Shown here: positions 1 through 64,000 of the stretch, piece after piece | Position numbering within the stretch: the stretch's first letter is position 1 | Layout: every line of letters begins with the position of its first letter | Source: Promethearchaeota archaeon | GTDB lineage: Archaea > Asgardarchaeota > Lokiarchaeia > Sigyniarchaeales > SOKP01 | Reading direction: 5' to 3' | Length of the DNA stretch: 64,000 bases | Assembly: GCA_019057865.1 (NCBI GenBank) | Contig: JAHLWP010000016.1 | Coordinates: 1-64,000 of the forward strand | Program-made: the position numbers and the translations under genes | The notes under the pieces: generated by a model | Database searches by the model: none | Told to the model about the DNA's origin: nothing | The model's input: only the letters and a program-made list of their open reading frames with translations

Positions 1-204
1 ATGGTTGGTGGAAAGTTAGACCTCCATAAAGAAAGAGTAATATCCAGAAAATACGCTAAGAAAATCTCAAAAAAATATAAAATCGTTAAATACTTCGAAT
101 GTTCCTCTAAAACTGGACAAAATGTTGAAAAAATCTTTGAATTTTTAGCGAGATCCATACAGAAACATGAAGATTATTTTAATAAAACTAAACAAAATAT
201 TTAA
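1..204 (+). CDS. Rab-like small GTPase, C-terminal part (probably truncated by the window edge)
   Basis: G4-like GGKLDL and G5 ECSSKTGQNVEKIF motifs; G1-G3 lie outside the window. Confidence 0.85.
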   Translation: MVGGKLDLHKERVISRKYAKKISKKYKIVKYFECSSKTGQNVEKIFEFLARSIQKHEDYFNKTKQNI

Positions 205-218
205 AGGAAAAAAAAATT

Positions 219-255
219 ATTTTTCAGGTTTTATGTTCATTTCATCCCAATTAAT
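219..255. repeat. att-like direct repeat copy 1 (orphan 3' end of the wHTH gene, LINWDEMNIKPEK*)
   Basis: 33/37 identical to 4784-4820, with a 14-bp perfect core TTCATTTCATCCCA. Confidence 0.7.
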
Positions 256-316
256 TAATATCGGACACTTTTTGGATAGGTTCTATTAGAATAAATAAAT
301 CGTTTAATTAAATGAT

Positions 317-1546
317 TTATTTTTTTATTTTATTTTTAGCTAATAATTCCTCAATAGTAATAGGAATAATAATAAATTTATCATCGTTTTTAGTACGAGC
401 AATCTCTTCCATAGCACCTTTAGTAATCTTAAAACCGACCACAAAACCTGCTTTTTTCTTAGTCCTTCTTAACACGGTCTCAAACTTATCTATATCAGGT
501 CTTGAAATGCTATGTTGCTTAACTTCTATTGGTAAATTTGACCCGTATTCACTTATAGGAACTATACCATCTATTCCCATATCAGCAGTTTTTTTCTGAG
601 ATACTTTCCCGCCAATTCTTTCAATAACCCAATTTTGAAACTCGAAATGTGGTAATTCTTTTAACTCTTCAATAGAATATTTCATTCCAACAATATCATC
701 TTTTTTGTAATGAATTCTTTTAGACATCAACCGACATGCCGTAGGAGATACATCTATACCTATAAATTTTCTATTCAAATCCTTAGCTACTTTAACAGTA
801 GTTCCGCACCCACAAAAAGCGTCAAGAACTATATCATCTTCATTTGACGATGCTTTTATAATCCGTTCTAATAATTTTTCTGGCTTTTGTGTAGGATAAC
901 CCAATCTTTCTCTTGCTTCCCGATTTATAGTTTCAATATCAGTCCAATAATCTTCTGGTATTTTTCCTTTATCCATATAATAACGATATACTTTGCCCGT
1001 TTTTTTATCTGTTTTTTCTTGGTATTCTCTACCATCTGCATCCGTTCTTACTTTCATGTGAGTTTTTGGTCTTGGTATTACAACTGCATCGCCATTAAAA
1101 GTCCATTTCTTTCCTTTGGTATAGAAAAATATTATGTCATGCTTTCTTGCAAATCTTTTTTTACTTTTCCCACCAATTGTATAGCACCAAATTATTTCAT
1201 TTTGAAATTTTTTTTGACCAAATATGTCATCACATATTATTTTTAAGTAATGAGAAGCGTGATAATCACAATGAAGATAAAAAGTTCCCGTTTTTTTTAA
1301 TATTCTATGTAATTGTTCAATTCTAGGTCTCATCCATCCCAAATAATGTTGTATTCCGCCTTCCCATCGATCTTCAAAAGCTCTTAATTCGTATCCATCG
1401 TTCCATATTACTTCATAGGTTCTATTAGAAAAGAATGGTGGGTCTATGTAAATTAAATCCACACATTCATCTGGGAAGTCTTTTAAAACATCTAAATTAT
1501 CGCCGCAATATATAGTATCTATTTTAAATTGATATTTTACTTCCAT
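317..1546 (-). CDS. N4/N6 DNA methyltransferase fused to C-terminal Mrr-like restriction endonuclease domain
   Basis: DLIYIDPPF, YPTQKPEKLLERII and DAFCGCGTT motifs; C-terminal FEFQNW...ADMGIDG...IEVKQ PD-(D/E)xK-type motif. Confidence 0.9.
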   Translation of the reverse strand: MEVKYQFKIDTIYCGDNLDVLKDFPDECVDLIYIDPPFFSNRTYEVIWNDGYELRAFEDRWEGGIQHYLGWMRPRIEQLHRILKKTGTFYLHCDYHASHYLKIICDDIFGQKKFQNEIIWCYTIGGKSKKRFARKHDIIFFYTKGKKWTFNGDAVVIPRPKTHMKVRTDADGREYQEKTDKKTGKVYRYYMDKGKIPEDYWTDIETINREARERLGYPTQKPEKLLERIIKASSNEDDIVLDAFCGCGTTVKVAKDLNRKFIGIDVSPTACRLMSKRIHYKKDDIVGMKYSIEELKELPHFEFQNWVIERIGGKVSQKKTADMGIDGIVPISEYGSNLPIEVKQHSISRPDIDKFETVLRRTKKKAGFVVGFKITKGAMEEIARTKNDDKFIIIPITIEELLAKNKIKK

Positions 1547-1613
1547 AATTTATCAAAAATTTATTAAGTTAATAAGTTTTATATAAATAAACATTTATTC
1601 AAATAGATTTATC

Positions 1614-2381
1614 TCAAAAAATTTCTCTTGTATCTTGGATCTGAACGATTTGCTTTTCTTGGATATAATGTTTTAAAGTTTGTTCTTGAATCCCTAGCAT
1701 TTCGGCAGTCTGTTTTGAACTATAACCGTTTTTATATAATTCTGTAGCATATTTATATCTTACAGCGTGAGTATTGAACCCACAGAATTTCCTAAAATTA
1801 CGAGTAAGTGTTTTATCATCAATCTTTTCTCCCGTATGTTTATTAGTGAATAAGTAAGGGAAATGTTCTTTAGGGAATTTTTTAAAGATTCGTTTTAATG
1901 CTTCCAATAATTTAGGAGATTTAATAGCTTTAGCATTATCTTGTTTATATTTTCCATAATTGTATCTAACATAACTAGTATCAATGGTATCTAAGTGAAA
2001 GCTTTCTTTCTTTAAATCGGTATAAAGAGTTCGGCGATCACATATTTCAAAAGGTAAGGCAATCTCTATAAACAATAATAGCTCATCTTCATTATCTAAA
2101 CTTAGTTTCTGAAGTTTCTTTTTTATGTTTCTAATTTGTAAATCGGTTGGAAGAGGTGGTCTTTTCTTCTTATGAGGGCGTTTGATTGTTGGAAAAAGAT
2201 CGTATAAATCCTTAGTAAACATATTTGGATGCATAGCTTTACAGAAAGTTCGGCAAAATACTCTGTGGGTATTAACTGTTAAATCTGCTAAATGGTCTTT
2301 AATATGCCCATATTCAACTATTTCATCTTCGGTTAAATCTTTAAACTCAGTTCTGAGAATTCTCATAACTTTTAAAACCAA
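1614..2381 (-). CDS. Tyrosine recombinase/integrase (compact)
   Basis: YLF box, HAVR (HxxR), MLG and TLKHY catalytic Tyr; the usual LGH His is Ile. Confidence 0.75.
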   Translation of the reverse strand: MVLKVMRILRTEFKDLTEDEIVEYGHIKDHLADLTVNTHRVFCRTFCKAMHPNMFTKDLYDLFPTIKRPHKKKRPPLPTDLQIRNIKKKLQKLSLDNEDELLLFIEIALPFEICDRRTLYTDLKKESFHLDTIDTSYVRYNYGKYKQDNAKAIKSPKLLEALKRIFKKFPKEHFPYLFTNKHTGEKIDDKTLTRNFRKFCGFNTHAVRYKYATELYKNGYSSKQTAEMLGIQEQTLKHYIQEKQIVQIQDTREIF

Positions 2382-2476
2382 TTCCTACAAACCGATTTGA
2401 ACCCCCACTCTCAGAAACCTCACAGAATAGGTATAGAGGGGAAAGTAAGATTCTAATAATAATATTATTCCATCTC

Positions 2477-2517
2477 AGAATGATGTTTCTGCCTTTCTAT
2501 TCCCATTCTGTGAAAGA
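2477..2517. repeat. Dyad site B; 2493-2517 is a perfect 25-bp inverted repeat of 3370-3394
   Basis: CTTTCTATTCCCATTCTGTGAAAGA versus TCTTTCACAGAATGGGAATAGAAAG; 33-bp AGAATG...CATTCT dyad. Confidence 0.85.
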
Positions 2518-2954
2518 TAAAATACGATTTTTTTTATAAATTTTTTTACTCTCCAGGAAAAATTTTGATAATAATTTTAGATTTTAGCCTTTTTTTTTTA
2601 GATAATTTTATAAAACATAAGTAGAGTGCTTGTAGACCTATTTAAAAGTAATGGTCTATTCCACTACTTTTTATATTATGTTCTCTCGCCTTCTAAAACA
2701 CCTTTCTTTTAGTTTGTTTTTTTTTTATTTTTTGTTTATACTCAAGCAGGAAGCAAACTGAGTTTGACTTGATGAAGGGAGGCTAACTTCTTATTCTATA
2801 CAGTTTGGCAGATTCCATTCAAATTTTATCAATATTGTATTAAAGTATAGGAATTATATTATAACTTTAATAATATATTTTTTATTTAGTTATGATATGT
2901 TTTTAGAACCGATTTTTTGAAAGTAATATTAAATTATTATAAAAAAAGAAAAAA

Positions 2955-3407
2955 TTAGTTAATTAATTCTAAATTTTCAATTATTATTGGTGAATCCTCA
3001 ATTTGAGTACGGGAATTAACAGGGGATAAAATATTATGATAATCAAAATTATTTTTATCCTGGAAAATAAATTTTAATTCTTTTACTACAACATTATTAA
3101 ATTGAACTTTAAATTGATTTCTTTCAGGTCTGTGTTCATCTGGTTTGATTCTCTCAATAGTTTCTATATTGACTATAGATCCATTTTGTTTAAGCTCTTT
3201 TAATTGTCTTTTAAGAAAATTTATTTCATATTTTAGGAATTGCAACTCTTGGTCCACATTCCTATCATTTTTTTGTAATTGAATGATATTCCAACAAGTC
3301 TTTCCATATTTTCTTTCAATAGATTCTTTAGAAGTCAAAATCCTTCCACAACGAAGACATTTAATTAATTCTTTCACAGAATGGGAATAGAAAGCCCAAG
3401 ATACCAT
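2955..3407 (-). CDS. Zn-finger (DUF6011-like) coiled-coil protein
   Basis: CLRCGRILTSKESIERKYGKTC motif followed by a heptad-rich segment. Confidence 0.7.
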   Translation of the reverse strand: MVSWAFYSHSVKELIKCLRCGRILTSKESIERKYGKTCWNIIQLQKNDRNVDQELQFLKYEINFLKRQLKELKQNGSIVNIETIERIKPDEHRPERNQFKVQFNNVVVKELKFIFQDKNNFDYHNILSPVNSRTQIEDSPIIIENLELIN

Positions 3408-3410
3408 TAC
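3370..3410. repeat. Dyad site C inside the 5' end of the Zn-finger gene
   Basis: Inverted partner of site B; 33-bp unit aligns with sites B and D. Confidence 0.85.
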
Positions 3411-3428
3411 ATTGAAGCTACTACGATT

Positions 3429-3900
3429 ACTTCAGGATTTGTAAATCATTGATTTCGTTATTGAATTCATTAGATTTACTGAATCTTAAAATTGAAGATT
3501 ATATTTAATTTAACTATCAAAAAGGGTTAAAAAAAAACTTTATTTCACATTATTTTTTGATTAAATACATCTGCATAATTGCTAAGTCAAACTTTTTAAT
3601 TAGTTTGCTGTTAGCACATAAAAGCACACTAATCCTTCTTGCATAATATAGATAATTCATTTTTAATCCATTTTAATTTTTTTTATTTTCTTATTTTCAA
3701 TATTTTATAGAATGATGATAGAAGGCTTGAAATACCATTCTATTACGATTTTCATTTGAGAATTGTCCATAACTTCAGAATTTAAAATCGTTGATTTTGT
3801 TATTGAACTCATTAGATTTACTGAATCTTAAAATTGAAGATTATATTCAACTAAACCATCAAAAAAGGTTAAAAAAGAAAGATTTTATTTCACATTTATT
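3429..3900. repeat. Two ~125-bp imperfect direct repeats (about 3429-3555 and 3772-3900) plus dyad site D (3709-3741)
   Basis: 39-bp identical core TCATTAGATTTACTGAATCTTAAAATTGAAGATTATATT at 3467-3505 and 3809-3847. Confidence 0.9.
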
Positions 3901-3961
3901 GAAAAAGTTGATAAATATTGTTCAGAAAATAAATAAATCTTCTCTTCTAAATTTTAAGAAA

Positions 3962-4468
3962 TCATTGAAAAATATGAATAGAAGCCTTCTTTTCAAGGTT
4001 TAAATTTATATTTTCATTTTTACAACTTTCTTCGAAGAATTTTAAAAAACTTTTTTTAATAGGAAGGTTTGTAGTCTCTTTTTTATAATCATAAAGTAAA
4101 GCTCCTTCTTTAATACATATTTCATTATAACCATCTGAACACATTAATGAGATCTTAAAAAGTTGATTTTCATATATATAATCGTTTGTTCTCGCATATT
4201 CGTCGTATCTTAGCTGGAATTTAAATTTTAATACTTTTTGAATTTTTTTCAAACCAATTTCTTCAAATAAATTTTCAATATTAATACTCATGTGAAGTTC
4301 AAGCTTTTCTTTCGCAAATAACTTGTATAATTTAATAAAATTTTTTGAATCTTTTCTTTTTTCAAAATACTTCTTTAATTGATCAATTATAACCCAGACT
4401 AATATTGAGCCTATTGTTGCAATAGTGGATCCAATAATCGATCCAATTATATTTTCTTGGAAAATCAT
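3962..4468 (-). CDS. Hypothetical protein with N-terminal transmembrane helix
   Basis: IIGSIIGSTIATIGSILVWVII hydrophobic stretch; 168 aa ORF. Confidence 0.65.
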   Translation of the reverse strand: MIFQENIIGSIIGSTIATIGSILVWVIIDQLKKYFEKRKDSKNFIKLYKLFAKEKLELHMSINIENLFEEIGLKKIQKVLKFKFQLRYDEYARTNDYIYENQLFKISLMCSDGYNEICIKEGALLYDYKKETTNLPIKKSFLKFFEESCKNENINLNLEKKASIHIFQ

Positions 4469-4772
4469 ATTTCTATTTTATTACCTTATTTTATTGAAGA
4501 TTCTATAGAATTTTTTATAATATTATACTAACAAAGTTGTAAAGTATTTATAATTTATGAGTATGAGCTTTTAACCTATATATTTACTGATGTTCCAATA
4601 TATTTTTTTTTTTGGTGATCATTAAGGTCATTCCTATCCAATAACAGTTTAAATTGGTATTTCAAGGATTCTATTGTTGTTTTATAAAAAAATTAAAATT
4701 AGATTTAATTTTTTATCCTGAACCTATGGCCATTAAAATTTTTTATCTCCAGGATAAATCTTTGAAATTATA

Positions 4773-5078
4773 CTATACTATGAATTTTTCAGGGTTTAGA
4801 TTCATTTCATCCCAGTTAATGAATTCCTTATAACTCACAGGGAAATATTGTTTTTTAACTCGTCCATTTTCAATTATAGTAGAATTTCTAATGACTTTAT
4901 CCTTAAGTAATTTCTGGATATAATGATTTACTTTCCCAGAGGTCCAATTAACTTTTTTAGTTAAGTCATAAATTGTTAATCCAGGACTCTTATTAATGAG
5001 TTTATATAAGAAATATTTATTCTTCATAGCATTAAATAATCTGATTTTATTTGCTTTATTTAACATTTCACACACCAT
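4773..5078 (-). CDS. Winged-helix (MarR/ArsR-like) regulator; its 3' end contains att-like repeat copy 2
   Basis: PGLTIYDLTKKVNWTSGKVNHYIQKL HTH followed by a wing. Confidence 0.8.
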   Translation of the reverse strand: MVCEMLNKANKIRLFNAMKNKYFLYKLINKSPGLTIYDLTKKVNWTSGKVNHYIQKLLKDKVIRNSTIIENGRVKKQYFPVSYKEFINWDEMNLNPEKFIV

Positions 5079-5085
5079 TTTTTGA

Positions 5086-5133
5086 TGATCAATAAATCAA
5101 TAAATATATTGATCAATAAATCAATAAATATAT
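5086..5133. repeat. Perfect 24-bp tandem duplication directly upstream of the wHTH gene (possible operator)
   Basis: TGATCAATAAATCAATAAATATAT x2. Confidence 0.85.
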
Positions 5134-5206
5134 ATGTATATACATATTTAAATATTTCTCGAAACAAAATATTTCGTATGGGTATTTTTAGTTAAGAAAA
5201 AAGAAA

Positions 5207-5476
5207 TTATATATTATTTTTGTATAATTTATAACCTGCTTTTAATCCTTTTTTAGTAAGCTGATAAGTCATTTTTCTTCCGCTAGGATGTTTGAATATA
5301 AACCCATTTGAACGTAATAATTTTATGGCTTTTTTTTTATAACTAGAGGGAAGTATCTTAATTCTTCTTGTAATTGCTTCAATTGGGACACGAGATCTTA
5401 AACTCCCTTTGTTTGCGTCATAACAAGCCAACAAAACAATTTTCTCATCTTCATCTAAGTCTTCTAATTCCTTCAT
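5207..5476 (-). CDS. Small winged-helix protein
   Basis: KAIKLLRSNGFI...YQLTKKG wHTH signature. Confidence 0.7.
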   Translation of the reverse strand: MKELEDLDEDEKIVLLACYDANKGSLRSRVPIEAITRRIKILPSSYKKKAIKLLRSNGFIFKHPSGRKMTYQLTKKGLKAGYKLYKNNI

Positions 5477-5565
5477 TTTAGAGGTTATTGTCTTTATTAT
5501 ATATATCTGATAAATTAGGTTATTTTATATTTTTGTAAAAAAATTAAATTAAAAAAAGAAAAAAA

Positions 5566-6042
5566 TTATTTAGGTCTTTTAAAAGGGTTATACCACTCTT
5601 CAACTTCTTTTATTAAATCTTGTTTTTTCATTGTTTTTAATGTTTCAAAATACATATCAGAGATATTAATTACTTCTCTCATTCTTTCAAGCATTTCAAT
5701 TGGTTTTTCAATATTTTCAATTCCTAAATATATATCAAGAAAAATTACAGGAATATCACCAACAGAATTAAAGAAATTTCCAAGTTCTTTTGAAGCAATA
5801 TTTGTAACAGGAATTCCTGTAATCTCCGAAAGTTCATTTAATTTCTCATAGATTTCTTTATCAACCTCTATTAATGGAAATACCTCATCTATTTGTTCCT
5901 TTGTTTCATATATAACTTTTGTTTCATATACTTTATATTTGTAAAGTTTCCCTTTTAACCAATCGAGAGTTTCCTGATTATATTCTGTTTTTATTTTCTT
6001 TACAAGATCATATTTTACAACTTTTTGACTATTTTCCGACAT
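5566..6042 (-). CDS. Hypothetical protein, possible ribbon-helix-helix domain
   Basis: IEVDKEIYEKLNELSEITGIPVTNIA resembles RHH. Confidence 0.55.
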   Translation of the reverse strand: MSENSQKVVKYDLVKKIKTEYNQETLDWLKGKLYKYKVYETKVIYETKEQIDEVFPLIEVDKEIYEKLNELSEITGIPVTNIASKELGNFFNSVGDIPVIFLDIYLGIENIEKPIEMLERMREVINISDMYFETLKTMKKQDLIKEVEEWYNPFKRPK

Positions 6043-6291
6043 TTAGAGAATCTCCTCCAATAAGATTAATTTCTTTAATTCTTCTAAATCAATCTTTTTG
6101 ATGTTATAATATTCATTTAAATCATTGGGAAAAATTGGATTATTATATCTCTGAACAAAACTAATATCTTTTTTAATGTTATATTGAATAAATTTTTTAG
6201 GTGTCCAACCAAAAGCCTTAGCTATAATATCAATTGCTTTTTTGTCTTGGAGATCCATTTCAATTTCAATTTTTACTTTTTTTTCAGCCAT
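6043..6291 (-). CDS. Hypothetical RHH-like protein
   Basis: VKIEIEMDLQDKKAIDIIAKAFGWTPKKFI; abuts the downstream gene. Confidence 0.55.
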   Translation of the reverse strand: MAEKKVKIEIEMDLQDKKAIDIIAKAFGWTPKKFIQYNIKKDISFVQRYNNPIFPNDLNEYYNIKKIDLEELKKLILLEEIL

Positions 6292-6664
6292 TTCATCTCA
6301 TCTTTATTTTTTTTGATTTTATTTTAAATTGGTGCTAGGGAAATCCAGCACACTTACAATTTAAATATTAATTTTAATTATTTTTTTCTTATAAATTTCT
6401 CAAAATTTTCTTTAATTCCCATTTCTTAGAATACCTCTACTCTAATATTAAGGTCTTCAAGTTTTAAAGCCTTAAAATAAAAATCAGCAATGTTTTTAAC
6501 ATATTTCAATTGCCAAAATTCGAGGAACATTCCCCCGAAACAGAAATCTTCCTTATAGAAAGTTATTTTATAAATTTCTGGCATTTTCTCTATTCATATT
6601 TTTTTGTAGATAATATTCAGTATACTAATTATTAACTAAGAAGTGTTAATATTTAAAAATTACC

Positions 6665-6907
6665 ATGAATAGTATAATATTAAGTATAATTATTTTCTTA
6701 AACATGAGAAAAATGGATGGAAAAACTGTAAAATATCATAAATATAAAGGATCATCTGGAAAAATCAGTATCCCTAATTCAATTGCTGAAAGTTTAAATT
6801 GGAATCATAAAAACAATATAGGCATTATTATCGATATAAGAAACGGGCAAAAAGGTTTATTCTTATGGAAAAGAGAAAAGATTGAAGATAAGAAAAATGA
6901 CACCTAA
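6665..6907 (+). CDS. AbrB/MazE/SpoVT-like DNA-binding protein (true start probably a downstream ATG)
   Basis: GKISIPNSIAESLNW motif. Confidence 0.7.
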   Translation: MNSIILSIIIFLNMRKMDGKTVKYHKYKGSSGKISIPNSIAESLNWNHKNNIGIIIDIRNGQKGLFLWKREKIEDKKNDT

Positions 6908-7145
6908 AAAGAGAGATATATATCCTGTGTTTTTTAGATTGAAAATAAAATTAGAAGCAATCAGCACTCAGGAAGAAGAGATAATTTCATTCCCTATTTT
7001 TTCAAGCTCTCAAACAATTGCAGGTAAAGAAAAATTAATTTCAACTTATAATAATTTAGGAAAACAATTAGAAGATTTTATTGAAAAAAATTTTACTCCT
7101 GATTTCTTTTCAAAAAAATTTAATCCCCACAATTTTATCGTTTAA
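6882..7145 (+). CDS. Hypothetical protein
   Basis: ORF overlapping the end of the AbrB-like gene. Confidence 0.45.
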   Translation: MKIRKMTPKKRDIYPVFFRLKIKLEAISTQEEEIISFPIFSSSQTIAGKEKLISTYNNLGKQLEDFIEKNFTPDFFSKKFNPHNFIV

Positions 7146-7527
7146 TCAATTTAGCATATTTTAAGCTATTTTATTTGTTTTTAATTGATTTAAAATTTTT
7201 TTACATGTAAAATGTTATCAGGAAAAGAAATCGATTCTTAAAAAGGTTTAAAATGATATCTTTTTTTGCTTTTACTTTAGCTTTTTTCTTTTTTCCCATA
7301 TTTAATTCACTTTTTAATAAACTGTTTTTTAACCTTATTTAAAATCATTTTATTAAATTTCTTGATAACCTTATTGATTATTTTGCTCTGTTTTTTATTT
7401 TCTTTCACTATTTTCTTATAAATATCCGATTTTCCCTTTCTATTTGTTTTTAGAATTTTTAAAATTTTAGTCATGATTATTTTTATCTACTCAATCTTGG
7501 AGATATATATAAATTCTTAATTATTTT

Positions 7528-8724
7528 TTATATATCTTGAAAATAATCAATTATTTTTGTTTGTTTTTTTGAATCCGATTCAATATCTTCTTTTACTTTT
7601 TTCATTTTTTTAATATCTTCTTCTTTCACATAAGATTTTGATTTTAAATATTTATCAACATCTTGATTTTTAATATAATTTTGAATATTTAGGGTTTCAA
7701 GACCTAATTGTTCCATATTAAAGATTTTTATGGTATAAGATTTATTTTCATTTTCTCTAAGAGAATTAAAAGATAAATAAGAATCATTTGGAAAATTAGC
7801 ATTTAGATCTTTATCTTCGTAATAATTATGATAACCATAATCATTTTTAATAAATAATCTTAATTTTCTTTCACCTGAATTTTCAATTTTTTCATAGTAT
7901 TCTGGTGGTGCTTTTAATGGTATATGATTAACTCCAAAACAATCAACACCGAATCCAATAGATAAAATATCTTTAGCAAAAACTATAGGTAATTTCTTAG
8001 TTTGTCGTCCTTTATTTGGATTTTGAATATAAATAAAGCAATCATCAAAGATTTCAGCATTTTTAATAAATCTCAAAATATTTCTTAATAATTGATGGTT
8101 TGATGTAATCGTAGCGTTTCTTAAATCTATAGAATAAGCTAAAATTTCATTCTTTAGGTATAAATTAATAATATCTTCGATATAATTATATCCAATTCTT
8201 GGTATAATTCCTATTATCGGTTTATCATTAAGAGTATTAATTATATCAATGCTTTCCTGTAAATAGTCTAAATAGTTTTTAAAATTTTTATTATTCAAAT
8301 TATTATGCAATTCATTTATTCCTATTAATGGAATTATATTAGAATACTCATAAGAAGTATCTAATAGAAATTCTAAGCCTTTTCTAGATGGGAATAATTG
8401 TTTTTCCGTTGGTTCATAATTTAAAAAACACATTAATATTTCATTATTTGGGTTAATTTTAGATTTGTAATAATTAAATGGATAATTAAAATCTGAAAGG
8501 TTTGATTTTAAAAGTAATTTATCTAAAGTATTAGCTTTAATTGTTCTATATAATTCATTAAAACCAAATATATTTTTATTAATCTTTAAATTATAATCTC
8601 TTTTTTTTATATCATAAGTGAATTTTGGTGTATTAATATGAAAAGAACCAAAATTTATTTCTCTAAATCTCATTAGAAAATTATCATCAACAGACCGATT
8701 TCTAATTTTTAAAGTTTTTGTCAT
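7528..8724 (-). CDS. Uncharacterised protein, possibly TGT/DpdA-related TIM-barrel
   Basis: 398 aa; N-terminal R..I.F....I.TP pattern, PIIGIIP and GVDCF strands reminiscent of transglycosylase barrels; family call is tentative. Confidence 0.45.
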   Translation of the reverse strand: MTKTLKIRNRSVDDNFLMRFREINFGSFHINTPKFTYDIKKRDYNLKINKNIFGFNELYRTIKANTLDKLLLKSNLSDFNYPFNYYKSKINPNNEILMCFLNYEPTEKQLFPSRKGLEFLLDTSYEYSNIIPLIGINELHNNLNNKNFKNYLDYLQESIDIINTLNDKPIIGIIPRIGYNYIEDIINLYLKNEILAYSIDLRNATITSNHQLLRNILRFIKNAEIFDDCFIYIQNPNKGRQTKKLPIVFAKDILSIGFGVDCFGVNHIPLKAPPEYYEKIENSGERKLRLFIKNDYGYHNYYEDKDLNANFPNDSYLSFNSLRENENKSYTIKIFNMEQLGLETLNIQNYIKNQDVDKYLKSKSYVKEEDIKKMKKVKEDIESDSKKQTKIIDYFQDI

Positions 8725-8914
8725 ATTACGTCTATGATTCTTTTTATCTAATTAAAAAATTATGTACCAGATATATAATTGTTTTTGATTAAATATAGTT
8801 TTAAAATATTATATTATAAATTCTTAAAATCCTAATCTACAAATTATTTTAAGACATATAATTTATTAATAAAAATTTAATTTCATATAATGATAATTTA
8901 TTATAATAAATAAT

Positions 8915-9517
8915 GTGATCTCTATGGATACCATAAATTCAAAAGATATTGATCTTTTAAGTAGGAGTCAATTTATAATGCTTTTCTTATTAGCTTCAAA
9001 AAATACTACTCCAATTAAAGGAAAATTATGGTTGGAAAAAGAGTTATTTTTATTAACTGAATCAGTTCCAAAGTTAAAAGAATTGTTCGATTTTGAAGCT
9101 TATTTATTAGGACCTTATAGTGAAATTGTTAAATCAGACTTAGAAGTATTAGTACAAATGGATTATATTGATACTATTAGTAATCAAATTAGTATTACTA
9201 AGAAAGGTTTAAACTTGATTTCTTGTTTAGAAGGACAAATTTCTAAAAAACTTTTAGATGAGATTTATAAATCAAAAGATTTATTAAATGATTTAGAAAG
9301 AAATGAATTATTAGCTTACATATATCAGGTTTATCCTAATACTACTAAAGAATCTATTGTTTTTGATAAAATTAAACCAAAACTAAGAGAAATAGCTATT
9401 AATTTATTAAAAAAGGATAAAATTAGTATAGGTTTAGCAGCCAAAATAGCAAATATGCCTTATACTGAGTTTTTTAACTTCTTAAAAGAAAAGGGTATGA
9501 TTGAACTTGTAGAATAG
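8915..9517 (+). CDS. Antitoxin-like protein: Panacea/SocA (DUF4065)-like wHTH fused to UPF0175
   Basis: LEKELFLL...FEAYLLGPYS..V..DL motif; C-terminal ISIGLAAKIANMPYTEFFNFLKEKG. Confidence 0.75.
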   Translation: MISMDTINSKDIDLLSRSQFIMLFLLASKNTTPIKGKLWLEKELFLLTESVPKLKELFDFEAYLLGPYSEIVKSDLEVLVQMDYIDTISNQISITKKGLNLISCLEGQISKKLLDEIYKSKDLLNDLERNELLAYIYQVYPNTTKESIVFDKIKPKLREIAINLLKKDKISIGLAAKIANMPYTEFFNFLKEKGMIELVE

Positions 9518-9526
9518 AGGATTTAA

Positions 9527-10027
9527 ATGATTTTTATACCCGATAGTTCTTTCTTTATAGCCATAATATCTGAATTAGAAGAAATAAAATTACTTAAAAG
9601 AATATTGGATATTGAGAATAATCGAATTATATTAACAAATGAAGTCTATAATGAAATCAAAGATACGAAGAATTCAGATCAATTAATGTCATTAATTCAA
9701 AATAAAATTATAATTCTTAAAAAAAAAATTAATAATCGAGATTTTGAAAATTATTGTAGAGAAAATTATACGCTTAATATTGGTGAATTATCTGTTATTT
9801 ATATTGGAAATGAATTAAAAATAACAACTCAAGACTATTATTGTATAATTGATGAGAAAAAAGCGAGAAAATTATCAAAAGAAGAAAATTTAAAATTATG
9901 TGGTACAATAGGGTTTTTAGAATATCTTTTAAATCTGAATCTAATATCTAAAAATGAATTCAAAAATTATTTAAAAATACTAAAACTTAAAGGATTTCGA
10001 TTACCAAAAGCCTATAATAAATTATAA
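9527..10027 (+). CDS. PIN-domain nuclease (DUF3368-like), putative toxin
   Basis: DSSFFI, GELSVI, IIDEKKAR, GTIGFL and GFRL motifs. Confidence 0.85.
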   Translation: MIFIPDSSFFIAIISELEEIKLLKRILDIENNRIILTNEVYNEIKDTKNSDQLMSLIQNKIIILKKKINNRDFENYCRENYTLNIGELSVIYIGNELKITTQDYYCIIDEKKARKLSKEENLKLCGTIGFLEYLLNLNLISKNEFKNYLKILKLKGFRLPKAYNKL

Positions 10028-10238
10028 TATTTTTTAGATAACTTACTTTATTAATTAATTCAGAGTTTATCGTTTTATTACAAAAATCGCAATTAAATTG
10101 ATTATCAGGATAAGGAATATTTTTAGTAATTTTCATTCCCTTATCTGTAAATGTCCCGAATTTAATAGAACGATGTTTAAAGTATTCATGAGCTCGATTT
10201 ACTTTAACTAAATAGATTTTTTCTTCAGGTTCATACAT
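9987..10238 (-). CDS. Hypothetical protein with CxxC
   Basis: Third of three tightly packed minus-strand ORFs; CDFC. Confidence 0.4.
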   Translation of the reverse strand: MYEPEEKIYLVKVNRAHEYFKHRSIKFGTFTDKGMKITKNIPYPDNQFNCDFCNKTINSELINKVSYLKNIIIYYRLLVIEIL

Positions 10239-10244
10239 TTCTAT

Positions 10245-10448
10245 TCACTTTCTTTTATTACCATTTCTGATTTCTTTTAGTAAATTAGAGATTTTAATTT
10301 TTTCAATGTTATTTTTTACATCTCGAACAACTTTTATATATTTCTCGCCAATCGTAATATTTCCTAAGAATATCCCTATATTTTGCCTCATGAATGTATC
10401 AGCTTCAGAGGGACCTATAATTTCAAACTCTTCAACAATCTTGGGCAA
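10245..10448 (-). CDS. Hypothetical protein
   Basis: GAGGTG Shine-Dalgarno upstream of TTG start. Confidence 0.55.
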   Translation of the reverse strand: MPKIVEEFEIIGPSEADTFMRQNIGIFLGNITIGEKYIKVVRDVKNNIEKIKISNLLKEIRNGNKRK

Positions 10449-10668
10449 ATTGAATTACACCTCTTTGTATTTTGCAATTGAATTCTCTAAATCTCTTATT
10501 TGAAAATTCTTTCAATTGATTTCTGTCAAGTAAAGCTATTGAATGTCTAGTATGTTTAATTAGAAAATCTTTTACTTTCATTGTATTTTCAAAATTACCT
10601 GGAATACATTGAATTATATCCTTGCAATCGAAACAGGTATAATACTTTTTGAATTGTTTTTCTTTCAT
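10432..10668 (-). CDS. Small putative Zn-binding protein
   Basis: CFDC...HTRH pattern. Confidence 0.55.
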   Translation of the reverse strand: MKEKQFKKYYTCFDCKDIIQCIPGNFENTMKVKDFLIKHTRHSIALLDRNQLKEFSNKRFREFNCKIQRGVIQFAQDC

Positions 10669-11056
10669 TTTAAAACAACTTTTATTTTTATATTTCGATA
10701 ATTATAAAGATTGAGTGTTGACCAAAAATATAGAAAAAAGAAAGTCAAAGGCGAAATTATTCCAAAAGACAAAAATCCAGGTGGCTAACACTCGAAATAA
10801 AGGATTAGTATTATTTTTTACCATTATTGTTGATACTTTCTTCTAAAAGTGAATATTCATTAATAAGATAATTTATAGATTCAATTTTCTTTCTTAATTG
10901 ATTTATTTTTTCCAATTTCCTATAATCCCTTTTTTGTTAATGTAATACTTAGTGTTTATTAAGTATAATACATTGAGAATATTTAAAGTTTTTTTATGGT
11001 ATATTAAATTAATAATAAAATGTTATAAATAGAATCGAGAAAATAATAGTATAATT

Positions 11057-11221
11057 ATGAAAAAAAATAATATAATTATGGAGAAATTGATCTATAAAAT
11101 TGTTAAAAAACCATCGAAAAAGGGAAAAAATTATTATTTTAGTATTCCTATTGAATTTATCCGATCAGGAAAAATTGATCCAAAAAAGGAGTATGAGATT
11201 CTCGTTTTTGAAATAGAATAA
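11057..11221 (+). CDS. Small 54-aa AbrB-fold-like protein, not in the ORF track
   Basis: MKKNNIIMEKLIYKIVKKPSKKGKNYYFSIPIEFIRSGKIDPKKEYEILVFEIE. Confidence 0.6.
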   Translation: MKKNNIIMEKLIYKIVKKPSKKGKNYYFSIPIEFIRSGKIDPKKEYEILVFEIE

Positions 11222-11229
11222 TTATAATT

Positions 11230-12141
11230 TTAAATTAATTTAATTTTTAAATGTTTTATTAGATAATTTTCAATTTGTTTATATGTATATCTTAACGATG
11301 TTTCTGAAATCCCAGAAACTTTAGCTATTTCCTTTTGGGTAAAATAAATATTACTCCTTTTACAGACTAAATAAATAACTGCAACACACACCACTTTAGG
11401 ATCCCTACCTATTGCAAATTGTTTTAAAGATTGTAAAATATCAAAAACTTTTTTTTCAATATCAGGACCTAATTTTAATCCATTAATAAATCTCGAGACA
11501 AATATATTAGGACCTAAAGGAATTAATTTTAATTTTAATTCTTTAATTAAAACTTTAAAACAATTCCTAGCTATTTTTTCTTTTATACTGGCCTTATTAA
11601 CTATTTCTTGAAATAGGATAGGAATTTTAAATGTTCTACATGCAAAAAATAGAGAGGCACAGACCATTCCTATAATGGATCTTCCTTTAATTAAACCTTT
11701 TTTTAAAGCTTTTCTATAAATAAAAATTGCATGACTTTTTATGTTGTATGATAACTTTAACTTACTACTAATTAACTTTAAATATCTTATCGCAATTAGA
11801 AGATTTCTCACTTCAGAGTCATTATTATAATAATCTAAGTTTGCTATTCGATTAAAATCCTTGTTCTTAATTTCATACTTTTTTATTATAGTATTTAAAT
11901 AGGGTTTTGGAGTAAAAAGAGTATTAACAAAACCAGAACTAAGCCTATCTCTTATTTCTTCATAAGAAAACATATTCTTATCAAAATTAGAAATGTCTAA
12001 GGCTTTTTCACTTACTACTAACCCACATTGTTCACAAATAGTATCACCTCTATATGAATCAGAAATAATACCATTCTTACATTCAGGACATTCAAAAATA
12101 TTTTGATTATTCTCAAGAAAAGTTTTTCTAGTTTGAGTTAT
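11230..12141 (-). CDS. tfb: Transcription factor B (TFIIB) paralogue, extended upstream to include the Zn ribbon; probable ATA start
   Basis: Cyclin repeats (GLIKGRSI, GRDP, TQKEIAKVSGISETSLR); the frame stays open upstream of 11973 and encodes CPECKNG...TICEQCGLVV; GAGGG precedes ATA at 12141. Confidence 0.85.
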   Translation of the reverse strand: MTQTRKTFLENNQNIFECPECKNGIISDSYRGDTICEQCGLVVSEKALDISNFDKNMFSYEEIRDRLSSGFVNTLFTPKPYLNTIIKKYEIKNKDFNRIANLDYYNNDSEVRNLLIAIRYLKLISSKLKLSYNIKSHAIFIYRKALKKGLIKGRSIIGMVCASLFFACRTFKIPILFQEIVNKASIKEKIARNCFKVLIKELKLKLIPLGPNIFVSRFINGLKLGPDIEKKVFDILQSLKQFAIGRDPKVVCVAVIYLVCKRSNIYFTQKEIAKVSGISETSLRYTYKQIENYLIKHLKIKLI

Positions 12142-12537
12142 TAGGATCCCTCTGAATTTTGTTTAATTTATATAGAAAATCCATAAACATTATTCATAAA
12201 AACATTAAAATTATTAAACATATGTATAAAGAATCATTAAAATATGAAATTTTTAAAATTTTACTCATGATTATTTTTTATCTACTCAATTTTGGAGATA
12301 TATCTCTTTTACTTTTATTTATAGTTACACCATTAATTTATTAAAATACAACATTTTTTGACTATTTCAGACCTACCCATTTTTGAGTAATAAAGAAATT
12401 AAATTAAATTGGAAAACCACAATATTTGCAAATATCCTCATCTTCCCCATATTCCCCATCTCTACCACAGTGAAAGCATACCTTAACAATTAGATAATCA
12501 TCATTATCATTATCTTTAAAAAATCTTCTAAACATTT

Positions 12538-13797
12538 TTAAACTCTTGAAATATCAATATTCTTTGGATTATTATAATCGATTTGAATTTGTTTTACTTT
12601 ATTGTTATAATTATCAAATATCAAAAGAACCAAATGAATTTTATAATCTAATGATTGTAATAATGCCCTCTCTAATTCTGGTCTTAGCTCTTCTTTTGTT
12701 AACCAATATGGTTTGCGATTAATTTTTATATTTTTAAGAGAATAAATATAAAGGTCTTTCCCATCCTTAGTATATGCTAATATATCAGCTTCTCCTTTTC
12801 CGGCTTCTTTTATTACTTTTTCAAATAATCCTGATTCTTTTAAACGCTTTTCGACAAAATCTTCAAAAAGTTTCCCCTTATAATAATTTATGGATCCAGA
12901 TACTTTTTTCAGGACCATACTAATTGAGTTAAACTTAATACCAAAATTCTCAGCAAGTTCATCTAAATATTTCCCTTTTTTTCTTTCTTGATAAATAGTT
13001 ATATCCCTGTTAATATCGTGCCATTTTTCATTTTTTCTTATTAAATCAAATATTTGTTCATTAGTATATCGAAAATCTCGAAAATCTAAATCTTCAAGAA
13101 ATTTTGGATTTTTTCTCTTTTCTTCATAAATTATATCATATTCATAATTCTTGATGTGATCGAAAATCTCCATTAAATCTCCTGTAACTAAATATCCTTT
13201 ATTAACTGTTTTTTCACACAATTTAAGATAAACTTTAGTAAAAAGAACACAACGTTCCCAACCTCCTGGTTTATAAGAATCTAATTTTTTTAAATCTGGT
13301 TGTTCTTTAAGTTTATTAATTCGATAATTAAAAATTTCAATAAGACCTTTATTTTTTTCAAGTGAATTACAATTGAATATTAAATCAGGTTCATTATAAA
13401 TAGAATCTATCAAACTAAAATGATAATGTTCAAATTCTATCTCTGAGACTCCAGGAGGAGGTCCATCCCACCAACGATCATGTAATTCATGCATTTCTTT
13501 TTTGTCTTTTTTGTATTTGTCACTATTTCGATATTCCTCATCACTTCTATTCTTGAATATTTTTTTTTCACATTCATCATATTTTTGCAAAATTGGTTCT
13601 GCATATTCATGAATTCTATTTAATAGCTCAATATCTTTATCTGATTCTCTAAGATTTTCGATTCTTGTCTCTAAACTTGACTCATTAGCTTGAATTAGTG
13701 TAGGATCATCAGAATAAATAATTTTATTATATGTCTTAACATATTCTTTATACCATTCTTCAGGCTTAATATTAGTTATTTGTTCAATTTTTAACAT
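12538..13797 (-). CDS. Helical N-terminal domain + HTH + C-terminal PD-(D/E)xK-like nuclease
   Basis: LDELAENFGIKFNSISMVLKK HTH; GKLFEDFVEKRL...GEADILAY...IYSLK nuclease-like motifs. Confidence 0.65.
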   Translation of the reverse strand: MLKIEQITNIKPEEWYKEYVKTYNKIIYSDDPTLIQANESSLETRIENLRESDKDIELLNRIHEYAEPILQKYDECEKKIFKNRSDEEYRNSDKYKKDKKEMHELHDRWWDGPPPGVSEIEFEHYHFSLIDSIYNEPDLIFNCNSLEKNKGLIEIFNYRINKLKEQPDLKKLDSYKPGGWERCVLFTKVYLKLCEKTVNKGYLVTGDLMEIFDHIKNYEYDIIYEEKRKNPKFLEDLDFRDFRYTNEQIFDLIRKNEKWHDINRDITIYQERKKGKYLDELAENFGIKFNSISMVLKKVSGSINYYKGKLFEDFVEKRLKESGLFEKVIKEAGKGEADILAYTKDGKDLYIYSLKNIKINRKPYWLTKEELRPELERALLQSLDYKIHLVLLIFDNYNNKVKQIQIDYNNPKNIDISRV

Positions 13798-14073
13798 TAT
13801 TATTTCACAATGTTTTATTTTTTATTTATTTTTTTGAAATTATTTTGGTTTTTTCTATAATATATAGGGATGTCTTCATTTTTATAATTACTTCAAATTT
13901 CAACATTTCAAAAAAAGGGTTTGAACATCCTTACCTAGCGGTAAATCTAATTTTTATCATTTTCTATTATAAAAATTATATTCTCGTATATTTTTATATA
14001 TATATTTATATTAATACTTATTAATTTTTTGAATAATAGCTTAATCTGTCATTTCATTGTTTATTGAAGTAAT

Positions 14074-14092
14074 ACGAAAGTGCTTATAAAAA
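14074..14092 (+). promoter_or_regulatory. Candidate BRE/TATA promoter for the repeat array
   Basis: ACGAAAG followed by TTATAAAAA about 75 bp before repeat 1. Confidence 0.45.
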
Positions 14093-14165
14093 GGGATTAG
14101 AACGCTTAGAAATACTAAACTCGTCTCTTTTGGCTCTACCTATTTAAAAATAAGAGAAATTTAGT

Positions 14166-14375
14166 AAAATACCCTTGCAGGTAGAGATTAAATGATCGGT
14201 AAATTATTTTTACCGATCTTTTTATTAAAATACCCTTGCAGGTAGAGATTAAATTTTTGATAGCTGGATAAATTTGGACACCTTCGAAAATACCCTTGCA
14301 GGTAGAGATTAAATATAATAGGTGGGTACATTTTGTACCCTCCTCTTAAAATACCCTTGCAGGTAGAGATTAAAT
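14166..14375 (+). CRISPR. CRISPR-like mini-array: 4 identical 28-bp repeats with 33/32/33-bp unique spacers; no cas genes in window
   Basis: AAAATACCCTTGCAGGTAGAGATTAAAT at 14166, 14227, 14287 and 14348. Confidence 0.7.
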
Positions 14376-14380
14376 ATTTT

Positions 14381-14430
14381 GAAGGCGTTATTTCAGATCA
14401 CGCCTTCCCTACGATGCCTTCTTTTTTTTT
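14381..14430 (+). terminator. Hairpin and T-run closing the array
   Basis: GAAGGCGT-N11-ACGCCTTC, then a T9 run ending at 14430. Confidence 0.45.
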
Positions 14431-15001
14431 ATTAAGAGAATATAATATGATTTATCTATCTTGGAAAATAAAATTAATAAATTCTCCTGATAATATTTTT
14501 TTGCAATAAAATTTTAAAAACCGTATTTGAATTTTGAGATTAGAACCTTTCTATACTTCTTTAAGATTATTATTAAGTTTAAAATCTGTATAAATACCAA
14601 TTAAACCCGTATTTATATCCTAGTATTAGAAGCTTTCTATACCTAAAAAAATAAATATTTATAGATAAATTTGGTATAAAAAATATATTGTTATTAATCT
14701 TGAAAATTTTTACTGTCCATTACTCCAGGATAAAAATTAAATCAAAAGATTCAAATTACATTTTCATACGATTTTAAGTCAATTAATCCCCGTTTTTAGA
14801 ACGATTTTTCAAAAAGTAATGAAATTATGTTAATTTTTATTTCTCAAAAAAATCGATAATGTTTATTAAAAAAATAAATAAATACTCCTGAAGAATTTTT
14901 TATGGCCATACAAAAATTAAGAAAAATAAAATGTTGATATAATTTTTTTATTTGTTTTAGGTCCAGAAAAAATTTTATAAAAATTTTTGTTAATCTGCTG
15001 A

Positions 15002-15860
15002 TGATCATTTTCAATAATTCCTGATCAAATTCGATAATGAATGATCAAAAAGGATAAAAACTTATAAAATATAAGAAATGTTATATAATTATCTTTTTTC
15101 CATTGCAAAAGTTGGATTTTTCTTTCTTTAAATAGCTTTTTGCGTTGTATTCATATTTCAATTCCCTACATTATTTATCAAAACGAATCCATAGATTTCA
15201 TGGATTATACATAAATAAAATAAGATGATTAATTTCAATAGCTATAATTTTTTTCATTTATATATCAATTTTCTTAAATAAATGTTAATCATTATATGTG
15301 TGTATTTTTTCGTCTTTTTTTCATTACATTATTACAATGGGTTTAGAAGCTTTATAACCCCCAAGATTTAAGGAATTTTTGTAATGATTGAATTATTACA
15401 AGTTATTACAAATTTTCTGAAAATTTTATATATAAGAGGATTACCCAAATTAAAGAGATCTTAAAGGATGTTGAAAATAGCTCTATGACAAGTCTTATTG
15501 AGATTGATATAATTTAATAAATAATGAATTTATATAATGATAAGTATAATTATCTTAAAGAATATATTGTTTTTTGGAAAATAGATATATATATAATTTA
15601 ATACTTAGATAACCCAAAGTTTATTATAATTGGATTAGGGGTTTTATACACTTCAAATTCTTGATTTTTTAAGTTGTAATATTACAATTCATTTTGTAAT
15701 GATTGTATATTATTACAAATTTTTTGAAAAAGCTTTGAATAGAACATGAGAAGAAAAAGAAAAATAATTTGTAATAATGTAATGATGATATTTATATTTT
15801 CTTACAAATTATTAGATTAATATATTAGTGAATATTGAATGATCAAATTCGATCATTTTC
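15002..15860. other. Putative replication origin of the element (iteron cluster)
   Basis: Many TTGTAAT/ATTACAA motifs; 17-bp inverted repeat 15321-15337/15769-15785; palindrome 15674-15687; lies downstream of the helicase operon. Confidence 0.6.
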
Positions 15861-15959
15861 AAAGAAAAATTGAAAATAAAAAAAAATATATGGAAAAACA
15901 AGCTCTAAACAATAAAAAATAGAAAAGAATTATAAAAAAGAATAAAATTAAGTTTTTGT

Positions 15960-16352
15960 TTATCTCTTCTCAGCTTCTATAAAAGCAATAAATACATTAA
16001 TTTTTGTTTTATTATTATAATAATAGATATATTTTATATCTGAAACTACCATATTAGTTTTATTATAGAATTCAATTGTATCATTAATTCTTTCTTCTAA
16101 CTCTATATTATCATTGGCAACACGCACTTGAATACCCTGAATATCTCGTCTTCTTTTAATATAATTCTTATGTATCTTTTTTATCTCTTTGTTTGTTTTT
16201 TCTGAAATATCCTGGAAAAAGAAACGTAATTCCCTCTCAAACGAGGTTTCTATATTATCCAAAAAAGAAGTAATTAAACCCGAAATACTATAACCCTCAC
16301 TCTCTAAATGTTTTTTTATTATATTAAATAAATTTTCTTCATTTACACTCAT
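15960..16352 (-). CDS. Hypothetical protein
   Basis: 130 aa ORF starting 3 bp after the helicase stop. Confidence 0.65.
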   Translation of the reverse strand: MSVNEENLFNIIKKHLESEGYSISGLITSFLDNIETSFERELRFFFQDISEKTNKEIKKIHKNYIKRRRDIQGIQVRVANDNIELEERINDTIEFYNKTNMVVSDIKYIYYYNNKTKINVFIAFIEAEKR

Positions 16353-16355
16353 CTT

Positions 16356-18752
16356 TTAAGGCTCACCATATTCAATATCCCCCCCATCCCCATCCAATTT
16401 TAAATTTAATAAATTTTCTTTTTTAAAATAAATTAAGTTATCATTCGTTTCATCCGGGATAATTACCTCATTATCCCAGAGATAATCAAAAGCCTTTTCA
16501 ATCAAATTCTCATTATATTTTCTTCCTAAGATTTGCTTTAATGCATTCTCTTCTAATCCCTTGAAGTCATTCGATTCAAAAGCCTTTTCAATTCTTTCTA
16601 TAATTCCCTTTTCTCTTTTAATTTTTTCATCATAATCCATTTTCTTTTTAATCTTATCGAGATAAACCATCTTCTCTTTAATTTCATTGAGATAAAATAT
16701 AATACCCCATATTGGTTTATCAAAAGAAGTTTCGCTCTCTTGGTCAATTACTCTTTCTGATCCTGTTTCAATTCTTCTCATTAACAATCGTGATTCCATA
16801 TTTGCTATAGTAGTTAAATGCTTTAAAGGTTCATATCTTCTCACTCCTGCCCATTTATCATACTCATTAATAAAATCCCTTCCTAACACAATTTCTTTGT
16901 CATTTTTGTTGTTAAAATATCTCTTAAAAGCACTTTTTGGATCTTCATAGAAATCGACAATTCTCCCAAAATCTTGCAATGAATAGATTTGTTCAATTTC
17001 TTCCAAATCAATTATAAATTGTAAAAACATATTATTTTCTTCAAAATCTATTACTTTACTCAATATATCTACATTTAGTTTGTGCTTATTAAATAAATAT
17101 CGCCAAAAATATAAACCCACTAAAATTAAGCTATAAATTGTTATCCTTCTCGGGTCAATATACTCATTGCCGAATTTTTTTAAGAAGTAATCAATTAGCC
17201 TTTCTTTTATATTATCTATGAAATTTGTAAATTTTTCATAAGACGCATTTTCAATTAAATTGTCTGTTTTTTTAATGAATTCAAGTGCATTCTTTAATAG
17301 ATAATATCCGAATATCTTACCCTGTTTAATTTCTTTTATATTTTCATCAAATTTTTTAAAGCCTTTATCTTTAAGTATATCGACACGTTTAAACGCCCGA
17401 AATGTTAATGCTCTTATTCTAAAAGCCATATTATCCTCTCCTTGTATGAAATCATCTTCATTGGCAGTTCCCATAAATGAAGCATATACTTCTTCACGCA
17501 AAATTTCTTGTTTATCTTTGCCACCCATTCGTATTCTTCCCTTTTTTCGTGTACTTATTGATTTTATAAAACTCATTTGAATCTCTTTTAATTCATCCAT
17601 ATCATCAATAGGTAGGGGAGTAGTATGACTTGTTGGTATCTTGCTTAATCTGGCTTGACTATTTACATCATCTGCATTTTGTAATTCAGTTCCATAGATT
17701 ATATTTCCCATTAATTCAAAAAAGGTTGTTTTCCCTGTTCCAGGAGGGGCAATCCAAAAAAGGTTTGGAAATATATCCAAATAATCTTTAAGTGCATAGA
17801 AAAAAGGTGAAATTGCTATATATCCACTTGTTATTAATCTTACTGATAATGGCAGACTGTTATTATGGATAATTTCATAAAAGGGGGTTGTTAAATCTCC
17901 ATTTGTATCTATTCCTTTCTTCTCACAAAAACTAATTATTTCTTTTTGAAAGTCATTTTCCCCATATAATTTAATATTTTTGATTCCTGGATATATTATT
18001 TTTAATTCCTTATTTTGTGTAAGAAACACTCCTATTGTAGGAAACATCGAAATCGGTTCTAAATTATATTTTTTTTCATAACCTCTCAAAATAATGCTTA
18101 TGAAATTTTTATATTCTTTCCCTGTTACATAGCTATAATTCCTTTTATTATCAATAAAATCTAACAAATCACTTTTAGATAAACATCTCTCTTCTGCCCC
18201 TATTTTTACTTCATAAAACCTTTCCTCATTTTGAGTCAAATAAAGACATGTTAAGTCAAATGGAACATCCAAAATAGGTGTGTCAAAATTCATCTCATAG
18301 AATTCATCGGTATTCTTAATTTTATATTTCTTTATTTGTCGGTATATTATCCCCCCTTTTGTGCTTAATAATTTATAAATTCCCCCTCTTGGTTTTTCTG
18401 CAACAATAATAGATAATAATGGTATTTCTTCTCCTTTCTCCTCTTCTTCTTCTTTCTCATATTTAACCACAGTTACCCTATATTGATCCCAGAGTTCATC
18501 AAAAGCTCTTTTTGGTAAAATTCCTTTTTCTGCTAAGAGATTTCTAGTATTGTTCTTACACATAATATCATTAATTCGAATTTGATGAATTAAACTAATT
18601 AAATCTGTAGTTTGAATATCATTATCAATTCTGTTGAACCACTCATATAATTCATTCCATTTGCTTGGATATGGTGTTAACTCCTCAGTTTCTTCATATA
18701 TTCGTTGTAAATATGTAGAATGTTCATACCAATTCTTTTTATTATCTGACAT
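16356..18752 (-). CDS. Mobile-element replication helicase (SF3/DUF927-Cch-like AAA+ ATPase)
   Basis: Walker A APPGTGKTT, Walker B LPIDDMDE, sensor GTANE; no obvious primase motifs. Confidence 0.75.
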   Translation of the reverse strand: MSDNKKNWYEHSTYLQRIYEETEELTPYPSKWNELYEWFNRIDNDIQTTDLISLIHQIRINDIMCKNNTRNLLAEKGILPKRAFDELWDQYRVTVVKYEKEEEEEKGEEIPLLSIIVAEKPRGGIYKLLSTKGGIIYRQIKKYKIKNTDEFYEMNFDTPILDVPFDLTCLYLTQNEERFYEVKIGAEERCLSKSDLLDFIDNKRNYSYVTGKEYKNFISIILRGYEKKYNLEPISMFPTIGVFLTQNKELKIIYPGIKNIKLYGENDFQKEIISFCEKKGIDTNGDLTTPFYEIIHNNSLPLSVRLITSGYIAISPFFYALKDYLDIFPNLFWIAPPGTGKTTFFELMGNIIYGTELQNADDVNSQARLSKIPTSHTTPLPIDDMDELKEIQMSFIKSISTRKKGRIRMGGKDKQEILREEVYASFMGTANEDDFIQGEDNMAFRIRALTFRAFKRVDILKDKGFKKFDENIKEIKQGKIFGYYLLKNALEFIKKTDNLIENASYEKFTNFIDNIKERLIDYFLKKFGNEYIDPRRITIYSLILVGLYFWRYLFNKHKLNVDILSKVIDFEENNMFLQFIIDLEEIEQIYSLQDFGRIVDFYEDPKSAFKRYFNNKNDKEIVLGRDFINEYDKWAGVRRYEPLKHLTTIANMESRLLMRRIETGSERVIDQESETSFDKPIWGIIFYLNEIKEKMVYLDKIKKKMDYDEKIKREKGIIERIEKAFESNDFKGLEENALKQILGRKYNENLIEKAFDYLWDNEVIIPDETNDNLIYFKKENLLNLKLDGDGGDIEYGEP

Positions 18753-18755
18753 TTT

Positions 18756-19034
18756 TTATTTCCCTCTCATTATTTTTAATATATTTTTTTCAACTTCTTT
18801 TTTCATCTCTGAAATATTGTAGATCTGTTCTTTCTTCTTTCTCTTATTCTTGGAAACATATTTTCGAATAGCTACTTCCTTCTTTTCCTCAAAGAATAAA
18901 TCTTTACATATGCTATCACAAAAGATACCATGTTTTATTCGCATTTCACAAAACAAGCATTTTCCCTTAAGGAAATCAAATGTTCCGTTAATAATATTAA
19001 GATAATTATTTTCTCTTTTCTTCTTTTTACTCAA
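18756..19034 (-). CDS. Small Zn-finger protein
   Basis: CLFC...FCDSIC; GAGGT SD upstream of TTG. Confidence 0.6.
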   Translation of the reverse strand: MSKKKKRENNYLNIINGTFDFLKGKCLFCEMRIKHGIFCDSICKDLFFEEKKEVAIRKYVSKNKRKKKEQIYNISEMKKEVEKNILKIMRGK

Positions 19035-19206
19035 TTTTAACCTCTACCTCTCTTTTTTTTCTTTAAATTTACAATCTCCTTTCTTGTCAAATTCAATCCG
19101 GAAATTACAATCATTATCAATATAGTCTTCTATTTCTTCATCGTGCTTTATTTTATATTTAACCTTTTGAGGTGCTAATCTCCCATCTTTGTCGAACATC
19201 AAATTT

Positions 19207-19515
19207 TCAATCACTCTCCAGGAATTTTTCCAAAGTGTTTTTCAATTTTTTATTTTCAAAATCTTTGGTTATTTTAAATGTGATATAAAAATTCTTTATT
19301 TTCTTAAATTCTTTTTCAATACGGATATATACATTATATCCTTTGTTTATTAGACCATAGATATATACCTTAAATCCTTCAAAAACTAAATCCTCTAATT
19401 CTTTAATATCATAAACGGATACCTTAATCCATCTACCACTAAGAAGTGTTTTAGCTTTATCAAATTTAGAAAAATCTCGTGGCATTTTCTCCTTTTTAAC
19501 AGAAAAAAGGTTCAA
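19207..19515 (-). CDS. Hypothetical protein (start probably MPRDF)
   Basis: GGAG SD before the internal ATG; part of the minus-strand operon. Confidence 0.5.
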   Translation of the reverse strand: MNLFSVKKEKMPRDFSKFDKAKTLLSGRWIKVSVYDIKELEDLVFEGFKVYIYGLINKGYNVYIRIEKEFKKIKNFYITFKITKDFENKKLKNTLEKFLESD

Positions 19516-19761
19516 ATATTAACAAACATTAATATTCAGGGAGAAATAATCTTCATTTGAGATAAAAAATACCCTCTCTGGTGTTTTGTCTCAAACTATT
19601 TCTCCTTTTTTTCTGTATTAAAACCCCTCGATTCTTTTAATTTTGAAAGATTTAATAACACAAAGTCCTGCTCCTTTTTCAAATCTTCCTCATCTTCATT
19701 TAATCGTTCCAATTTTTCAAAAAGTAAATTAAGATTAGAATAAATGATTTCTTTAATGTCT

Positions 19762-19885
19762 TTACTCAATCAGGACACCTTTCTCTTTTAACTCTGCTTC
19801 TAAAAGTTCAGAAACTTTCTTCTTAATAGTTTTATCTTCTTTTGTAGCCAAAATTTTGATTCCTTTTAGAAGCTTATATTCAACT
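19762..19885 (-). CDS. CopG/RHH-like repressor heading the helicase operon (shorter than the track ORF; start approximate)
   Basis: MALKTIKVEYKLLKGIKILATKEDKTIKKKVSELLEAEL with GAGGT SD. Confidence 0.55.
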
Positions 19886-20404
19886 TTAATTGTTTTTAAA
19901 GCCATATCTTTTTCTACCTCTGTTTTTAATTTTAAATTTATAGAAAATGAGTCTTTTATTCCTACATGAATAAAAAGGTTATTTTTAAAGTTTCTTAACC
20001 CGGATTCATTCTCATTTTTTTCCAATGGATTTAAAAAAGGTATCAAACACCTAATTTTTCCATTTCCAATTCACTTTTTTTTCCTCCATAACCCGCTAGA
20101 GGCAGATAGGTAAGGCACCTACCTAATAAAAATAAAAATAGTTTTAGACGATACCTTTTATTCTAATTCTCTTATACCCCTTATATTATTTATATTTGAT
20201 CCTAAAAATTCCTTTTTAATTTATTAACTAGGTAATTAAAACAAGAAAAGAATAGTTTCTATTGATATTTCATATATATTATATATCTTTCTTGGTATGA
20301 AACAATGGTTTCACGAAAATATTAAAATAATATAGGATGGTTACATCAGAATTGAAATTTTTATTAATTCCTAAGACATAAAAGCTTTATTATTCAAAAG
20401 AAAT

Positions 20405-20611
20405 TCAAGAAAGAACTTCCAATATCTTAGTAAGAATACGAGCTTTACCGCCTGTGGATTGCAGTAAAGTTTTTCCGCATACTAAACATTCAACATCAGT
20501 AGCAGAACATCCAAAAATAATTTGCTGATTTCCACAATTTAAGCACTTCACACGTAAAAATCTAGATTTTGGCTGTGGAATAATTGCCTTTTCTTCTCTT
20601 TTATGAACCAT
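20405..20611 (-). CDS. rps27e: 30S ribosomal protein S27e
   Basis: [13 protein letters not shown]...[16 protein letters not shown]. Confidence 0.97.
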
Positions 20612-20625
20612 TTAATTCACGCTTT

Positions 20626-20907
20626 TTATACTTCTTGTAGTTCGAGTCGTTTTACACGATAAGATTTTGCATAATGTTTTTTGCCACATTCAGAGCATTC
20701 CAAAAGGGGCGTTGTTCTTTTGTTAATCTTTACATTTTTATGAAAGATTTCTTTTGGGAAACTTCCGTATCCCGCTTTTTTGCGTTCTAATCTTCGCCTA
20801 CCCTGATTTAACATACGTTCCTTGCCTTTTTTATAGATTGTGACATTATGTTTTGTATGTATTCTACAGGTTGGGCAGTATCTATTCATTGACCGAGGGT
20901 ATTTCAA
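20626..20907 (-). CDS. rpl44e: 50S ribosomal protein L44e
   Basis: YCPTCRIHTKH...GYGSFPK...LECSECGK. Confidence 0.95.
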   Translation of the reverse strand: MKYPRSMNRYCPTCRIHTKHNVTIYKKGKERMLNQGRRRLERKKAGYGSFPKEIFHKNVKINKRTTPLLECSECGKKHYAKSYRVKRLELQEV

Positions 20908-21050
20908 TATTCACTGACCTTAATATCTAATTAACTTAGGTAGTTATTTATGAATTTTAAATTTTATTAGTTCTCTTTCTTTCTTATAAACTTCTACTAT
21001 TTAATAAAAAATGTTTTAAATCTTATTTACATAATTTTAATAAAACCATA

Positions 21051-21989
21051 TTGATAAGAATTTTGAAGTTTAAAGAGAAATTTAGTAAAGGAATAATAAG
21101 TGCTAAGCAATTTGATAGGGAAGATATTGATTATATCTTAAAAAAAGCTAAAGAAATGATTCAAATTAAAAATTCTAATATTCTTAAAGGAAAAATCTTA
21201 GCAACATTATTTTTTGAACCCTCAACCCGTACTCGTCTCAGTTTTGAATCTGCAATGTATAGATTAGGAGGTAATATAATAGGATTCCATTCTGGAGATG
21301 TTTCCTCTATCAAAAAAGGAGAAAGCATTGCCGATACAATAAGAACGGTTGAAAATTATAGTGACTGTATAGTGATGAGACACAGCCTCGAAGGAGCTGC
21401 TCGAATGGCAGCAAAATTCGCAAACGTCCCGATAATTAATGCAGGGTCAGGAAGTGGTGAACATCCTACTCAAGCATTATTAGATCTATTAACTATAATT
21501 AAAGAGGTTGGATCTTTAGATGGCTTAAATATTGGTATAATGGGTGATCTTAAGTATGGTCGTACAGTTCACTCACTTTCAATTTTACTCTCTAATTTTG
21601 AAGTAAATATCTATTTCATAAGCCCTAAGGAGCTTAGAATGAGAAATAGAGATAAAGATTTTTTAAGACAACGACAAGTAAAATATAAAGAAATTACTAA
21701 ATATCGTTTGATTCTAAGTGTGTTAGATGTTCTTTATATGACACGAATTCAAAAAGAAAGATTCATTGATTTGGAAGAATATGAAAAGGTTAAGGATATA
21801 TATGTTTTTAGAAAAGAGGATCTTGATGACACTAAAAATGGATTTAGATTATTACATCCTTTACCCCGTGTTTCCGAAATTTCACCAAAAGTAGACAGTT
21901 CTGAGAAAACAATTTACTTTAAACAAGCATTTTACGGAATCCCAATGAGAAAAGCACTTTTAGCAGAATTGATGTCAGATAAAAGCTGA
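21051..21989 (+). CDS. pyrB: Aspartate carbamoyltransferase catalytic subunit
   Basis: FFEPSTRTRLSF, HPTQALLD, HPLPR. Confidence 0.97.
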   Translation: MIRILKFKEKFSKGIISAKQFDREDIDYILKKAKEMIQIKNSNILKGKILATLFFEPSTRTRLSFESAMYRLGGNIIGFHSGDVSSIKKGESIADTIRTVENYSDCIVMRHSLEGAARMAAKFANVPIINAGSGSGEHPTQALLDLLTIIKEVGSLDGLNIGIMGDLKYGRTVHSLSILLSNFEVNIYFISPKELRMRNRDKDFLRQRQVKYKEITKYRLILSVLDVLYMTRIQKERFIDLEEYEKVKDIYVFRKEDLDDTKNGFRLLHPLPRVSEISPKVDSSEKTIYFKQAFYGIPMRKALLAELMSDKS

Positions 21990-22012
21990 GAAATCTCTCT
22001 ATTTATTATATT

Positions 22013-23989
22013 CTAAATTTTAATCCTTTTCTGTATAAAAATCGCTTCTAATTCAGATTTGAATAGATTAGATAAACGCTCTTTTATTGATGTCCCATTG
22101 ATATCAATATATTCATCAAATATAATTCCTCCGTTGATAACTTTTTCAAATTTTTTAAATAAATTAACTCTTTTAGCTAAAGATAACTTTGAATTGTGTC
22201 TAATAATGCATGATGAATATTTATATGGCATATCACTTCTTAGAGTTGTTCCATTATGCCACGCATTATTTAAATATGTATCATTATGAGGTTGGCTTAA
22301 AATATAATAATTGTTCTCTTCTTGATTTTTTTCTCTAATTAATTTTTTCATGAAAGTTAAGATCCTTAAAGCAAATTCTTCACTATTTCTTAATTTATCA
22401 AGCTCTATTCCACAATGATTCAAAATTGCTTCATTTAAACCAAAAAAACTTACAGATTTGATTGTATTCTGATAAAAATCATCTTCAATTTTTCCAAAAA
22501 AATCATAAATCAAACGTTTCCAACCATTTAAAGAATTTAATTTCTTTTCTATTAACGATTCTTTATGTTTAAATAAATCAAAAACACAACTCATTTTGTC
22601 AAATAGTAAATCTAGGAATAAATCATCATTTCGATTTGCCTTTACTGATATTGAGTGTAAATTAATTAAAATTTTATCTAAAATTATCTGATTTTTACTA
22701 GAATTTTTAATTTTAATTAAAGCAGAATTTAGAAAATTTGAGGAATTATAGTTGTAAAAGCAAATATTATTATTTTTTAAAATAGGTATTATATCTTCTA
22801 AAAAAATATTTTCTAAATTTGAAGTATTTAATTTTGAATAATCAAATATTATAAAAGGTTTAACATTATTATCAATTTCTTTTCCTCTTATTTTATAATT
22901 CAAAAATTCTTTATCAACTTTGAATTGATTTAAAAATAAATCAGTTGAATCCTTAAAATCATGATAGTTAAACTCAAAAGTTAAACTATGTCTCAGATCT
23001 TCAAAAGAATTGTTAAAATTGAGAATTTGGGATTTCAAAATATCAATAAAGTATAACATTTTCTCATGGGAATTCATATAAGAAAGAAAATTTTTGTTGA
23101 ATTCACCTAATACTAAATCTTGAGAGAAATAAGGCTTAAAATTATGTAAAAGATCAGTAAAACGTAGAATTAAGTTAATTAAATCTCTAGAATTGGTTAA
23201 TTTACTCGAGGAATTCAAATTTCTTTTAATAAGCACCTCTAGTACTGAGTTTGTATTTAAATATAAGCTTAAAGGTCTCAAACTCCAATAATTTAAGTGC
23301 AGTAGAGCTATTTCTCCTGTTAAATATAAATCAGCTAGATTTTTTGGTAATAAGTTCAAGAGTAAAAATTGCTCAGAAACGTCAGATCCTAATTCCTTTA
23401 TGAACTTGTCAGGATTAATATTGCTGCCTTCTGAGTTAAATAATTTAAATACTTCAAATGGAGGTGTTCCTAAACGAGTTAATTTATGTCTTACTTCTTC
23501 AAATCCATTTTCTAATAATATTGCATTAATATATTCACGCATTAAAGGAGCAGTTAGATATTCAATATTAGTCTTCGAAAGGCGCTCTTCAACTTCGTGA
23601 GCAATTTGTTTAGCTATAAAAGATTCCATTCCGCCTTCGTTTATGAGATATTCCTCAATTTTATTTATATCAAATATTTCTTTCGAATATTTAGATGTTC
23701 TAATCATTTTTACCCTATTTTTTTCCACTAAGATCTGTTCAATAGATAATACACTATCTAATATCTGCTTACCTAAAACTGTAATATAATATCCGTCTTC
23801 AGAAGATTCTATTAATTTACAGTCTTTTAAGGCATTTAAATGAAATGAGAAATTTACAGATGTATTATTACAATTAATAACTTCTTTTTGAAGTCGTGAA
23901 AATGAAATAGGTTCTTTAATTTTTTTTAGTTTCTTTAAAATATCTATTCTAATTTTTTGCCCTAAGGTTTTTAATTGTTTTTCTAACAT
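22013..23989 (-). CDS. wHTH + ATP-cone + degenerate class III ribonucleotide reductase (NrdD)-like domain
   Basis: N-terminal FSFHLNAL...YYITVLG wHTH; ATP cone FDINKI...LTAPLMREYINAILLENG; FFGLNEA; no C-terminal glycyl-radical motif. Confidence 0.75.
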   Translation of the reverse strand: MLEKQLKTLGQKIRIDILKKLKKIKEPISFSRLQKEVINCNNTSVNFSFHLNALKDCKLIESSEDGYYITVLGKQILDSVLSIEQILVEKNRVKMIRTSKYSKEIFDINKIEEYLINEGGMESFIAKQIAHEVEERLSKTNIEYLTAPLMREYINAILLENGFEEVRHKLTRLGTPPFEVFKLFNSEGSNINPDKFIKELGSDVSEQFLLLNLLPKNLADLYLTGEIALLHLNYWSLRPLSLYLNTNSVLEVLIKRNLNSSSKLTNSRDLINLILRFTDLLHNFKPYFSQDLVLGEFNKNFLSYMNSHEKMLYFIDILKSQILNFNNSFEDLRHSLTFEFNYHDFKDSTDLFLNQFKVDKEFLNYKIRGKEIDNNVKPFIIFDYSKLNTSNLENIFLEDIIPILKNNNICFYNYNSSNFLNSALIKIKNSSKNQIILDKILINLHSISVKANRNDDLFLDLLFDKMSCVFDLFKHKESLIEKKLNSLNGWKRLIYDFFGKIEDDFYQNTIKSVSFFGLNEAILNHCGIELDKLRNSEEFALRILTFMKKLIREKNQEENNYYILSQPHNDTYLNNAWHNGTTLRSDMPYKYSSCIIRHNSKLSLAKRVNLFKKFEKVINGGIIFDEYIDINGTSIKERLSNLFKSELEAIFIQKRIKI

Positions 23990-24226
23990 ATTTTATTTTT
24001 TGTCGGAATCAATTTTAAATATAGATATAGTTTTATACCTTTAACGCTGCTTATCTAAATAATATGTTTATCAATTATATAAAAATTCGGGAATTTTCCA
24101 TTGCTTTAATAAAAAAAGATAATATGTAGGTGATATTGAAACTTATAGTAAGAGATTTGGTGATCTTTAATTTTAAAATTTTTTTTATATTTAGAATTAG
24201 TTATTTGTTAAAAATTTTAAAAAAAG

Positions 24227-24844
24227 TTATCGTGCCGAAACAGCAATTCTCTCAATTTCATCCTTTCGTTTTACTGCTCTAGATTCTTGACTATTTTGTG
24301 CTGCTAAAATTAATTCTTGAGCTATATTTTCTTCAAACATTCTTTCATTCCCATGGGATCTAGCACCAATTGCTTGAACGAGATATTTTATAGCTAAGTC
24401 AACTCGGCGCTGGGGCGCGATATCTACTGCTGAAGCATATGATATCCCTCCTCGAGCGATTTTGGTTGTTTCCTCTCTTGGAGCAGTATTAACAACTGCG
24501 TCAACTAAAACTTGAACCGGATTTTGACCTGTTTTTAACTCTATTAATGTAAATGCATCTTTCAGGCCTTTTATTAGTTTATTCTTTTTTCCAGAAGTAT
24601 GTGAACTCTTATGTCCTTTTATTCTGCTTCCGATAAAACCAGGAGAGAGCAATCTATTGGTGAATCGTTCAATTATTGAGACTCGTGAGCTTTTCCAGAA
24701 ACGCCTATGCTCATGACGACCTGCTGAATGTGGTATTATGATGGTTTTTAGATTAATATATTTCTCAAGCGTAAAATCGTTTAACTCGATGTTTTCAAAT
24801 GACCATTTATTAAATAACTTGATCTCAGATTTGCTTTTACTCAT
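24227..24844 (-). CDS. rps7: 30S ribosomal protein S7
   Basis: NPVQVLVDAVVNTAPREE, AVDIAPQRRVD, KDEIERIAVSAR. Confidence 0.97.
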   Translation of the reverse strand: MSKSKSEIKLFNKWSFENIELNDFTLEKYINLKTIIIPHSAGRHEHRRFWKSSRVSIIERFTNRLLSPGFIGSRIKGHKSSHTSGKKNKLIKGLKDAFTLIELKTGQNPVQVLVDAVVNTAPREETTKIARGGISYASAVDIAPQRRVDLAIKYLVQAIGARSHGNERMFEENIAQELILAAQNSQESRAVKRKDEIERIAVSAR

Positions 24845-24856
24845 TATCTATTACCT

Positions 24857-25333
24857 CTATCTAAGTGGCTTTTCTTTCTTACCAGTTAAAAGTGCTTGTA
24901 GGCTCACACCATTTACTTTTACAACTCTCCACCTTACTCCAGGGAGATCACCGATAGCTCTCCCTTTAGCTCCACCAATACCTTCTAATAGAACACGATC
25001 ATGCTCATCAATAAAATTAAGCGCTCCATCTCTAGACATTATTAGAACTTAATAATGTACTCCAGGTAGAAACGCTGTAATAGTCTTTCCATTTTTCTTT
25101 AATTGTACGCGTACACACTTCCGAATAGCTGAATTGGGTTGTTTACTCTCCCGACCAACTTTCTGTAGCACGATACCTAGGGCTTGTGGAGCTCCTTCTA
25201 AGGGATCAACCTTCTGTTTTAATTTGAGCTTTTTCCTTTTATATTTTGATTTAGACCAGCGAAATCTTCTTCGATTTTTTCTTAATTGTCGTGCGGCGTA
25301 TAATCCTTTTGGTTTTCCTATTTTGAACACCAA
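24857..25333 (-). CDS. rps12: 30S ribosomal protein S12 (uS12), interrupted by a 30-nt insert; exons 25333-25060 and 25029-24857
   Basis: [15 protein letters not shown]...TAFLPG and [11 protein letters not shown]...GDLPGVRW halves join in frame when 30 nt are removed. Confidence 0.95.
25030..25059 (-). other. Candidate bulge-helix-bulge mRNA intron in rps12
   Basis: CUGG-AG|U-ACAUUAUUA-AGUUC-UAAUAAUGU-CUAG-AG|A; contains an in-frame UAA. Confidence 0.8.
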
Positions 25334-25437
25334 ATAACAATATTTTAATTATATTATAATGTGAGAAAATATCTCATAGAACTTAAAATTTATGAATATT
25401 ATAAATATCTTAAATAGAAAAGAATGAGTTCTTCTGA

Positions 25438-25917
25438 TTAAAAATTATTTTTTGTATTAATTATTACATTATCTACTTCAAAGTACCTTAAAACTAGTTC
25501 TTTTATTTTTCTAATCATACTACCTTCTTTACCTATTGCTTTTCCACGATCTTGGGGGCGAACAGAGATAATAATAGTTTTCTTTAGATTCTTACTCTCT
25601 TTAATTTCGATATTTTGGACTTTTATGGCATTCTTGGTAGTATTTAAGATATTTTGTATAAACTGGTTAAGATCTTCAGAAAATTCGATGACATCTATAT
25701 TCTTTTGAAGTCTTGCCTTTAAATCTTTTACATGTTCTCCAGCTTTTCCAATTGCTTTACCTACATCTTCTTTTTTTACTAAAAAGATAACTACTTCAGA
25801 ATTATTTTCAGGAGATCTGAAAATTAGACAGTCTTTTATTATAGCGCCAGATATATTATTGAATAAGGAAATAAGTTCCATCGATTTTTGATCAATTCTA
25901 ATATGTTTTCTTAACAT
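25438..25917 (-). CDS. nusA: Archaeal NusA (two KH domains)
   Basis: GKAIGKAG and GKAIGKEG KH motifs; conserved position between rpl30e and rps12. Confidence 0.93.
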   Translation of the reverse strand: MLRKHIRIDQKSMELISLFNNISGAIIKDCLIFRSPENNSEVVIFLVKKEDVGKAIGKAGEHVKDLKARLQKNIDVIEFSEDLNQFIQNILNTTKNAIKVQNIEIKESKNLKKTIIISVRPQDRGKAIGKEGSMIRKIKELVLRYFEVDNVIINTKNNF

Positions 25918-25933
25918 TTTTGAACCAATTAAG

Positions 25934-26314
25934 TTAAATTCTTTTACTTATTAAACTTTGAAGATTGGAATTACCATAGTCATAAATACCCATAATGCTA
26001 ATCATGTAGGGTTTCGCACAAGCCAATCCTAAATCCCAGCTTGAACCTTTATACTTAAAAATAAAGATTTTGTCCTTACCAAGAGAATTATAGTGATTTA
26101 ATTGCTTTACAAGGTCCATAGGACAATTATTTGCAATGATTATCATTTTATATCTATTTTGTCTCATTGACCTTAATACTTGATTTCTACCAAATACAAT
26201 TTTTCCAGTTTTATACGCAACTTTGATATTTGTGTCAATATCAAATTCCTTCACTTTCTTACGCGTTAAATCAACTTTTTCGGCTACAGCTTTACTCTTC
26301 TTCATCTTTGCCAT
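25934..26314 (-). CDS. rpl30e: 50S ribosomal protein L30e
   Basis: KTGKIVFG, IIANNCP, LGLACAKPY. Confidence 0.93.
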   Translation of the reverse strand: MAKMKKSKAVAEKVDLTRKKVKEFDIDTNIKVAYKTGKIVFGRNQVLRSMRQNRYKMIIIANNCPMDLVKQLNHYNSLGKDKIFIFKYKGSSWDLGLACAKPYMISIMGIYDYGNSNLQSLISKRI

Positions 26315-26509
26315 TATCTTCTCAAAAAGTATCTTTTAGTTGACTAATAGTAATTATAATTTATACTTGAATTTAATTTTTTGTTAGTTTATGTTATTTC
26401 TTCATTTATATTAACAATATTTTTTCTATAATAATATTTTTTAAAGAATAAGTGAAAATTTAATTAAATTAACCTAAATTATTAGTAAATGCTATAAATA
26501 TGCTTATTC

Positions 26510-27709
26510 TTACTTTTTGAGTCTCTTCTTTAATATCTCCAAATTTCGGTCAAGATCGAACATGATATTTGTTCTCCCCGTGCCAATCGGAATAACCTGA
26601 CCTATAATGACATTCTCGGGAATTCCTCTAAGGAGTTCCTGTTCTCCGTAAAGCCCTGCATCCAGTAATTGATTGACTGTGACTTCAAAAGCGGCTCTTG
26701 CAAAGACACTCGATTTTGAGCCTGAAATTCCATGTCTTCCTATGGATTGAATTGATCCAGTATGACACATTAAATCTGCTAAAATTAGTAAGTGCCTTAG
26801 ATCAACATCTAATCCTTGTTGTTCAAGGACTTTTTGTGCTTCAGTAATAATCATCTTACGTGCAGCTTCTATACCGTATAGTTTTTCTATTTCATGGATA
26901 TGATTTGAAACTGTTCTTGTTGTATCCACTCCATCAATTTGAATTACCCCTTGCATGTTTGTACCTTCAGTTTTTATTACCCATTCTTCATTATTGTCTG
27001 AAGGTGTTAATAATCCTCTTTTTACTCCTCTAATACCTTTTACAACTTTTTTTAGGATTTTTTCTCTTAATTTCTGTAAACTCTGAAGATCTTCAATTCC
27101 AGGATCAATAATGATCGTGTTTCCTTCTCGCTTAATTGTACCTTTTTTCTTATATCTTTTTAAAATTTCAGGGATTTGGTCAATATCTATTCCTTTCTTC
27201 TCACAAATTTCAGTGATGAGATTAATATGAATTTGCCAATTTACAAAATCAAGATCTACATCATGTGTAATCTGTTCAATTCTAATTTGTTCTATACGAT
27301 TATGAACCTTAATTGCTTCCTCTTCTGTTTTATTATAAGGTTCTTCTAAGTAGATAGTCATTTGTGGAGTTGAGGGAAAACGCCTAGCATCTACAATTTC
27401 AATCAAGCGTGGAAGACCCTGAGTAACTGAGAACTCTTCAACACCTGCATAATGGAAAGTTCGAAGAGTCATTTGGGTTCCAGGTTCACCGATTGATTGA
27501 GCTGCAACTGTCCCGCATGGTTCATTTGCTTCCATTAATGAGTTATTATAATTAATAAATACTTTATTCAAAAGGTATTCCAATTGTTCTTCTTCTAAAT
27601 CTACATCTTTTACTTTTTCTCGAATTTTTTCGATTAAATCGTCTGGAATACCATCATCTAATAAAACATTTAATTGTTCTTCTAAAATTTTAGGTGTTAC
27701 TTTAGCCAT
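26510..27709 (-). CDS. rpoA2: RNA polymerase subunit A'' (Rpo1C)
   Basis: [37 protein letters not shown]. Confidence 0.98.
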
Positions 27710-27715
27710 ATTTAT

Positions 27716-30714
<2,999 letters not shown>

Positions 30715-31103
30715 ATGTGCAATACCTCCATAAATTTGATTAATATAATATTTTCGGATGTTTTGTTAAAAAAATCGATAAAATTCATAGAAAATAACAT
30801 CCTCTTATTATTTTAAGAAAACAATCTTTAAAGAAACAGTATAACAAGCTTTTCACTGTAAGATGAAAAATACACCAAATATTAAAAATTTTACGCTTTT
30901 AGACCAAGTTTTCCCTATATACTAAGTCAAAATAGAATATTTGTCAAAATTTCGTCATAATTTTTAACTTGGAAATTTATTGAAATTATAAAGTAGGTAA
31001 AATTATAGCTTAAATTTAAATTAATAAATAAGACTCTTGAAGATAAAAATTGTTATCCTAAGATATTAAGAGTTTAATTAAATGCTGAATTTAGTAATTT
31101 AAT

Positions 31104-31724
31104 ATGGAAAAAAATTGGTTTTTTAAATTAACAAAAAGCAAAATTGTAATTTTTCTGTTTCAAATTGTTATTTTAAGTTTAATTATTTATAGTTTTGATT
31201 ATAAATTTAATATTAATTTCGATACAGATATTTCAATAGAACATAAAAAGATTATACAATTTTTAGCTAATTACATAATGTTTGATAACCTCTATAATTT
31301 AGTCTTTATTTACTCAATTTGGATAATAGTATCACTAATACCAATTTTCATATTTAATGATTATAAAAAGGCTTATTCTACGAATTTAACAACCTTTTTC
31401 TTTCCTAATTTTTTTTTCTATGTTTTTTTGCGGAATCATTATCGACTATATTTTAATGCAAATTTTCTGAATTTATTTATAAAGACTATTATCCTTGGTA
31501 TTTTTATTGTATCATTATCAATTGTATTAGCTTTAACCTTACAGGCTATCATAAAACCTAACGCTGAGGGTCAATATAAGGATTTACAAATAATCGCAAG
31601 CAAATGCAAATCTAAATGTCCAAAATGTGGAACTGAGTTTAAATCAATTCCTCAATTCTGTTATAATTGTAATACTAAATTAATAGCGAATATGGAGGAT
31701 AATGTTGAAAATGCAAAACTATGA
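31104..31724 (+). CDS. Membrane protein with C-terminal zinc ribbon
   Basis: About 4 hydrophobic segments; CPKCG...FCYNC. Confidence 0.8.
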   Translation: MEKNWFFKLTKSKIVIFLFQIVILSLIIYSFDYKFNINFDTDISIEHKKIIQFLANYIMFDNLYNLVFIYSIWIIVSLIPIFIFNDYKKAYSTNLTTFFFPNFFFYVFLRNHYRLYFNANFLNLFIKTIILGIFIVSLSIVLALTLQAIIKPNAEGQYKDLQIIASKCKSKCPKCGTEFKSIPQFCYNCNTKLIANMEDNVENAKL

Positions 31725-33162
31725 TTATTCTTTAGAATTGATTTTTAAGCCTAGAAATGTAACTATTTATGAAGCAAAAGAAAAAATATCATTTTTTATA
31801 AACGGATTCAAGAGACAAGGTTTTAATTTAGAGAATTTATTTTTAATTTCTCCTACACTAGAAATGTTAACAGGTGTAAAATGCTATAATTCAGTGGATA
31901 ATATCCCAACAAATACAATTGATCTTCTAATTTTATCAGTAAGAAGGGAATTTCTTATTAAATCATTGCAAGAGATTCTCTCAAAAAAGGAGATTAAGTT
32001 TATTCACATTTTTACGGCAGGCACAGGAGAAGCTGATGAAGTAGGATTGAAAATTGAAAAACAAATAAAAGAAATTCTAAATAAATATCCTAATACTCGA
32101 GCAATTGGACCTAATTGTATGGGTTTGTATAGTCCACGTGGAAAAATAGCTTATTATCCATCTTTTCCTGTAGAGAAGGGCAATATTGGTCTAATTTTTC
32201 AATCAGGAGATTTACATTCAAAAATGGTTAAATTTGGTTCACGTAAATACAATCTTAGATTCTCGATGGGGGTAAGTATAGGAAATTGTATTGATATACA
32301 AATTTCTGAATTCTTACAATATTTTAATAATGACGAAGAAACTGATTTAATTTGTATTTATTTTGAAGGAATTTCACCGTTGCATATCAATGAAGGAAAA
32401 AAGTTATTGGATGTATTAAAAAATTTGAATAAACCCATATTATTTATGAGAGGTGGAATGACTAAAAGAGGTCAAACTGCAGTTTTAACACATACAGGTT
32501 CAATGACAACTAAACGAAGCATATGGGATGCAATATATAAACAAACATCCGTTATTGAAGTCCCTCCATCATTAGATAAATTAATTGATTATGCTTATAT
32601 CTTCTCTAATCATATAATTAGATTTAAAAAACTCAAAAAAAAAGTGATATATCCAAAAAGTAAGAGAACTTTAATGATTCTTTGGTCTGGTGGTTTTGGA
32701 ATTTTAGCTACAGATACCCTAACAGAAATGGGTCTAGAACTGCCTTATTTTGAAGGTAAGACTTTAGAAAAACTAAAAGAAATATATCCTATTACAATTG
32801 GTAGCTTATCAAATCCTCTTGACTTACCTTGGATAGAACATAAAAAAGTGTTTTTAGAAGTTGTTAAGGCAGCTATTGATGAAAAAATTGATTTAATAAT
32901 AGTGGAAACAGATGCTTGGGGAGATTGGGAAGGAGAATTTTTTAAAGCATATTATAACAATTTATTTGAATTAAAAAAGTATGTTGAATCTCTCAATAAA
33001 ATCTTCATCATAATTCTACACCAATATCCTAGTAAGTCCCGAAAAGCTTTTTATGAAATGTTGATAAAAGATAATTTTCTTGTTTATCCCACCATAGAAG
33101 CAGCTGCTAAATCCTTCTTGAATTTATTTGAATATGGAGAAAAGATAAGAAGGTCAAGATAG
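31702..33162 (+). CDS. Acyl-CoA synthetase (NDP-forming) alpha-like CoA-binding protein
   Basis: IGPNCMG, FQSG, SIGN, THTGS, NPLDL. Confidence 0.88.
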   Translation: MLKMQNYDYSLELIFKPRNVTIYEAKEKISFFINGFKRQGFNLENLFLISPTLEMLTGVKCYNSVDNIPTNTIDLLILSVRREFLIKSLQEILSKKEIKFIHIFTAGTGEADEVGLKIEKQIKEILNKYPNTRAIGPNCMGLYSPRGKIAYYPSFPVEKGNIGLIFQSGDLHSKMVKFGSRKYNLRFSMGVSIGNCIDIQISEFLQYFNNDEETDLICIYFEGISPLHINEGKKLLDVLKNLNKPILFMRGGMTKRGQTAVLTHTGSMTTKRSIWDAIYKQTSVIEVPPSLDKLIDYAYIFSNHIIRFKKLKKKVIYPKSKRTLMILWSGGFGILATDTLTEMGLELPYFEGKTLEKLKEIYPITIGSLSNPLDLPWIEHKKVFLEVVKAAIDEKIDLIIVETDAWGDWEGEFFKAYYNNLFELKKYVESLNKIFIIILHQYPSKSRKAFYEMLIKDNFLVYPTIEAAAKSFLNLFEYGEKIRRSR

Positions 33163-33178
33163 AACCATTTTCCAAAAT

Positions 33179-33787
33179 TTATTGCTTTTTGACAATATAA
33201 TCTAACATGCCAGGTAGATAGGAAACATCATTAATAAAAACCCGTTTCTTCTCTTTATAAATAATTTTATGATTTTTGAAAAAAATATCTGCTTCATTGT
33301 CTGTATAGAAACAATGTAATACCTCTTCGTCATCATAGTTTTTTACAAATTCTCCAGGTCTTACTTCCTTACCATCTCCATAAAAAGAATCTTCGACAGA
33401 AAGAAGATTTACAAATAGAAGTCCATTTTTTTTCAATACACGGAACATTTCATCTAATGCTATTTTTGTCTCCTTTTTAGTTAAGTGAAAGATTGTATTA
33501 TAAGTGTATGTAAAACCAAATGAATTTGAATCAAATTCTATATATCGCATATCTCCCTTTTTAATATTTAATGTAATATTTTTGTTTTGAGAATATTCAT
33601 TTGCCCAGTTTATTCTTTCCTCTGAAATCTCGATACCATAAGTTTCATATCCATAATAGGAAAATAAGGCTAATTTTGGGAATCGCCCTCCTGCTCCACA
33701 ATCAAGTATTGTTTTCTCCATCGAACTCTCGTTTGTAAATTTAAGAAAATTATATAATGATGCTGGAAATATTTCACTTACCATCAA
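33179..33787 (-). CDS. Class I SAM-dependent methyltransferase
   Basis: ILDCGAGG, GDMR, RVLKKNG. Confidence 0.88.
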   Translation of the reverse strand: MMVSEIFPASLYNFLKFTNESSMEKTILDCGAGGRFPKLALFSYYGYETYGIEISEERINWANEYSQNKNITLNIKKGDMRYIEFDSNSFGFTYTYNTIFHLTKKETKIALDEMFRVLKKNGLLFVNLLSVEDSFYGDGKEVRPGEFVKNYDDEEVLHCFYTDNEADIFFKNHKIIYKEKKRVFINDVSYLPGMLDYIVKKQ

Positions 33788-33799
33788 AATTCACCTTTA

Positions 33800-34372
33800 T
33801 TAGAGCTTATCATAATCTAATTTATTTTTTTCTAATACTTTAATAACAAGTTCTTTAAAAATTTTTTGAACATTATAATTATCTTTTGAAGATGTTTTAA
33901 AAAATAACCCTTCATCATGCCTTTCCATGAATCTTTTTATAACTAAATCATCAACCTTACTTTTCTCGTCAGCAATTTTAACTAGGTCATTTTTTGTCCC
34001 TATGAAAATCCTTGGAGTTTTTCCATGATTATAATCACCTAATCTCTCGTACCACCAGTCTAATCTCAATAAAGTTTGAAGATCTACTAAATCAAATACC
34101 ATGAATATTCCATTAACGCCATTAATGTAGTAAGGAAAGAATTTTTTAAACTGTTCACGACCGCCAAAATCCCAAATACTCAGCCGAATAAATGTATCTT
34201 CGCCGTCAACAATAGCAGGAATATTATGAGTATAAAAATCTATCCCAATTGTTTCTTTTGTATTTGCGTCAAAAGTATCAAAACATAATCTCCTTGCAAG
34301 GCAAGTTTTTCCTACTCGTTCTTGCCCAAGTACGCATATCTTGAAAATATAAATTGGTTTCTCTTCAATCAT
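33800..34372 (-). CDS. Rab-like small GTPase
   Basis: GQERVGKT, TIGIDF, WDFGG, TKND, TSSK. Confidence 0.92.
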   Translation of the reverse strand: MIEEKPIYIFKICVLGQERVGKTCLARRLCFDTFDANTKETIGIDFYTHNIPAIVDGEDTFIRLSIWDFGGREQFKKFFPYYINGVNGIFMVFDLVDLQTLLRLDWWYERLGDYNHGKTPRIFIGTKNDLVKIADEKSKVDDLVIKRFMERHDEGLFFKTSSKDNYNVQKIFKELVIKVLEKNKLDYDKL

Positions 34373-34505
34373 CTCTTATTTGCTCCATATACTACTAGTC
34401 TTGGTAAAATTTCTAAGTTGTATTATAATTGGAAATTATTAAAATTCTTAAAGTAATTAACAATTTTAAACTTTATAATAAATACTAAGAAAGATTGAAA
34501 TCATT

Positions 34506-34998
34506 ATGAATGAAAAGGATGACTATACAATACATCGAGCATCAATTCATGAAATTAAACTTATCCAAGAAGTCTTATTAGCAGCATTTGAGGAATATCG
34601 TGACTTTTATTCTCCAGAAGCTTTTGCAGATACAATATTATCAAATGAAGAAACTACTAAAGAGCGGTTAAATCAAATGAAAGTGTATGTAGCAATTGAA
34701 CATGGTGGAAAAGTAATTGGAACTATTGAATGGCAGAAAATAGACGAGGAAGAAGGTCATATTCGAGGGATGGCAATGCATCCAAAAAAAATAAGGGATG
34801 AATAGCCCAGCAACTTCCTTATTGCAGCATGTGGAAGAGGAAGCGCGTTCGGAGGGATGCAAAATTATGACATTGGATACTACAGAAATTCTACAAAAAG
34901 CTCAAAAATTCTATAGGAGAAATGGGTATAAAAAAACAGGTAAAACAACACTATGGTTTGGGCACCTTATTTATGAATTTGCCAAGAAATTAATATAA
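34506..34998 (+). pseudogene. GNAT acetyltransferase split by a frameshift near 34790
   Basis: GHIRGMAMHP half and ATSLLQHVEEEAR...LDTT...AQKFYRRNGY half lie in different frames, joined at an A8 run. Confidence 0.75.
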
Positions 34999-35071
34999 TA
35001 TCTGTTTATTCAAAAAATCAGTTCTTTTATATACCCTATTTACTCTAGAAAAGTAGAGGGGTGGTATTATA

Positions 35072-35272
35072 ATGAAAAAGAATGCAAAAGTAAGTTTATT
35101 TGTAATTCTATTTGGAGTTAGTAATTTACTAATCGGTATAACACTATTTTTCATAGCAATAACTTGGTGGGAAGTGATGTTTGTTCAAGTACTCCATGGG
35201 CTGATATTTATATTAACCTCTATTCTATTAGTATCTACTGGAATCTATTTAATCGCGAGATATATTACATAA
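35072..35272 (+). CDS. Small membrane protein
   Basis: Two hydrophobic helices; GGGGTGG SD upstream. Confidence 0.65.
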   Translation: MKKNAKVSLFVILFGVSNLLIGITLFFIAITWWEVMFVQVLHGLIFILTSILLVSTGIYLIARYIT

Positions 35273-35375
35273 ACTAATTCAATAAATATAGCATTAAGTT
35301 TATTACAATCATTTTTTTAATCAATTAAAAAGAAAAAAAAGAGTTAAAAATGTAGTAAGCTAACATGAAATTGCC

Positions 35376-35582
35376 CTATATCAAACCTATGGCAATCTTC
35401 ATATCGGCTTGTGTTACTTTCTTTCTACCGGAGTGTTTAGCAATGTCTAGCGCGCATCCAGTTAATGTTTTAGCATATTCTTCTAAATAATCCATCAATT
35501 TATCAACTGCAGCTCGACTTACGATTTCAGCTCCGGCTTTTTTCATTAGAGCCCTAAGAGGACTCCATGCAAATGCAGCCAT
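35376..35582 (-). CDS. Archaeal histone
   Basis: LMKKAGAEIVSRAA...AKHSGRKKVTQADM histone fold; GGAGG SD. Confidence 0.95.
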   Translation of the reverse strand: MAAFAWSPLRALMKKAGAEIVSRAAVDKLMDYLEEYAKTLTGCALDIAKHSGRKKVTQADMKIAIGLI

Positions 35583-36025
35583 TTTTTATTCCTCCACTAA
35601 TTTTTTTTAATTAATGATTTTTTAATTTTTAAAGTGTATTTAAATTTAAATTAGTATTCCTAATATATAAATGTGTTGGTTGATCTTTAGTAATCTGATA
35701 AATGTGATCAATCAAATACGGTCGACAAAAAAAATTGATGAAAAAAATTAACAAATTTTTTACTAGTGAATTCAGTTATTAAGAAATGATCAAATTTTGT
35801 TATCAAATGATATGATCATTCCTAATTCAATTGATCATTCATCATCGATAGGTGAAACATATCTGGCTTATTATCAAGAAACTTCTAGGAGATAAAAATT
35901 TTGCTTATCTAATAGAACTATATTCTGTATAAAGATGAAACGTAGTATTTTAATTGAACTTTTAAATAAAAATGATAATATAAAAAAGTTATTTAGAGGT
36001 TTTTATTTTTCAAAATTATTAGTAC

Positions 36026-36406
36026 CTAGGCAAATAACTCAAGATATTGTCCTGCTATTCCAAAGAAATCTAAATCATCTAATTCTTCAAAATCTCCCTT
36101 AAAATATAAAATTACATCACCCTCAGAATCAAGAATCTGTCCTTTATCTTTTTTATACTCGAAAATAAGTCTATTATCAAACGAAGAGTAAATCTTTCCA
36201 TCTTCGAGCCATCCCTGTTTTTCTCCCTCATTCCAAGTTATATCTCCATCTTCTGTAAGAATTAAAAGAGTATAACCTGATTTATCCTTAAATTCATTAT
36301 TCTCTATATAACCTAATAATTTACTTTTCTTATTCAAATATTTCTTCCCATCTATATATCCTTCAAGCTTATCTTTTTTATTTAATACTTCTATCATAAA
36401 ATGCAC
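36026..36406 (-). CDS. Hypothetical beta-repeat protein
   Basis: Repeated (L)GYI(D/E) units. Confidence 0.65.
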   Translation of the reverse strand: MHFMIEVLNKKDKLEGYIDGKKYLNKKSKLLGYIENNEFKDKSGYTLLILTEDGDITWNEGEKQGWLEDGKIYSSFDNRLIFEYKKDKGQILDSEGDVILYFKGDFEELDDLDFFGIAGQYLELFA

Positions 36407-36496
36407 CCCAAATTAAGTATTATGTTATTGATTGGACTATTAAAGTAATTAAGATATGATTTATTAAAATATTTTAGATTAACAAATAGTATTGAA

Positions 36497-37039
36497 TTAT
36501 ACAATAGTCTTTTGTTCAGTTGAATATCTTTCAAACAAAATTTCTGTCAAAACTTCAAATGCTTTTTCTACATTTTGCCCTGTTTTTGAAGATAATTCCG
36601 CAAATGAGGCAAGATTATATTTCCTTGCCGATAGTATTCCATCATTTCTTAACACGGCTCTAAATTCATCCAAATCGAGTTTTGAACCAATTAACATTAT
36701 GGGTATATCACCTGCATGCTCTCTGATGATTGACGTCCAATCTGGTAGATGGTCGAGAGTAGTAGAATTAGTTATATCATAAAGAAAGAAAGCACCATTA
36801 GCACCCTTACAATATTGATGAAGAAGAAATCTGAATCGTTCTTCTCCTCCAAAATCCCATATTTGAAGTTTAACTTTTTTATCTTTAAAATTAGTAGTTT
36901 TTGAATAAAAGTCTACACCAATAGTTAATTTGAGGTCTTCTAAAAAAAATCCAGAGATATATCTTATTGTAAGTGAGGTCTTACCAACGCTAGCATCACC
37001 TAGCATTAATATTTTATAGGTAAAATCATAATCGGTCAT
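36497..37039 (-). CDS. Rab-like small GTPase
   Basis: GDASVGKT, TIGVDF, WDFGGEERF, SKLD, SSKTG. Confidence 0.95.
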   Translation of the reverse strand: MTDYDFTYKILMLGDASVGKTSLTIRYISGFFLEDLKLTIGVDFYSKTTNFKDKKVKLQIWDFGGEERFRFLLHQYCKGANGAFFLYDITNSTTLDHLPDWTSIIREHAGDIPIMLIGSKLDLDEFRAVLRNDGILSARKYNLASFAELSSKTGQNVEKAFEVLTEILFERYSTEQKTIV

Positions 37040-37192
37040 TATTTATTATTCAAATTAGAAATTGGTGTTGATTTTTTTATAATATTGATATTGATTATGT
37101 TATTTTATCGATTTTAATTTAAAATATTAATATACCAAGTATTAATTAAATTTTGTTTAATTTAAAGTTATTATTTTAAAATGAAATATTAC

Positions 37193-37846
37193 TCATAATA
37201 TAATGATTAAAATATTAAAAATAGAATGAGCAATTGAGACAGGGATTATTGAATAATCAAAATATATAAAAATAAAAGATAACAAAAGTCCAATACTAAA
37301 ATAATATCCGAAAAAAGTAATCATGGTTGTAATTGGCACTAAGAAGGGAGGAACATGGTAAAGTGTAAAAAATATTGACGAGAATATAAAGGCATATCTT
37401 AATCTCATTTTATTTTTAAATTTGTTTATTAAAAATGCTCGGAAGAAGGCTTCTTCACAAATTCCAATAATCAAAAACTGTAAAACAATGATTATTATTA
37501 CTTGAATTATACTCGGTTGAATTGGTTGGGTTGAAATTGCTCCTGCATCACCATGTTGCACGAAAGACGTTCCGAATATGAATTTAACAATAATATCTCT
37601 GAAAAAGTAAATAATGAAACCACCAGTTGCAAAAAGTAAAATACCAATTCCAATACCAGTGAAGATTTTTAATAGATTTGCTATCAATGAATCTTGATTT
37701 TTTTTAAAACCCATCTCGGTTAGTTCTTCTCTAACTCCTTTTTTCTCAATTTTTCCAGCGATGAATGCTGGTAAAATGACGAATAAAATTTCAAGAGATG
37801 ATAACCCAATTAAAATCCATGGGTTTCTTCCAATTTGGATTGACAT
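37193..37846 (-). CDS. CPBP/Abi family intramembrane metalloprotease
   Basis: EEAFFR, FTLYH, HSIFN. Confidence 0.9.
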   Translation of the reverse strand: MSIQIGRNPWILIGLSSLEILFVILPAFIAGKIEKKGVREELTEMGFKKNQDSLIANLLKIFTGIGIGILLFATGGFIIYFFRDIIVKFIFGTSFVQHGDAGAISTQPIQPSIIQVIIIIVLQFLIIGICEEAFFRAFLINKFKNKMRLRYAFIFSSIFFTLYHVPPFLVPITTMITFFGYYFSIGLLLSFIFIYFDYSIIPVSIAHSIFNILIIIL

Positions 37847-37939
37847 TTATCTGAGATATATATGTTCTTAAAACTTCAAGAAATCAAAAAATTAAATATC
37901 TCATTATTATTATTTTTATCCTATTTTTAAATACTCTAA

Positions 37940-39220
37940 ATGACAATTGAGAATAATTCGTTAAAGTCTAATAGTAAACATACAAATTATTTGTTAAAAG
38001 AGAAAGAAAATTTATCTTATACAAGTTTTACAAAAGAACAAATCCTACTGAAAAATCTAAAAGCTATCGCGAATGAATATATTGAACTTGAAAAAATAAA
38101 AACTGAATTTATAGAAATAATAATAAAAAATCTCGATGATTTGGATTTTTCTGGATTAATTAATTATTCTAAATATTATATTAAAGAATCTTTTTTAAAA
38201 CAACAAGTTAAATCCTCAAATATTAGAGGATTAAATGTCGTTAGTGTAGATGGAAGTTCAGTTGTTAAAAAATTTATGAATGTGGACTTTTCATTTCTAA
38301 AAGCTATAGCAGTAAAATATTTATTTTACAAAAATCACACAGCAAATATTGCATATTTTCCGGACTTAAATGGGTTTAATAATTATACTGTGCAGGGAAA
38401 TTATTTGAATCGTGATGACATAACAATTGAAGCTAAGATCTCAATGGACATGAAATTCATGGAAATTAATTTACTTAACAATATGATTAATAGATATACT
38501 GATATCGATATTGTGATTATCGACGGTTCAATTGTCATTATGCCTATTAATTTAATTTTCTCCAAAGATCCTGAAATATCTAAGAAGTATGATTTATTAT
38601 TAAAAGAGTATCATAATTTATATTTAACCTGTAAAGAAAAAGGAATTATTTTAACTGGTTCAATTAAAGATACAAGGACTTCTGCTTTAACACATTTATT
38701 AAGTGAATCTATCCAATTATTATTACCCAGTAAATCAAATTTAAATGATTTTATTAAAATTAATTACAGAGATATAATGAGATATTTCTCTGATTTAGAT
38801 TTATTTAATCGATTATTAAAAAAATATGAAAGAAGTTGTATTTTTAATTGTAAAAGAGAAATCGATAAAATTAGAGATACTGGAATAAAAAAAGAAATTC
38901 CATACTATTTTCCTCTTTCATTTTATGCTTTTTATCTTAAAACTGCTTTGTATGATACGCCATGCAGAATTGAATTTTTTATGAATGAAAAACATTCTCT
39001 TAAAAAAGCCTCTGAAAAAGCTGATTTAATTTCTTCAATATTGTTACCAATTTCAAGCTTAAATGAGCATTATGGATTGCCTATCCCACAAATTGAAGCT
39101 CATAGAAGAGCTGTTTTTAAGAAGAGTGAAATAAATCTTCTATTTAATAATTTAATTAGGACTCTAAATAAATATGGAATATCATTATTAGGTAAGAGAA
39201 GAAATAGAAGACCGTTTTAA
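37940..39220 (+). CDS. nurA: NurA family nuclease
   Basis: VSVDGS, IIDGS, YGLPIPQIEAH. Confidence 0.85.
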   Translation: MTIENNSLKSNSKHTNYLLKEKENLSYTSFTKEQILLKNLKAIANEYIELEKIKTEFIEIIIKNLDDLDFSGLINYSKYYIKESFLKQQVKSSNIRGLNVVSVDGSSVVKKFMNVDFSFLKAIAVKYLFYKNHTANIAYFPDLNGFNNYTVQGNYLNRDDITIEAKISMDMKFMEINLLNNMINRYTDIDIVIIDGSIVIMPINLIFSKDPEISKKYDLLLKEYHNLYLTCKEKGIILTGSIKDTRTSALTHLLSESIQLLLPSKSNLNDFIKINYRDIMRYFSDLDLFNRLLKKYERSCIFNCKREIDKIRDTGIKKEIPYYFPLSFYAFYLKTALYDTPCRIEFFMNEKHSLKKASEKADLISSILLPISSLNEHYGLPIPQIEAHRRAVFKKSEINLLFNNLIRTLNKYGISLLGKRRNRRPF

Positions 39221-39912
39221 TTTTTCCTTAAAGTTAACCTATTTAAAATGATATCTTCAAAAAAAACATGTTTTTTATTCAAAATCTCATTTTCATATCC
39301 TTTTTGCTTTAATATATAGTTAAAATCATTTAAATTAGTTCTACTTGAATTAATAAAATATATATAGCACTTATGGTGTAAATTGAGAAACTGTCTTGCT
39401 TGTTCAATAAACTTAAGAACTAGTTCGTAGCCTTTTATACCTCCATTCCAGCTATAATCGATATTTAATTCTCTCTCTTTCTCATTGAGATCATCCAGAG
39501 ATGGTAAATATGGAGGATTGAACATAATTATATCAAACGTATTTTTCAAATTTAAAGGAAATGATTTAAATAGATCTGATTTTATAAATGTTATTTTTTT
39601 TTTAATACCATTTAATTTTTCATTTAACTTGGCACAAATTAAAGCTTCTTCTAAAATATCAGAAGCATAAATCTTAGCATTAAAATTAACGAAATTTTGT
39701 GTAATTAATTGAAAAAATATTGCTATAATACCTGTTCCAGTCCCTAAATCTAATATGTTTTTAATATATTTAATGTTTATTCCGTCAAAGTATTTTTCAT
39801 CTACAGATTCTTTGAAATAATCAATTAATAGATAAGTATCATCAGATGGAGGATATACATTCTCAAAATCATATTTTATTATTGGATCAGGGAAAGAATT
39901 GATCTTAATCAC
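39217..39912 (-). CDS. HemK2/Mtq2-like protein methyltransferase
   Basis: VYPPSDDTYLL, LDLGTGTG, FNPPYLP. Confidence 0.9.
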   Translation of the reverse strand: MIKINSFPDPIIKYDFENVYPPSDDTYLLIDYFKESVDEKYFDGINIKYIKNILDLGTGTGIIAIFFQLITQNFVNFNAKIYASDILEEALICAKLNEKLNGIKKKITFIKSDLFKSFPLNLKNTFDIIMFNPPYLPSLDDLNEKERELNIDYSWNGGIKGYELVLKFIEQARQFLNLHHKCYIYFINSSRTNLNDFNYILKQKGYENEILNKKHVFFEDIILNRLTLRKN

Positions 39913-40768
39913 TTTTTTTTTTAAAGTTATAGAAATTGAAAACTGATTTACTTAATTCTATTAATTCTTCTATTTTAAAGCTAAAAAGTTTGTTATTATT
40001 AAATTTTTTTTTTTTAAGAATCTGTAAAATTCCTTTTTTTTCCAATTTACTTATTCCATTTTGTTTTAAAAATAATTCAATTGCATTTACAATATTTTTA
40101 TTCTTGTAAGGCATAATTCCAGCTAAAAACTTTAAGTAGAATTTCTTTCCATCATCTTTTAATAAAAATTGGTTTATTTGGACTTTAGGTGCTATGTTTA
40201 TCAAAGCAAGATCGATTTTTGGAACTGGATAAAAAGAATTCCGAGGAATTGTGAATTTTGAAATTGGTTTCATAAAAGAATTAAAACTAATCGTAATTCT
40301 AGAATATTTTTTATAATCTCCTTCGAAAAATATTCTATCAGCAATATTTTTTCCTATTATTAGGATTCCTTGAGGAGGTTTTTCTTTAAAAAAAATTCTT
40401 TCAAAAATTGGACCAGTTATTTTGTAAGGAATATTAGAAACAACTTTATTATGAAATGGAATGCCCACTTTTAAGATATCTCCATTTGTGATCTCAATAT
40501 TTCTATGATTTGAGAATTTTTCTGAAATATATTTACAAAGAATAGGATCAATTTCAATAGCATATACTTTTTTCGCCTTCTCAATTAATCTCTCTGTTAA
40601 GGCTCCCAAACCTGGACCGATCTCTAATATTATATCATCACTTGTAATATGAGACTCTGAAATAACCTTGTTTAAGGTGTTATTATCAACAAGGAAATTT
40701 TGCCCAAGATGTTTTTTAGGTTTTAAGTCTAACTCCTTAAGGATAAGTCTTATCTCTTTTAAATTCAT
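39905..40768 (-). CDS. rsmA: 16S rRNA dimethyladenosine transferase
   Basis: GQNFL, EIGPGLG, SNIPY. Confidence 0.95.
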   Translation of the reverse strand: MNLKEIRLILKELDLKPKKHLGQNFLVDNNTLNKVISESHITSDDIILEIGPGLGALTERLIEKAKKVYAIEIDPILCKYISEKFSNHRNIEITNGDILKVGIPFHNKVVSNIPYKITGPIFERIFFKEKPPQGILIIGKNIADRIFFEGDYKKYSRITISFNSFMKPISKFTIPRNSFYPVPKIDLALINIAPKVQINQFLLKDDGKKFYLKFLAGIMPYKNKNIVNAIELFLKQNGISKLEKKGILQILKKKKFNNNKLFSFKIEELIELSKSVFNFYNFKKKSD

Positions 40769-40773
40769 AGTGT

Positions 40774-41415
40774 TTATTCATATTTTTGCGTTTTGCTAAA
40801 AAGATAGTATTTTGCATCCCTTTGAAGTTCTTTAATAATTCTTTGGGCAATCAATTTAGCAGGATTTGATATACTAGTTCTATCTGCAATATCTTGAAAT
40901 GTTGTGAATTTTTGTTTTTCTCTTATCTCTAGAATTTCCCACATATGCTTCTGTCCTATACCAGGCAGCAATTTTAAAGCGTGCATTCTAGGAGTAATCG
41001 AAGTAGAATTATTGAAGAAATTTATAAATTCTCCCTCATATTTTAATACCTCTTTTTCGAGAATTGACTGAATTAAAGCTTTTGAGGTATTAGTTAAATC
41101 GTTATAATCAATTTTTTTTAAAACATCTCTTAATTTTCCTTCCCTCAGGAAATCTTCATAAGTTTTCTGTTCTTGTACCTTTATATCAGAATTTTTATTA
41201 ACTTTAACTTCATATAGTACAAAATCAGGAAAAGTAAGTACTTGAGCTAACGGAGTTTTTGACCAACTTGGCCTATCTTCCTCTGGATGACCATGTAGTA
41301 ATAAATCTAGGATTACTACATCTCGAAATTTCTTTATGAATTGCTTTTTCGGTTTTGGACGACCGCGATAAGTTTTTCTTCGAGCTGTCCTTCTGTATTG
41401 GTCTCTTCTTTCCAT
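40774..41415 (-). CDS. DUF655 family putative RNA-binding protein
   Basis: FFNNSTSITPRMHALKLLPGIG; conserved synteny with rpoF and rsmA. Confidence 0.9.
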   Translation of the reverse strand: MERRDQYRRTARRKTYRGRPKPKKQFIKKFRDVVILDLLLHGHPEEDRPSWSKTPLAQVLTFPDFVLYEVKVNKNSDIKVQEQKTYEDFLREGKLRDVLKKIDYNDLTNTSKALIQSILEKEVLKYEGEFINFFNNSTSITPRMHALKLLPGIGQKHMWEILEIREKQKFTTFQDIADRTSISNPAKLIAQRIIKELQRDAKYYLFSKTQKYE

Positions 41416-41583
41416 AATAACTTTTTGTTTTAATTTTTACTTTTCTGTTTACCATACTAAAAATTTTTTTAACATGTACTTAATATTGAGAGAGTATTCA
41501 TTAAAATTTAAAACAACATAGATTTATAAATTCTTCGGATTTCAAAACTTAGTGTAAAAATTTCTTATCTATGAAGATTTTAG

Positions 41584-41949
41584 TTATGATGTTTTGATAT
41601 CTTCGATCTGGTAAAGAATCTCTTGTAATTGATCGTCATTTAAGGTTTTTCCGTTATAAGACTTCTCAAAAATCATCCGCAATTCTGGAATAGATTGAGG
41701 ATCAATATTTACAACGTTTATAGCATAAATTTCTTCAATATCATATTTATCCACTAAAAATTTTATAATTTTAATCGAGATTTTTGTTGGTATCTTAGAA
41801 AATTTATTTACGTAATTATAAGTTATTTCTTGAAAATGTGACATATCCTCTTCGGAATCAATTTCTAATATCTTTTCCTTTACATATTCCATAATTTCTT
41901 TTACTTCAGGTATTGATACTATTTTTTCATCAACTTTTCGTCCAGACAT
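41584..41949 (-). CDS. rpoF: RNA polymerase subunit F (Rpo4)
   Basis: VSIPEVKEI, YVNKFSK, VNIDPQSIPELR; synteny. Confidence 0.88.
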   Translation of the reverse strand: MSGRKVDEKIVSIPEVKEIMEYVKEKILEIDSEEDMSHFQEITYNYVNKFSKIPTKISIKIIKFLVDKYDIEEIYAINVVNIDPQSIPELRMIFEKSYNGKTLNDDQLQEILYQIEDIKTS

Positions 41950-41965
41950 TAAATTACCTTCATTT

Positions 41966-42280
41966 TTATTCTTTTGCTTTAACAGAGACGCTATTCAATC
42001 TTATGTGCTCTTTTCCAATTATTAATGTTTTCATAGATTTACCTAACTTTACTTCCACTAAATAACAACGCCCTCTTTGTCCAGTTATTGTGCCAGTACG
42101 CCCGTGGAATCTGGAATGTGGCATTCCACGGCGATGAACAGATGGATCAGTTATTATATCAACTTTATCGTTAATCTTATAATCAATTAAGTATTTTTCA
42201 ATTGATCCTAATCCTCTGTTTCGAACGTTTTTCCTATGTTTATGTCTTGTTTTTGAACGGTACCCACGATGTTTAACCAG
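41966..42280 (-). CDS. rpl21e: 50S ribosomal protein L21e, missing from the ORF track (CTG start)
   Basis: (M)VKHRGYRSKTRHKHRK...GMPHSRFHGRTG...KEHIR; AGGTG SD 7 nt before CTG; in-frame stop just upstream. Confidence 0.93.
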   Translation of the reverse strand: MVKHRGYRSKTRHKHRKNVRNRGLGSIEKYLIDYKINDKVDIITDPSVHRRGMPHSRFHGRTGTITGQRGRCYLVEVKLGKSMKTLIIGKEHIRLNSVSVKAKE

Positions 42281-42396
42281 CGCTTTGCACCTTTAAGATT
42301 TTAATTATTATAACGAATCAATTAATTTAGTAGAATTATGAATAATTGTTTATTTATTTTTTTATTTTAAATGTATTAGTTATTGTAAAAGGAGTT

Positions 42397-43758
42397 CTAA
42401 AGTGAGATGTTAAATACATCTAACTCTTTACAAACTAATGGAAATTCAAAAACTTCTGAAAAAGACGGAGATGTTCGCCCTTGATCACCATTAATAAGCT
42501 CTTTAATATAAGTACCCCCTTGTGTTTCAATAGTAAATTCAAATAAATTTGATTTAATATATTTTCCCGTTATTTTATAGATAATTTTTTTTCTAACTTT
42601 ATCAACACGACGATGAGAAACTCTAATTGGTGTTCTTTGATGTATTTTTTGATTTTCAAAGATCGTTTTCAATTTTCTTAGTTTTTCTTCAAAAAATTCT
42701 TTAGTAATCCTATTTTGTACTTGGATCACTGCTTTATATGTTTTTTTTGTATTTTTTGATTCGGCTTTAAGTTTAATTACTTCTTTCTTATTACTATATT
42801 TTAAATTTGAAACTTTTACTTTTTTTTTAAGAGATTTATTAATTATTTTTTCTATATATACTAAATTTAAGTTCCTAACTTTTGGATTTCTTAATTCAAG
42901 AATGAATGGCCTTCCAGTACCTAGCATCCTTACATCAATATCTTCTCTTCCAGCTCCATGAAATTTAGAATCAGTAGCTTCCGATTCTTTAACAAATTCA
43001 GGACTAATTAATTCCTCTATACTAGTTAAATATAGCTTTCCAGTGAAATTACATTGTTCACATCCTTTTCCCAGACAATTTTTGCAAAACCAGTGAGTTT
43101 GTGGGATTCCTCTTATCAATTTATTATATCTCCCGTAAATAAAAAGCGATTTAATTATTATATCTATCTTAAAAGAATCAAACCTTAAAGAATATATAAT
43201 TAAAATATCCGGGTTATTAAATTCGGGAGTTTTTTTTAACATAACCATTAATTTTTTTCCAATCATACGATTGAAATGACTTTTAAAAGCTTCTGCTTCT
43301 AAGAGCTTAAATTCTGTCTTAAATTTATCTTCGTTATTAATTATCTGTGAATCCGGACTTGAACCGACCAAGAAATTATTAAATTCAATCCCCTTAAGTT
43401 TAACCTTCACTTCATTTATATAATTATCAATATTGGAAAATATATCATGACACAAGTAACAAGCTTGATATGGGTGTTTCTCTGAATACTCAAGTCCCTC
43501 ATTTTCCAGAACTTTTTGAGCAGGTAAAAAATGAGCGTTTTCAGCTAGAATTTTTAAATATTTCAATCCTTCTGCTTGTTGATCATCACCATTGGATAAA
43601 TATTTACGATGGTTTTCCATAGTTAATGAAAGTAATAATGAATATCCTCTTTCTTTATTTGTTGTACTTGTACCTAGTAAAGAAAACATTCTTCCAAGAC
43701 AGGGGATACAAATATAGTACTTCGAATAAATTTCAAGAACTTTATGGAAGATCATCAT
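42397..43758 (-). CDS. pus10: tRNA pseudouridine synthase Pus10
   Basis: FHGAGREDIDVRMLGTGRPF, QGGTYIKELI. Confidence 0.95.
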   Translation of the reverse strand: MMIFHKVLEIYSKYYICIPCLGRMFSLLGTSTTNKERGYSLLLSLTMENHRKYLSNGDDQQAEGLKYLKILAENAHFLPAQKVLENEGLEYSEKHPYQACYLCHDIFSNIDNYINEVKVKLKGIEFNNFLVGSSPDSQIINNEDKFKTEFKLLEAEAFKSHFNRMIGKKLMVMLKKTPEFNNPDILIIYSLRFDSFKIDIIIKSLFIYGRYNKLIRGIPQTHWFCKNCLGKGCEQCNFTGKLYLTSIEELISPEFVKESEATDSKFHGAGREDIDVRMLGTGRPFILELRNPKVRNLNLVYIEKIINKSLKKKVKVSNLKYSNKKEVIKLKAESKNTKKTYKAVIQVQNRITKEFFEEKLRKLKTIFENQKIHQRTPIRVSHRRVDKVRKKIIYKITGKYIKSNLFEFTIETQGGTYIKELINGDQGRTSPSFSEVFEFPLVCKELDVFNISL

Positions 43759-43896
43759 TATTAAAAATTAATTATTCACTGCTTATTGATTTTATTCAAG
43801 TAAAGAAAATTCATTAAAAAAACTTTAAAATAAAAAATTTATTTTTCTATTTAATTTCATTAATTAGTTTTTTACAGCATATTAGTTTGACATCAA

Positions 43897-44124
43897 TTGG
43901 TAAAAGGATACGTCAAATGGTTTGATGCTCGAAAAGGATTTGGCTTTATAACCATAGATGGTGAAGATAATCAAGATGATGTATTTATTCATTTCTCGAA
44001 TTTAAACATGGATGGTTTCAAGAAATTTAATGCTGGTGATGAGGTTGAGTTTGAAATAAACGACTCAAAAGAGGGTAAAGGTCCTGAAGCACTTAATGTA
44101 AGGGTAAAAAGTAAAGACAGATGA
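43897..44124 (+). CDS. Cold-shock domain protein
   Basis: VKWFDARKGFGFI, DVFIHFS. Confidence 0.93.
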   Translation: MVKGYVKWFDARKGFGFITIDGEDNQDDVFIHFSNLNMDGFKKFNAGDEVEFEINDSKEGKGPEALNVRVKSKDR

Positions 44125-44240
44125 TATTAAGTTCTAAATTGTTGTAACTTTTCTCAAGTTCTTATTTTCAACTTTTAATTTGTGAAATTAAATATATTGG
44201 TTAAAAATTAAAAAAAAAAATTATTAAATTAAATTTTAAT

Positions 44241-45611
44241 TTACTTCTTTTCCCATTCAAAATCTAATTGGACAAATTTCCTCGTATAGAAATAAGAAAT
44301 AATCAATATAACTGACACAATTGGTCCGAATATAAGTAATCCAATTGAGAATGAATATGGTTCTGGAACATAATCTCTTGTTAAATCAGGTAAAGACAAT
44401 ATAGCTCCAATAAAAAAAGCTCCACCTGCTTGAAATAGGTTAAGAATTATGGAAGGAAATCCTGAATATATTCCTGCTTTTAATTCTCCCGTTAATTTTT
44501 CATCATCTTCTGCAACATCAGCATAGATAATATATGGGAACAAATACCAACCTCCCAAGATAGCACCAATCCCTACAATGAATATTATTCCCAGAATTAA
44601 GAAACTATCCATTGGTAGAAATCCTAAAAGAGTAATTGGAAGAAATAATACGGCAAGGAGAAACACATATAGCAGAGTTCGTTTTTTACCTATTTTTTGA
44701 ATTTTTCTTCTCCAAAGATATAAAAATATGAAAATTGTTAGTAGCAACGAAACTGCCGCAATAATGTAATCCATCATACCCAAATTTAAAGCATCTATAA
44801 GATATTTCAACATTGCGGTTGTTATCATAGACCAACCAAGACCTGATATACCTCCCATTAGAACAATTAACATAAAATTTTTATTTTTAACAATAGTTTT
44901 TAGATTTTCAATAAGACTTGATTCTATTTTGTAATGTGGCTCTGTTGGCATTTTAAAAGCAATTATATAAAACAATACGATGGTCATAATTCCGAAAATT
45001 ATTATTGGAATAGAGATATTTAATGGAATAGAGATATTTAGATTAGTAGCTGCTTTTAAATCATCTATATAACTAGTTAGAAAAATTAATGAAAAAAGTG
45101 CCATAATTCCATTCCCTATGTAATTAAAGGTGTTTTGAAATTGAGAAACTTTAGGTCTTTCTTCTACTGGGAATTCTTCTGCCATCCACGCTTGGTAGGG
45201 GGTAGTAACAGAATAAGAAAACCTAAATAGAACCTCCCATACTAACATCCATGTAAATAGGATTTTTTTATCATTAAGGTCAATCATAAAACCAGGTAAC
45301 AATAAGAAAATTGTGGCCAATCCTAAGATTGGAGCAAATATTATGATATATGGTTTTCTGCGTCCCCAACGTGTATATTTAGCATCACTAAGCCATCCAA
45401 ATAAAAACTGGGACAGGGCAATAGTTAAATAACCCATACTAATTATGAAACCAGCTTGAAATGGAGGTAACCTATAACCGGAAGTATAGAGCGTGAATAA
45501 AGCCCATCCTTCGATACCAAGCACGATCGATGTCCCTAATCTTGGTGATCCAAAGAGAATTTTTTTAAAATTACTAGTTCTTTCCCTCACTATTTCATCG
45601 GAATCACTCAT
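44241..45611 (-). CDS. MFS transporter (GPH/MelB-like)
   Basis: GWLSDAKYTRWGRRKPYI; about 12 TM segments. Confidence 0.9.
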   Translation of the reverse strand: MSDSDEIVRERTSNFKKILFGSPRLGTSIVLGIEGWALFTLYTSGYRLPPFQAGFIISMGYLTIALSQFLFGWLSDAKYTRWGRRKPYIIIFAPILGLATIFLLLPGFMIDLNDKKILFTWMLVWEVLFRFSYSVTTPYQAWMAEEFPVEERPKVSQFQNTFNYIGNGIMALFSLIFLTSYIDDLKAATNLNISIPLNISIPIIIFGIMTIVLFYIIAFKMPTEPHYKIESSLIENLKTIVKNKNFMLIVLMGGISGLGWSMITTAMLKYLIDALNLGMMDYIIAAVSLLLTIFIFLYLWRRKIQKIGKKRTLLYVFLLAVLFLPITLLGFLPMDSFLILGIIFIVGIGAILGGWYLFPYIIYADVAEDDEKLTGELKAGIYSGFPSIILNLFQAGGAFFIGAILSLPDLTRDYVPEPYSFSIGLLIFGPIVSVILIISYFYTRKFVQLDFEWEKK

Positions 45612-45764
45612 TTAAATTCACTATTTAAGTATTTAATACATTTTTGATAAATTTTGTTTAAATATAGATTATCAATGAACTTATATAAAAGTATATCAAA
45701 TTTAAGTATTTAAGCAAGAACTTAACAAAATAAGAAAGAGTAATTGAACTTTTAAAAATCCCTT

Positions 45765-46748
45765 TTAGTCCTCTTCTTCATCCCAACCGAGATCTTTTAA
45801 TATAGAATCTATCGCTCCAGATTCTTCTTCTAAAATAAATTCCGTATCATATTCAGTGGCCTCATACGCCGAGTCAAAATCAGGAGGGGCCAATTCTTCA
45901 AATGAAGGTAATTTATCGAGAGGAGGCATATCTTCTCTAATTGCTCTTTCTTGGGATACCGATTCTTCTTCAATTTCCATTGGAGTATAATCTTCAAGTG
46001 GAACTGGAGGTACTTCATCATTATACACTTTAAATTGAGTTTGATCTTCTGATATTAAAGTTTCAGGTACATCAGTGGGCATTTCTTCGGTTATATGCTT
46101 AACTTCTTTATCAAAATCTAACCCAACCGATTTTGGAATTGTTACTATATTATCTATGCTTTCTGCTTCTAATTCCTCGAATTCACCCCCTTCTTTTTCC
46201 CAATCATCCAAGAACCCTAATAAATCGTTTAATGCTTCCTTATCTTGTTCAACTGAAGGAATCCTTAGAAGTTTTGGTTCTTCTTCCACTTGTTCAGGTT
46301 TTATTTTCTCAACTTCTGGTTCTTCTAAGGAAAGGGTCATTTCAGTTTCTTTATCTCCAGATAGTAATCTATTTAATTTCCTAGCTAATTCGCGTAAATA
46401 TCCTAGATAAAATCCAATTCTATAACTTTTTCTTAACCCCCCAAATACAATATATTCATCATTAATTGCCATCAATATACTATATCCTGATTTATTATGT
46501 AGTATAATTTCTGTTAATGCACCATGAACTGTCGCTTGGTTTAATCGTAATCCTAAATCAATAAGTGCAGTACTAGAGGCAGAAGTTGCATCAGCATCTA
46601 ATTCTGATGAAACAGCACTTGCAACCTTCATTCCTACTCTAGATAAAACGGCAAGATTTTCTAAATCTGTTTTCTCTTCTTCTTCTTTTAAAACAAACAT
46701 CATTTTTTTTCGTAGATTTTCTGAGATTGATGACATTTTTACTTTCAC
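45765..46748 (-). CDS. Roadblock/LC7 domain protein with long acidic tail
   Basis: AVLSRVGMKVAS...EIILHNKSGYSILMAI pattern; D/E/P-rich C-terminal region. Confidence 0.75.
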   Translation of the reverse strand: MKVKMSSISENLRKKMMFVLKEEEEKTDLENLAVLSRVGMKVASAVSSELDADATSASSTALIDLGLRLNQATVHGALTEIILHNKSGYSILMAINDEYIVFGGLRKSYRIGFYLGYLRELARKLNRLLSGDKETEMTLSLEEPEVEKIKPEQVEEEPKLLRIPSVEQDKEALNDLLGFLDDWEKEGGEFEELEAESIDNIVTIPKSVGLDFDKEVKHITEEMPTDVPETLISEDQTQFKVYNDEVPPVPLEDYTPMEIEEESVSQERAIREDMPPLDKLPSFEELAPPDFDSAYEATEYDTEFILEEESGAIDSILKDLGWDEEED

Positions 46749-46833
46749 TAAATTAATATCCTATTGAAAAGTATTATTTTTTATGATTTTATGTATTAAT
46801 AGCAAATTTATTTTAATATATTTTATCACTATT

Positions 46834-47544
46834 TCATTTTAAAAACTCATTTAAATTCATTTGAGTTGTTTGAGATTTTTCAAGCTTTTTAAAAGAGTAC
46901 CCCGATAAATCTGTTATAACTATTTTTATTTTATCGATTACATCCTCAATAGTTAAGTTTTCGGTTTCTATTTTGAAAACATTTTGTTTTTTTAATAAAA
47001 ATTGATTATAATAAGAAAGAATTTTGATAAGGTATTCTTTATCAGCTTCATTCCATTCTAATCTAACTGCTTCAATTGATCCTCTTTGAATTATACGTCG
47101 TAAAATTGTATTTGGGTTAGCATATAAATAAATTATATAATCCTCTTTCCATTTGATAGAATTATATGTGTCTAAAATAAGCTTATAGTCTTTTTCTTTT
47201 AAATTTAAACTTTTGGAATATATTAATACGCATAGAGGTGTTCTGTCTAAAATCATTACTCTACCATTATATTTATTATCGTAATTCACGATACTTTGAT
47301 TTCTTCTGATGAATTGTTGAAGAAAATGAAGTTCACTTCTAAATCCAATTTGTTTGTCTGAAGAACCAAAGGGAAAAGGTGGATTTTTTTTATATCTTTC
47401 AGGGAAAAATTTAAATTTATTATTATCTATAACCATTTTTTTAAGAAGATTAAATACAGAGGTTTTACCAACTCCATGTGCTCCTGCAATAGAGATTATA
47501 ATATTATCTTTACTGGCTCTATTTCTATAAATTCTTTTGCTCAA
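46834..47544 (-). CDS. Deoxynucleoside/thymidylate kinase family protein
   Basis: GAHGVGKT, ILDR, RIIQRG. Confidence 0.8.
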   Translation of the reverse strand: MSKRIYRNRASKDNIIISIAGAHGVGKTSVFNLLKKMVIDNNKFKFFPERYKKNPPFPFGSSDKQIGFRSELHFLQQFIRRNQSIVNYDNKYNGRVMILDRTPLCVLIYSKSLNLKEKDYKLILDTYNSIKWKEDYIIYLYANPNTILRRIIQRGSIEAVRLEWNEADKEYLIKILSYYNQFLLKKQNVFKIETENLTIEDVIDKIKIVITDLSGYSFKKLEKSQTTQMNLNEFLK

Positions 47545-47672
47545 TCTTTTTTACTCCAAACTGCGAAGATTATATCCTATTAGGTATAGTTATGGTTTTA
47601 AATAATAGCACTAGAGATTATTGATTTTTTTATTATTAAAATTTTATATTTAAGGGATAATGAATACTTCTT

Positions 47673-48755
47673 TTAAAGAACTAGAAAAATTACTATCAGA
47701 AGATTGTAAAAAATACTTGCTATAATTGTATTGTATAAATTTTTGTTTATTTCATATAATAATCCTAAAATCGTGAAGATTATAAAATTTACATAAAAAT
47801 ACCCTAATCCTATAGGAAAAGAAAATAACAACATTAAAACAGAATATATCAATGCAACAAAAAGAATAACTTTAAAATCATTCTTAAATCTCTCTTTTAG
47901 GGTGTTATGTAGAACTCCTCTAAATACAATTTCAGTTGAAAAACTACCTAAGCTTAAAAGAATTGTAAGTAATGCAATTAATAGAAAATCAGCATCTCGT
48001 ATAATTGAATTTTGTTCTTCAATAGTTTCTTTTATTTCAAAAAAATCCAGACCCCGATCAGATATAAGATCAATTAAGTAACCTGAAAAATAATTAATTA
48101 GGAATAAACATAATCCAACTAAAACGCCAATTAACAGTGCTAAAATAAACTTCTTAAATTCTGAAATTAAGCCTAATTTCTTATAACTATGTTTTTTGGA
48201 ATATATATACCATAAAGGGTATATGCCAAATAATAATTCTGGAATTTGACTTAATAGAATAATGTTCATATTGAGCTCTATTTTAGTAGCTTCTGTTTGA
48301 AACGCTATAATAGTAAAAAGTAGAAAATAAATAATGATTAAAATATATAAGCAATTTCCAAAAATGTTAATACCTTCTTTCAAATTCCATGTATCTTTCT
48401 TTAATATGAATTTTTGTTCGACTTCAAATTTTTTATTGGTAAAAATTAAACCAGGTTTTTTTTGAATCATTAATTTTTTTTGTTCAGATATTTTCTCTAA
48501 CATAGTATTACATATTGGACATTGATCTAAAACACTAGATGTAATTATAGAACCACAACCAGAACATTTTCGGGTAATTTGGATTTTCTCGCCAACAACA
48601 GGTCTTCTTACAATTTGTTGTTTAACTTCTTTTTTTTCTGGCTTTATTTTCAAAACTAACTTACCACAATTAGGGCAATATATTCTTCCTTCTTCTATAT
48701 ATTTTCCACAAAAGACGCAATACTTAGCTCTCTTCTCTTCGTTATCTTCAGACAT
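47673..48755 (-). CDS. Double zinc ribbon + CPBP-like membrane domain
   Basis: CVFC/CPNC/CSGC/CPIC; TEIVFRG; the family's catalytic His residues are absent. Confidence 0.8.
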   Translation of the reverse strand: MSEDNEEKRAKYCVFCGKYIEEGRIYCPNCGKLVLKIKPEKKEVKQQIVRRPVVGEKIQITRKCSGCGSIITSSVLDQCPICNTMLEKISEQKKLMIQKKPGLIFTNKKFEVEQKFILKKDTWNLKEGINIFGNCLYILIIIYFLLFTIIAFQTEATKIELNMNIILLSQIPELLFGIYPLWYIYSKKHSYKKLGLISEFKKFILALLIGVLVGLCLFLINYFSGYLIDLISDRGLDFFEIKETIEEQNSIIRDADFLLIALLTILLSLGSFSTEIVFRGVLHNTLKERFKNDFKVILFVALIYSVLMLLFSFPIGLGYFYVNFIIFTILGLLYEINKNLYNTIIASIFYNLLIVIFLVL

Positions 48756-48913
48756 TATTCACTGTAATCAGAAAGATTAAATTAACAATAAAATCTAATA
48801 AAAATATTTTTTCTTTATTTTATTTTGTAAAATATATAAACTAAGAATTATATAATTTATGATTATATATTAAATAACTATAAGGAGTAAAGGAAGGAAA
48901 GAAGGGAAGAAAA

Positions 48914-49300
48914 TTGTTAAAAAAATTATTTAAAAAACGAATACATGAAATATTAGAGAAATACAATGATAAAAATGCTCTAATCATTGATGAAATTTCT
49001 AATTTTTTTGGACAAGAATCCTTAGGAGTATTGAAAGTACGTGGAAATGGTGTTTTAATTCTCACAGAAGAAGAGCTATTCTTTGAAATGTGGAAACCTA
49101 AAAAAGAGCTATTGATTCCTATTAAAACTATCATTGAAATTACAAATTCAAAATCACATATGCATAGATCTGTGTTTAGACCACTTTTAAAAGTAATATT
49201 TAAGAATGAGAATAATGAAGTTGATTCAGCTGCTTGGTATGTACGCAATTTAGATCATTGGAATGAAATATTAAATAAATTAATCAATAAAAATATATAA
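48914..49300 (+). CDS. Hypothetical protein (GRAM/PH-like pattern)
   Basis: GVLILTEEELFF...IPIKTI. Confidence 0.65.
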   Translation: MLKKLFKKRIHEILEKYNDKNALIIDEISNFFGQESLGVLKVRGNGVLILTEEELFFEMWKPKKELLIPIKTIIEITNSKSHMHRSVFRPLLKVIFKNENNEVDSAAWYVRNLDHWNEILNKLINKNI

Positions 49301-49308
49301 GCTTCTAA

Positions 49309-50574
49309 TTATTCATTATTCATTTTCTCAGTATGAATTTTCAATTTTTTTTTAGTTATATTATATAATTCCATTAACAATAATCCTTGATAATATGTGA
49401 TTGAGTCAAAATAACCCTCTCCTAAATCAGACTTCCCTGCGTAAACTAAAGCAATTTGAGCATTAAGCGCCGCTTTCATTATAAGTTCTACGCCTTTATA
49501 TATTAAATTAGGACTCCACATCCCTTTTTCTGGATTTGCCCACCAAGTGGGACAAGAATAAAGACATTTATCATAGAACCACCGAGCTGTTGTATAATAA
49601 TGTTTAATTTCCCAATTTTGTATTATATCGATATCATCTACTAAATAAATAAGATTATTCATACTTCGCATGATTTTCCAATAATATTTATGAATATTGT
49701 TCTCAGGATGATTCCATAAAGGATAGGGAATCCCTACTTTTATATCCTCAATAGTAGTGCTCCAACTTGATTCCCTTGGGACGATTTTTTCCTCTGCGAT
49801 AGGAAAATATTTATCCAAATCTGAAATAAATACTATTTCAATATCATTATTCTCATTAATAATTTCCAAAGTTTTACCTAAAAAAGTCTTCTCGTATTTT
49901 TTTATGTGATGTCCGAATGTTTCACCATCCATAGCCGTAATTATATAACTATTATTCTTATAATCCTGTTTTTTGTCCTTATACATAATATTTAATTCCT
50001 TAACGAATTCCTTAGTACTAATTGATTTAAAAGCAATTTTGTTACTCAAGATTTCATCTCTAAAAAAAAGCTGTAACCCATTTGGAGATTTATATATCCT
50101 ATCATATGGCCACTCAATAGGACAAGCAATTCCACTTACTATTACCCATTTATAACCTAAATCTCGTATGAATTTAGCAACCCCTCCTGAGATTGCCATT
50201 TCTGGTGGAAAAAAACCTTTTCTTTGCCAACGACCGAATTCTTTTCTATTTAAATCCTCATTAATTTGAATTTGATGTTGAGTTTCTTTAATAGGGATTA
50301 ATGGAAGAATAGGATGAAACTTTGCTGTTCCGACGATTTCAATTTTATTTTCTGAAACTAAATTCTTTATTAAATCCATAGTATCACCTAATTCATATTC
50401 ATAAAGCAATTCAATAAGAACACCATTAATATTTAAGCAAAATTTGGCATTTTCATGATCTTCAATAATGGAAAATAAAGGTTTGTAACATTCTTTGTCA
50501 ATTGTTTTTAAAATTTCGATCTCTTGGTTTGGTGGTTGATAAACATGAATAAGAGGTGCCCAATAAGTGACCAA
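49309..50574 (-). CDS. Glycoside hydrolase family 57
   Basis: HVYQP, HPILPL, FFPPEMA, AMDGETFGHH. Confidence 0.92.
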   Translation of the reverse strand: MVTYWAPLIHVYQPPNQEIEILKTIDKECYKPLFSIIEDHENAKFCLNINGVLIELLYEYELGDTMDLIKNLVSENKIEIVGTAKFHPILPLIPIKETQHQIQINEDLNRKEFGRWQRKGFFPPEMAISGGVAKFIRDLGYKWVIVSGIACPIEWPYDRIYKSPNGLQLFFRDEILSNKIAFKSISTKEFVKELNIMYKDKKQDYKNNSYIITAMDGETFGHHIKKYEKTFLGKTLEIINENNDIEIVFISDLDKYFPIAEEKIVPRESSWSTTIEDIKVGIPYPLWNHPENNIHKYYWKIMRSMNNLIYLVDDIDIIQNWEIKHYYTTARWFYDKCLYSCPTWWANPEKGMWSPNLIYKGVELIMKAALNAQIALVYAGKSDLGEGYFDSITYYQGLLLMELYNITKKKLKIHTEKMNNE

Positions 50575-50629
50575 TTAATTACACCTTTTTTTAAATAATT
50601 GTAATTTAATTTTCAATATAAGTAAATAT

Positions 50630-51745
50630 TTATTTTTCAAGAATTGTTTCTTTTATTGCTGTGCCAAAATGAGTGGCGCCAGGTCCGATATGGACTAATA
50701 CTTCATCTCCAACCTTAATATCTACAACGGATTTGGCATTACCGTTAATATCGATTAAACGTATAGTTTCTGCATTTTGACATATACAATAAATTGGAAT
50801 TGTTATATCTCCTTTTGATACTTCTAATTCAAATCTGAGCATTGGACGCGTTTCGATTTTCACCCTTCCTACTGATACAATTCTAGCATCACCATTACTG
50901 CTAACTGCTAATACTCTATCCCCACCTTTTAATTCACTCAGATATTTAGTACGATATATCTTCTCGGGATCATCATTATGTACTAAGATATAGGCGGATA
51001 CATCTCCAGCATTAACCCTAAACGGTCTGGAAGCTACGAATTGTGTTTCAAAAACCTCAGCATGAATTAAGCAGAATCCTGTTGCGGTAGAACCCACAAG
51101 AAATCCCTCCCCGGGATGAAGGAGAGAAGTTGTATCAACACACACTCGATCGCTTTCAGGTATACTATTGATGTTAATGACTCTTGCTGCTGTTAAATCA
51201 ATTTTGAATGAAATAAATAATAACTTTTTTAATTCAACCAACTCATTTACATTATTAGGCTTAATTAAAATTCCATCAACACCAATTTCAAGTGTCTTTA
51301 ACATTAATTCAGCTTCTTTAACATTCTCCACTTCAGCAATCAATTCTGTTTCATGTGAATGCATTTCTGCTATAAGATTTTCAAATGGAATAATTTTCCA
51401 ATTTCTTGTAGAAATAATAATCAGATCTATTTTCCCTGTTTTCGAGAGTTCTACTACTTCTCTCTCATCTTCCTTTGATTTTAATTTTTTATAAAAACCT
51501 ATATTTTCTCCAGAAATTCTTTTTTCTGCTAACTTCTTTTGTAATTCTTCTTTATTTTCATAGATCGTATATTTAGCAGGTACTTCAAGATCTTTTGTGA
51601 AAATAGTAATACGCTCAATTCCCTTGAACTCAGAAAAAGTAGACTCAGTAACCAGAAAATTTAGAAAATTTTTATTAAATGCCTCTTGAACTAATTCCTT
51701 GAAACTGCTACTTCTAGTTTCAAAGTTTATTATAATTTTTTTCAT
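50630..51745 (-). CDS. 3-dehydroquinate synthase II
   Basis: WKIIPFENLIA, DRVCVDT, RPFRVNAG, QNAETIRL. Confidence 0.95.
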   Translation of the reverse strand: MKKIIINFETRSSSFKELVQEAFNKNFLNFLVTESTFSEFKGIERITIFTKDLEVPAKYTIYENKEELQKKLAEKRISGENIGFYKKLKSKEDEREVVELSKTGKIDLIIISTRNWKIIPFENLIAEMHSHETELIAEVENVKEAELMLKTLEIGVDGILIKPNNVNELVELKKLLFISFKIDLTAARVININSIPESDRVCVDTTSLLHPGEGFLVGSTATGFCLIHAEVFETQFVASRPFRVNAGDVSAYILVHNDDPEKIYRTKYLSELKGGDRVLAVSSNGDARIVSVGRVKIETRPMLRFELEVSKGDITIPIYCICQNAETIRLIDINGNAKSVVDIKVGDEVLVHIGPGATHFGTAIKETILEK

Positions 51746-51895
51746 TATTTTTCAAAATTTGGTCTATGAAAACTTTTTTGATGAGAATTCTTTTATTATA
51801 TTATATTAAATAATATTAAATTTTTAAGCTAGAAAAATCATATATTTCATAAAATAGATAATATTATGAATTAATTATGAAACTCTGGAGTTGAG

Positions 51896-52549
51896 ATGCT
51901 TATAGGACTCAAGAAAAAATTATTCCCCCGGAAAAGTAAAGAAAAAGATGATTTAGTCTCTAAAGCAAAAGGTCATATTCATAGATTGAATGTAATGAAT
52001 AAAAATTATAGCCGACGTGCTGAGATTAATCGTAAAAATGCCAAAATTGCATTGAAACGTGGAGAAAAAGATCGTGCGAAGAATTATCTTATTCAATACA
52101 AGGCTTATCAAGCCAAGGTTGATAGATCCAATAATATTAGAGCAAAAATCGAAAGACAAATTCAAGCAATAGAAGAGGGTGTTTTAATATCGAAAACTGG
52201 TGATATATTTGGAGGGATAAGAGATGAATTGGAATATATTGCCACTAAAGCTTCCCCTGCTAAAGTTGCTGAAATCGCAGAAGATTCTGAAGCATATGTA
52301 GCAGAAATTGAAGAAGCAGCAGATATTTTAGCGGGAGATCCTGAGATAGATCTTGCAATTGATGTTACAGAAGAATTAAATCAATTGGAAACGGAAATAC
52401 TCCTTGATCAAGGAGGTACAATGCCCAAAGTTCCCGCAGATGATTTACAATACATTCCTGAATACGAAGAACTTGAAGAAGAAGAGATGAAATCAAAAGA
52501 AAAGCTTAAGGATGAGATCGATAAACTACGCAAAGAATTACAAGGCTAA
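51896..52549 (+). CDS. ESCRT-III (Snf7 family) protein
   Basis: Basic N-terminal helical hairpin (AKIALKRGEKDRAKNYL) and acidic C-terminal half ending in a helix. Confidence 0.8.
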   Translation: MLIGLKKKLFPRKSKEKDDLVSKAKGHIHRLNVMNKNYSRRAEINRKNAKIALKRGEKDRAKNYLIQYKAYQAKVDRSNNIRAKIERQIQAIEEGVLISKTGDIFGGIRDELEYIATKASPAKVAEIAEDSEAYVAEIEEAADILAGDPEIDLAIDVTEELNQLETEILLDQGGTMPKVPADDLQYIPEYEELEEEEMKSKEKLKDEIDKLRKELQG

Positions 52550-52614
52550 TTCTTTTGGTACAATAATCGATTTGAAGCTTATTATATTATCATTTAGCTG
52601 GGTTATAATAAAAT

Positions 52615-54711
52615 TCAAGTGAAGTATCTTTTATTATCAAAATTTCTATTATTTTTCTTTATCGCCTCGATTTCTTCTAATTCTTCTTTTAAAGATTCAC
52701 TTTTATTTTCAATTAAATATATTTCTTTTTGTAGATTCTTAAAAGTTCTAAAATAATCAATCTCTGAAATAATTCCTTGATCAAATTTTGCATCAAGTGT
52801 TTTTAATGTTTCTTTTAGACTATATCTATCTTTATTTAATTCAAATAACTTTTCACGTTTTTCTTTATCGAGTTTAAATATTTTTCTATTACTTTTATAA
52901 GTATTTTCTGTTGGAAGATTCTCTGGATCAAATAAATCAGATAAATGATTTCTATTATAATCTGTATAATCCGATATCGGATTGGAATAACGATTTGTAG
53001 ATGCTGTATTATAGAATTCAGGATTTATGAAATTCGGGTGATCTGGAGTGGGGAGATTGAATTTTTGTGCCTGCCCTAATTTTCTCATCAAAAGATTTTT
53101 ATGTCCGAAATCAGAAAACTCATCATTATATAAGTTTGCCCTTTGAGGGCGATAGTTTTGAAATCTATTAGGATTATGAAGATCCTGAATAAAATATTCG
53201 TTTACATCTTGGTCAGATGCTAAATACTGATGTAAAGGGTTTGAATAATAACTCAGATCTACGGGTAATTGAGTAGCTGGACTTCTCACATAAGACGGAT
53301 AAGTAAAACCTGGATAAATTTTTAAATTTTCTGGAAAAAAGTTGCTCTTTAGATTAGTTAAAAATTGTTTTTTAGGCCAAAATTGCTGTAAATTTTGGTT
53401 TTGATGATATGGATATTGATGATGATTTTGATTAGGATGATAATGTATTAGACTGTCTTGGTAATTAATGCGTTGAGCTAATCCTTTATTATAATTACTT
53501 ATATTTTCAAATCCTTTATTGTATTGACATTTTAAGCTAAAGAAAGAGTTGATACTTTCTTCAATAAAATTTATCAAATCATTTAACTCAATATCAATGT
53601 TTTGAAGTTGTGTAGTTGATTTGTTATCTATAATATTAGATTCATCAAAGGTTCTTGCTAAAAGTATGTATTCAATTACTCTTGAAATAGCATTAGGAGG
53701 AAGAGTAAATTCATATTTTCCATATTCAAATTCTAAATATAATTTTTTGAATACTTTACCTTTTTCTCTAATCCTAGTTAAATCACGAACTGGTGCTTTA
53801 AAAGTTAACTCTTGCTTTTTTTTTCCTACTCCATACTTATGAACAAATGAGAGATCTAAATTGGATATAAATAAAATACCCTTATTTTTCTTGAATTTAT
53901 CTTGAGTATTTAATCCATTAATTAATTTTGCATAAATTGCATAGACTGGTTTCTCATTTTCTGCTAAACTTAGAAATTTTTTATAAGTTGAAAAATAAAA
54001 GCTGATTCTGTCAATGAAGTTCAGATTCTTTTCAAAAGGAACCATGCTTTCATTGAAAGTTTTAACATTAGTATTAATGAACTCATTGATTGAATTATAA
54101 TTTCTCAATAGATTTTCCAAAATCCCTTCAATTATAGTTAAATTAGAATTAGGCTGAGAAAAGATATCAAAAAAGTACTCTTTATTCTGATCTAATTGGT
54201 GGAAATGGTGATTTGTTTTTTCATATAAAGTATTTTTTATATAGATAAATAATTTAAAAAGAGCTAATAAATCTGATTCCATTTTAGGGAAATGATAGCA
54301 TTTAATAGGGGGATCTCTGGCTCTATAGATTTCTTGGCGAAGTTTATATAATTTTTGCAATATTTCATTAATAGGGTTAATGAATAAACGTACATCTTTA
54401 ATTGTTTCTAAAAATTTCTTCTCTAATTCTTCTTTTTTTTCATAAATATTTATTATTTGATGTGAATTACATTTTGGGCAAGATTTTAAAACTTGATTTA
54501 CTTTGACAATATTTTCTTTACCACAATCTCTGCATACTTTCTTTTTTTCAGAATCTAAAGTTTCAATATTTCTAGACTTACAATCTTGACAGATAAAAAA
54601 CTCGAATTTATTCTCATGTAAGCAATCAGAACAACTAGATATACCACACTCTTGGCAATAATAAGCTATTTTAACATAACTGTGACAAAATCGGCACATT
54701 TGTTCTGACAT
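52615..54711 (-). CDS. Multi-Zn-finger, coiled-coil, PH-like domain protein with low-complexity linker
   Basis: Six CxxC pairs; GILFISNLDLSFV; Q/N/P/Y/H-rich region; C-terminal coiled coil. Confidence 0.75.
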   Translation of the reverse strand: MSEQMCRFCHSYVKIAYYCQECGISSCSDCLHENKFEFFICQDCKSRNIETLDSEKKKVCRDCGKENIVKVNQVLKSCPKCNSHQIINIYEKKEELEKKFLETIKDVRLFINPINEILQKLYKLRQEIYRARDPPIKCYHFPKMESDLLALFKLFIYIKNTLYEKTNHHFHQLDQNKEYFFDIFSQPNSNLTIIEGILENLLRNYNSINEFINTNVKTFNESMVPFEKNLNFIDRISFYFSTYKKFLSLAENEKPVYAIYAKLINGLNTQDKFKKNKGILFISNLDLSFVHKYGVGKKKQELTFKAPVRDLTRIREKGKVFKKLYLEFEYGKYEFTLPPNAISRVIEYILLARTFDESNIIDNKSTTQLQNIDIELNDLINFIEESINSFFSLKCQYNKGFENISNYNKGLAQRINYQDSLIHYHPNQNHHQYPYHQNQNLQQFWPKKQFLTNLKSNFFPENLKIYPGFTYPSYVRSPATQLPVDLSYYSNPLHQYLASDQDVNEYFIQDLHNPNRFQNYRPQRANLYNDEFSDFGHKNLLMRKLGQAQKFNLPTPDHPNFINPEFYNTASTNRYSNPISDYTDYNRNHLSDLFDPENLPTENTYKSNRKIFKLDKEKREKLFELNKDRYSLKETLKTLDAKFDQGIISEIDYFRTFKNLQKEIYLIENKSESLKEELEEIEAIKKNNRNFDNKRYFT

Positions 54712-54929
54712 TTTTATTATAAAACCCAGCCTAATAATATGAAAAAATCTTAAATAAACTATTAATCAAAAAAGAAATATTATCTCATCATCAAAAATAA
54801 GTATAATATTTATGTAATACCTATACAAAGTCAAGAATAATTAATTAAGAACGTAAGTTTGACTATTTTATAAATTTTGAAAACAAGTTAAATGATATTT
54901 ATACTATTTTAAATAGTATTTTAACAACT

Positions 54930-55223
54930 TTATTTGATAATTCTAACTTTAGTACCAAGTGCTTTTCCTGGGACACCTGCTTTTTTAAAATGGGCTCTTA
55001 CAGCACCACTATTTCCATGAGCTCGTGTTATTACTCCCCTCAAATTTTTACCAGTAGGAGTAGTCCAGATTACTGTTCTTCCTATCAATTTATTCGCTTC
55101 TTTTCTAGTTTCAATATTTGGAAATATTAAAATACAGTGTTTAGGATGAATTGTATGGCGCCCTCTCCTATAATTGGAGATAACTCCTTCCAACCCCAAT
55201 AATTCTATTTTATTTGATGCCAT
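54930..55223 (-). CDS. rpl35ae: 50S ribosomal protein L35Ae
   Basis: NYRRG, GVITRAHGNSGAVRAHF. Confidence 0.95.
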   Translation of the reverse strand: MASNKIELLGLEGVISNYRRGRHTIHPKHCILIFPNIETRKEANKLIGRTVIWTTPTGKNLRGVITRAHGNSGAVRAHFKKAGVPGKALGTKVRIIK

Positions 55224-55345
55224 TTAATAAAACCCATTGATAAGCTTTTATTACCTATTTTTTGTAAAATATTCCAAAACTATTAAGTTTTTTCAATTAT
55301 AATGCAGTTTTTAGAAAAGTAAAATAACTTACTGGAATCTTTTGA

Positions 55346-56503
55346 TTATAATAACTCGAAAGATTTTTCCCAAGCTTCTAAATTTATTGATTCTATTTCA
55401 TTATCAAAATTATCTTCGGATATTTTACCTTCCTGAGTAATTAATTCATTTACTTTTGAAATAAGCTCATTTTCTATATTTATTAGCTCATTTTTCTTAC
55501 TAAATAGTTTATGGGATGCATTTTTACACCATACCCAGTCGAGATTAATTTTTTTATAAGGTCCAGGCTTATAATATTTTTTTTCACCAATTGGAAATGA
55601 ATAAGGCTTATAACTACTCAAGCAAGGAAGAGTTGTGCCTGTAAACCAATGAATTGATTTCTTTCCTTTTCTTAAATGGGATACTTGAGATCCTGTTGAT
55701 TCAAAACCTCCATGCATACAAATTCCAGCCTGATGATCTCTTAAGAATTCCATCATCATCTTAGAAGTGATTTTTCCCTTACTATTATTAAGTAAATATG
55801 TTGCCTTTCCTCCTCTTGAATATTGTACTATTGATGGAGCTGAACCGCAGAAAGTTATAGCAAAATCAAAATCATCATCATCTTTACAATATCCTTTTTC
55901 AATGGCATGCTGAATTATACCTCTTCTCCTGATATCACTATTTCCTCTAATAGAGAGTTCATTTGATATAGATCTTACACCTTTTACTTTTTCAGCAATC
56001 CACCATTCATCAGCAGTCTCCAAAACATAAGCTTCTTCTGGGTCTGCAATTAAAAATGAGTTATGATACATCCAACCTGGATCATCATATGAACAACCTC
56101 CACCTTGTCCATATTTTTCTAATAAGTTAGTAATTATTTCCAAGGCTTGTTTTGCTCTTTTTCCCCTTTCAAGACCTAACCTCAGTAAATCCATCCCTAA
56201 CAATCCAGCGTTTCTCAAGCGTTCATATGTATAAACAGCTTCATTTCCAATTACAACATCATGCTCATTAGCACCCATTTCTGCACCCCACATCCACCAA
56301 GGTTGGCTTAATAAAACTGCTATAGTCTCAGAAACTTGAGGAATCGATATATATGTACATTTTACTTCTTCTCCCATTGAGTGTTCAGTTCTTGGAGCAT
56401 AAGTTATTAATTGAACTTCATTGGAAGGGCGATCTGAGTTTTTTCCAAAGATAACACTACCATCTTTTGTCGAATTCCCTAAAGCAACGAGAGTATCACA
56501 CAT
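55346..56503 (-). CDS. Peptidase C69/secernin family
   Basis: N-terminal MCDT, KNSDRP, WGAEMGANE. Confidence 0.92.
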   Translation of the reverse strand: MCDTLVALGNSTKDGSVIFGKNSDRPSNEVQLITYAPRTEHSMGEEVKCTYISIPQVSETIAVLLSQPWWMWGAEMGANEHDVVIGNEAVYTYERLRNAGLLGMDLLRLGLERGKRAKQALEIITNLLEKYGQGGGCSYDDPGWMYHNSFLIADPEEAYVLETADEWWIAEKVKGVRSISNELSIRGNSDIRRRGIIQHAIEKGYCKDDDDFDFAITFCGSAPSIVQYSRGGKATYLLNNSKGKITSKMMMEFLRDHQAGICMHGGFESTGSQVSHLRKGKKSIHWFTGTTLPCLSSYKPYSFPIGEKKYYKPGPYKKINLDWVWCKNASHKLFSKKNELINIENELISKVNELITQEGKISEDNFDNEIESINLEAWEKSFELL

Positions 56504-56555
56504 TTTTTCTCATTTTAAAAAACTTTATTAAGTAAAAATATACCTTATTTTTCAG

Positions 56556-57776
56556 TTATCTAAGATAATTCAAAGCAGTTAATGCATAGATTTTAGTAAC
56601 ATTTATCACATCCTCTATATAAACAAACTCATCTTGGGCATGATAATTATTCTCTCCTCGAAAGGGACCAATCAAAATAGTTTCAATTCCTTTTTCTTGA
56701 AAGAAATGAGCGTCTGTAGTTGGGATAAAAGTTTTAAAATTTCTATCTTCATTAAAAACAACTTTAAATGCCTTTTTGACTATTTTAGCAAAAATAGAAT
56801 TAGTATCTGTTATTTGTGGTTTAATAAAAGCTGGTATTTGGACTATTATATTTAAATTAGGATCTTTTCTTTTAAGTTCCTCAACAAAATTTAAGATCTT
56901 CTTTTTTATATTCTCCAAATCAATTTCTGGAATAACGCTGATTAAACAATGTAAAAGACAGTTGCTAGGGGTTGTATTAACTGAATTACCTCCATTTATT
57001 ATTGTAAAATTTACTGAACCTATTCTAGATGGAAGATCAGGAGGTAAAGGATATTTAGTTTCTATTTTTTGGAATTCTTCTTGTAATTCCATTAAAAAAT
57101 TCATAATTTCTACCATTTTTGCAATAGCATTTATTCCAGAATATTTATTACGATTAGGGGGAGGCAAATCTGGATACGCTTGAGCATGTCGGCGTATTCC
57201 TTGAATGTTAAAACTTATCTGCATTGTCCCACCTCGAAAAGCAATTGGATAATCGCAAGGAGCATCCCCTAATAAACAAGCATCTCCTTTTATAACTTCA
57301 TCATTAACAAGGTATTCAGCCCCTAATAAACCTCCAATTTCTTCATTAATTACAGCAGTAATAGTTAATCTTCCATTAATATCAATTCCGGTATCTAATA
57401 GAGCTTTAGTAGCGAAAATTTCTGCTGCTACACATGCTTTGTCGTCAGCAGCCCCTCTTCCGTAAATTTTATTTCTAATAATTTCACCTCCATAAGGGTC
57501 TTTAGTCCAGCCATCATAAGTCGCGACTGTATCAAGATGAGCATTAAATATAAGAGTAGGACCGTTTTCATTTCCTATTTCTCCAATAACATTGTTTCTT
57601 TTTACTTTCGTACTTATTTCAAATTCCTTCAGTTTTGATGCTACAAATTTAGATATTTCTCTATATTTCCCTGGCGGCACTTCAGAAGGTATTCTAATCA
57701 ATTCCTGGAGAAATTGTATAATTTCATCTTTCATACCTTCTATTTTTTCAAGAATTACCTTTTCTATGTTATCCAT
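56556..57776 (-). CDS. M20 (ArgE/DapE) metallohydrolase
   Basis: NAHLDTV, GRGAADDK, NEEIGG, HAQDE. Confidence 0.92.
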   Translation of the reverse strand: MDNIEKVILEKIEGMKDEIIQFLQELIRIPSEVPPGKYREISKFVASKLKEFEISTKVKRNNVIGEIGNENGPTLIFNAHLDTVATYDGWTKDPYGGEIIRNKIYGRGAADDKACVAAEIFATKALLDTGIDINGRLTITAVINEEIGGLLGAEYLVNDEVIKGDACLLGDAPCDYPIAFRGGTMQISFNIQGIRRHAQAYPDLPPPNRNKYSGINAIAKMVEIMNFLMELQEEFQKIETKYPLPPDLPSRIGSVNFTIINGGNSVNTTPSNCLLHCLISVIPEIDLENIKKKILNFVEELKRKDPNLNIIVQIPAFIKPQITDTNSIFAKIVKKAFKVVFNEDRNFKTFIPTTDAHFFQEKGIETILIGPFRGENNYHAQDEFVYIEDVINVTKIYALTALNYLR

Positions 57777-57899
57777 AATTTTGCAACCACAAATTTTTAT
57801 ATTTGTTTAAAATTTGAAATGTAATTTTTAATATAAAATATCCTATGATTAAAATATGAAGGTTTAAGGGTACTATTTATAAAAATAAAAAAAAAATCT

Positions 57900-58274
57900 T
57901 TAAATTACTGCTATTGCATCAATTTCAATTAGTGCAGTTGGTAGTGGACAAACTGCTTCTATAGTGCTTCGGGTGGGGAATTTTTCTGATACTCCATTCT
58001 GTTCAAAAAAATCTTTATAAACTTCATTCATTTCCTTAAAATCATCCATATTTTTAAGATATACTCCAATTTTAACTAGGCTTCTAACATTTGCCCCTGC
58101 AGCCTTTAGAACTTTTTTAACCTTTTCAAGAGCACTTAAAGTCTGTTCTTTTATGTTCTTGGCCTTTTGATCAGGTACTTGCCCCGATATGAAGATTAGA
58201 TTACCTGCTTTTAGACCAAGACTATAAGGACCTGCTTTCGGAGCTCCTGTGTCAATTATCTCAATATCTACCAT
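57900..58274 (-). CDS. RidA family enamine deaminase
   Basis: GPYS, ISGQ, PTRS, IEIDAIA. Confidence 0.92.
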   Translation of the reverse strand: MVDIEIIDTGAPKAGPYSLGLKAGNLIFISGQVPDQKAKNIKEQTLSALEKVKKVLKAAGANVRSLVKIGVYLKNMDDFKEMNEVYKDFFEQNGVSEKFPTRSTIEAVCPLPTALIEIDAIAVI

Positions 58275-58568
58275 CTTATTTACAACCTTAAATTGCTTAT
58301 ATTTAAATTTAGTAATTAATATAAGTAATAATTAAAATTATAGTTAAGTTTTAATAAGAAAATTAAGATAAAATAATTTTAATTCAACTTATATGAGAAA
58401 ATAGTATAACTCTGTAACATCAAATTTTTTTGTCGCAATTGTATCATACAAATGTATTTTTAATTAAGTTTTAATAAAAACATTTTTTTAAAGACTTAAA
58501 CCTATTTATTTTTAAATGACCTAATTTTAAAATTAATTTTTGACTAGTAACTGCGTTCTAGAAAAGTA

Positions 58569-60371
58569 TTGAGTGCTTTGATCGAAAAAAAAGATAAAAT
58601 TTGGATATATACTTTTGAATATTCAGGAATCGCAAAGATGGGGGGTCTTGGAGAAGTACCCGCAAACCAAGCTAAGCACTTAAAGGATAAATATGATATT
58701 ACTGTTTTTATTCCCTCTCATGGTCAAATTGATCGTTTAAAAATTATTAATACATGGGAGAGATTACCGCTTAAATGTACTGGAAAAATTAATCTCCAAT
58801 TTTTCGGAAATGATGAAGCTAAAGGGAATTATAATATCTCTTTTTATAGGTTTATAATAAATAATGTTAATGTGTTTTTGTTAACAGGTGAAAACTCATT
58901 TACAAAAAGATTTTTAGACGATAAGGATATCTATAACCCTGATACGATAAATGTAAAAATTTGCCTTTTTAGCCTTGGAATCCGCTGTTTAATTGACTTT
59001 TTAATTGAAAACAGAAAAGAAGATTTACCAGATGTTATTCACTTACATGATTATCATGTGGTATTTCCATATATCGGAGTTAAGCAAAGATTAATTATAA
59101 ATGGATTAGATGTACCATCAATAATTACTATACATTTATTAACTTGGCCAAGGTATCCTATTGATTTTTATAGAGCTTGTGGTATCAGTAAGATTCCAAT
59201 TAAGATACTTCTAAAAGAAGGGTTTAAATCATTTACAATAGATGAAATATTTTCTCTCTGTTCAGATTCAAGTTTGCAACAACCCCCCTCGGTTGAAAAA
59301 ATAGGAGCTGTGATTTGTGATCTCGTTACTACAGTTAGTCAATCCTATTTAAAGTCAGATATTATACCTTATTGTGGTAAGGACTTAATAGATTTTAAGT
59401 CTGATTTTATTTGGGATGGATGTGATTGGGAATATTTTGAGATATATCGAAATGTACTTCAATCTTTCGGAAAAGAAATTAAAGAATTATTGAATATTCC
59501 GCTACAAAATGAAATATCCCATACTCATTTAAAGGAATATTTATTAAAGTATAAAATTGGGCATTTAAGTCAGAGTCCATTAATAAATTCAACTAAAGTA
59601 CTCTCTGCAATTAATGAAATTTCCAATGGAAATCCTTTTATAAGGAATGGCACAATTAAACCATTTTCTGAATCAGGACCTTTAGTAATCACAACAGGCA
59701 GAATTTCTCCTCAGAAAGGGTTTGAAACTATATTTGAAGCAATTCCAGAAGTCCTTAAAGTTATTCCAAATATTAAACTTTTATTCCTTATTTTACCCAC
59801 TGATTATAGCTTAAATGAAATAATACAATATGCTAAATTTGTAAAAAAATATCCAAACAACATTAGAATAATATTTGGTGTAGCTTCAGAAATATATTAT
59901 TTAGCACATATCGCTTCAGATGTATATTGTGCTTTATCTCGATGGGAACCATTTGGTATTAACGCCTTAGAAGCGATGGCATCAAAAATCCCAATAATTG
60001 CTACTCAAGTAGGAGGATTTCAAGAAACAATCATAGATATGATAAAATACCCAGAAATCGGCACGGGCATTTTAATTGAAAAAGAAAATCCTTCTCAATT
60101 TTCAAATGCTTTAATTTCTCTCCTTAAATTAGCAGAACTTTCAGAGAAAATTAAAAACTCAGGATCAATTTATGAAACAGAAACCTTTAAAATTGTAAAT
60201 CAGATTCCTGATGAAATAATTAAATCTCGAGTCTTATTAGATGCTAATTATTATAATAAGATTAGAGAGAATTGTTATAAAAGAGTAAAAAATAATTTTA
60301 GATGGGAAATTGTATCTAAGAAATTAGTGGAGCTTTATGAAAGAATAAAAAACCCACATACAGTACATTAA
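58569..60371 (+). CDS. glgA: Glycogen/starch synthase (GT5)
   Basis: KMGGLGEV, HLHDYH, SRWEPFG. Confidence 0.88.
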   Translation: MSALIEKKDKIWIYTFEYSGIAKMGGLGEVPANQAKHLKDKYDITVFIPSHGQIDRLKIINTWERLPLKCTGKINLQFFGNDEAKGNYNISFYRFIINNVNVFLLTGENSFTKRFLDDKDIYNPDTINVKICLFSLGIRCLIDFLIENRKEDLPDVIHLHDYHVVFPYIGVKQRLIINGLDVPSIITIHLLTWPRYPIDFYRACGISKIPIKILLKEGFKSFTIDEIFSLCSDSSLQQPPSVEKIGAVICDLVTTVSQSYLKSDIIPYCGKDLIDFKSDFIWDGCDWEYFEIYRNVLQSFGKEIKELLNIPLQNEISHTHLKEYLLKYKIGHLSQSPLINSTKVLSAINEISNGNPFIRNGTIKPFSESGPLVITTGRISPQKGFETIFEAIPEVLKVIPNIKLLFLILPTDYSLNEIIQYAKFVKKYPNNIRIIFGVASEIYYLAHIASDVYCALSRWEPFGINALEAMASKIPIIATQVGGFQETIIDMIKYPEIGTGILIEKENPSQFSNALISLLKLAELSEKIKNSGSIYETETFKIVNQIPDEIIKSRVLLDANYYNKIRENCYKRVKNNFRWEIVSKKLVELYERIKNPHTVH

Positions 60372-60388
60372 ATAAAAGGCGTAATTAA

Positions 60389-61603
60389 GTGATAATATCA
60401 AGAAAATCAACAATTCTTATTTTAATTTCTGTTTTTATTATTAATACTGCAGCTATAATAGTTTATACTTATCTACCTAAATATTTATTGGATTTGGGCA
60501 CAGAAAGACCATTAATGCAACTTATAATCACAATTTTTCCTCTAACTGCTTTTATTTTCCCTCCATTATATGGATATCTCTCAGATAAAACTCAGAATAG
60601 ATTTGTATTTATAGTATTCGGTACGATTGGTATTAATTTTAGTTATTTCTTTTTATTCTTAACTCAAGATTTAATATTAATAGTTATTGTGCTATTTTTT
60701 TTTGGTTTTTTTATGGCATCATCAAATTTGTTTATGACACTGTTTGCTGAGTTAGTAGAAGATGATAAAACTCTCATTTCTTATTTTAACGCTATAGTAG
60801 TGGCGGGTTGGTTCGTTGGAGCTCAATCTGGAGGTATTTTAATTGATATTTATGAAATAGAGAATATAATGTTATTTACATTATTAATTTCTTTACCTAC
60901 TATAATTTTTGTCGCTTTTATAAGGGAAAATAGGTCTTTGATATTAGAAAGGTATAATAATAAGGTGGAAAAAAATCCTAATGACTTAATTTTAAATGAT
61001 CCTGAAGAATATAATCCAATTTCTCAATCAATCTATTATGGTTTATTTTTTAGAAATTTTAGTATTAAACCAATTATGCCTATACTTGCCATAATTATGG
61101 CTTTTCATTTAAGTAGTGATACTGAGATTGGGTTTTTGATCGGAATAAATTTTTTATTGCAAATTTTTCAGATGTTGTTAATAGGACAGTTAATTTCCAT
61201 TAAAAATATTAAATCTTTCATGATTATTGGTTATTTTTTTAGCGCCATTACAGTTTTCGGATACATAATATCAACCAACTTTTGGAGTTATTTATTTTTC
61301 CAATTTTTTGTTTCTTTCAGTTATTCCATGCATTGGGCAGCGACTATTACATATATAGCTCAAAATACTATACCTAAAAATAAAGGTAGATATATGGGAT
61401 ATGCGAATACTAGCGTTTTTTCAGGAAGTTTCGCAGGAGGACTTTTATTCAGTTTATTATTATTGTCATTTAATTCAGATTATTATATTGCTATGTCTTT
61501 TATGATAGTATTTCCACTAATTTCTACTTTTATAATTTTTTTGAAATTTAAGCCAAGCAAAATAATAACTAAGAATTCCAAAAAGGATATAATCTCTGAC
61601 TGA
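60389..61603 (+). CDS. MFS transporter
   Basis: GYLSDKTQNR motif A; about 12 TM segments. Confidence 0.88.
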   Translation: MIISRKSTILILISVFIINTAAIIVYTYLPKYLLDLGTERPLMQLIITIFPLTAFIFPPLYGYLSDKTQNRFVFIVFGTIGINFSYFFLFLTQDLILIVIVLFFFGFFMASSNLFMTLFAELVEDDKTLISYFNAIVVAGWFVGAQSGGILIDIYEIENIMLFTLLISLPTIIFVAFIRENRSLILERYNNKVEKNPNDLILNDPEEYNPISQSIYYGLFFRNFSIKPIMPILAIIMAFHLSSDTEIGFLIGINFLLQIFQMLLIGQLISIKNIKSFMIIGYFFSAITVFGYIISTNFWSYLFFQFFVSFSYSMHWAATITYIAQNTIPKNKGRYMGYANTSVFSGSFAGGLLFSLLLLSFNSDYYIAMSFMIVFPLISTFIIFLKFKPSKIITKNSKKDIISD

Positions 61604-63539
61604 TTGCATTTTTTTTATCCGGAACTAATTCTAATTCTTTTTTTACCCATTCAGAGATCCATTGATATTTATTTTTAAATCTGCTATCCATAAAAATTAA
61701 GCTTCCTTTATCAGTTAGTCTTCTTATTGGACGTCCTGAAGCTTGATTAGCCCTTTGAATCGCAGGATAGAGATAAGCAAAATTCCATCCTTGTTTATTA
61801 AAAACTTTATTATAATACTCAATTTTCGCTTCTACCCGTGGAGTTGGTAAGTGATAAGGGAATCCTGCGATTACAACAGAATTCATAAAATCCCCAGGAT
61901 AATCTTCTCCTTCAGAATTCCTACCACCACAAACACCTAGTAATACAGCACCATTATTAGGTGGCTGGGACATAGATTTAAAATCTTCAACCATAATAGC
62001 ATTTTCTGATGCAGATAAGCCTGATTCTTCAAAAAATAGCTTTTTATTGTTCTTTTTTACTATTAATTCTAAACCATTTGAAACTAAGCCTTTTAAAATT
62101 TTATAAGAAGCACAAAAAATACCTGAATTTGCTGGAGTGCAATATAGAACCTCATCTATTTTTTCATTCATCTTCTTAAACATAGCTGGATTTCTATTGT
62201 CATTTTTAGTATTAACGCCTTCAATGATAAATGCTTTAATATTTTCTTTTTTAAAAGGGGAATCAGCTATGATTCCTTTATAACTTTTTCCACTCTCATT
62301 TAACCCGATTAAATAGTTATATACATAAGGATTAGCTGTCCCAGACAGGTTTAAACAAGTGTATACATTTCTTAGGATTGGAATAGTAATCTCCCTTGGA
62401 TCTAACGCCACAATTTCAAGCGATATTGATCTTTTACCCTTCTTCTCCTTTAAATTATAACAAAAAAAATAGCTATCTAAGAGATAGGTTTTTAACCATT
62501 TTAGCCAAAATTCTGCTAAAGATCCAACAAAATCTCTTGAAATGTCACCATTTGCTATTTTCTCTTCATGAATCGATAAACTGAAACCATAAAGATCTTT
62601 TATAAAATTTTTAAATTCAATTAGATCTCTAAATCCTAATTTTTTATAAATTACTTCTAAGAAAATATCTGGTTTTACTTCTTGTTCTTCCCCCTTGAAG
62701 TATTCTTTTTTATTTTTTAATAGATTCATTAAAATTTTAATAAAACTCTGCATAAGAATGGGGGATCTGTACATTTCTAAATCTTTTAAGCATAATCTTA
62801 AGGAATAAGGTGAAATTTTTTCTGAATTTACATCTGTAGCTGTGTCAATTAAATTATGACATTCATCAATGACTAAAATAAATTTATGAAGTTCTTGATC
62901 AATAAATTTTAAGAAAGTTTCTCGAATAAAAGGATTAAAAATCCATTGATAATTGCATATTATGATTTTCATCTCTTTAAGTAGGAATTTACTAAGAAAA
63001 TAAGGGCAAAGCTTCTCATCTTTGCAGAATTTTATGAGATCTTCTGCATCAACAGGTTTATTGAACAAATCTGGAGCTAATAATACAGGGGTATCTACTC
63101 TATCTTTTTTTTTCAGTAAATTTAAAAAATGAATACAATTATTATTTTTTCTTAAATCATTACATACTGACATTGATTCCCTTGGATTTAATTTTAAAGA
63201 TAACAAGGTTTTATTTAAGCACATCTCGTTTCTTCCTCTAATTGAGAGACCATTTAATTTTATTTTTGTATTATTTTTTTTTAAAAGTTGAAAGATCTTG
63301 TTTAATTCTTTTATTATTCTTGTATTTTGAGAGTGTGTTCTACAGGTATAAATAATCTTTAAGTCTTTCTCGTAAGCTAAAGGAAGAAGTCCACTTAAAG
63401 CAATTATTGTCTTTCCAGTACCATTGGGAGAAACTAACAAAATATTTTTCTTCGATTTCGAATTTAATTCAATCTGCTTGATAATTTTTTCTTGTTCTTC
63501 TCTAAATTGTCTGTAAGGAAAAAAAGTTTGATAATCTAT
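61569..63539 (-). CDS. xpd: XPD/Rad3 Fe-S DNA helicase, extended upstream to a probable ATA start
   Basis: SPNGTGKT, DECH, Fe-S Cys, SEGEDY; Q-motif FFPYRQFREEQ lies in frame upstream of the track start; GGTG SD 7 nt before ATA. Confidence 0.9.
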   Translation of the reverse strand: MDYQTFFPYRQFREEQEKIIKQIELNSKSKKNILLVSPNGTGKTIIALSGLLPLAYEKDLKIIYTCRTHSQNTRIIKELNKIFQLLKKNNTKIKLNGLSIRGRNEMCLNKTLLSLKLNPRESMSVCNDLRKNNNCIHFLNLLKKKDRVDTPVLLAPDLFNKPVDAEDLIKFCKDEKLCPYFLSKFLLKEMKIIICNYQWIFNPFIRETFLKFIDQELHKFILVIDECHNLIDTATDVNSEKISPYSLRLCLKDLEMYRSPILMQSFIKILMNLLKNKKEYFKGEEQEVKPDIFLEVIYKKLGFRDLIEFKNFIKDLYGFSLSIHEEKIANGDISRDFVGSLAEFWLKWLKTYLLDSYFFCYNLKEKKGKRSISLEIVALDPREITIPILRNVYTCLNLSGTANPYVYNYLIGLNESGKSYKGIIADSPFKKENIKAFIIEGVNTKNDNRNPAMFKKMNEKIDEVLYCTPANSGIFCASYKILKGLVSNGLELIVKKNNKKLFFEESGLSASENAIMVEDFKSMSQPPNNGAVLLGVCGGRNSEGEDYPGDFMNSVVIAGFPYHLPTPRVEAKIEYYNKVFNKQGWNFAYLYPAIQRANQASGRPIRRLTDKGSLIFMDSRFKNKYQWISEWVKKELELVPDKKNAISQRLYPFWNS

Positions 63540-63645
63540 GTTTATACACCAAAAGTGGGATAAAAATTAACTTAAAAAAATATTTTTTTAAAAGTTTATA
63601 TTAGTATAGGGTATAAAAATTTATTTATTAAAGTATAAGTTTAAC

Positions 63646-64000
63646 TCAATCACGTAATTTCGGTTTTCTAGCAGCAAGGACCGCATCAAGGCGTTTTATA
63701 GGCGTATTATTTGGGGCATTTTTTAAAAGATCGGGGCTATTTTGAGCTTCTTCATAAACTTTTTCCATTACTTCAATAAAGTAATCGAGTGAAGTTTTTG
63801 ACTCGGTTTCTGTAGGTTCTATCATTATCGCCCCATTGACTATGAGTGGAAAATAAATAGTGGGAGCATATAATCCATAGTCTAGAATACGTTTAGCAAT
63901 ATCTTCCGTAGTAATATCATTTGGCAAGTTCTTATCTGATAGAACAAATTCATGTTGACAAATTCTATCATATGGTAGATTATATTTCTTTTTTAGTAAA
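63646..64000 (-). CDS. gcvPB: Glycine dehydrogenase (decarboxylating) subunit 2, C-terminal part
   Basis: CQHEFVLS, DIAKRILDYG, APTIYFP, MIEPTETE. Confidence 0.93.
   Translation of the reverse strand, partial: LLKKKYNLPYDRICQHEFVLSDKNLPNDITTEDIAKRILDYGLYAPTIYFPLIVNGAIMIEPTETESKTSLDYFIEVMEKVYEEAQNSPDLLKNAPNNTPIKRLDAVLAARKPKLRD

Follow-up and report, generated by a model that had tools for sequence, protein, structure and literature searches.

Invertons are invertible segments of DNA that lie between inverted repeats beside a recombinase gene, as is the case for fimS with FimB/FimE and for the invertible promoters of Bacteroides. In the shufflon of plasmid R64, the tyrosine recombinase Rci is associated with multiple sfx sites, and the segments between these sites provide a choice of 3' ends for one constant gene, with which they become fused. 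Among archaea invertons have barely been studied, with about 12 putative cases described in the papers searched, all of them from Euryarchaeota and Crenarchaeota (bioRxiv 10.1101/2023.03.11.532203). Integrons have been described in archaea (PMC9668308). Self-splitting ('suicidal') integrases of the SSV type are the subject of PMC7253208.

The locus described here was proposed in an earlier note as a possible inversion switch or cassette system, consisting of a tyrosine recombinase gene adjoining several related sites. The geometry of this proposal was borne out, in that sites in both orientations were found to bracket gene-sized segments near a gene with the fold of a tyrosine recombinase, while a functional switch was not. 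The region is better read as a fossil of past recombination than as a present-day switch, since the recombinase is itself a broken piece of the insert in which it lies.

Genomic context and boundaries of the insert

The window analysed consists of the first 64 kb of contig C27 from a 4.26-Mb genome (29% G+C, 99.7% complete) derived from a sediment metagenome. Relatives of two local proteins carry Asgard names, and the presence of a Ras-family GTPase gene also fits an Asgard archaeon. An integrated mobile element of low G+C was found to span from about 220 to about 20,300 of the window (approximately 20 kb), and among its products are a DUF5906 primase-helicase, a TFB of its own, and proteins of the RHH and winged-helix types. 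Genes for the ribosomal proteins S27e and L44e begin at 20,405, beyond the element. The GTPase gene lies to the left of the element and has a paralog of 91% identity on contig C11, with a further paralog on contig C7. The match to the C11 paralog covers positions 2-220 of the window and ends exactly at 220, with the final 40 nt before this position being identical in all three GTPase loci. The neighbourhood of the GTPase gene was identified as an insertion hot spot in two genomes.

A 41-nt direct repeat was identified, with its left copy at 219..259, beginning exactly where the homology to the GTPase paralogs of C11 and C7 stops, and its right copy at 4784..4824, inside the 3' end of a winged helix-turn-helix (wHTH) gene (4773-5078, minus strand). 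The two copies are identical at 36 of 41 nt (E 4e-8), and the left copy repeats the final 11 codons of the wHTH gene together with its stop codon. The repeat brackets a 4.6-kb insert containing a gene for a DNA methyltransferase with an Mrr-like C-terminal domain (317..1546, minus strand), a recombinase gene fragment, five copies of the motif (A to E, described below), a zinc-finger gene and orf168. While the 41-nt repeat stands in direct orientation at both ends of the insert, copies A to E are all internal to it, so that the 41-nt repeat holds the position expected of attachment sites and the motif does not. From this placement, the 41-nt repeat is more likely than the motif to represent the attachment sites of the insert.

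The gene content of the insert is mosaic, the closest relatives of the recombinase, methylase, zinc-finger protein and orf168 being found on different contigs and in different contexts. The nearest relative of the methylase is 87% identical and occurs on other contigs. The gene orf168 (3962..4468, minus strand) encodes a small protein between copies D and E, and has a homolog of 80% nucleotide identity in another genus, where the surroundings differ and the motif is lacking. Neither orf168 nor the zinc-finger protein obtained a match in Atlas and PADLOC searches. In a related gene module on C11 and at locus L018, the zinc-finger gene is situated directly upstream of a homolog of orf89, with a wHTH gene following next in C11. 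The zinc-finger gene of the window sits instead downstream of the wHTH gene, and this difference in position indicates that it has been moved.

Copies of the motif and their relationships

Three 33-bp sites quoted in the earlier note were found by sequence check to be present as described, with cores at 2477-2509 (B, plus strand), 3378-3410 (C, minus strand in reading sense) and 3709-3741 (D). The fuller extents of these copies are 2470..2519 for B (plus strand), 3367..3415 for C (minus strand), which lies directly 5' of and overlaps the start of the zinc-finger gene, and 3698..3749 for D (minus strand), which is followed only by a stub of 13 codons. A fourth, looser site (A, 2414..2461, minus strand) had been counted as related to these and proved weak, as its match to B and C extends to no more than 16 of 18 nt and it has a 2-nt deletion, though it forms a palindrome of 94 nt together with B. 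Two further copies had been missed. Copy E (4645..4694, plus strand) is inverted relative to D, and a sixth copy (C11:20570-20620) lies at the edge of the related gene module, 37 nt from the neighbouring gene.

The arrangement reported for B and C, inverted with 25 perfect base pairs around approximately 850 bp, was confirmed. The right half of B (2493-2517) and the corresponding part of C (3370-3394) form an inverted repeat that is perfect over 25 of 25 nt, with 852 nt between the arms and an imperfect extension in which 33 of 39 nt are identical (2479-2517 and 3370-3408). In the whole 4.26-Mb genome there are only about six perfect inverted repeats whose arms measure 20 nt or more and are no further than 3 kb apart. 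Copies D and E form a second inverted pair (76% identity over 50-54 nt, E 1e-7), whose intervening 907 nt contain orf168, and thus an inverted pair is present around each of two gene-sized segments. Copies C and D had been described as directly oriented about 330 bp apart and are indeed direct repeats, with a measured spacing of 331 nt.

Chance was excluded for copies B, C, D and the C11 copy by shuffles, BLAST statistics and a leave-one-out profile. Each half of the motif gave two matches where 0.00-0.02 were expected from shuffled sequences, local BLAST E-values for the copies ranged from 1e-6 to 1e-7, and the leave-one-out profile recovered these four copies genome-wide at E-values of 1e-5 to 2e-3. 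Copy E was weak in the profile and is supported chiefly by its pairwise alignment with D, and copy A was not recovered. A profile and contig search of the genome found no copies beyond A to E and the C11 copy.

The copies share their halves in a mosaic manner and differ in extent, with a TTCTAY core common to all of them. From this core as far as the eighth nucleotide of the zinc-finger open reading frame, B is the same as C, with only about 60% identity to the left of the core. D corresponds to the C11 copy over the left half and 14 nt of the adjoining leader (92%), with far less similarity rightward. This sharing of halves around a common core (B with C on the right, D with the C11 copy on the left and in the flank) would fit past exchange at the sites. 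As for what follows the copies, B, E and the C11 copy run, like D, into short stubs or into no gene at all.

Nature of the motif

The description of the sites as 33-bp dyads did not hold across the copies. What dyad there is amounts to a 6-bp terminal inverted repeat (AGAATG/CATTCT), which B and D retain intact, while in C it is shifted and in neither E nor the C11 copy does it survive. Hairpins of single copies were not significant (z-scores from -1.9 to +0.7), and the A and B pair was found to fold as a stable hairpin (z -3.2 to -3.7). A structured RNA was rejected, there being no Rfam match, no significant hairpin in a single copy and only a weak consensus fold from two sequences.

A coding role was examined on both strands. 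On the strand of the ATG at 3407, the 10 codons contributed by the motif are absent from every homolog of the zinc-finger protein, while on the opposite strand the open frames do not exceed 36 aa. Differences between the copies are spread over all codon positions without a third-position bias. As the homologs start at a GTG located after C, and as this bias is lacking, the motif appears to be non-coding and to have been joined to the gene secondarily.

Several other identities were considered and rejected. An attachment site derived from a tRNA fragment was dismissed, as the window contains no tRNA and the only match to a T-arm-like 17-mer next to A lies in a coding region elsewhere. A terminal inverted repeat or MITE was likewise dismissed, given the absence of a transposase and of a clear target-site duplication. 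No similarity was found between the motif and the repeat of the element's mini-CRISPR. A 20-nt match of the C tail and zinc-finger gene start to the wHTH gene of C11 was attributed to the conserved N-terminus of the zinc-finger protein itself.

Copies C and D were each found to form the end of a duplicated unit of approximately 190 nt, with leader sequence at 3420..3560 upstream of C and again at 3751..3905 upstream of D, both on the minus strand. The cores of these leaders (3426-3551 and 3769-3896) are 87% identical over 129 nt (BLAST E 5e-38), whereas the motif itself is about 70% identical between C and D. The flanks are thus better conserved than the motif, the opposite of what would be expected of a recombination site under selection. 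The unit has the appearance of a promoter or leader, since a 21-nt promoter-like box within it (3491-3511 and 3833-3853) recurs at 4493-4513, 25 nt upstream of orf168.

Truncation of the recombinase gene

The open reading frame at 1614..2381 (minus strand) had been taken for a tyrosine recombinase gene, and this was upheld as regards its fold and catalytic residues but not as regards its completeness. Homology to full-length orthologs covers 1620-2348 only. These orthologs are 390-394 aa in length and 90-95% identical to it, and all of them are located on short unbinned contigs of sediment metagenomes. The fragment keeps residues of about 146-387 out of approximately 393, so that the catalytic part is retained and the N-terminus is gone. 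A zinc-finger N-terminus and a coiled segment are absent, in all approximately 145 N-terminal residues, and unrelated sequence stands in their place and in that of the last six codons. When mapped onto a relative of 28-33% identity (P0143), the fragment was found to be without about half of the SAM-like core-binding domain, a loss which, from knowledge of this enzyme class, should abolish recombination. No trace of the missing N-terminal part was detected anywhere in the 99.7%-complete genome, on account of which a split integrase of the SSV type was rejected.

The window open reading frame scores below the Pfam integrase cut-off (22.9 against 27.1), while P0143 passes that of Phage_integrase (35.7 against 27.1) and also that of the SAM-like domain. 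Alignment of nine family members showed the catalytic Arg, His-x-x-Arg and Tyr to be invariant (R249/R250, H338-x-x-R341 and Y372 in the numbering of the full-length ortholog P0010, as assigned by alignment only). The window open reading frame retains all of the catalytic residues, with the second His being Ile (LGI). A first AlphaFold model (pLDDT 41.7) was too poor for use; in a second, for which distant relatives were included, the catalytic domain could be interpreted. A two-domain fold of a SAM-like core-binding domain and a catalytic domain was assigned to P0010; in its model the catalytic domain had a pLDDT of 70-90, and the top PDB matches were XerA, Tn1549 Int, XerH, IntI, Cre and lambda Int, all with a probability of 1.00. 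Based on the Pfam match of P0143, the invariant catalytic residues and the modelled fold of P0010, the family was concluded to be one of genuine tyrosine recombinases. The call at this locus is best annotated as a fragment.

The family is small and isolated, with 13 representatives among 1.84 billion. No intact member was found in this genome or among 400 genomes of the phylum, nor was the integrase found in IMG/VR or in phage or plasmid collections. A genome of the same genus contains two scattered pieces, one being a match to the zinc-finger N-terminus that is fused into another open reading frame and the other a C-terminal relic of 56 aa. The breakpoints of the integrase relics vary (residues 146, 326 and 71). 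In a same-genus genome a relic of the same integrase lies within an inverted repeat of 48 nt with 92% identity, its arms being 4.3 kb apart, and the motif is absent beside the integrase relics of the related genome. In the window, the B/C repeat lies approximately 110 nt from the recombinase-fold gene, with copy A 40-55 nt upstream of the recombinase open reading frame.

The zinc-finger gene and inversion in silico

The zinc-finger gene (DUF6011-like, 2955..3407, minus strand) is separated from B by a stretch of approximately 430 nt without open reading frames (2523..2954), and an oligo-T run directly follows its stop codon on the minus strand. Copy C had been placed within the first codons of this gene. 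It probably sits immediately upstream of the true start codon, as the conserved protein begins at the GTG at 3377, the position at which seven homologs start, while a start at the ATG at 3407 would give an extension of 10 aa that occurs in no homolog and is peculiar to this locus.

It had also been supposed that inversion between B and C would detach the gene from its start. When this inversion was performed in silico, a 150-aa open reading frame was kept on the other strand and was identical from residue 11 onward. The repeat extends over the GTG start and into the zinc-finger open reading frame as far as its eighth nucleotide, and after inversion B supplies an in-frame ATG, with the result that the reading frame is preserved, while the leader on the side of C then reads into a stub of 19 codons. 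Inversion between B and C would therefore exchange only the upstream region of the zinc-finger gene, leaving its frame intact. This placement of the repeat looks designed rather than accidental, and is the strongest argument for design at the locus. No alternative reading frames were found after the inversion partners B, D and E, which are followed by stubs of 9-13 codons or by a frame antisense to the wHTH gene.

Searches for alternative arrangements and for the motif in relatives

No alternative junction was found in the genome's own assembly. No convincing copy of the motif was found among 134 genomes of the family. Comparison with related loci, named in the earlier note as a check, did not favour a switch, as neither the motif nor an analogous repeat occurs at the related zinc-finger loci. 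Weak profile matches in 16 related genomes were judged to be due to chance, three of them lying within one DUF362-like host gene and the others representing AT-rich noise, and pattern matches in IMG/VR were unrelated to the motif.

Interpretation of the locus

The best reading of these observations, though one held tentatively, is that the sites are fossil copies of a leader or junction segment in a decaying and rearranged insert. The sites would be copies and fragments of a single non-coding segment of approximately 45 nt, the fullest form of which would end a promoter-like or leader unit and run into a start codon, as C does before the zinc-finger gene. Duplication and rearrangement would have spread the copies in both orientations inside the mosaic 4.6-kb insert (about 220-4824), which occupies the left end of the approximately 20-kb integrated mobile element, and the recombinase gene, truncated at both ends, would be another broken piece of it. 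The copies, their mosaic similarity, the truncation and the mosaic gene content were all shown by the analysis, while the origin of the copies by rearrangement and the absence of present-day flipping are inferred.

This interpretation of the copies as fossils is favoured because C and D belong to a duplicated unit whose leader has been conserved better than the motif, because B, D, E and the C11 copy precede no gene or only short stubs, and because the copies differ in their extent. It is further supported by the apparent non-coding nature of the motif and its secondary joining to a zinc-finger gene that has moved relative to the C11 module and L018. The recombinase, reduced to its central and catalytic residues with its N-terminal part absent from the genome, argues in the same direction, as do the differing contigs and contexts in which relatives of the insert genes occur, the separate direct repeat that brackets the insert in the manner of attachment sites, and the lack of any further copy of the motif in the genome, in the 134 family genomes or at related zinc-finger loci.

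Evidence against the copies being fossils comes mainly from the B/C pair, and much of it would speak for an active or recently active inversion module of the inverton or shufflon kind. In such a module, a full-length integrase supplied in trans by a co-resident element would flip the B-C segment, and possibly D-E, moving the zinc-finger gene between the leader unit of C and the AT-rich spacer of A and B. The perfect 25-nt inverted repeat is of a kind rare in this genome and lies close to a gene with the fold of a tyrosine recombinase, the 150-aa open reading frame survives inversion with an in-frame ATG available from either flank, and the 852-nt and 907-nt segments are each bracketed by inverted copies. 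The half-site mosaic around the TTCTAY core also points this way, and the identity of B to C in its right half, with only about 60% in the left, is not explained by recent plain duplication. Moreover, intact orthologs of 90-95% identity circulate in sediment metagenomes, and a relic of the integrase in a same-genus genome is itself enclosed by an inverted repeat. However, the local enzyme is without its N-terminal residues and neither this genome nor any of the 400 from the phylum has an intact copy, the weak dyad is not kept between copies, the partners expose no alternative open reading frames, the insert is flanked by a repeat of different sequence, and a second arrangement was not found in the assembly. 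A functional switch operated by the adjacent recombinase, as originally envisaged, is not supported in view of the truncation, the different 41-nt repeat and the single arrangement observed, and an inversion module driven in trans is considered unlikely. A cis-regulatory role, in which the motif would be an operator for a wHTH, RHH or zinc-finger protein or a 5' RNA element pairing with its inverted copies, is also doubtful. The position of C directly at the zinc-finger start and of A shortly upstream of the recombinase open reading frame would suit such a role, as would the promoter-like unit preceding C and D with its box recurring before orf168, the stable A and B hairpin, and the several small DNA-binding proteins and TFB encoded by the element. 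Against it, only two of the six copies precede a gene, conservation between C and D is lower in the motif than in its flanks, and the rest of the approximately 20-kb element has no copies, nor do related zinc-finger loci at which the same regulators are retained. In addition, no Rfam match or significant single-copy structure was obtained, and the oligo-T run after the zinc-finger stop codon makes read-through to B unlikely.

It is very unlikely that the copies are hybrid scars of attachment sites, formed as related elements repeatedly integrated and excised at a single site (tandem accretion) and then scrambled by inversions. The location of the C11 copy at the very edge of the related module, the exchange of halves around a common core and the insertion hot spot beside the GTPase gene would agree with such scars. 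Accretion yields direct repeats, however, and additional inversions would have to be invoked for three of the five local copies; furthermore, it is the 41-nt repeat and not the motif that flanks the insert, and no copy lies beside the integrase relics of the related genome. A broader and improbable proposal is that SWIM-finger tyrosine recombinases of unbinned Asgard elements run a multi-site module that flips cassettes of small genes (the zinc-finger gene and orf168) between promoter or leader units, with the frame surviving in either orientation because the repeat spans the start codon. The enzyme of the window copy would then have been truncated recently, leaving the module dependent on an enzyme acting in trans.

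If the copies are fossils, as preferred here, the locus represents an ordinary but unusually legible case of the patchwork composition of Asgard mobile elements. If instead the less probable inversion module is correct, it would be a first candidate for a DNA inversion switch on an Asgard mobile element, with the full-length integrase and the B/C repeat forming a directly testable pair of enzyme and substrate.

Comparison with known systems

Like an inverton, the locus has a pair of inverted repeats, 25 nt when perfect and 39 nt when imperfect, around 852 bp at approximately 110 nt from a gene with a recombinase fold, and inversion would alter what stands upstream of a gene. Unlike in an inverton, the recombinase nearby is fragmentary rather than a functional cognate enzyme, the segment contains a whole gene and not a promoter, the repeat was not found in related genomes, and a single orientation is known from the assembly.

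The locus resembles a shufflon in having several related sites, in both orientations, that mark off short segments next to a gene for a tyrosine recombinase. The segments of the window do not, however, supply alternative parts to be fused to a constant one by inversion, as the partners expose no alternative frames, and the sites are far more diverged than those of sfx.

Similarity to an integron or CALIN is seen in the small, promoter-poor genes that lie between related, imperfectly palindromic sites upstream of a gene for a tyrosine recombinase. In contrast to these systems, the sites of the window are of mixed orientation and without attC architecture, no significant hairpin was found per site, and the genes point toward the recombinase. 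Nor is the enzyme IntI-like, as the NCBIfam XerA/integron-integrase model gave 20-22 bits against a cut-off of 220.

For an SSV-type integrase, the N-terminal part would be expected at the other end of the element, where there is none, and a further difference is that the breakpoints vary from relic to relic (residues 146, 326 and 71). The likeness to tandem accretion with decayed integrases lies in the mosaic insert, the truncated integrase, the 41-nt direct repeat duplicating the 3' end of the target gene, and the relics of the same integrase in a related genome.

Left edge of the mobile element and the integrase fragment

Comparison of the Ras-like GTPase gene bordering the mobile element on the left with its paralogs on contigs C11 and C7 of the same genome showed that the three genes share an overall identity of only 88-91%, with their final 40 nt being 100% identical (window 181-220; C11:13900-13939; C7:1460-1499). 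The mobile element begins exactly past this identical GTPase end. The identical 3' ends could be due to gene conversion or to use of the sequence as a common insertion target. Within the insert, the methyltransferase (317-1546) was found to possess a C-terminal Mrr-like domain of the restriction-endonuclease fold, a fusion that is frequent among thousands of homologs. Homology of the window's integrase fragment to full-length integrases ends at 2348, and right at this end lies a perfect 12-nt palindrome (2355-2366) with an EcoRI site at its centre.

Integrase relics and inverted repeats

The same-genus genome G033 encodes an ortholog of the window's GTPase (94% nucleotide identity) at locus L078 (contig C65). 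The integrase family of the window is represented 3 kb upstream of this gene by a 56-aa relic (6422-6631). This relic is enclosed by a 48-nt inverted repeat derived from the GTPase 3' end (5341-5388 and 9704-9751), the arms of which are 92% identical and 4.3 kb apart. Locus L048 (contig C38, 1474-2085) of this genome carries the N-terminal zinc-finger domain of these integrases, with 69% identity across residues 4-71; here the domain is joined to an unrelated C-terminal part and adjoins a 349-aa protein of C2H2 zinc-finger repeats.

The other rare perfect inverted repeats of the source genome were identified on contigs C22 (32831-33332), C25 (61094-62977) and C54 (6545-7353), measuring 54, 28 and 21 nt, respectively, with arms spaced 0.4-1.8 kb apart. 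These are candidates for invertible segments.

Defence genes and a repeat array at related loci

The related module on contig C11, which has zinc-finger, orf89 and wHTH homologs in common with the window, is directly followed downstream by a Gabija-like defence pair (locus L001, 11790-15629; C11:25789-29628), consisting of a GajA-type ATPase (E 2e-56) and a GajB-type UvrD helicase (E 3e-74). A related metagenomic element (locus L014) was found to end in a mini array in which a 28-nt repeat occurs three times with a period of 61 nt (13502-13651), resembling the cas-less CRISPR array of the window (14074-14430).

Follow-up and report, generated by a model that had tools for sequence, protein, structure and literature searches.

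The short repeat array at positions 14166-14375 of the window (the whole 64,000-nt stretch of DNA analyzed here) is very probably a mini-array derived from type I-E CRISPR and carried by a mobile element of a Loki-type Asgard archaeon. It is a member of an array family, unnoticed until now, that occurs on related Asgard elements, and the spacers of these element-borne arrays show a real bias toward hairpins. The features discussed below are as follows (coordinates, strand, description, and basis of the assignment):

12538-13797, minus strand: core gene of this family of elements, encoding 419 aa and oriented divergently to the array (76 homologues, structure model)
14104-14165, plus strand: leader, adjoining repeat 1 upstream (13-locus alignment)
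14166-14193, plus strand: repeat 1, 28 nt (exact-copy search)
14194-14226, plus strand: spacer 1, 33 nt, with a 10-bp perfect stem, a 5-nt loop, and a T-rich tail (folding)
14227-14254, plus strand: repeat 2 (exact-copy search)
14255-14286, plus strand: spacer 2, 32 nt, no structure (folding, z +1.3)
14287-14314, plus strand: repeat 3 (exact-copy search)
14315-14347, plus strand: spacer 3, 33 nt, with a 7-bp perfect stem and a 3-bp extension (folding)
14348-14375, plus strand: repeat 4, the same as the other three and non-degenerate (exact-copy search)
14376-14430, plus strand: trailer, with a hairpin of 8-bp stem at 14381-14407 and a T9 run at 14422-14430 (folding)

The repeat, AAAATACCCTTGCAGGTAGAGATTAAAT, is present on the plus strand in four exact copies of 28 nt (100% identity) starting at 14166, 14227, 14287, and 14348, which gives a period of 61/60/61 nt, and it is interrupted by three mutually unrelated spacers of near-constant length (33, 32, and 33 nt). 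The four-copy pattern was found in 0 of 100 shuffles, and no further copy of the repeat was found in the 4.26-Mb genome. Stable folding was predicted for spacer 1 (−13.6 kcal/mol, z −6.8), spacer 3 (−14.0 kcal/mol, z −4.0), whose TACA-TTT-TGTA core is of a type common to sibling spacers, and the trailer (−12.1 kcal/mol, z −3.7); spacer 2 forms no hairpin (−0.3 kcal/mol, z +1.3), and the repeat itself yields a weak 4-bp stem (−2.7 kcal/mol, z −1.2). These results agree with an earlier interpretation made without database searches (hereafter the sequence-only reading), which had described four identical 28-bp repeats at this period, a small stem in the repeat, a perfect 10-bp inverted repeat in spacer 1, an extended stem in spacer 3, weak pairing at most in spacer 2, and a hairpin followed by a T run behind repeat 4. 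The start that it gave for the array, 14074, is appropriate in that the interval includes the leader, but the repeats proper begin only at 14166. Decay of the leader-distal repeat, which occurs in several related arrays, was not seen in the window, where repeat 4 equals repeats 1-3. An Rfam search and a tRNA scan of the window gave no match, and readings of the array as C/D-box, H/ACA, or BHB RNAs were dropped after inspection by eye, the motifs being absent.

The array is located on an apparent integrated mobile element that extends from position 1 to ~20.9 kb of the window, with host genes starting at 21051 (aspartate carbamoyltransferase, S7, NusA, L30e, and RNA polymerase A'/A''). Among the genes of the element are those encoding an N6/N4 DNA methylase, integrase-like, RHH, and Zn-finger proteins, a TFIIB homologue (11230-11973), and a DUF5906 primase/helicase-like protein of 798 aa (16356-18752). 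No cas genes were found in the element (window 1-20.9 kb), nor was any Cas domain found in the sibling neighborhoods, and this gene content bears out the earlier proposal of a cas-less mini-array on a mobile element. The array itself lies in a 2.1-kb ORF-free gap (13798-15959), flanked by a replication gene and a gene encoding an HTH-nuclease. The same gap contains, ~1 kb from the array, an iteron-like region rich in TTACAA/TTGTAA (~15300-15800), which on its sequence appears to be a better candidate for the origin than the array.

The 419-aa core gene served as the marker for finding sibling elements. Its product has 76 homologues, all of them on Asgard-type metagenome contigs, and no relatives of this marker family were found in IMG/VR. 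The structure model (pLDDT 89.5) comprises a helical N-terminus, an HTH, and a C-terminal Holliday-junction-resolvase (Hjc) fold; the top Foldseek matches were Hjc proteins (1gef_A, E 2.4e-3, probability 1.0, TM-score by target 0.68), with no match in PDB passing E 0.001. The modeled presence of an Hjc-type nuclease beside palindromes is suggestive, but we claim no functional link between the 419-aa gene and the array, because several siblings keep the gene without an array.

Gene order is conserved among the sibling elements (helicase gene, small ORFs, gap, 419-aa gene, TFIIB gene), and arrays of 2-4 repeats with a 60-61-nt unit were identified in the gap of L009, L096, L118, L006, L101, L099, L098, and L116, with two convergent arrays in L098 and three arrays in L116. 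Two genomes of the same genus as the host (G096 and G053) also carry the leader and a mini-array. The leader directly precedes each array of the family, and leader and array move as one, their orientation relative to the 419-aa gene flipping among siblings. The terminal repeat has decayed in L009, L096, L101, and L006, solitary repeat-like units are present in siblings, and some sibling inserts consist of tandem 8-nt repeats with an iteron-like look. The distribution of the arrays is patchy: L005 and L117 are close relatives without an array, L005 retaining the leader-proximal flank and a marker protein 86% identical, and several siblings possess the same replication genes but no arrays. Since the gap in siblings holds HEPN, TIR, and AAA_15/DUF3226 genes, it can be regarded as a cargo hot spot. 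A search of 153 genomes of the order that tolerated up to 3 mismatches did not find the window repeat, an exact 24-mer of it was found in neither IMG/VR nor GTDB contigs, and a degenerate 17-base core gave, in the same two collections, only single chance matches in unrelated bacteria.

Several features link the family to type I-E CRISPR systems. The unit is fixed at a 28-nt repeat plus a 33-nt insert, that is 61 nt, which is the type I-E format, and the period is 60-61 nt in all family arrays, as opposed to 74-75 nt in the type III arrays of the host. In Escherichia coli, the type I-E system integrates 33-bp spacers which start with a PAM-derived G, the PAM being AAG (PMC9699676); in the family, the first base of the insert is G in 11 of 22 cases, compared with 18% G overall (p 6e-4). 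The repeats can also be arranged in a stepwise lineage, in which the window repeat is identical at 24 of 28 positions to the terminal repeat of L096, the latter at 24 to the repeat of L116b, L116b at 23 to L130, L130 at 22 to L131, and L131 at 20 to the chromosomal I-E repeat, whereas the window repeat compared directly with the chromosomal I-E repeat shares only 14. A complete Cas3-Cse1-Cse2-Cas7e-Cas5e-Cas6e-Cas1-Cas2 operon followed by a 29/32 array is encoded in G096, whose mini-array repeat is only about half identical to its own chromosomal I-E repeat. Type I-E cas genes are also present in two other genomes of the genus (G069 and G098), and Cas6e was found in 10 of the 154 genomes of the order and 3 of the 53 of the genus. 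The signatures of type I-E Cas1-Cas2 integration therefore identify the family as CRISPR-derived and not as an iteron array or an unrelated RNA. A stable stem-loop of the Cas6e type is absent from the window repeat, in which most of the stem has been lost (−2.7 kcal/mol), and the 5-bp repeat stem that had been proposed shows no covariation above shuffles, RNAalifold predicting nothing. The I-E format and the repeat lineage did not figure in the interpretation offered by the sequence-only reading.

The same observations bear on two explanations outside CRISPR. It is very improbable that the family represents a novel array of guide or non-coding RNAs without relation to CRISPR, in which each 61-nt unit would be a small structured RNA matured by an unknown enzyme: the strong hairpins that most units contain, the missing Rfam match, and the lack of any Cas protein in the sibling neighborhoods would suit such an array, but the stepwise lineage leading to type I-E repeats would not, nor would a hairpin offset that is not fixed within the unit, the unstructured sequence of spacer 2 and several sibling spacers, or the finding that spacer 2 of L098 is an exact gene fragment. 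An element acting at the DNA level, with the repeats and palindromes serving as double-stranded or cruciform binding sites for proteins (iterons, a partition site, or a sponge for the regulators of rival elements, perhaps read by the HTH-Hjc protein), seems improbable. The palindromes do have an operator-like geometry, with 7-10-bp arms and a 3-7-bp center, and the iteron-like inserts in siblings and the location between the replication gene and the HTH-nuclease gene point in the same direction. Plasmid iteron and incompatibility arrays likewise consist of identical direct repeats in non-coding DNA beside a replication gene. Such arrays differ, however, from the one described here in its 61-bp period, unique inserts of fixed length, own leader, decayed terminal repeats in the family, and CRISPR lineage, and here a separate iteron-like region 1 kb away offers the better origin candidate. 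The array also flips relative to the neighboring gene while remaining joined to its leader, it is missing from several siblings that have the same replication genes, and a 33-nt gene copy with an AAG PAM is, like the decayed terminal repeats and the I-E lineage, a CRISPR signature.

The 62-nt leader is conserved in the 13 aligned loci (the window and 12 related ones), with a mean column identity of 73%, on elements whose marker proteins share just 45-60% identity. It comprises a AAATACTAAA box, a TCTAC box, and a TATA-like box (about 14141-14150 in the window), the last of which lies ~17-24 nt upstream of repeat 1 in the family leaders; the TATA-like element that had been pointed out upstream of the array is thus real and forms part of a conserved leader. 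A sequence model of the leader gave a single match in the host genome (E 3e-16). Of the 150 other genomes of the order, 5 were matched, and the matches were confined to a few genomes of the same genus; G096 and G053 were inspected, and both have arrays. Judging from the spacing and the TATA-like box, the leader is a putative promoter, with a transcription start predicted ~5-7 nt inside repeat 1; a pyrimidine-purine step occurs at repeat positions 5-6, where an archaeal start would be expected. The trailer hairpin and the T9 run are the likely transcript end and would act as a terminator. Archaeal transcription terminates at oligo-T, and the T5 runs in spacer 1 could end it prematurely. Complementarity between leader and repeat (CTCTACCT and AGGTAGAG), which the sequence-only reading had considered an anti-repeat, is extended in only 3 of the 6 arrays inspected. 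The TCTAC box is kept in all leaders regardless of the repeat.

The host possesses CRISPR arrays of its own on contigs C22 and C70, with a 37-nt repeat and a 74-75-nt period, adjoining a type III effector module (Cas10 with an HD domain, Cmr3, and RAMPs) as well as Cas6 and Csm6/CARF genes. Neither Cas1 nor Cas6e was found in the host assembly, which is 99.7% complete by markers and consists of 87 contigs. The window repeat is unrelated to the host repeat except in the last ~10 bases, its 3' end (AGATT-AAAT) resembling AGATTGAAAT of the host type III repeat. The leader model has no match at the host arrays, whose leaders are unrelated, and the host spacers (n = 77) match neither the element nor its siblings. 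Because the 37-nt type III repeat of the host is so dissimilar, the suggestion that the array borrows the Cas proteins of this host is doubtful.

Hairpin spacers, defined by a folding energy of −8 kcal/mol or lower, constitute 12 of the 21 family spacers. By the same threshold, hairpins make up 0.9% of random 33-mers drawn from the same elements, 2.4% in the non-coding gaps of these elements, 0.7% in the host genome, and none of the 75 host type III spacers. A z-score below −2 was obtained for 57% of family spacers, compared with 3% of 80 type I-E spacers from related genomes (Fisher 1.8e-8). Palindromes are accordingly enriched among homologous arrays, the outcome on which the sequence-only reading had made its interpretation depend. 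Since the I-E arrays of related genomes lack the bias, it is specific to the element-borne arrays and cannot be put down to how I-E adaptation works in these archaea, and since random capture from hairpin-bearing regions would produce ~2% and not 57% hairpins, an added selective or mechanistic bias is needed. To our knowledge, ordinary CRISPR arrays show no such excess, and we know of no mechanism that accounts for it.

Hairpins are unevenly distributed between the two repeat types of the family. They occur in 12 of the 16 spacers of arrays with the CCCTT repeat type, to which the window belongs, compared with 0 of 6 in the CCCAT type (Fisher 0.003, with the arrays being non-independent samples), and the CCCAT inserts begin with G in 5 of 6 cases. 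The bias is therefore concentrated in the CCCTT subclass, the repeats of which have drifted furthest from I-E. The offset of the hairpin inside the spacer varies across the family, and this variation fits captured fragments more readily than an RNA unit of set design. Of 15 hairpin spacers, 11 fold more stably on the sense than on the antisense strand, which is a trend only (p 0.09).

As to the origin of the spacers, two matches alone exceeded the shuffled controls, at 52 and 48 bits compared with 40 for the best of 20 shuffled sets. One, spacer 2 of L098, is identical over 33/33 nt to the 3' end of a gene of the 419-aa family on its own element, and the protospacer has exact boundaries, is preceded by AA, and starts with G (AAG PAM). 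In a host with an active I-E system, such a spacer, which matches its own element next to a good PAM, would lead to self-destruction. The other, spacer 3 of L118, matches over 30/33 nt a stem-loop lying between arrays both in L099 and in L096, oriented opposite to the local leader. In addition, a core of the GACA-WWW-TGTC type is shared by four array spacers, including spacer 3 of the window, and by free stem-loops of L101 and L112, with one of which spacer 2 of L118 has 16 nt in common. Clear sibling matches thus amount to 2 of 21 family spacers and none from the window, in a thin sampling of ~25 sibling loci.

The search for targets of the window spacers, of the kind proposed earlier, yielded no match: no protospacers were found in the own genome, in sibling loci, or in phage and plasmid collections, and the 154 genomes of the order gave only AT-rich matches at chance level. 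The idea that the spacers are aimed at structured cis-elements of rivals thus gains from the sibling stem-loops (the L118 match and the shared core) but finds no target for the spacers of the window itself. Spacers of known mini-arrays match regions near the arrays (Medvedeva et al., PMC6858448). The sequence matches fit a scenario in which hairpin spacers would be copies of a fast-evolving family of stem-loops located beside the array site in sibling elements. Stem-loop copying by itself does not account for the 57% hairpin share.

The explanation that we favor, tentatively and with doubt slightly outweighing confidence for the mechanism as a whole, is that the array is a cas-less mini-CRISPR cargo of I-E descent. 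According to this proposal, the family arrays would have been built by a type I-E Cas1-Cas2 integrase, through duplication of the 28-bp repeat and insertion of 33 bp, the integrase being supplied by same-genus hosts that have type I-E. The array would then probably be transcribed from the promoter in its own leader, from a start inside repeat 1 to the trailer hairpin and T run, and its RNAs may be loaded into the Cascade of an I-E host, where they would exclude sibling elements. Exclusion of siblings is a known role of virus-borne mini-arrays. The window array would represent a derived subclass, with an eroded repeat stem and mainly palindromic inserts, the best-supported reason for the palindromes being that inserts may copy stem-loops next to the array sites of siblings. 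In its present host the array is probably idle cargo, because the assembly lacks type I-E genes.

Two other explanations accept the CRISPR-like nature of the array. In the first, the array would produce a Racr-like RNA decoy, the self-paired and thus inert guides of which occupy Cas6 and effector complexes of the host and dilute its crRNAs; the complexes affected would be type I-E Cascade elsewhere and possibly the type III system of this host. We regard this as unlikely, although a decoy of the Racr type (PMC10651486) is a live rival. In its favor, the promoter-like leader is followed immediately by repeat 1, an arrangement described for solitary repeat units (PMC10651486), the hairpin sequences are mostly unrelated and variable in position, the better folding of the sense strand (11 of 15, p 0.09) has the right direction, the window repeat and the host type III repeat have similar 3' ends, and hairpins cluster in the repeat subclass that has drifted the most (12/16 and 0/6). 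Known Racrs, however, closely mimic the host repeat, while the window repeat shares ~10 bases with that of the host and 14/28 with I-E; the repeat stem of the Cas6e type is eroded, and matches of some spacers to sibling elements would be needless for a pure decoy.

In the second, which is quite unlikely, the array would be a functionless relic, and its palindromes would reflect the origin of the prespacers (for example, self-annealing single strands or cruciform breakage) and not selection acting on the spacers. A host without I-E genes, the patchy occurrence of arrays among close siblings such as the array-less L005 (86% marker identity), and the decayed terminal repeats and solitary repeat-like units of siblings are all consistent with a relic, and the Hjc-type resolvase domain of the neighboring core gene could cut extruded palindromes. 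The identical window repeats and the conserved leader argue instead for purifying selection or recent activity, and an acquisition bias of this kind is not seen in the I-E arrays of related genomes.

Mini-arrays borne by mobile elements are known weapons between related viruses and have been described with the host's own repeats and with ordinary spacers. The closest counterparts of the Asgard arrays are those of the Saccharolobus portogloboviruses SPV1 and SPV2 (PMC6858448, PMC11656645), which are likewise cas-less, short, and intergenic, are carried by a mobile element, and have a promoter-bearing leader (predicted in our case); in both systems, siblings differ in spacers at the same site, and some spacers match sibling elements near the array site. 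In contrast to the SPV arrays, the Asgard arrays have repeats and a leader other than those of host CRISPR loci, the leader belonging to the element family itself; they also have the type I-E format, in an archaeal host, and the window array contains three spacers instead of one or two. Furthermore, more than half of the Asgard family spacers are palindromic, and one spacer of L098 matches its own element perfectly. A bias toward palindromic spacers is not described in the mini-array literature compared (PMC6858448, PMC11656645).

Compared with the type I-E arrays of E. coli and of G096, the family shares the 61-nt unit, the excess of G at the first base, an AAG PAM in one case, and a repeat connected to I-E repeats through intermediates; it differs in the erosion of both the CCCC/GGGG stem and the ...ACCG handle of the window repeat, which is identical to I-E repeats at 14/28 positions, in the absence of I-E cas genes from the host genome, in being a mini-array only, and in its hairpin spacers. 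Racr units (Camara-Wilpert et al., 2023, PMC10651486) similarly consist of a promoter-adjacent repeat on a mobile element without cas genes, and a self-paired guide part would yield non-productive complexes; the window array, however, is not solitary and does not closely mimic the repeat of the resident host, and some spacers of the family match real targets.

It is possible, but rather doubtful, that element-borne mini-arrays constitute a distinct functional class which selects palindromic spacers, either against structured cis-elements or as inert guides that jam the effector complexes of the host. If so, the Asgard family, whose leader is its own and whose repeat has diverged from I-E, would be one instance of a rule extending across phyla, and stem-loops, operators, and origins would be targets that rivals cannot easily alter. 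Were the bias shown to be selected, it would reveal a rule about what mobile elements target in each other, or a way of disarming host CRISPR, and it would allow such arrays to be recognized by a simple sequence signature. The marker gene and the leader model offer a means of collecting a little-known family of Asgard mobile elements. The data also indicate that both type I-E systems and their parasitic arrays are in circulation among Loki-type archaea. A loose pattern search additionally detected in another genome of the genus (G055) an array of 11 repeats, each of 29 nt, separated by 32-nt spacers. No cas genes occur in the ~10 kb flanking this array on each side, and genes encoding an OLD-family nuclease and a Piwi-domain protein are located nearby.

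The element carries its own TFIIB/TFB gene, and a homologue of this gene always comes next after the 419-aa core gene:

12538-13797, minus strand, 419-aa core gene of the Asgard element family
11230-11973, minus strand, TFIIB/TFB homologue of the element

The 419-aa protein, for which we found 76 homologues (none annotated), is predicted from modelling to comprise a helical N-terminal region, followed by an HTH and then a C-terminal Hjc-type Holliday junction resolvase fold. The TFIIB/TFB homologue could recognise a promoter class represented by the conserved array leader, which contains a TCTAC box. A small conserved stem-loop (TTACC-4 nt-GGTAA, 13905-13935) precedes the 419-aa gene by about 110 nt and occupies an equivalent position in all sibling loci; its half-sites are also present, in swapped order, in the first spacer of the array.

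Dispersed across the non-coding gap of the window is a partly palindromic motif of ~20 nt, of the GATTAGAAC/G..TTTCTATAC type, which recurs at 14094, 14536, 14622, and 15341, and whose copies are possibly operator sites. The non-coding gaps of far-related family members repeatedly contain a terminator-like conserved stem-loop, AGTTGGGTGCCCAACT followed by a T-run (L009:5330-5350; L096:920-945; L118, near 3750). The ORF-free region at 15300-15800, immediately downstream of the DUF5906 helicase operon, is densely packed with TTACAA/TTGTAA motifs. A long inverted repeat occurs there too, as does the palindrome TTGTAATATTACAA, and the region is probably the replication origin of the mobile element.

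Some inserts and trailers of sibling arrays consist of four tandem copies of an 8-nt repeat rather than hairpins (L098:3138-3400; L101:440-480), and locus L098 has two convergent leader-array modules. In sibling locus L009, the main array adjoins three copies of a second, ~24-nt repeat family, separated by GC-rich hairpins (L009:5230-5400). Another array lies in a same-genus genome (G055):

G055:C30:43420-44060, 11-repeat array in type I-E format (29/32), L158

Its spacers are not hairpins, no cas genes occur within ~10 kb on either side, and an OLD-family nuclease and a Piwi-domain protein are encoded nearby. In the genome of the window's archaeon (G000), one host type III spacer matches contig C11 at 36 of 38 positions (20233-20270); this low-GC contig (25%) is probably another of the archaeon's mobile elements or viruses.

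What the first reader, a model, noticed from the sequence alone, without database searches (positions are those of the whole stretch)
25022..25072. Bulge-helix-bulge intron inside the ribosomal protein S12 mRNA
Seen: the minus strand reads UUUCUAC CUGG AGU ACAUUAUUA AGUUC UAAUAAUGU CUAG AGA UGGAG. This gives a perfect 9-bp intron stem, a 3-nt bulge (AGU), a 4-bp central helix CUGG/CUAG (one G-U) and a second 3-nt bulge (AGA). The outer exon helix UUCUA/UGGAG needs one unpaired C, so the motif is relaxed on that side. The insert carries an in-frame UAA. Known: archaeal splicing endonuclease EndA cuts after the second base of each bulge, and the mRNA precedent I know is crenarchaeal cbf5. Applying that rule removes exactly 25030-25059 and gives CCU GGA GAU GGA (P-G-D-G), the conserved uS12 sequence. 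Inference: an essential ribosomal protein mRNA in an Asgard archaeon is spliced by the tRNA-splicing machinery.
Basis: partly seen in the sequence, partly recalled or inferred. Interest (0 to 1): 0.95.

Follow-up and report, generated by a model that had tools for sequence, protein, structure and literature searches.

The report
Splicing-endonuclease intron in Asgard rps12
The only ribosomal protein S12 gene of this Asgard (Promethearchaeota) archaeon is cut by a 30-base insert shaped like a tRNA-type (bulge-helix-bulge) intron. Related archaea carry diverged versions at the same codon that keep the fold by compensatory changes, so an essential mRNA is very probably spliced by the tRNA-splicing enzymes.

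Summary
Window 25030-25059 (minus strand) is a 30-nt insert with an in-frame TAA in the genome's only uS12 gene. Removing it gives ...AFLPGDGALNF..., 98% identical to an uninterrupted congener.

- **Real DNA:** two independent metagenome contigs (99% identical over 5.1 kb) carry the same insert.
- **Same site elsewhere:** 12 distinct versions of 29-32 nt, ten of them not a multiple of 3, sit at the same codon in related Promethearchaeota.
- **Cut rule holds:** one fixed geometry with the canonical EndA cut (after the 2nd base of each bulge) restores PGDG in all 12. Where no repeat blurs the junction, only that cut gives the conserved Asp.
- **Covariation:** 86.6% of cells are paired against 32-51% for slid controls. 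Eight of 9 hairpin pairs change on both sides. One central-helix pair is U-A eight times and C-G four times, with no mismatch.
- **Second site:** congener G102 has a 30-nt intron at DLPGV|RYK, where only the canonical cut gives the conserved Arg.
- **Machinery:** the genome encodes a catalytic EndA, a His-less paralogue and RtcB.
- **Not shown:** the laid RNA contigs never reached the junction, so splicing itself is unproven.

The scan had flagged similar micro-introns elsewhere in this genome. I checked acs and, partly, leuS. The kind is known (crenarchaeal cbf5); the host gene and lineage are new.

The parts
25060..25333 (-). rps12 (uS12) exon 1; ends ...GCG UUU CUA CCU GGA G (first base of the Asp codon, so a phase-1 intron)
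   Evidence: ORF list. PF00164 match 24866-25219, model positions 2-108, with 1 TAA inside. Alignment to relatives. The TTG start at 25333 is the ORF finder's choice and was not verified.
25030..25059 (-). 30-nt intervening sequence (U + 9-bp hairpin with loop AGUUC + CUAG + AG), in-frame TAA at 25049-25051
   Evidence: Identical in metagenome contigs L033 and L034. Near-identical in congener G090. The sequence occurs once in the genome.
24857..25029 (-). rps12 exon 2 (AU GGA GCG ... to the stop codon)
   Evidence: Covered by metatranscriptome contigs.
25062..25065 (-). Central helix H, 5' strand (CUGG: Pro wobble base plus GG of Gly), an exon sequence
   Evidence: Pairs with 25032-25035. Alignment column pair 16-49 is U-A in 8 versions and C-G in 4, with no mismatch.
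25059..25061 (-). 5' bulge AG|U; predicted 5' cut between 25060 and 25059
   Evidence: Geometry. The cut rule restores PGDG in all 12 versions.
25036..25058 (-). Inner helix h': 9-bp stem (25050-25058 with 25036-25044) and 5-nt loop
   Evidence: Eight of 9 pairs show changes on both sides among the 12 versions.
25032..25035 (-). Central helix H, 3' strand (CUAG), an intron sequence
25029..25031 (-). 3' bulge AG|A; predicted 3' cut between 25030 and 25029
25069..25076 (-). Outer exon-exon helix, 5' arm AGCGUUUC
   Evidence: ViennaRNA centroid and RNAalifold. 87.5% of cells are paired. Intron-bearing alleles have 7.0 of 8 pairs against 5.5 in intron-less kin.
25020..25027 (-). Outer exon-exon helix, 3' arm GGAGCGCU

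Best explanation
The 30 nt at 25030-25059 are a bulge-helix-bulge (BHB) intron in the rps12 pre-mRNA.

Proposed mechanism:
1. The transcript folds so that exon bases CUGG pair with intron bases CUAG. This 4-bp helix is flanked by a 3-nt bulge on each strand, an intron hairpin on the inside and an exon-exon helix on the outside.
2. The two-subunit splicing endonuclease (catalytic EndA at G000 C71:81890-82114, His-less paralogue at C69:38574-38822) cuts after the second base of each bulge.
3. RtcB (C75:110910-112217) joins ...CCUGGAG to AUGGAGCG..., recreating the Asp codon and the conserved PGDG loop. The intron is released, probably as a circle.

Shown here: the insert is real DNA in a single-copy essential gene. 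The fold is conserved by covariation at the same codon in 12 diverged versions. The canonical cut rule gives the conserved protein every time. The enzymes are encoded.

Inferred, not shown: that cleavage and ligation happen in the cell, and that EndA and RtcB are the agents.
For: 1. There is one S12 gene in a 99.67%-complete genome, and the insert carries an in-frame TAA.
2. The same insert is in two independent JGI contigs that are 99% identical over 5.1 kb, and 17 DNA runs from 12 studies hold the stretch.
3. Twelve distinct versions of 29-32 nt lie at the same codon, with one further locus (L140) carrying the L046-type insert, and the excised product is AFLPGDGALNF in all 12. With bulge 2 = AAA, a cut one base to either side gives Asn or Val instead of the invariant Asp.
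4. Covariation: 86.6% of cells are paired against 32-51% when partners are slid. 0 of 500 shuffles reach the observed score. 41 cells have changes on both sides. The central-helix pair is U-A x8 and C-G x4. RNAalifold recovers the same three helices unaided.
5. Exon wobble bases fit the outer helix only where the intron is present. Intron-bearing alleles have 7.0 of 8 pairs against 5.5 in intron-less ones, and the first Ala codon is GCG in 9/12 against 1/32 (Mann-Whitney p = 2e-4, not corrected for phylogeny).
6. Congener G102 has a second rps12 intron with central helix GCGU/GCGU. The canonical cut gives GUA AGA UAU (V-R-Y), whereas excision at the direct repeat gives Gly.
7. The genome has two EndA paralogues. 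One best matches the catalytic chains of crenarchaeal heterotetramers (3p1z_B, 3ajv_B, 2zyz_B). The other has DSA where the first has the catalytic HSP. RtcB is present.
8. The same kind of insert interrupts acs in this genome (C82:548-579): the central helix has 4 of 4 pairs, the inner stem 10 bp, and the two Pfam match pieces abut at model positions 213/212.
9. The intron-less allele of close relative G012 has exactly the predicted junction. G000, G090 and G012 form one clade with 99% SH-aLRT support.
Against: - No spliced RNA was seen. The three metatranscriptome contigs that could be laid cover rps7 and exon 2 only.
- The 3' splice site is not a clean bulge. The base opposite it (C25066) is unpaired, or the site is a 3x4 internal loop.
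- Five of the 12 versions have a G.A mismatch in the central helix.
- My genome-wide scan for frame-restoring strict BHB motifs showed no excess over shifted-cut controls, so it gives no statistical support for a genome-wide class.
- EndA specificity in this organism is untested.
Confidence: 0.8

Rival explanations
1. Split protein: the insert is not removed. S12 is made as two peptides (N-terminal 94 aa ending PGVHY, C-terminal 60 aa from the ATG at 25039) that assemble in the ribosome.
For: An in-frame ATG lies 9 nt after the TAA in this genome, so restart is conceivable. The break is in a loop (PGDG) of the protein.
Against: - Among the 12 versions the possible start is ATG, TTG or GTG at four different positions (-33, -3, +19/+20, +22).
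- Two versions have no start in the sequence examined, and none has a Shine-Dalgarno-like motif. The neighbouring rps7 has GAGGU 9 nt before its ATG.
- In ten versions the N-terminal piece would run on in a wrong frame.
- This model does not explain the covariation of exon bases with intron bases, or why the canonical cut always gives Asp.
Confidence: 0.07
2. Translational bypassing: ribosomes take off at the Gly codon before the insert and land on the Gly codon after it, as in phage T4 gene 60.
For: In this genome GGA precedes the insert and GGA follows GAU. A hairpin and a nearby stop codon are present. Bypassing would tolerate inserts of any length.
Against: - The product would lack Asp-Gly of the invariant PGDG loop.
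- The take-off and landing Gly codons fall in different wobble classes (GGA/GGG against GGU/GGC) in four of the 12 versions (L037, L044, L046, L048) and differ at the third base in a fifth (L049).
- The stop is three codons after the take-off codon, not adjacent to it.
- The central-helix covariation and the fixed 3-nt bulges are not needed for bypassing.
Confidence: 0.03
3. The insert is removed from the RNA, but by something other than EndA and RtcB, for example another structure-specific nuclease and ligase.
For: No enzyme assay was done. The 3' site departs from the strict motif.
Against: The 3-4-3 geometry and the cut after the second bulge base are the defining marks of EndA substrates. 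Relaxed motifs are cut by hetero-oligomeric EndA, and the same explanation was proposed for cbf5 (PMC2738675). Both EndA subunits and RtcB are encoded.
Confidence: 0.06
4. Non-functional: a decaying gene copy, a recent deleterious insertion or an assembly error.
For: Only 3 of 154 genomes searched in the order show an in-frame-stop insert in rps12.
Against: - It is the only copy in a 99.67%-complete genome.
- The identical insert is in independent assemblies that differ by about 1% elsewhere.
- The protein is 98% identical to a relative's while the surrounding DNA differs almost only at synonymous sites (5 of 36 bases before the insert).
- Diverged inserts at the same site keep their structure.
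Confidence: 0.02

Closest known systems
BHB intron in the cbf5 (pseudouridine synthase) pre-mRNA of Crenarchaeota (Watanabe 2002; Yokobori 2009, PMC2738675)
   Same: A short intron in a protein-coding gene with a bulge-helix-bulge motif that is often relaxed. Its distribution among relatives is patchy, with gain and loss. The host has a hetero-oligomeric EndA. Gene callers report two ORFs or a frameshift.
   Different: Different gene (an essential ribosomal protein) and different phylum (Asgard/Promethearchaeota). At least two intron positions occur in the same gene within one genus. Other protein genes of the same genome carry similar inserts. Splicing of cbf5 was shown by experiment; here it was not. 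As of 2009, PMC2738675 stated that splicing had been confirmed for no archaeal protein gene other than cbf5.
Non-canonical BHB introns of archaeal tRNA genes, abundant in Thermoproteales and in some Asgard classes (PMC11291895; bioRxiv 10.64898/2026.10.13.758758)
   Same: The same motif, the same size range, the same enzymes, and exon bases forming half of the motif. Repeated gains are reported, and most of the Asgard genomes surveyed have a two-subunit EndA.
   Different: The host is an mRNA, so excision must keep the reading frame, and translation of unspliced RNA would give a truncated protein. Those papers report no introns in protein-coding genes.
Ire1-dependent splicing of HAC1/XBP1 mRNA in eukaryotes (my own knowledge, not checked here)
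   Same: Spliceosome-independent cutting of an mRNA at stem-loops, followed by a tRNA-type ligase (RtcB in animals).
   Different: A different nuclease and motif, and a regulated stress response. Nothing here shows regulation.

Membership tests
Archaeal BHB intron (EndA substrate) | 4-bp central helix between the two cut sites | tested here: met
   CUGG/CUAG with one G-U. 89.6% of cells are paired over 12 versions, and one pair covaries U-A/C-G. Five versions have G.A at the fourth pair.
Archaeal BHB intron (EndA substrate) | Two 3-nt bulges on opposite strands | tested here: inconclusive
   The 5' bulge AGU is clean, lying between the central and inner helices. The 3' bulge AGA needs C25066 unpaired opposite it, or becomes a 3x4 internal loop. 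This is a relaxed motif of the HBh' type.
Archaeal BHB intron (EndA substrate) | Cuts after the 2nd base of each bulge give a functional joined RNA | tested here: met
   PGDG is restored in 12 of 12 versions. Neighbouring cuts give Asn or Val where no repeat is present. At the second site in G102, only this cut gives the conserved Arg.
Archaeal BHB intron (EndA substrate) | Flanking helices (inner intron hairpin, outer exon helix) | tested here: met
   Inner: 9 bp here, and 8 of 9 pairs covary. Outer: 85-87.5% of cells are paired, and pair 13-54 is AU x8, GC x2, GU x2.
Archaeal BHB intron (EndA substrate) | Host encodes the splicing endonuclease and an RtcB-type ligase | tested here: met
   PF01974 matches twice. 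One matches crenarchaeal catalytic chains; the other lacks the catalytic His on my reading of the sequence. PF01139 matches once.
Archaeal BHB intron (EndA substrate) | Spliced RNA and excised (circular) intron observed | tested here: inconclusive
   The laid RNA contigs did not bridge the site and no joint was seen.
Archaeal BHB intron (EndA substrate) | Cleavage by EndA in vitro | not testable with these tools
   Needs recombinant enzyme and a transcript.

The most novel reading that the evidence does not exclude
The rps12 intron may be one member of a population of 29-35-nt EndA-dependent micro-introns that are repeatedly gained and precisely lost in many protein-coding genes of this Promethearchaeota genus, including essential translation and transcription genes. 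If so, routine mRNA splicing, and the need to keep ribosomes off unspliced mRNA, already exists in close prokaryotic relatives of eukaryotes.
Probability: 0.55. Interest if true: 0.95.

Novelty: new member of a known kind. Interest (0 to 1): 0.85.

Why it matters
In the literature I could search, cbf5 of Crenarchaeota is the only archaeal protein gene with confirmed EndA splicing.

Here an essential, single-copy ribosomal protein gene of an Asgard archaeon depends on removing a tRNA-type intron. The same gene has acquired such introns at two or more sites within one genus, and other genes of the same genome carry similar inserts.

This makes several open questions directly testable in the lineage closest to eukaryotes:
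- how a cell with coupled transcription and translation avoids translating unspliced mRNA;
- how such introns arrive and are lost so precisely;
- whether splicing limits ribosome production.

There is also a practical point. Gene callers split these genes into two 'partial' proteins, so marker-gene sets and annotations of Asgard genomes are affected.

Tried and rejected
- **Genome-wide scan.** I looked for strict BHB motifs (central helix 4 of 4 pairs, inner stem at least 5 bp, 3-nt bulges) whose excision restores an open frame. Counts equalled those of shifted-cut controls in every length class and stringency. Gene boundaries swamp the signal, so the scan neither supports nor refutes a genome-wide class. 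It missed rps12 only because exon 2 is shorter than the required flank.\n- **RNA.** One search and one laying were allowed. RNA contigs of runs X18, X19 and X20 cover rps7 and exon 2 only, with no joint. DNA run X3 laid nothing. The X19 contig ends at 25032, the last base shared by the spliced and unspliced forms. That would fit a graph branch, but it is one contig and I do not count it as evidence.\n- **Copies of the intron elsewhere.** None in the genome at up to 3 mismatches and none in genome contigs by exact match.\n- **G005 'split' S12.** The two contig ends overlap, so this is an assembly break. G106 is a contig edge.\n- **104-aa S12 fragments (P0004/P0005 type).** The one locus fetched (P0005, L138) is a scaffold gap of Ns, not an intron.\n- **rpoA' 65-nt insert in this window.** It has no clean BHB in the minimum-energy fold (z = -0.74), and I did not pursue it.\n- **Rfam.** No match at 24700-25500.\n- **Phylogenetically independent test** of exon wobble adaptation. 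Only 3 independent pairs lie on well-supported branches. The direction is consistent but the result is not significant.\n- **Eighty further genome loci.** Of the 80, 42 could be scored with my patterns and none of those has an insert at this site; the other 38, mostly Bathyarchaeia and other non-Asgard archaea, did not match my patterns after PG.

Full report
**What is there.** On the minus strand, the ORF finder gives two pieces of ribosomal protein uS12. One is a 94-aa piece (25049-25333) ending ...AFLPGVHY-stop. The other is a 60-aa piece (24857-25039) starting MSRDGALNF. A Pfam S12 model matches across both pieces (model positions 2-108) with one TAA inside, and this is the only S12 match in a genome rated 99.67% complete. 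Taking out 25030-25059 joins CCU GGA G to AU GGA GCG. The result is a 148-aa protein that is 98% identical to the uninterrupted S12 of congener G012, although the DNA around the site differs at 5 of 36 bases before the insert, and almost all differences across the flanks are synonymous. The gene is therefore under purifying selection and is not decaying.

**The structure.**
- The central helix CUGG (25062-25065) pairs with CUAG (25032-25035).
- The bulges are AG|U and AG|A.
- The intron stem is a perfect 9 bp with loop AGUUC.
- ViennaRNA finds the hairpin, the central helix and an 8-bp exon-exon helix, AGCGUUUC with GGAGCGCU.
- The fold energy is -19.7 kcal/mol against -11.8 +/- 2.6 for shuffles (z = -3.06).
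- The 3' site is relaxed. Either C25066 bulges out opposite it, or the site is a 3x4 internal loop.
- In this genome GAG ends both exon 1 and the intron, so four adjacent cut positions give the same product. Taken alone, the precision argument is weaker than it looks.

**Is the DNA real?** Two JGI metagenome contigs from different samples (Ga0209978_10004794 and Ga0114925_10002007) are 99% identical to the window over 5.1 kb and carry the identical insert. Seventeen DNA runs from 12 studies hold at least half of the sampled words of the stretch. The insert sequence occurs nowhere else in the genome.

**Relatives.** Of 154 genomes in the order, only three show an in-frame-stop insert in rps12, all in the window's genus. 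By matching coordinates, the order includes Promethearchaeum syntrophicum MK-D1 and Ca. Lokiarchaeum ossiferum.
- G000 and G090 have nearly the same 30-nt insert at the same codon; G090 differs by one loop base.
- G102 has a different 30-nt insert inside DLPGV|RYK.

A protein search with the 60-aa C-terminal piece, restricted by length to fragments, found many S12 C-terminal 'proteins' from other Promethearchaeota assemblies that break just before GALNF. I fetched their DNA. It shows 12 distinct inserts of 29, 30, 31 or 32 nt at exactly this codon, with largely unrelated hairpin sequences, and one further locus (L140) carrying the L046-type insert.

**The cut rule as a test.** I imposed one fixed geometry on all 12 versions:
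- the central helix's 5' strand is the Pro wobble base plus GG;
- bulge 1 is the Gly wobble base, then G, then the first intron base;
- the central helix's 3' strand and bulge 2 sit immediately before the U of the Asp codon.

I then cut after the second base of each bulge. Every version gives ...AFLPGDGALNF.... In the nine versions whose second bulge is AAA there is no repeat to blur the junction. A cut one base earlier would give Asn and one base later Val, whereas Asp is invariant in all intron-less relatives.

The G102 intron is an independent check. Its central helix is GCGU/GCGU and its bulges are AA|U and AG|G. The canonical cut gives GUA AGA UAU, which is V-R-Y, while excision at its direct repeat gives Gly in place of the conserved Arg.

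**Covariation.** I aligned the 12 versions (A1).
- The drawn structure has 86.6% of cells paired, against 32-51% when the 3' partners are slid by 1-3 columns.
- 41 cells have changes on both sides, against 16 +/- 3 in shuffles.
- 0 of 500 shuffles reach the observed covariation score.
- Eight of 9 hairpin pairs change on both sides.
- The central-helix pair formed by the Pro wobble base and an intron base is U-A in eight versions and C-G in four, never mismatched.
- An outer pair is A-U x8, G-C x2 and G-U x2.
- RNAalifold, given only the alignment, predicts the same three helices.
- Five versions have a G.A mismatch at the fourth central pair.

**Exon adaptation.** Within the genus-level clade, intron-bearing alleles have on average 7.0 of the 8 outer-helix pairs (4.9 Watson-Crick). 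Intron-less alleles have 5.5 (3.1 Watson-Crick). The first flanking Ala codon is GCG in 9 of 12 intron-bearing alleles against 1 of 32 intron-less ones. The rank test gives p = 2e-4 but ignores relatedness. The phylogenetically independent test has only three usable pairs and is not significant, so this is suggestive only.

**History.** A tree of the spliced coding sequence is short (219 columns) and poorly resolved. It places all intron-bearing alleles inside the genus-level clade, interspersed with intron-less ones, and well-supported branches force at least three changes of state. G000, G090 and the intron-less G012 form one clade with 99% support. Either G012 lost the intron precisely, leaving exactly the predicted junction, or the intron moved laterally.

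**Machinery.** The genome has two EndA homologues.
- The first best matches the catalytic chains of crenarchaeal heterotetrameric enzymes (3p1z_B, 3ajv_B, 2zyz_B). It keeps Tyr, His and Lys in the expected motifs (my reading).
- The second has DSA where the first has HSP, as expected of a structural subunit.
- RtcB is present.
- A two-subunit EndA is the type that cuts relaxed motifs (PMC5829648 abstract) and was proposed to explain the cbf5 intron (PMC2738675). It is reported for most of the Asgard genomes surveyed in one preprint (bioRxiv 10.64898/2026.10.13.758758).
- ARAGORN finds only 30 tRNA genes, 18 of them with anticodon-loop introns. This hints that many more are interrupted elsewhere.

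**Rivals.**
- *Two-piece S12.* This would need a start codon for the C-terminal half. The candidates differ in kind and position among versions, two versions have none, and none has a Shine-Dalgarno-like motif.
- *Ribosomal bypassing.* This would delete Asp-Gly from an invariant loop. The take-off and landing Gly codons fall in different wobble classes in four versions and differ at the third base in a fifth.
- Neither rival explains the pairing of exon bases with intron bases.
- *Artefact or decay.* Excluded.

**RNA.** Only one laying was possible. Three metatranscriptome contigs cover rps7 and exon 2, so the operon is represented in RNA libraries. None reaches exon 1 and no joint was seen. 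Splicing itself is therefore inferred, not observed.

**Context in the genome.** Earlier notes of this scan, which are AI leads, say that cooS, leuS, acs, thiolase, rnhB, elf1 and others in this genome carry about 30-nt BHB inserts.
- My own strict scan could not show a statistical excess.
- It did independently pick the acs case. C82:548-579 is 32 nt, with the central helix CGGC/GCUG, a 10-bp inner stem and a 5-bp outer stem. The two Pfam AMP-binding match pieces abut at model positions 213/212 across it.
- leuS on C49 is broken into four frame-shifted Pfam pieces, and one insert (cut near 6048, 30 nt) has a 10-bp stem.
- The 65-nt insert in rpoA' of this window (30413-30477) has no clean BHB in the predicted fold.

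**Verdict.** The mechanism is of a known kind, the EndA-spliced mRNA intron seen in crenarchaeal cbf5. The host gene, the lineage, the two independent sites in one gene and the company of similar inserts in other genes are new in the literature I could search. Confirmation needs junction reads or an enzyme assay.

Noticed in passing
G102 (L052:~800-830; G102:C14:14740-15093): A second, unrelated 30-nt BHB intron in rps12 of a congener, inside DLPGV|RYK. The central helix is GCGU/GCGU and the bulges are AA|U and AG|G. Only the canonical cut gives the conserved Arg codon AGA.
   Followed up: partly
window 30413-30477 (-): A 65-nt insert with stops and a frame change splits RNA polymerase subunit A' between CMGHFGH and [12 protein letters not shown]. 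The exons can pair (CGGGCA/UGCCCG), but the predicted fold shows no clean 3-4-3 motif (z = -0.74).
   Followed up: partly
G000 C82:548-579 (-) and the rest of C82:9-1228: Acetyl-CoA synthetase is interrupted by a 32-nt insert with textbook BHB geometry. The downstream part holds a TGA and a TAG, so more inserts are likely. The contig ends inside the gene.
   Followed up: partly
G000 C49:5035-7095 (+): The leucyl-tRNA synthetase Pfam match is broken into four pieces in different frames. One 30-nt insert (cut near 6048) has a 10-bp stem and 3 of 4 central-helix pairs.
   Followed up: partly
L033, L034 against window 20298-25408: Both metagenome contigs align to the window only between 20298 and 25408. 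Sequence beyond both ends does not align by BLAST, so strains of this species differ in what flanks the rps12-rps7 block.
   Followed up: no
L046, L047, L049, L140: In some intron-bearing lineages rps12 is no longer followed by rps7 on the same strand. rps7 lies upstream on the opposite strand, and a peptidase M28 or PCNA gene lies downstream, so the conserved operon is rearranged.
   Followed up: no
whole genome G000: ARAGORN finds only 30 tRNA genes in a 99.67%-complete genome, 18 with anticodon-loop introns of 11-61 nt, plus two calls of 876 and 1582 nt. Many tRNA genes are probably hidden by non-canonical introns.
   Followed up: no
window 24942-24944: RNA contigs from two different studies (runs X18 and X20) both end at 24942-24944 inside exon 2. 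The cause is unknown and may be strain variation.
   Followed up: no
protein databases (P0001-P0045): Public gene calls list many 45-104-aa 'partial S12' proteins from Promethearchaeota. Of the twelve clusters I looked up, eleven are intron-split genes and one sits at a scaffold gap. Marker-gene pipelines will mis-score them.
   Followed up: partly
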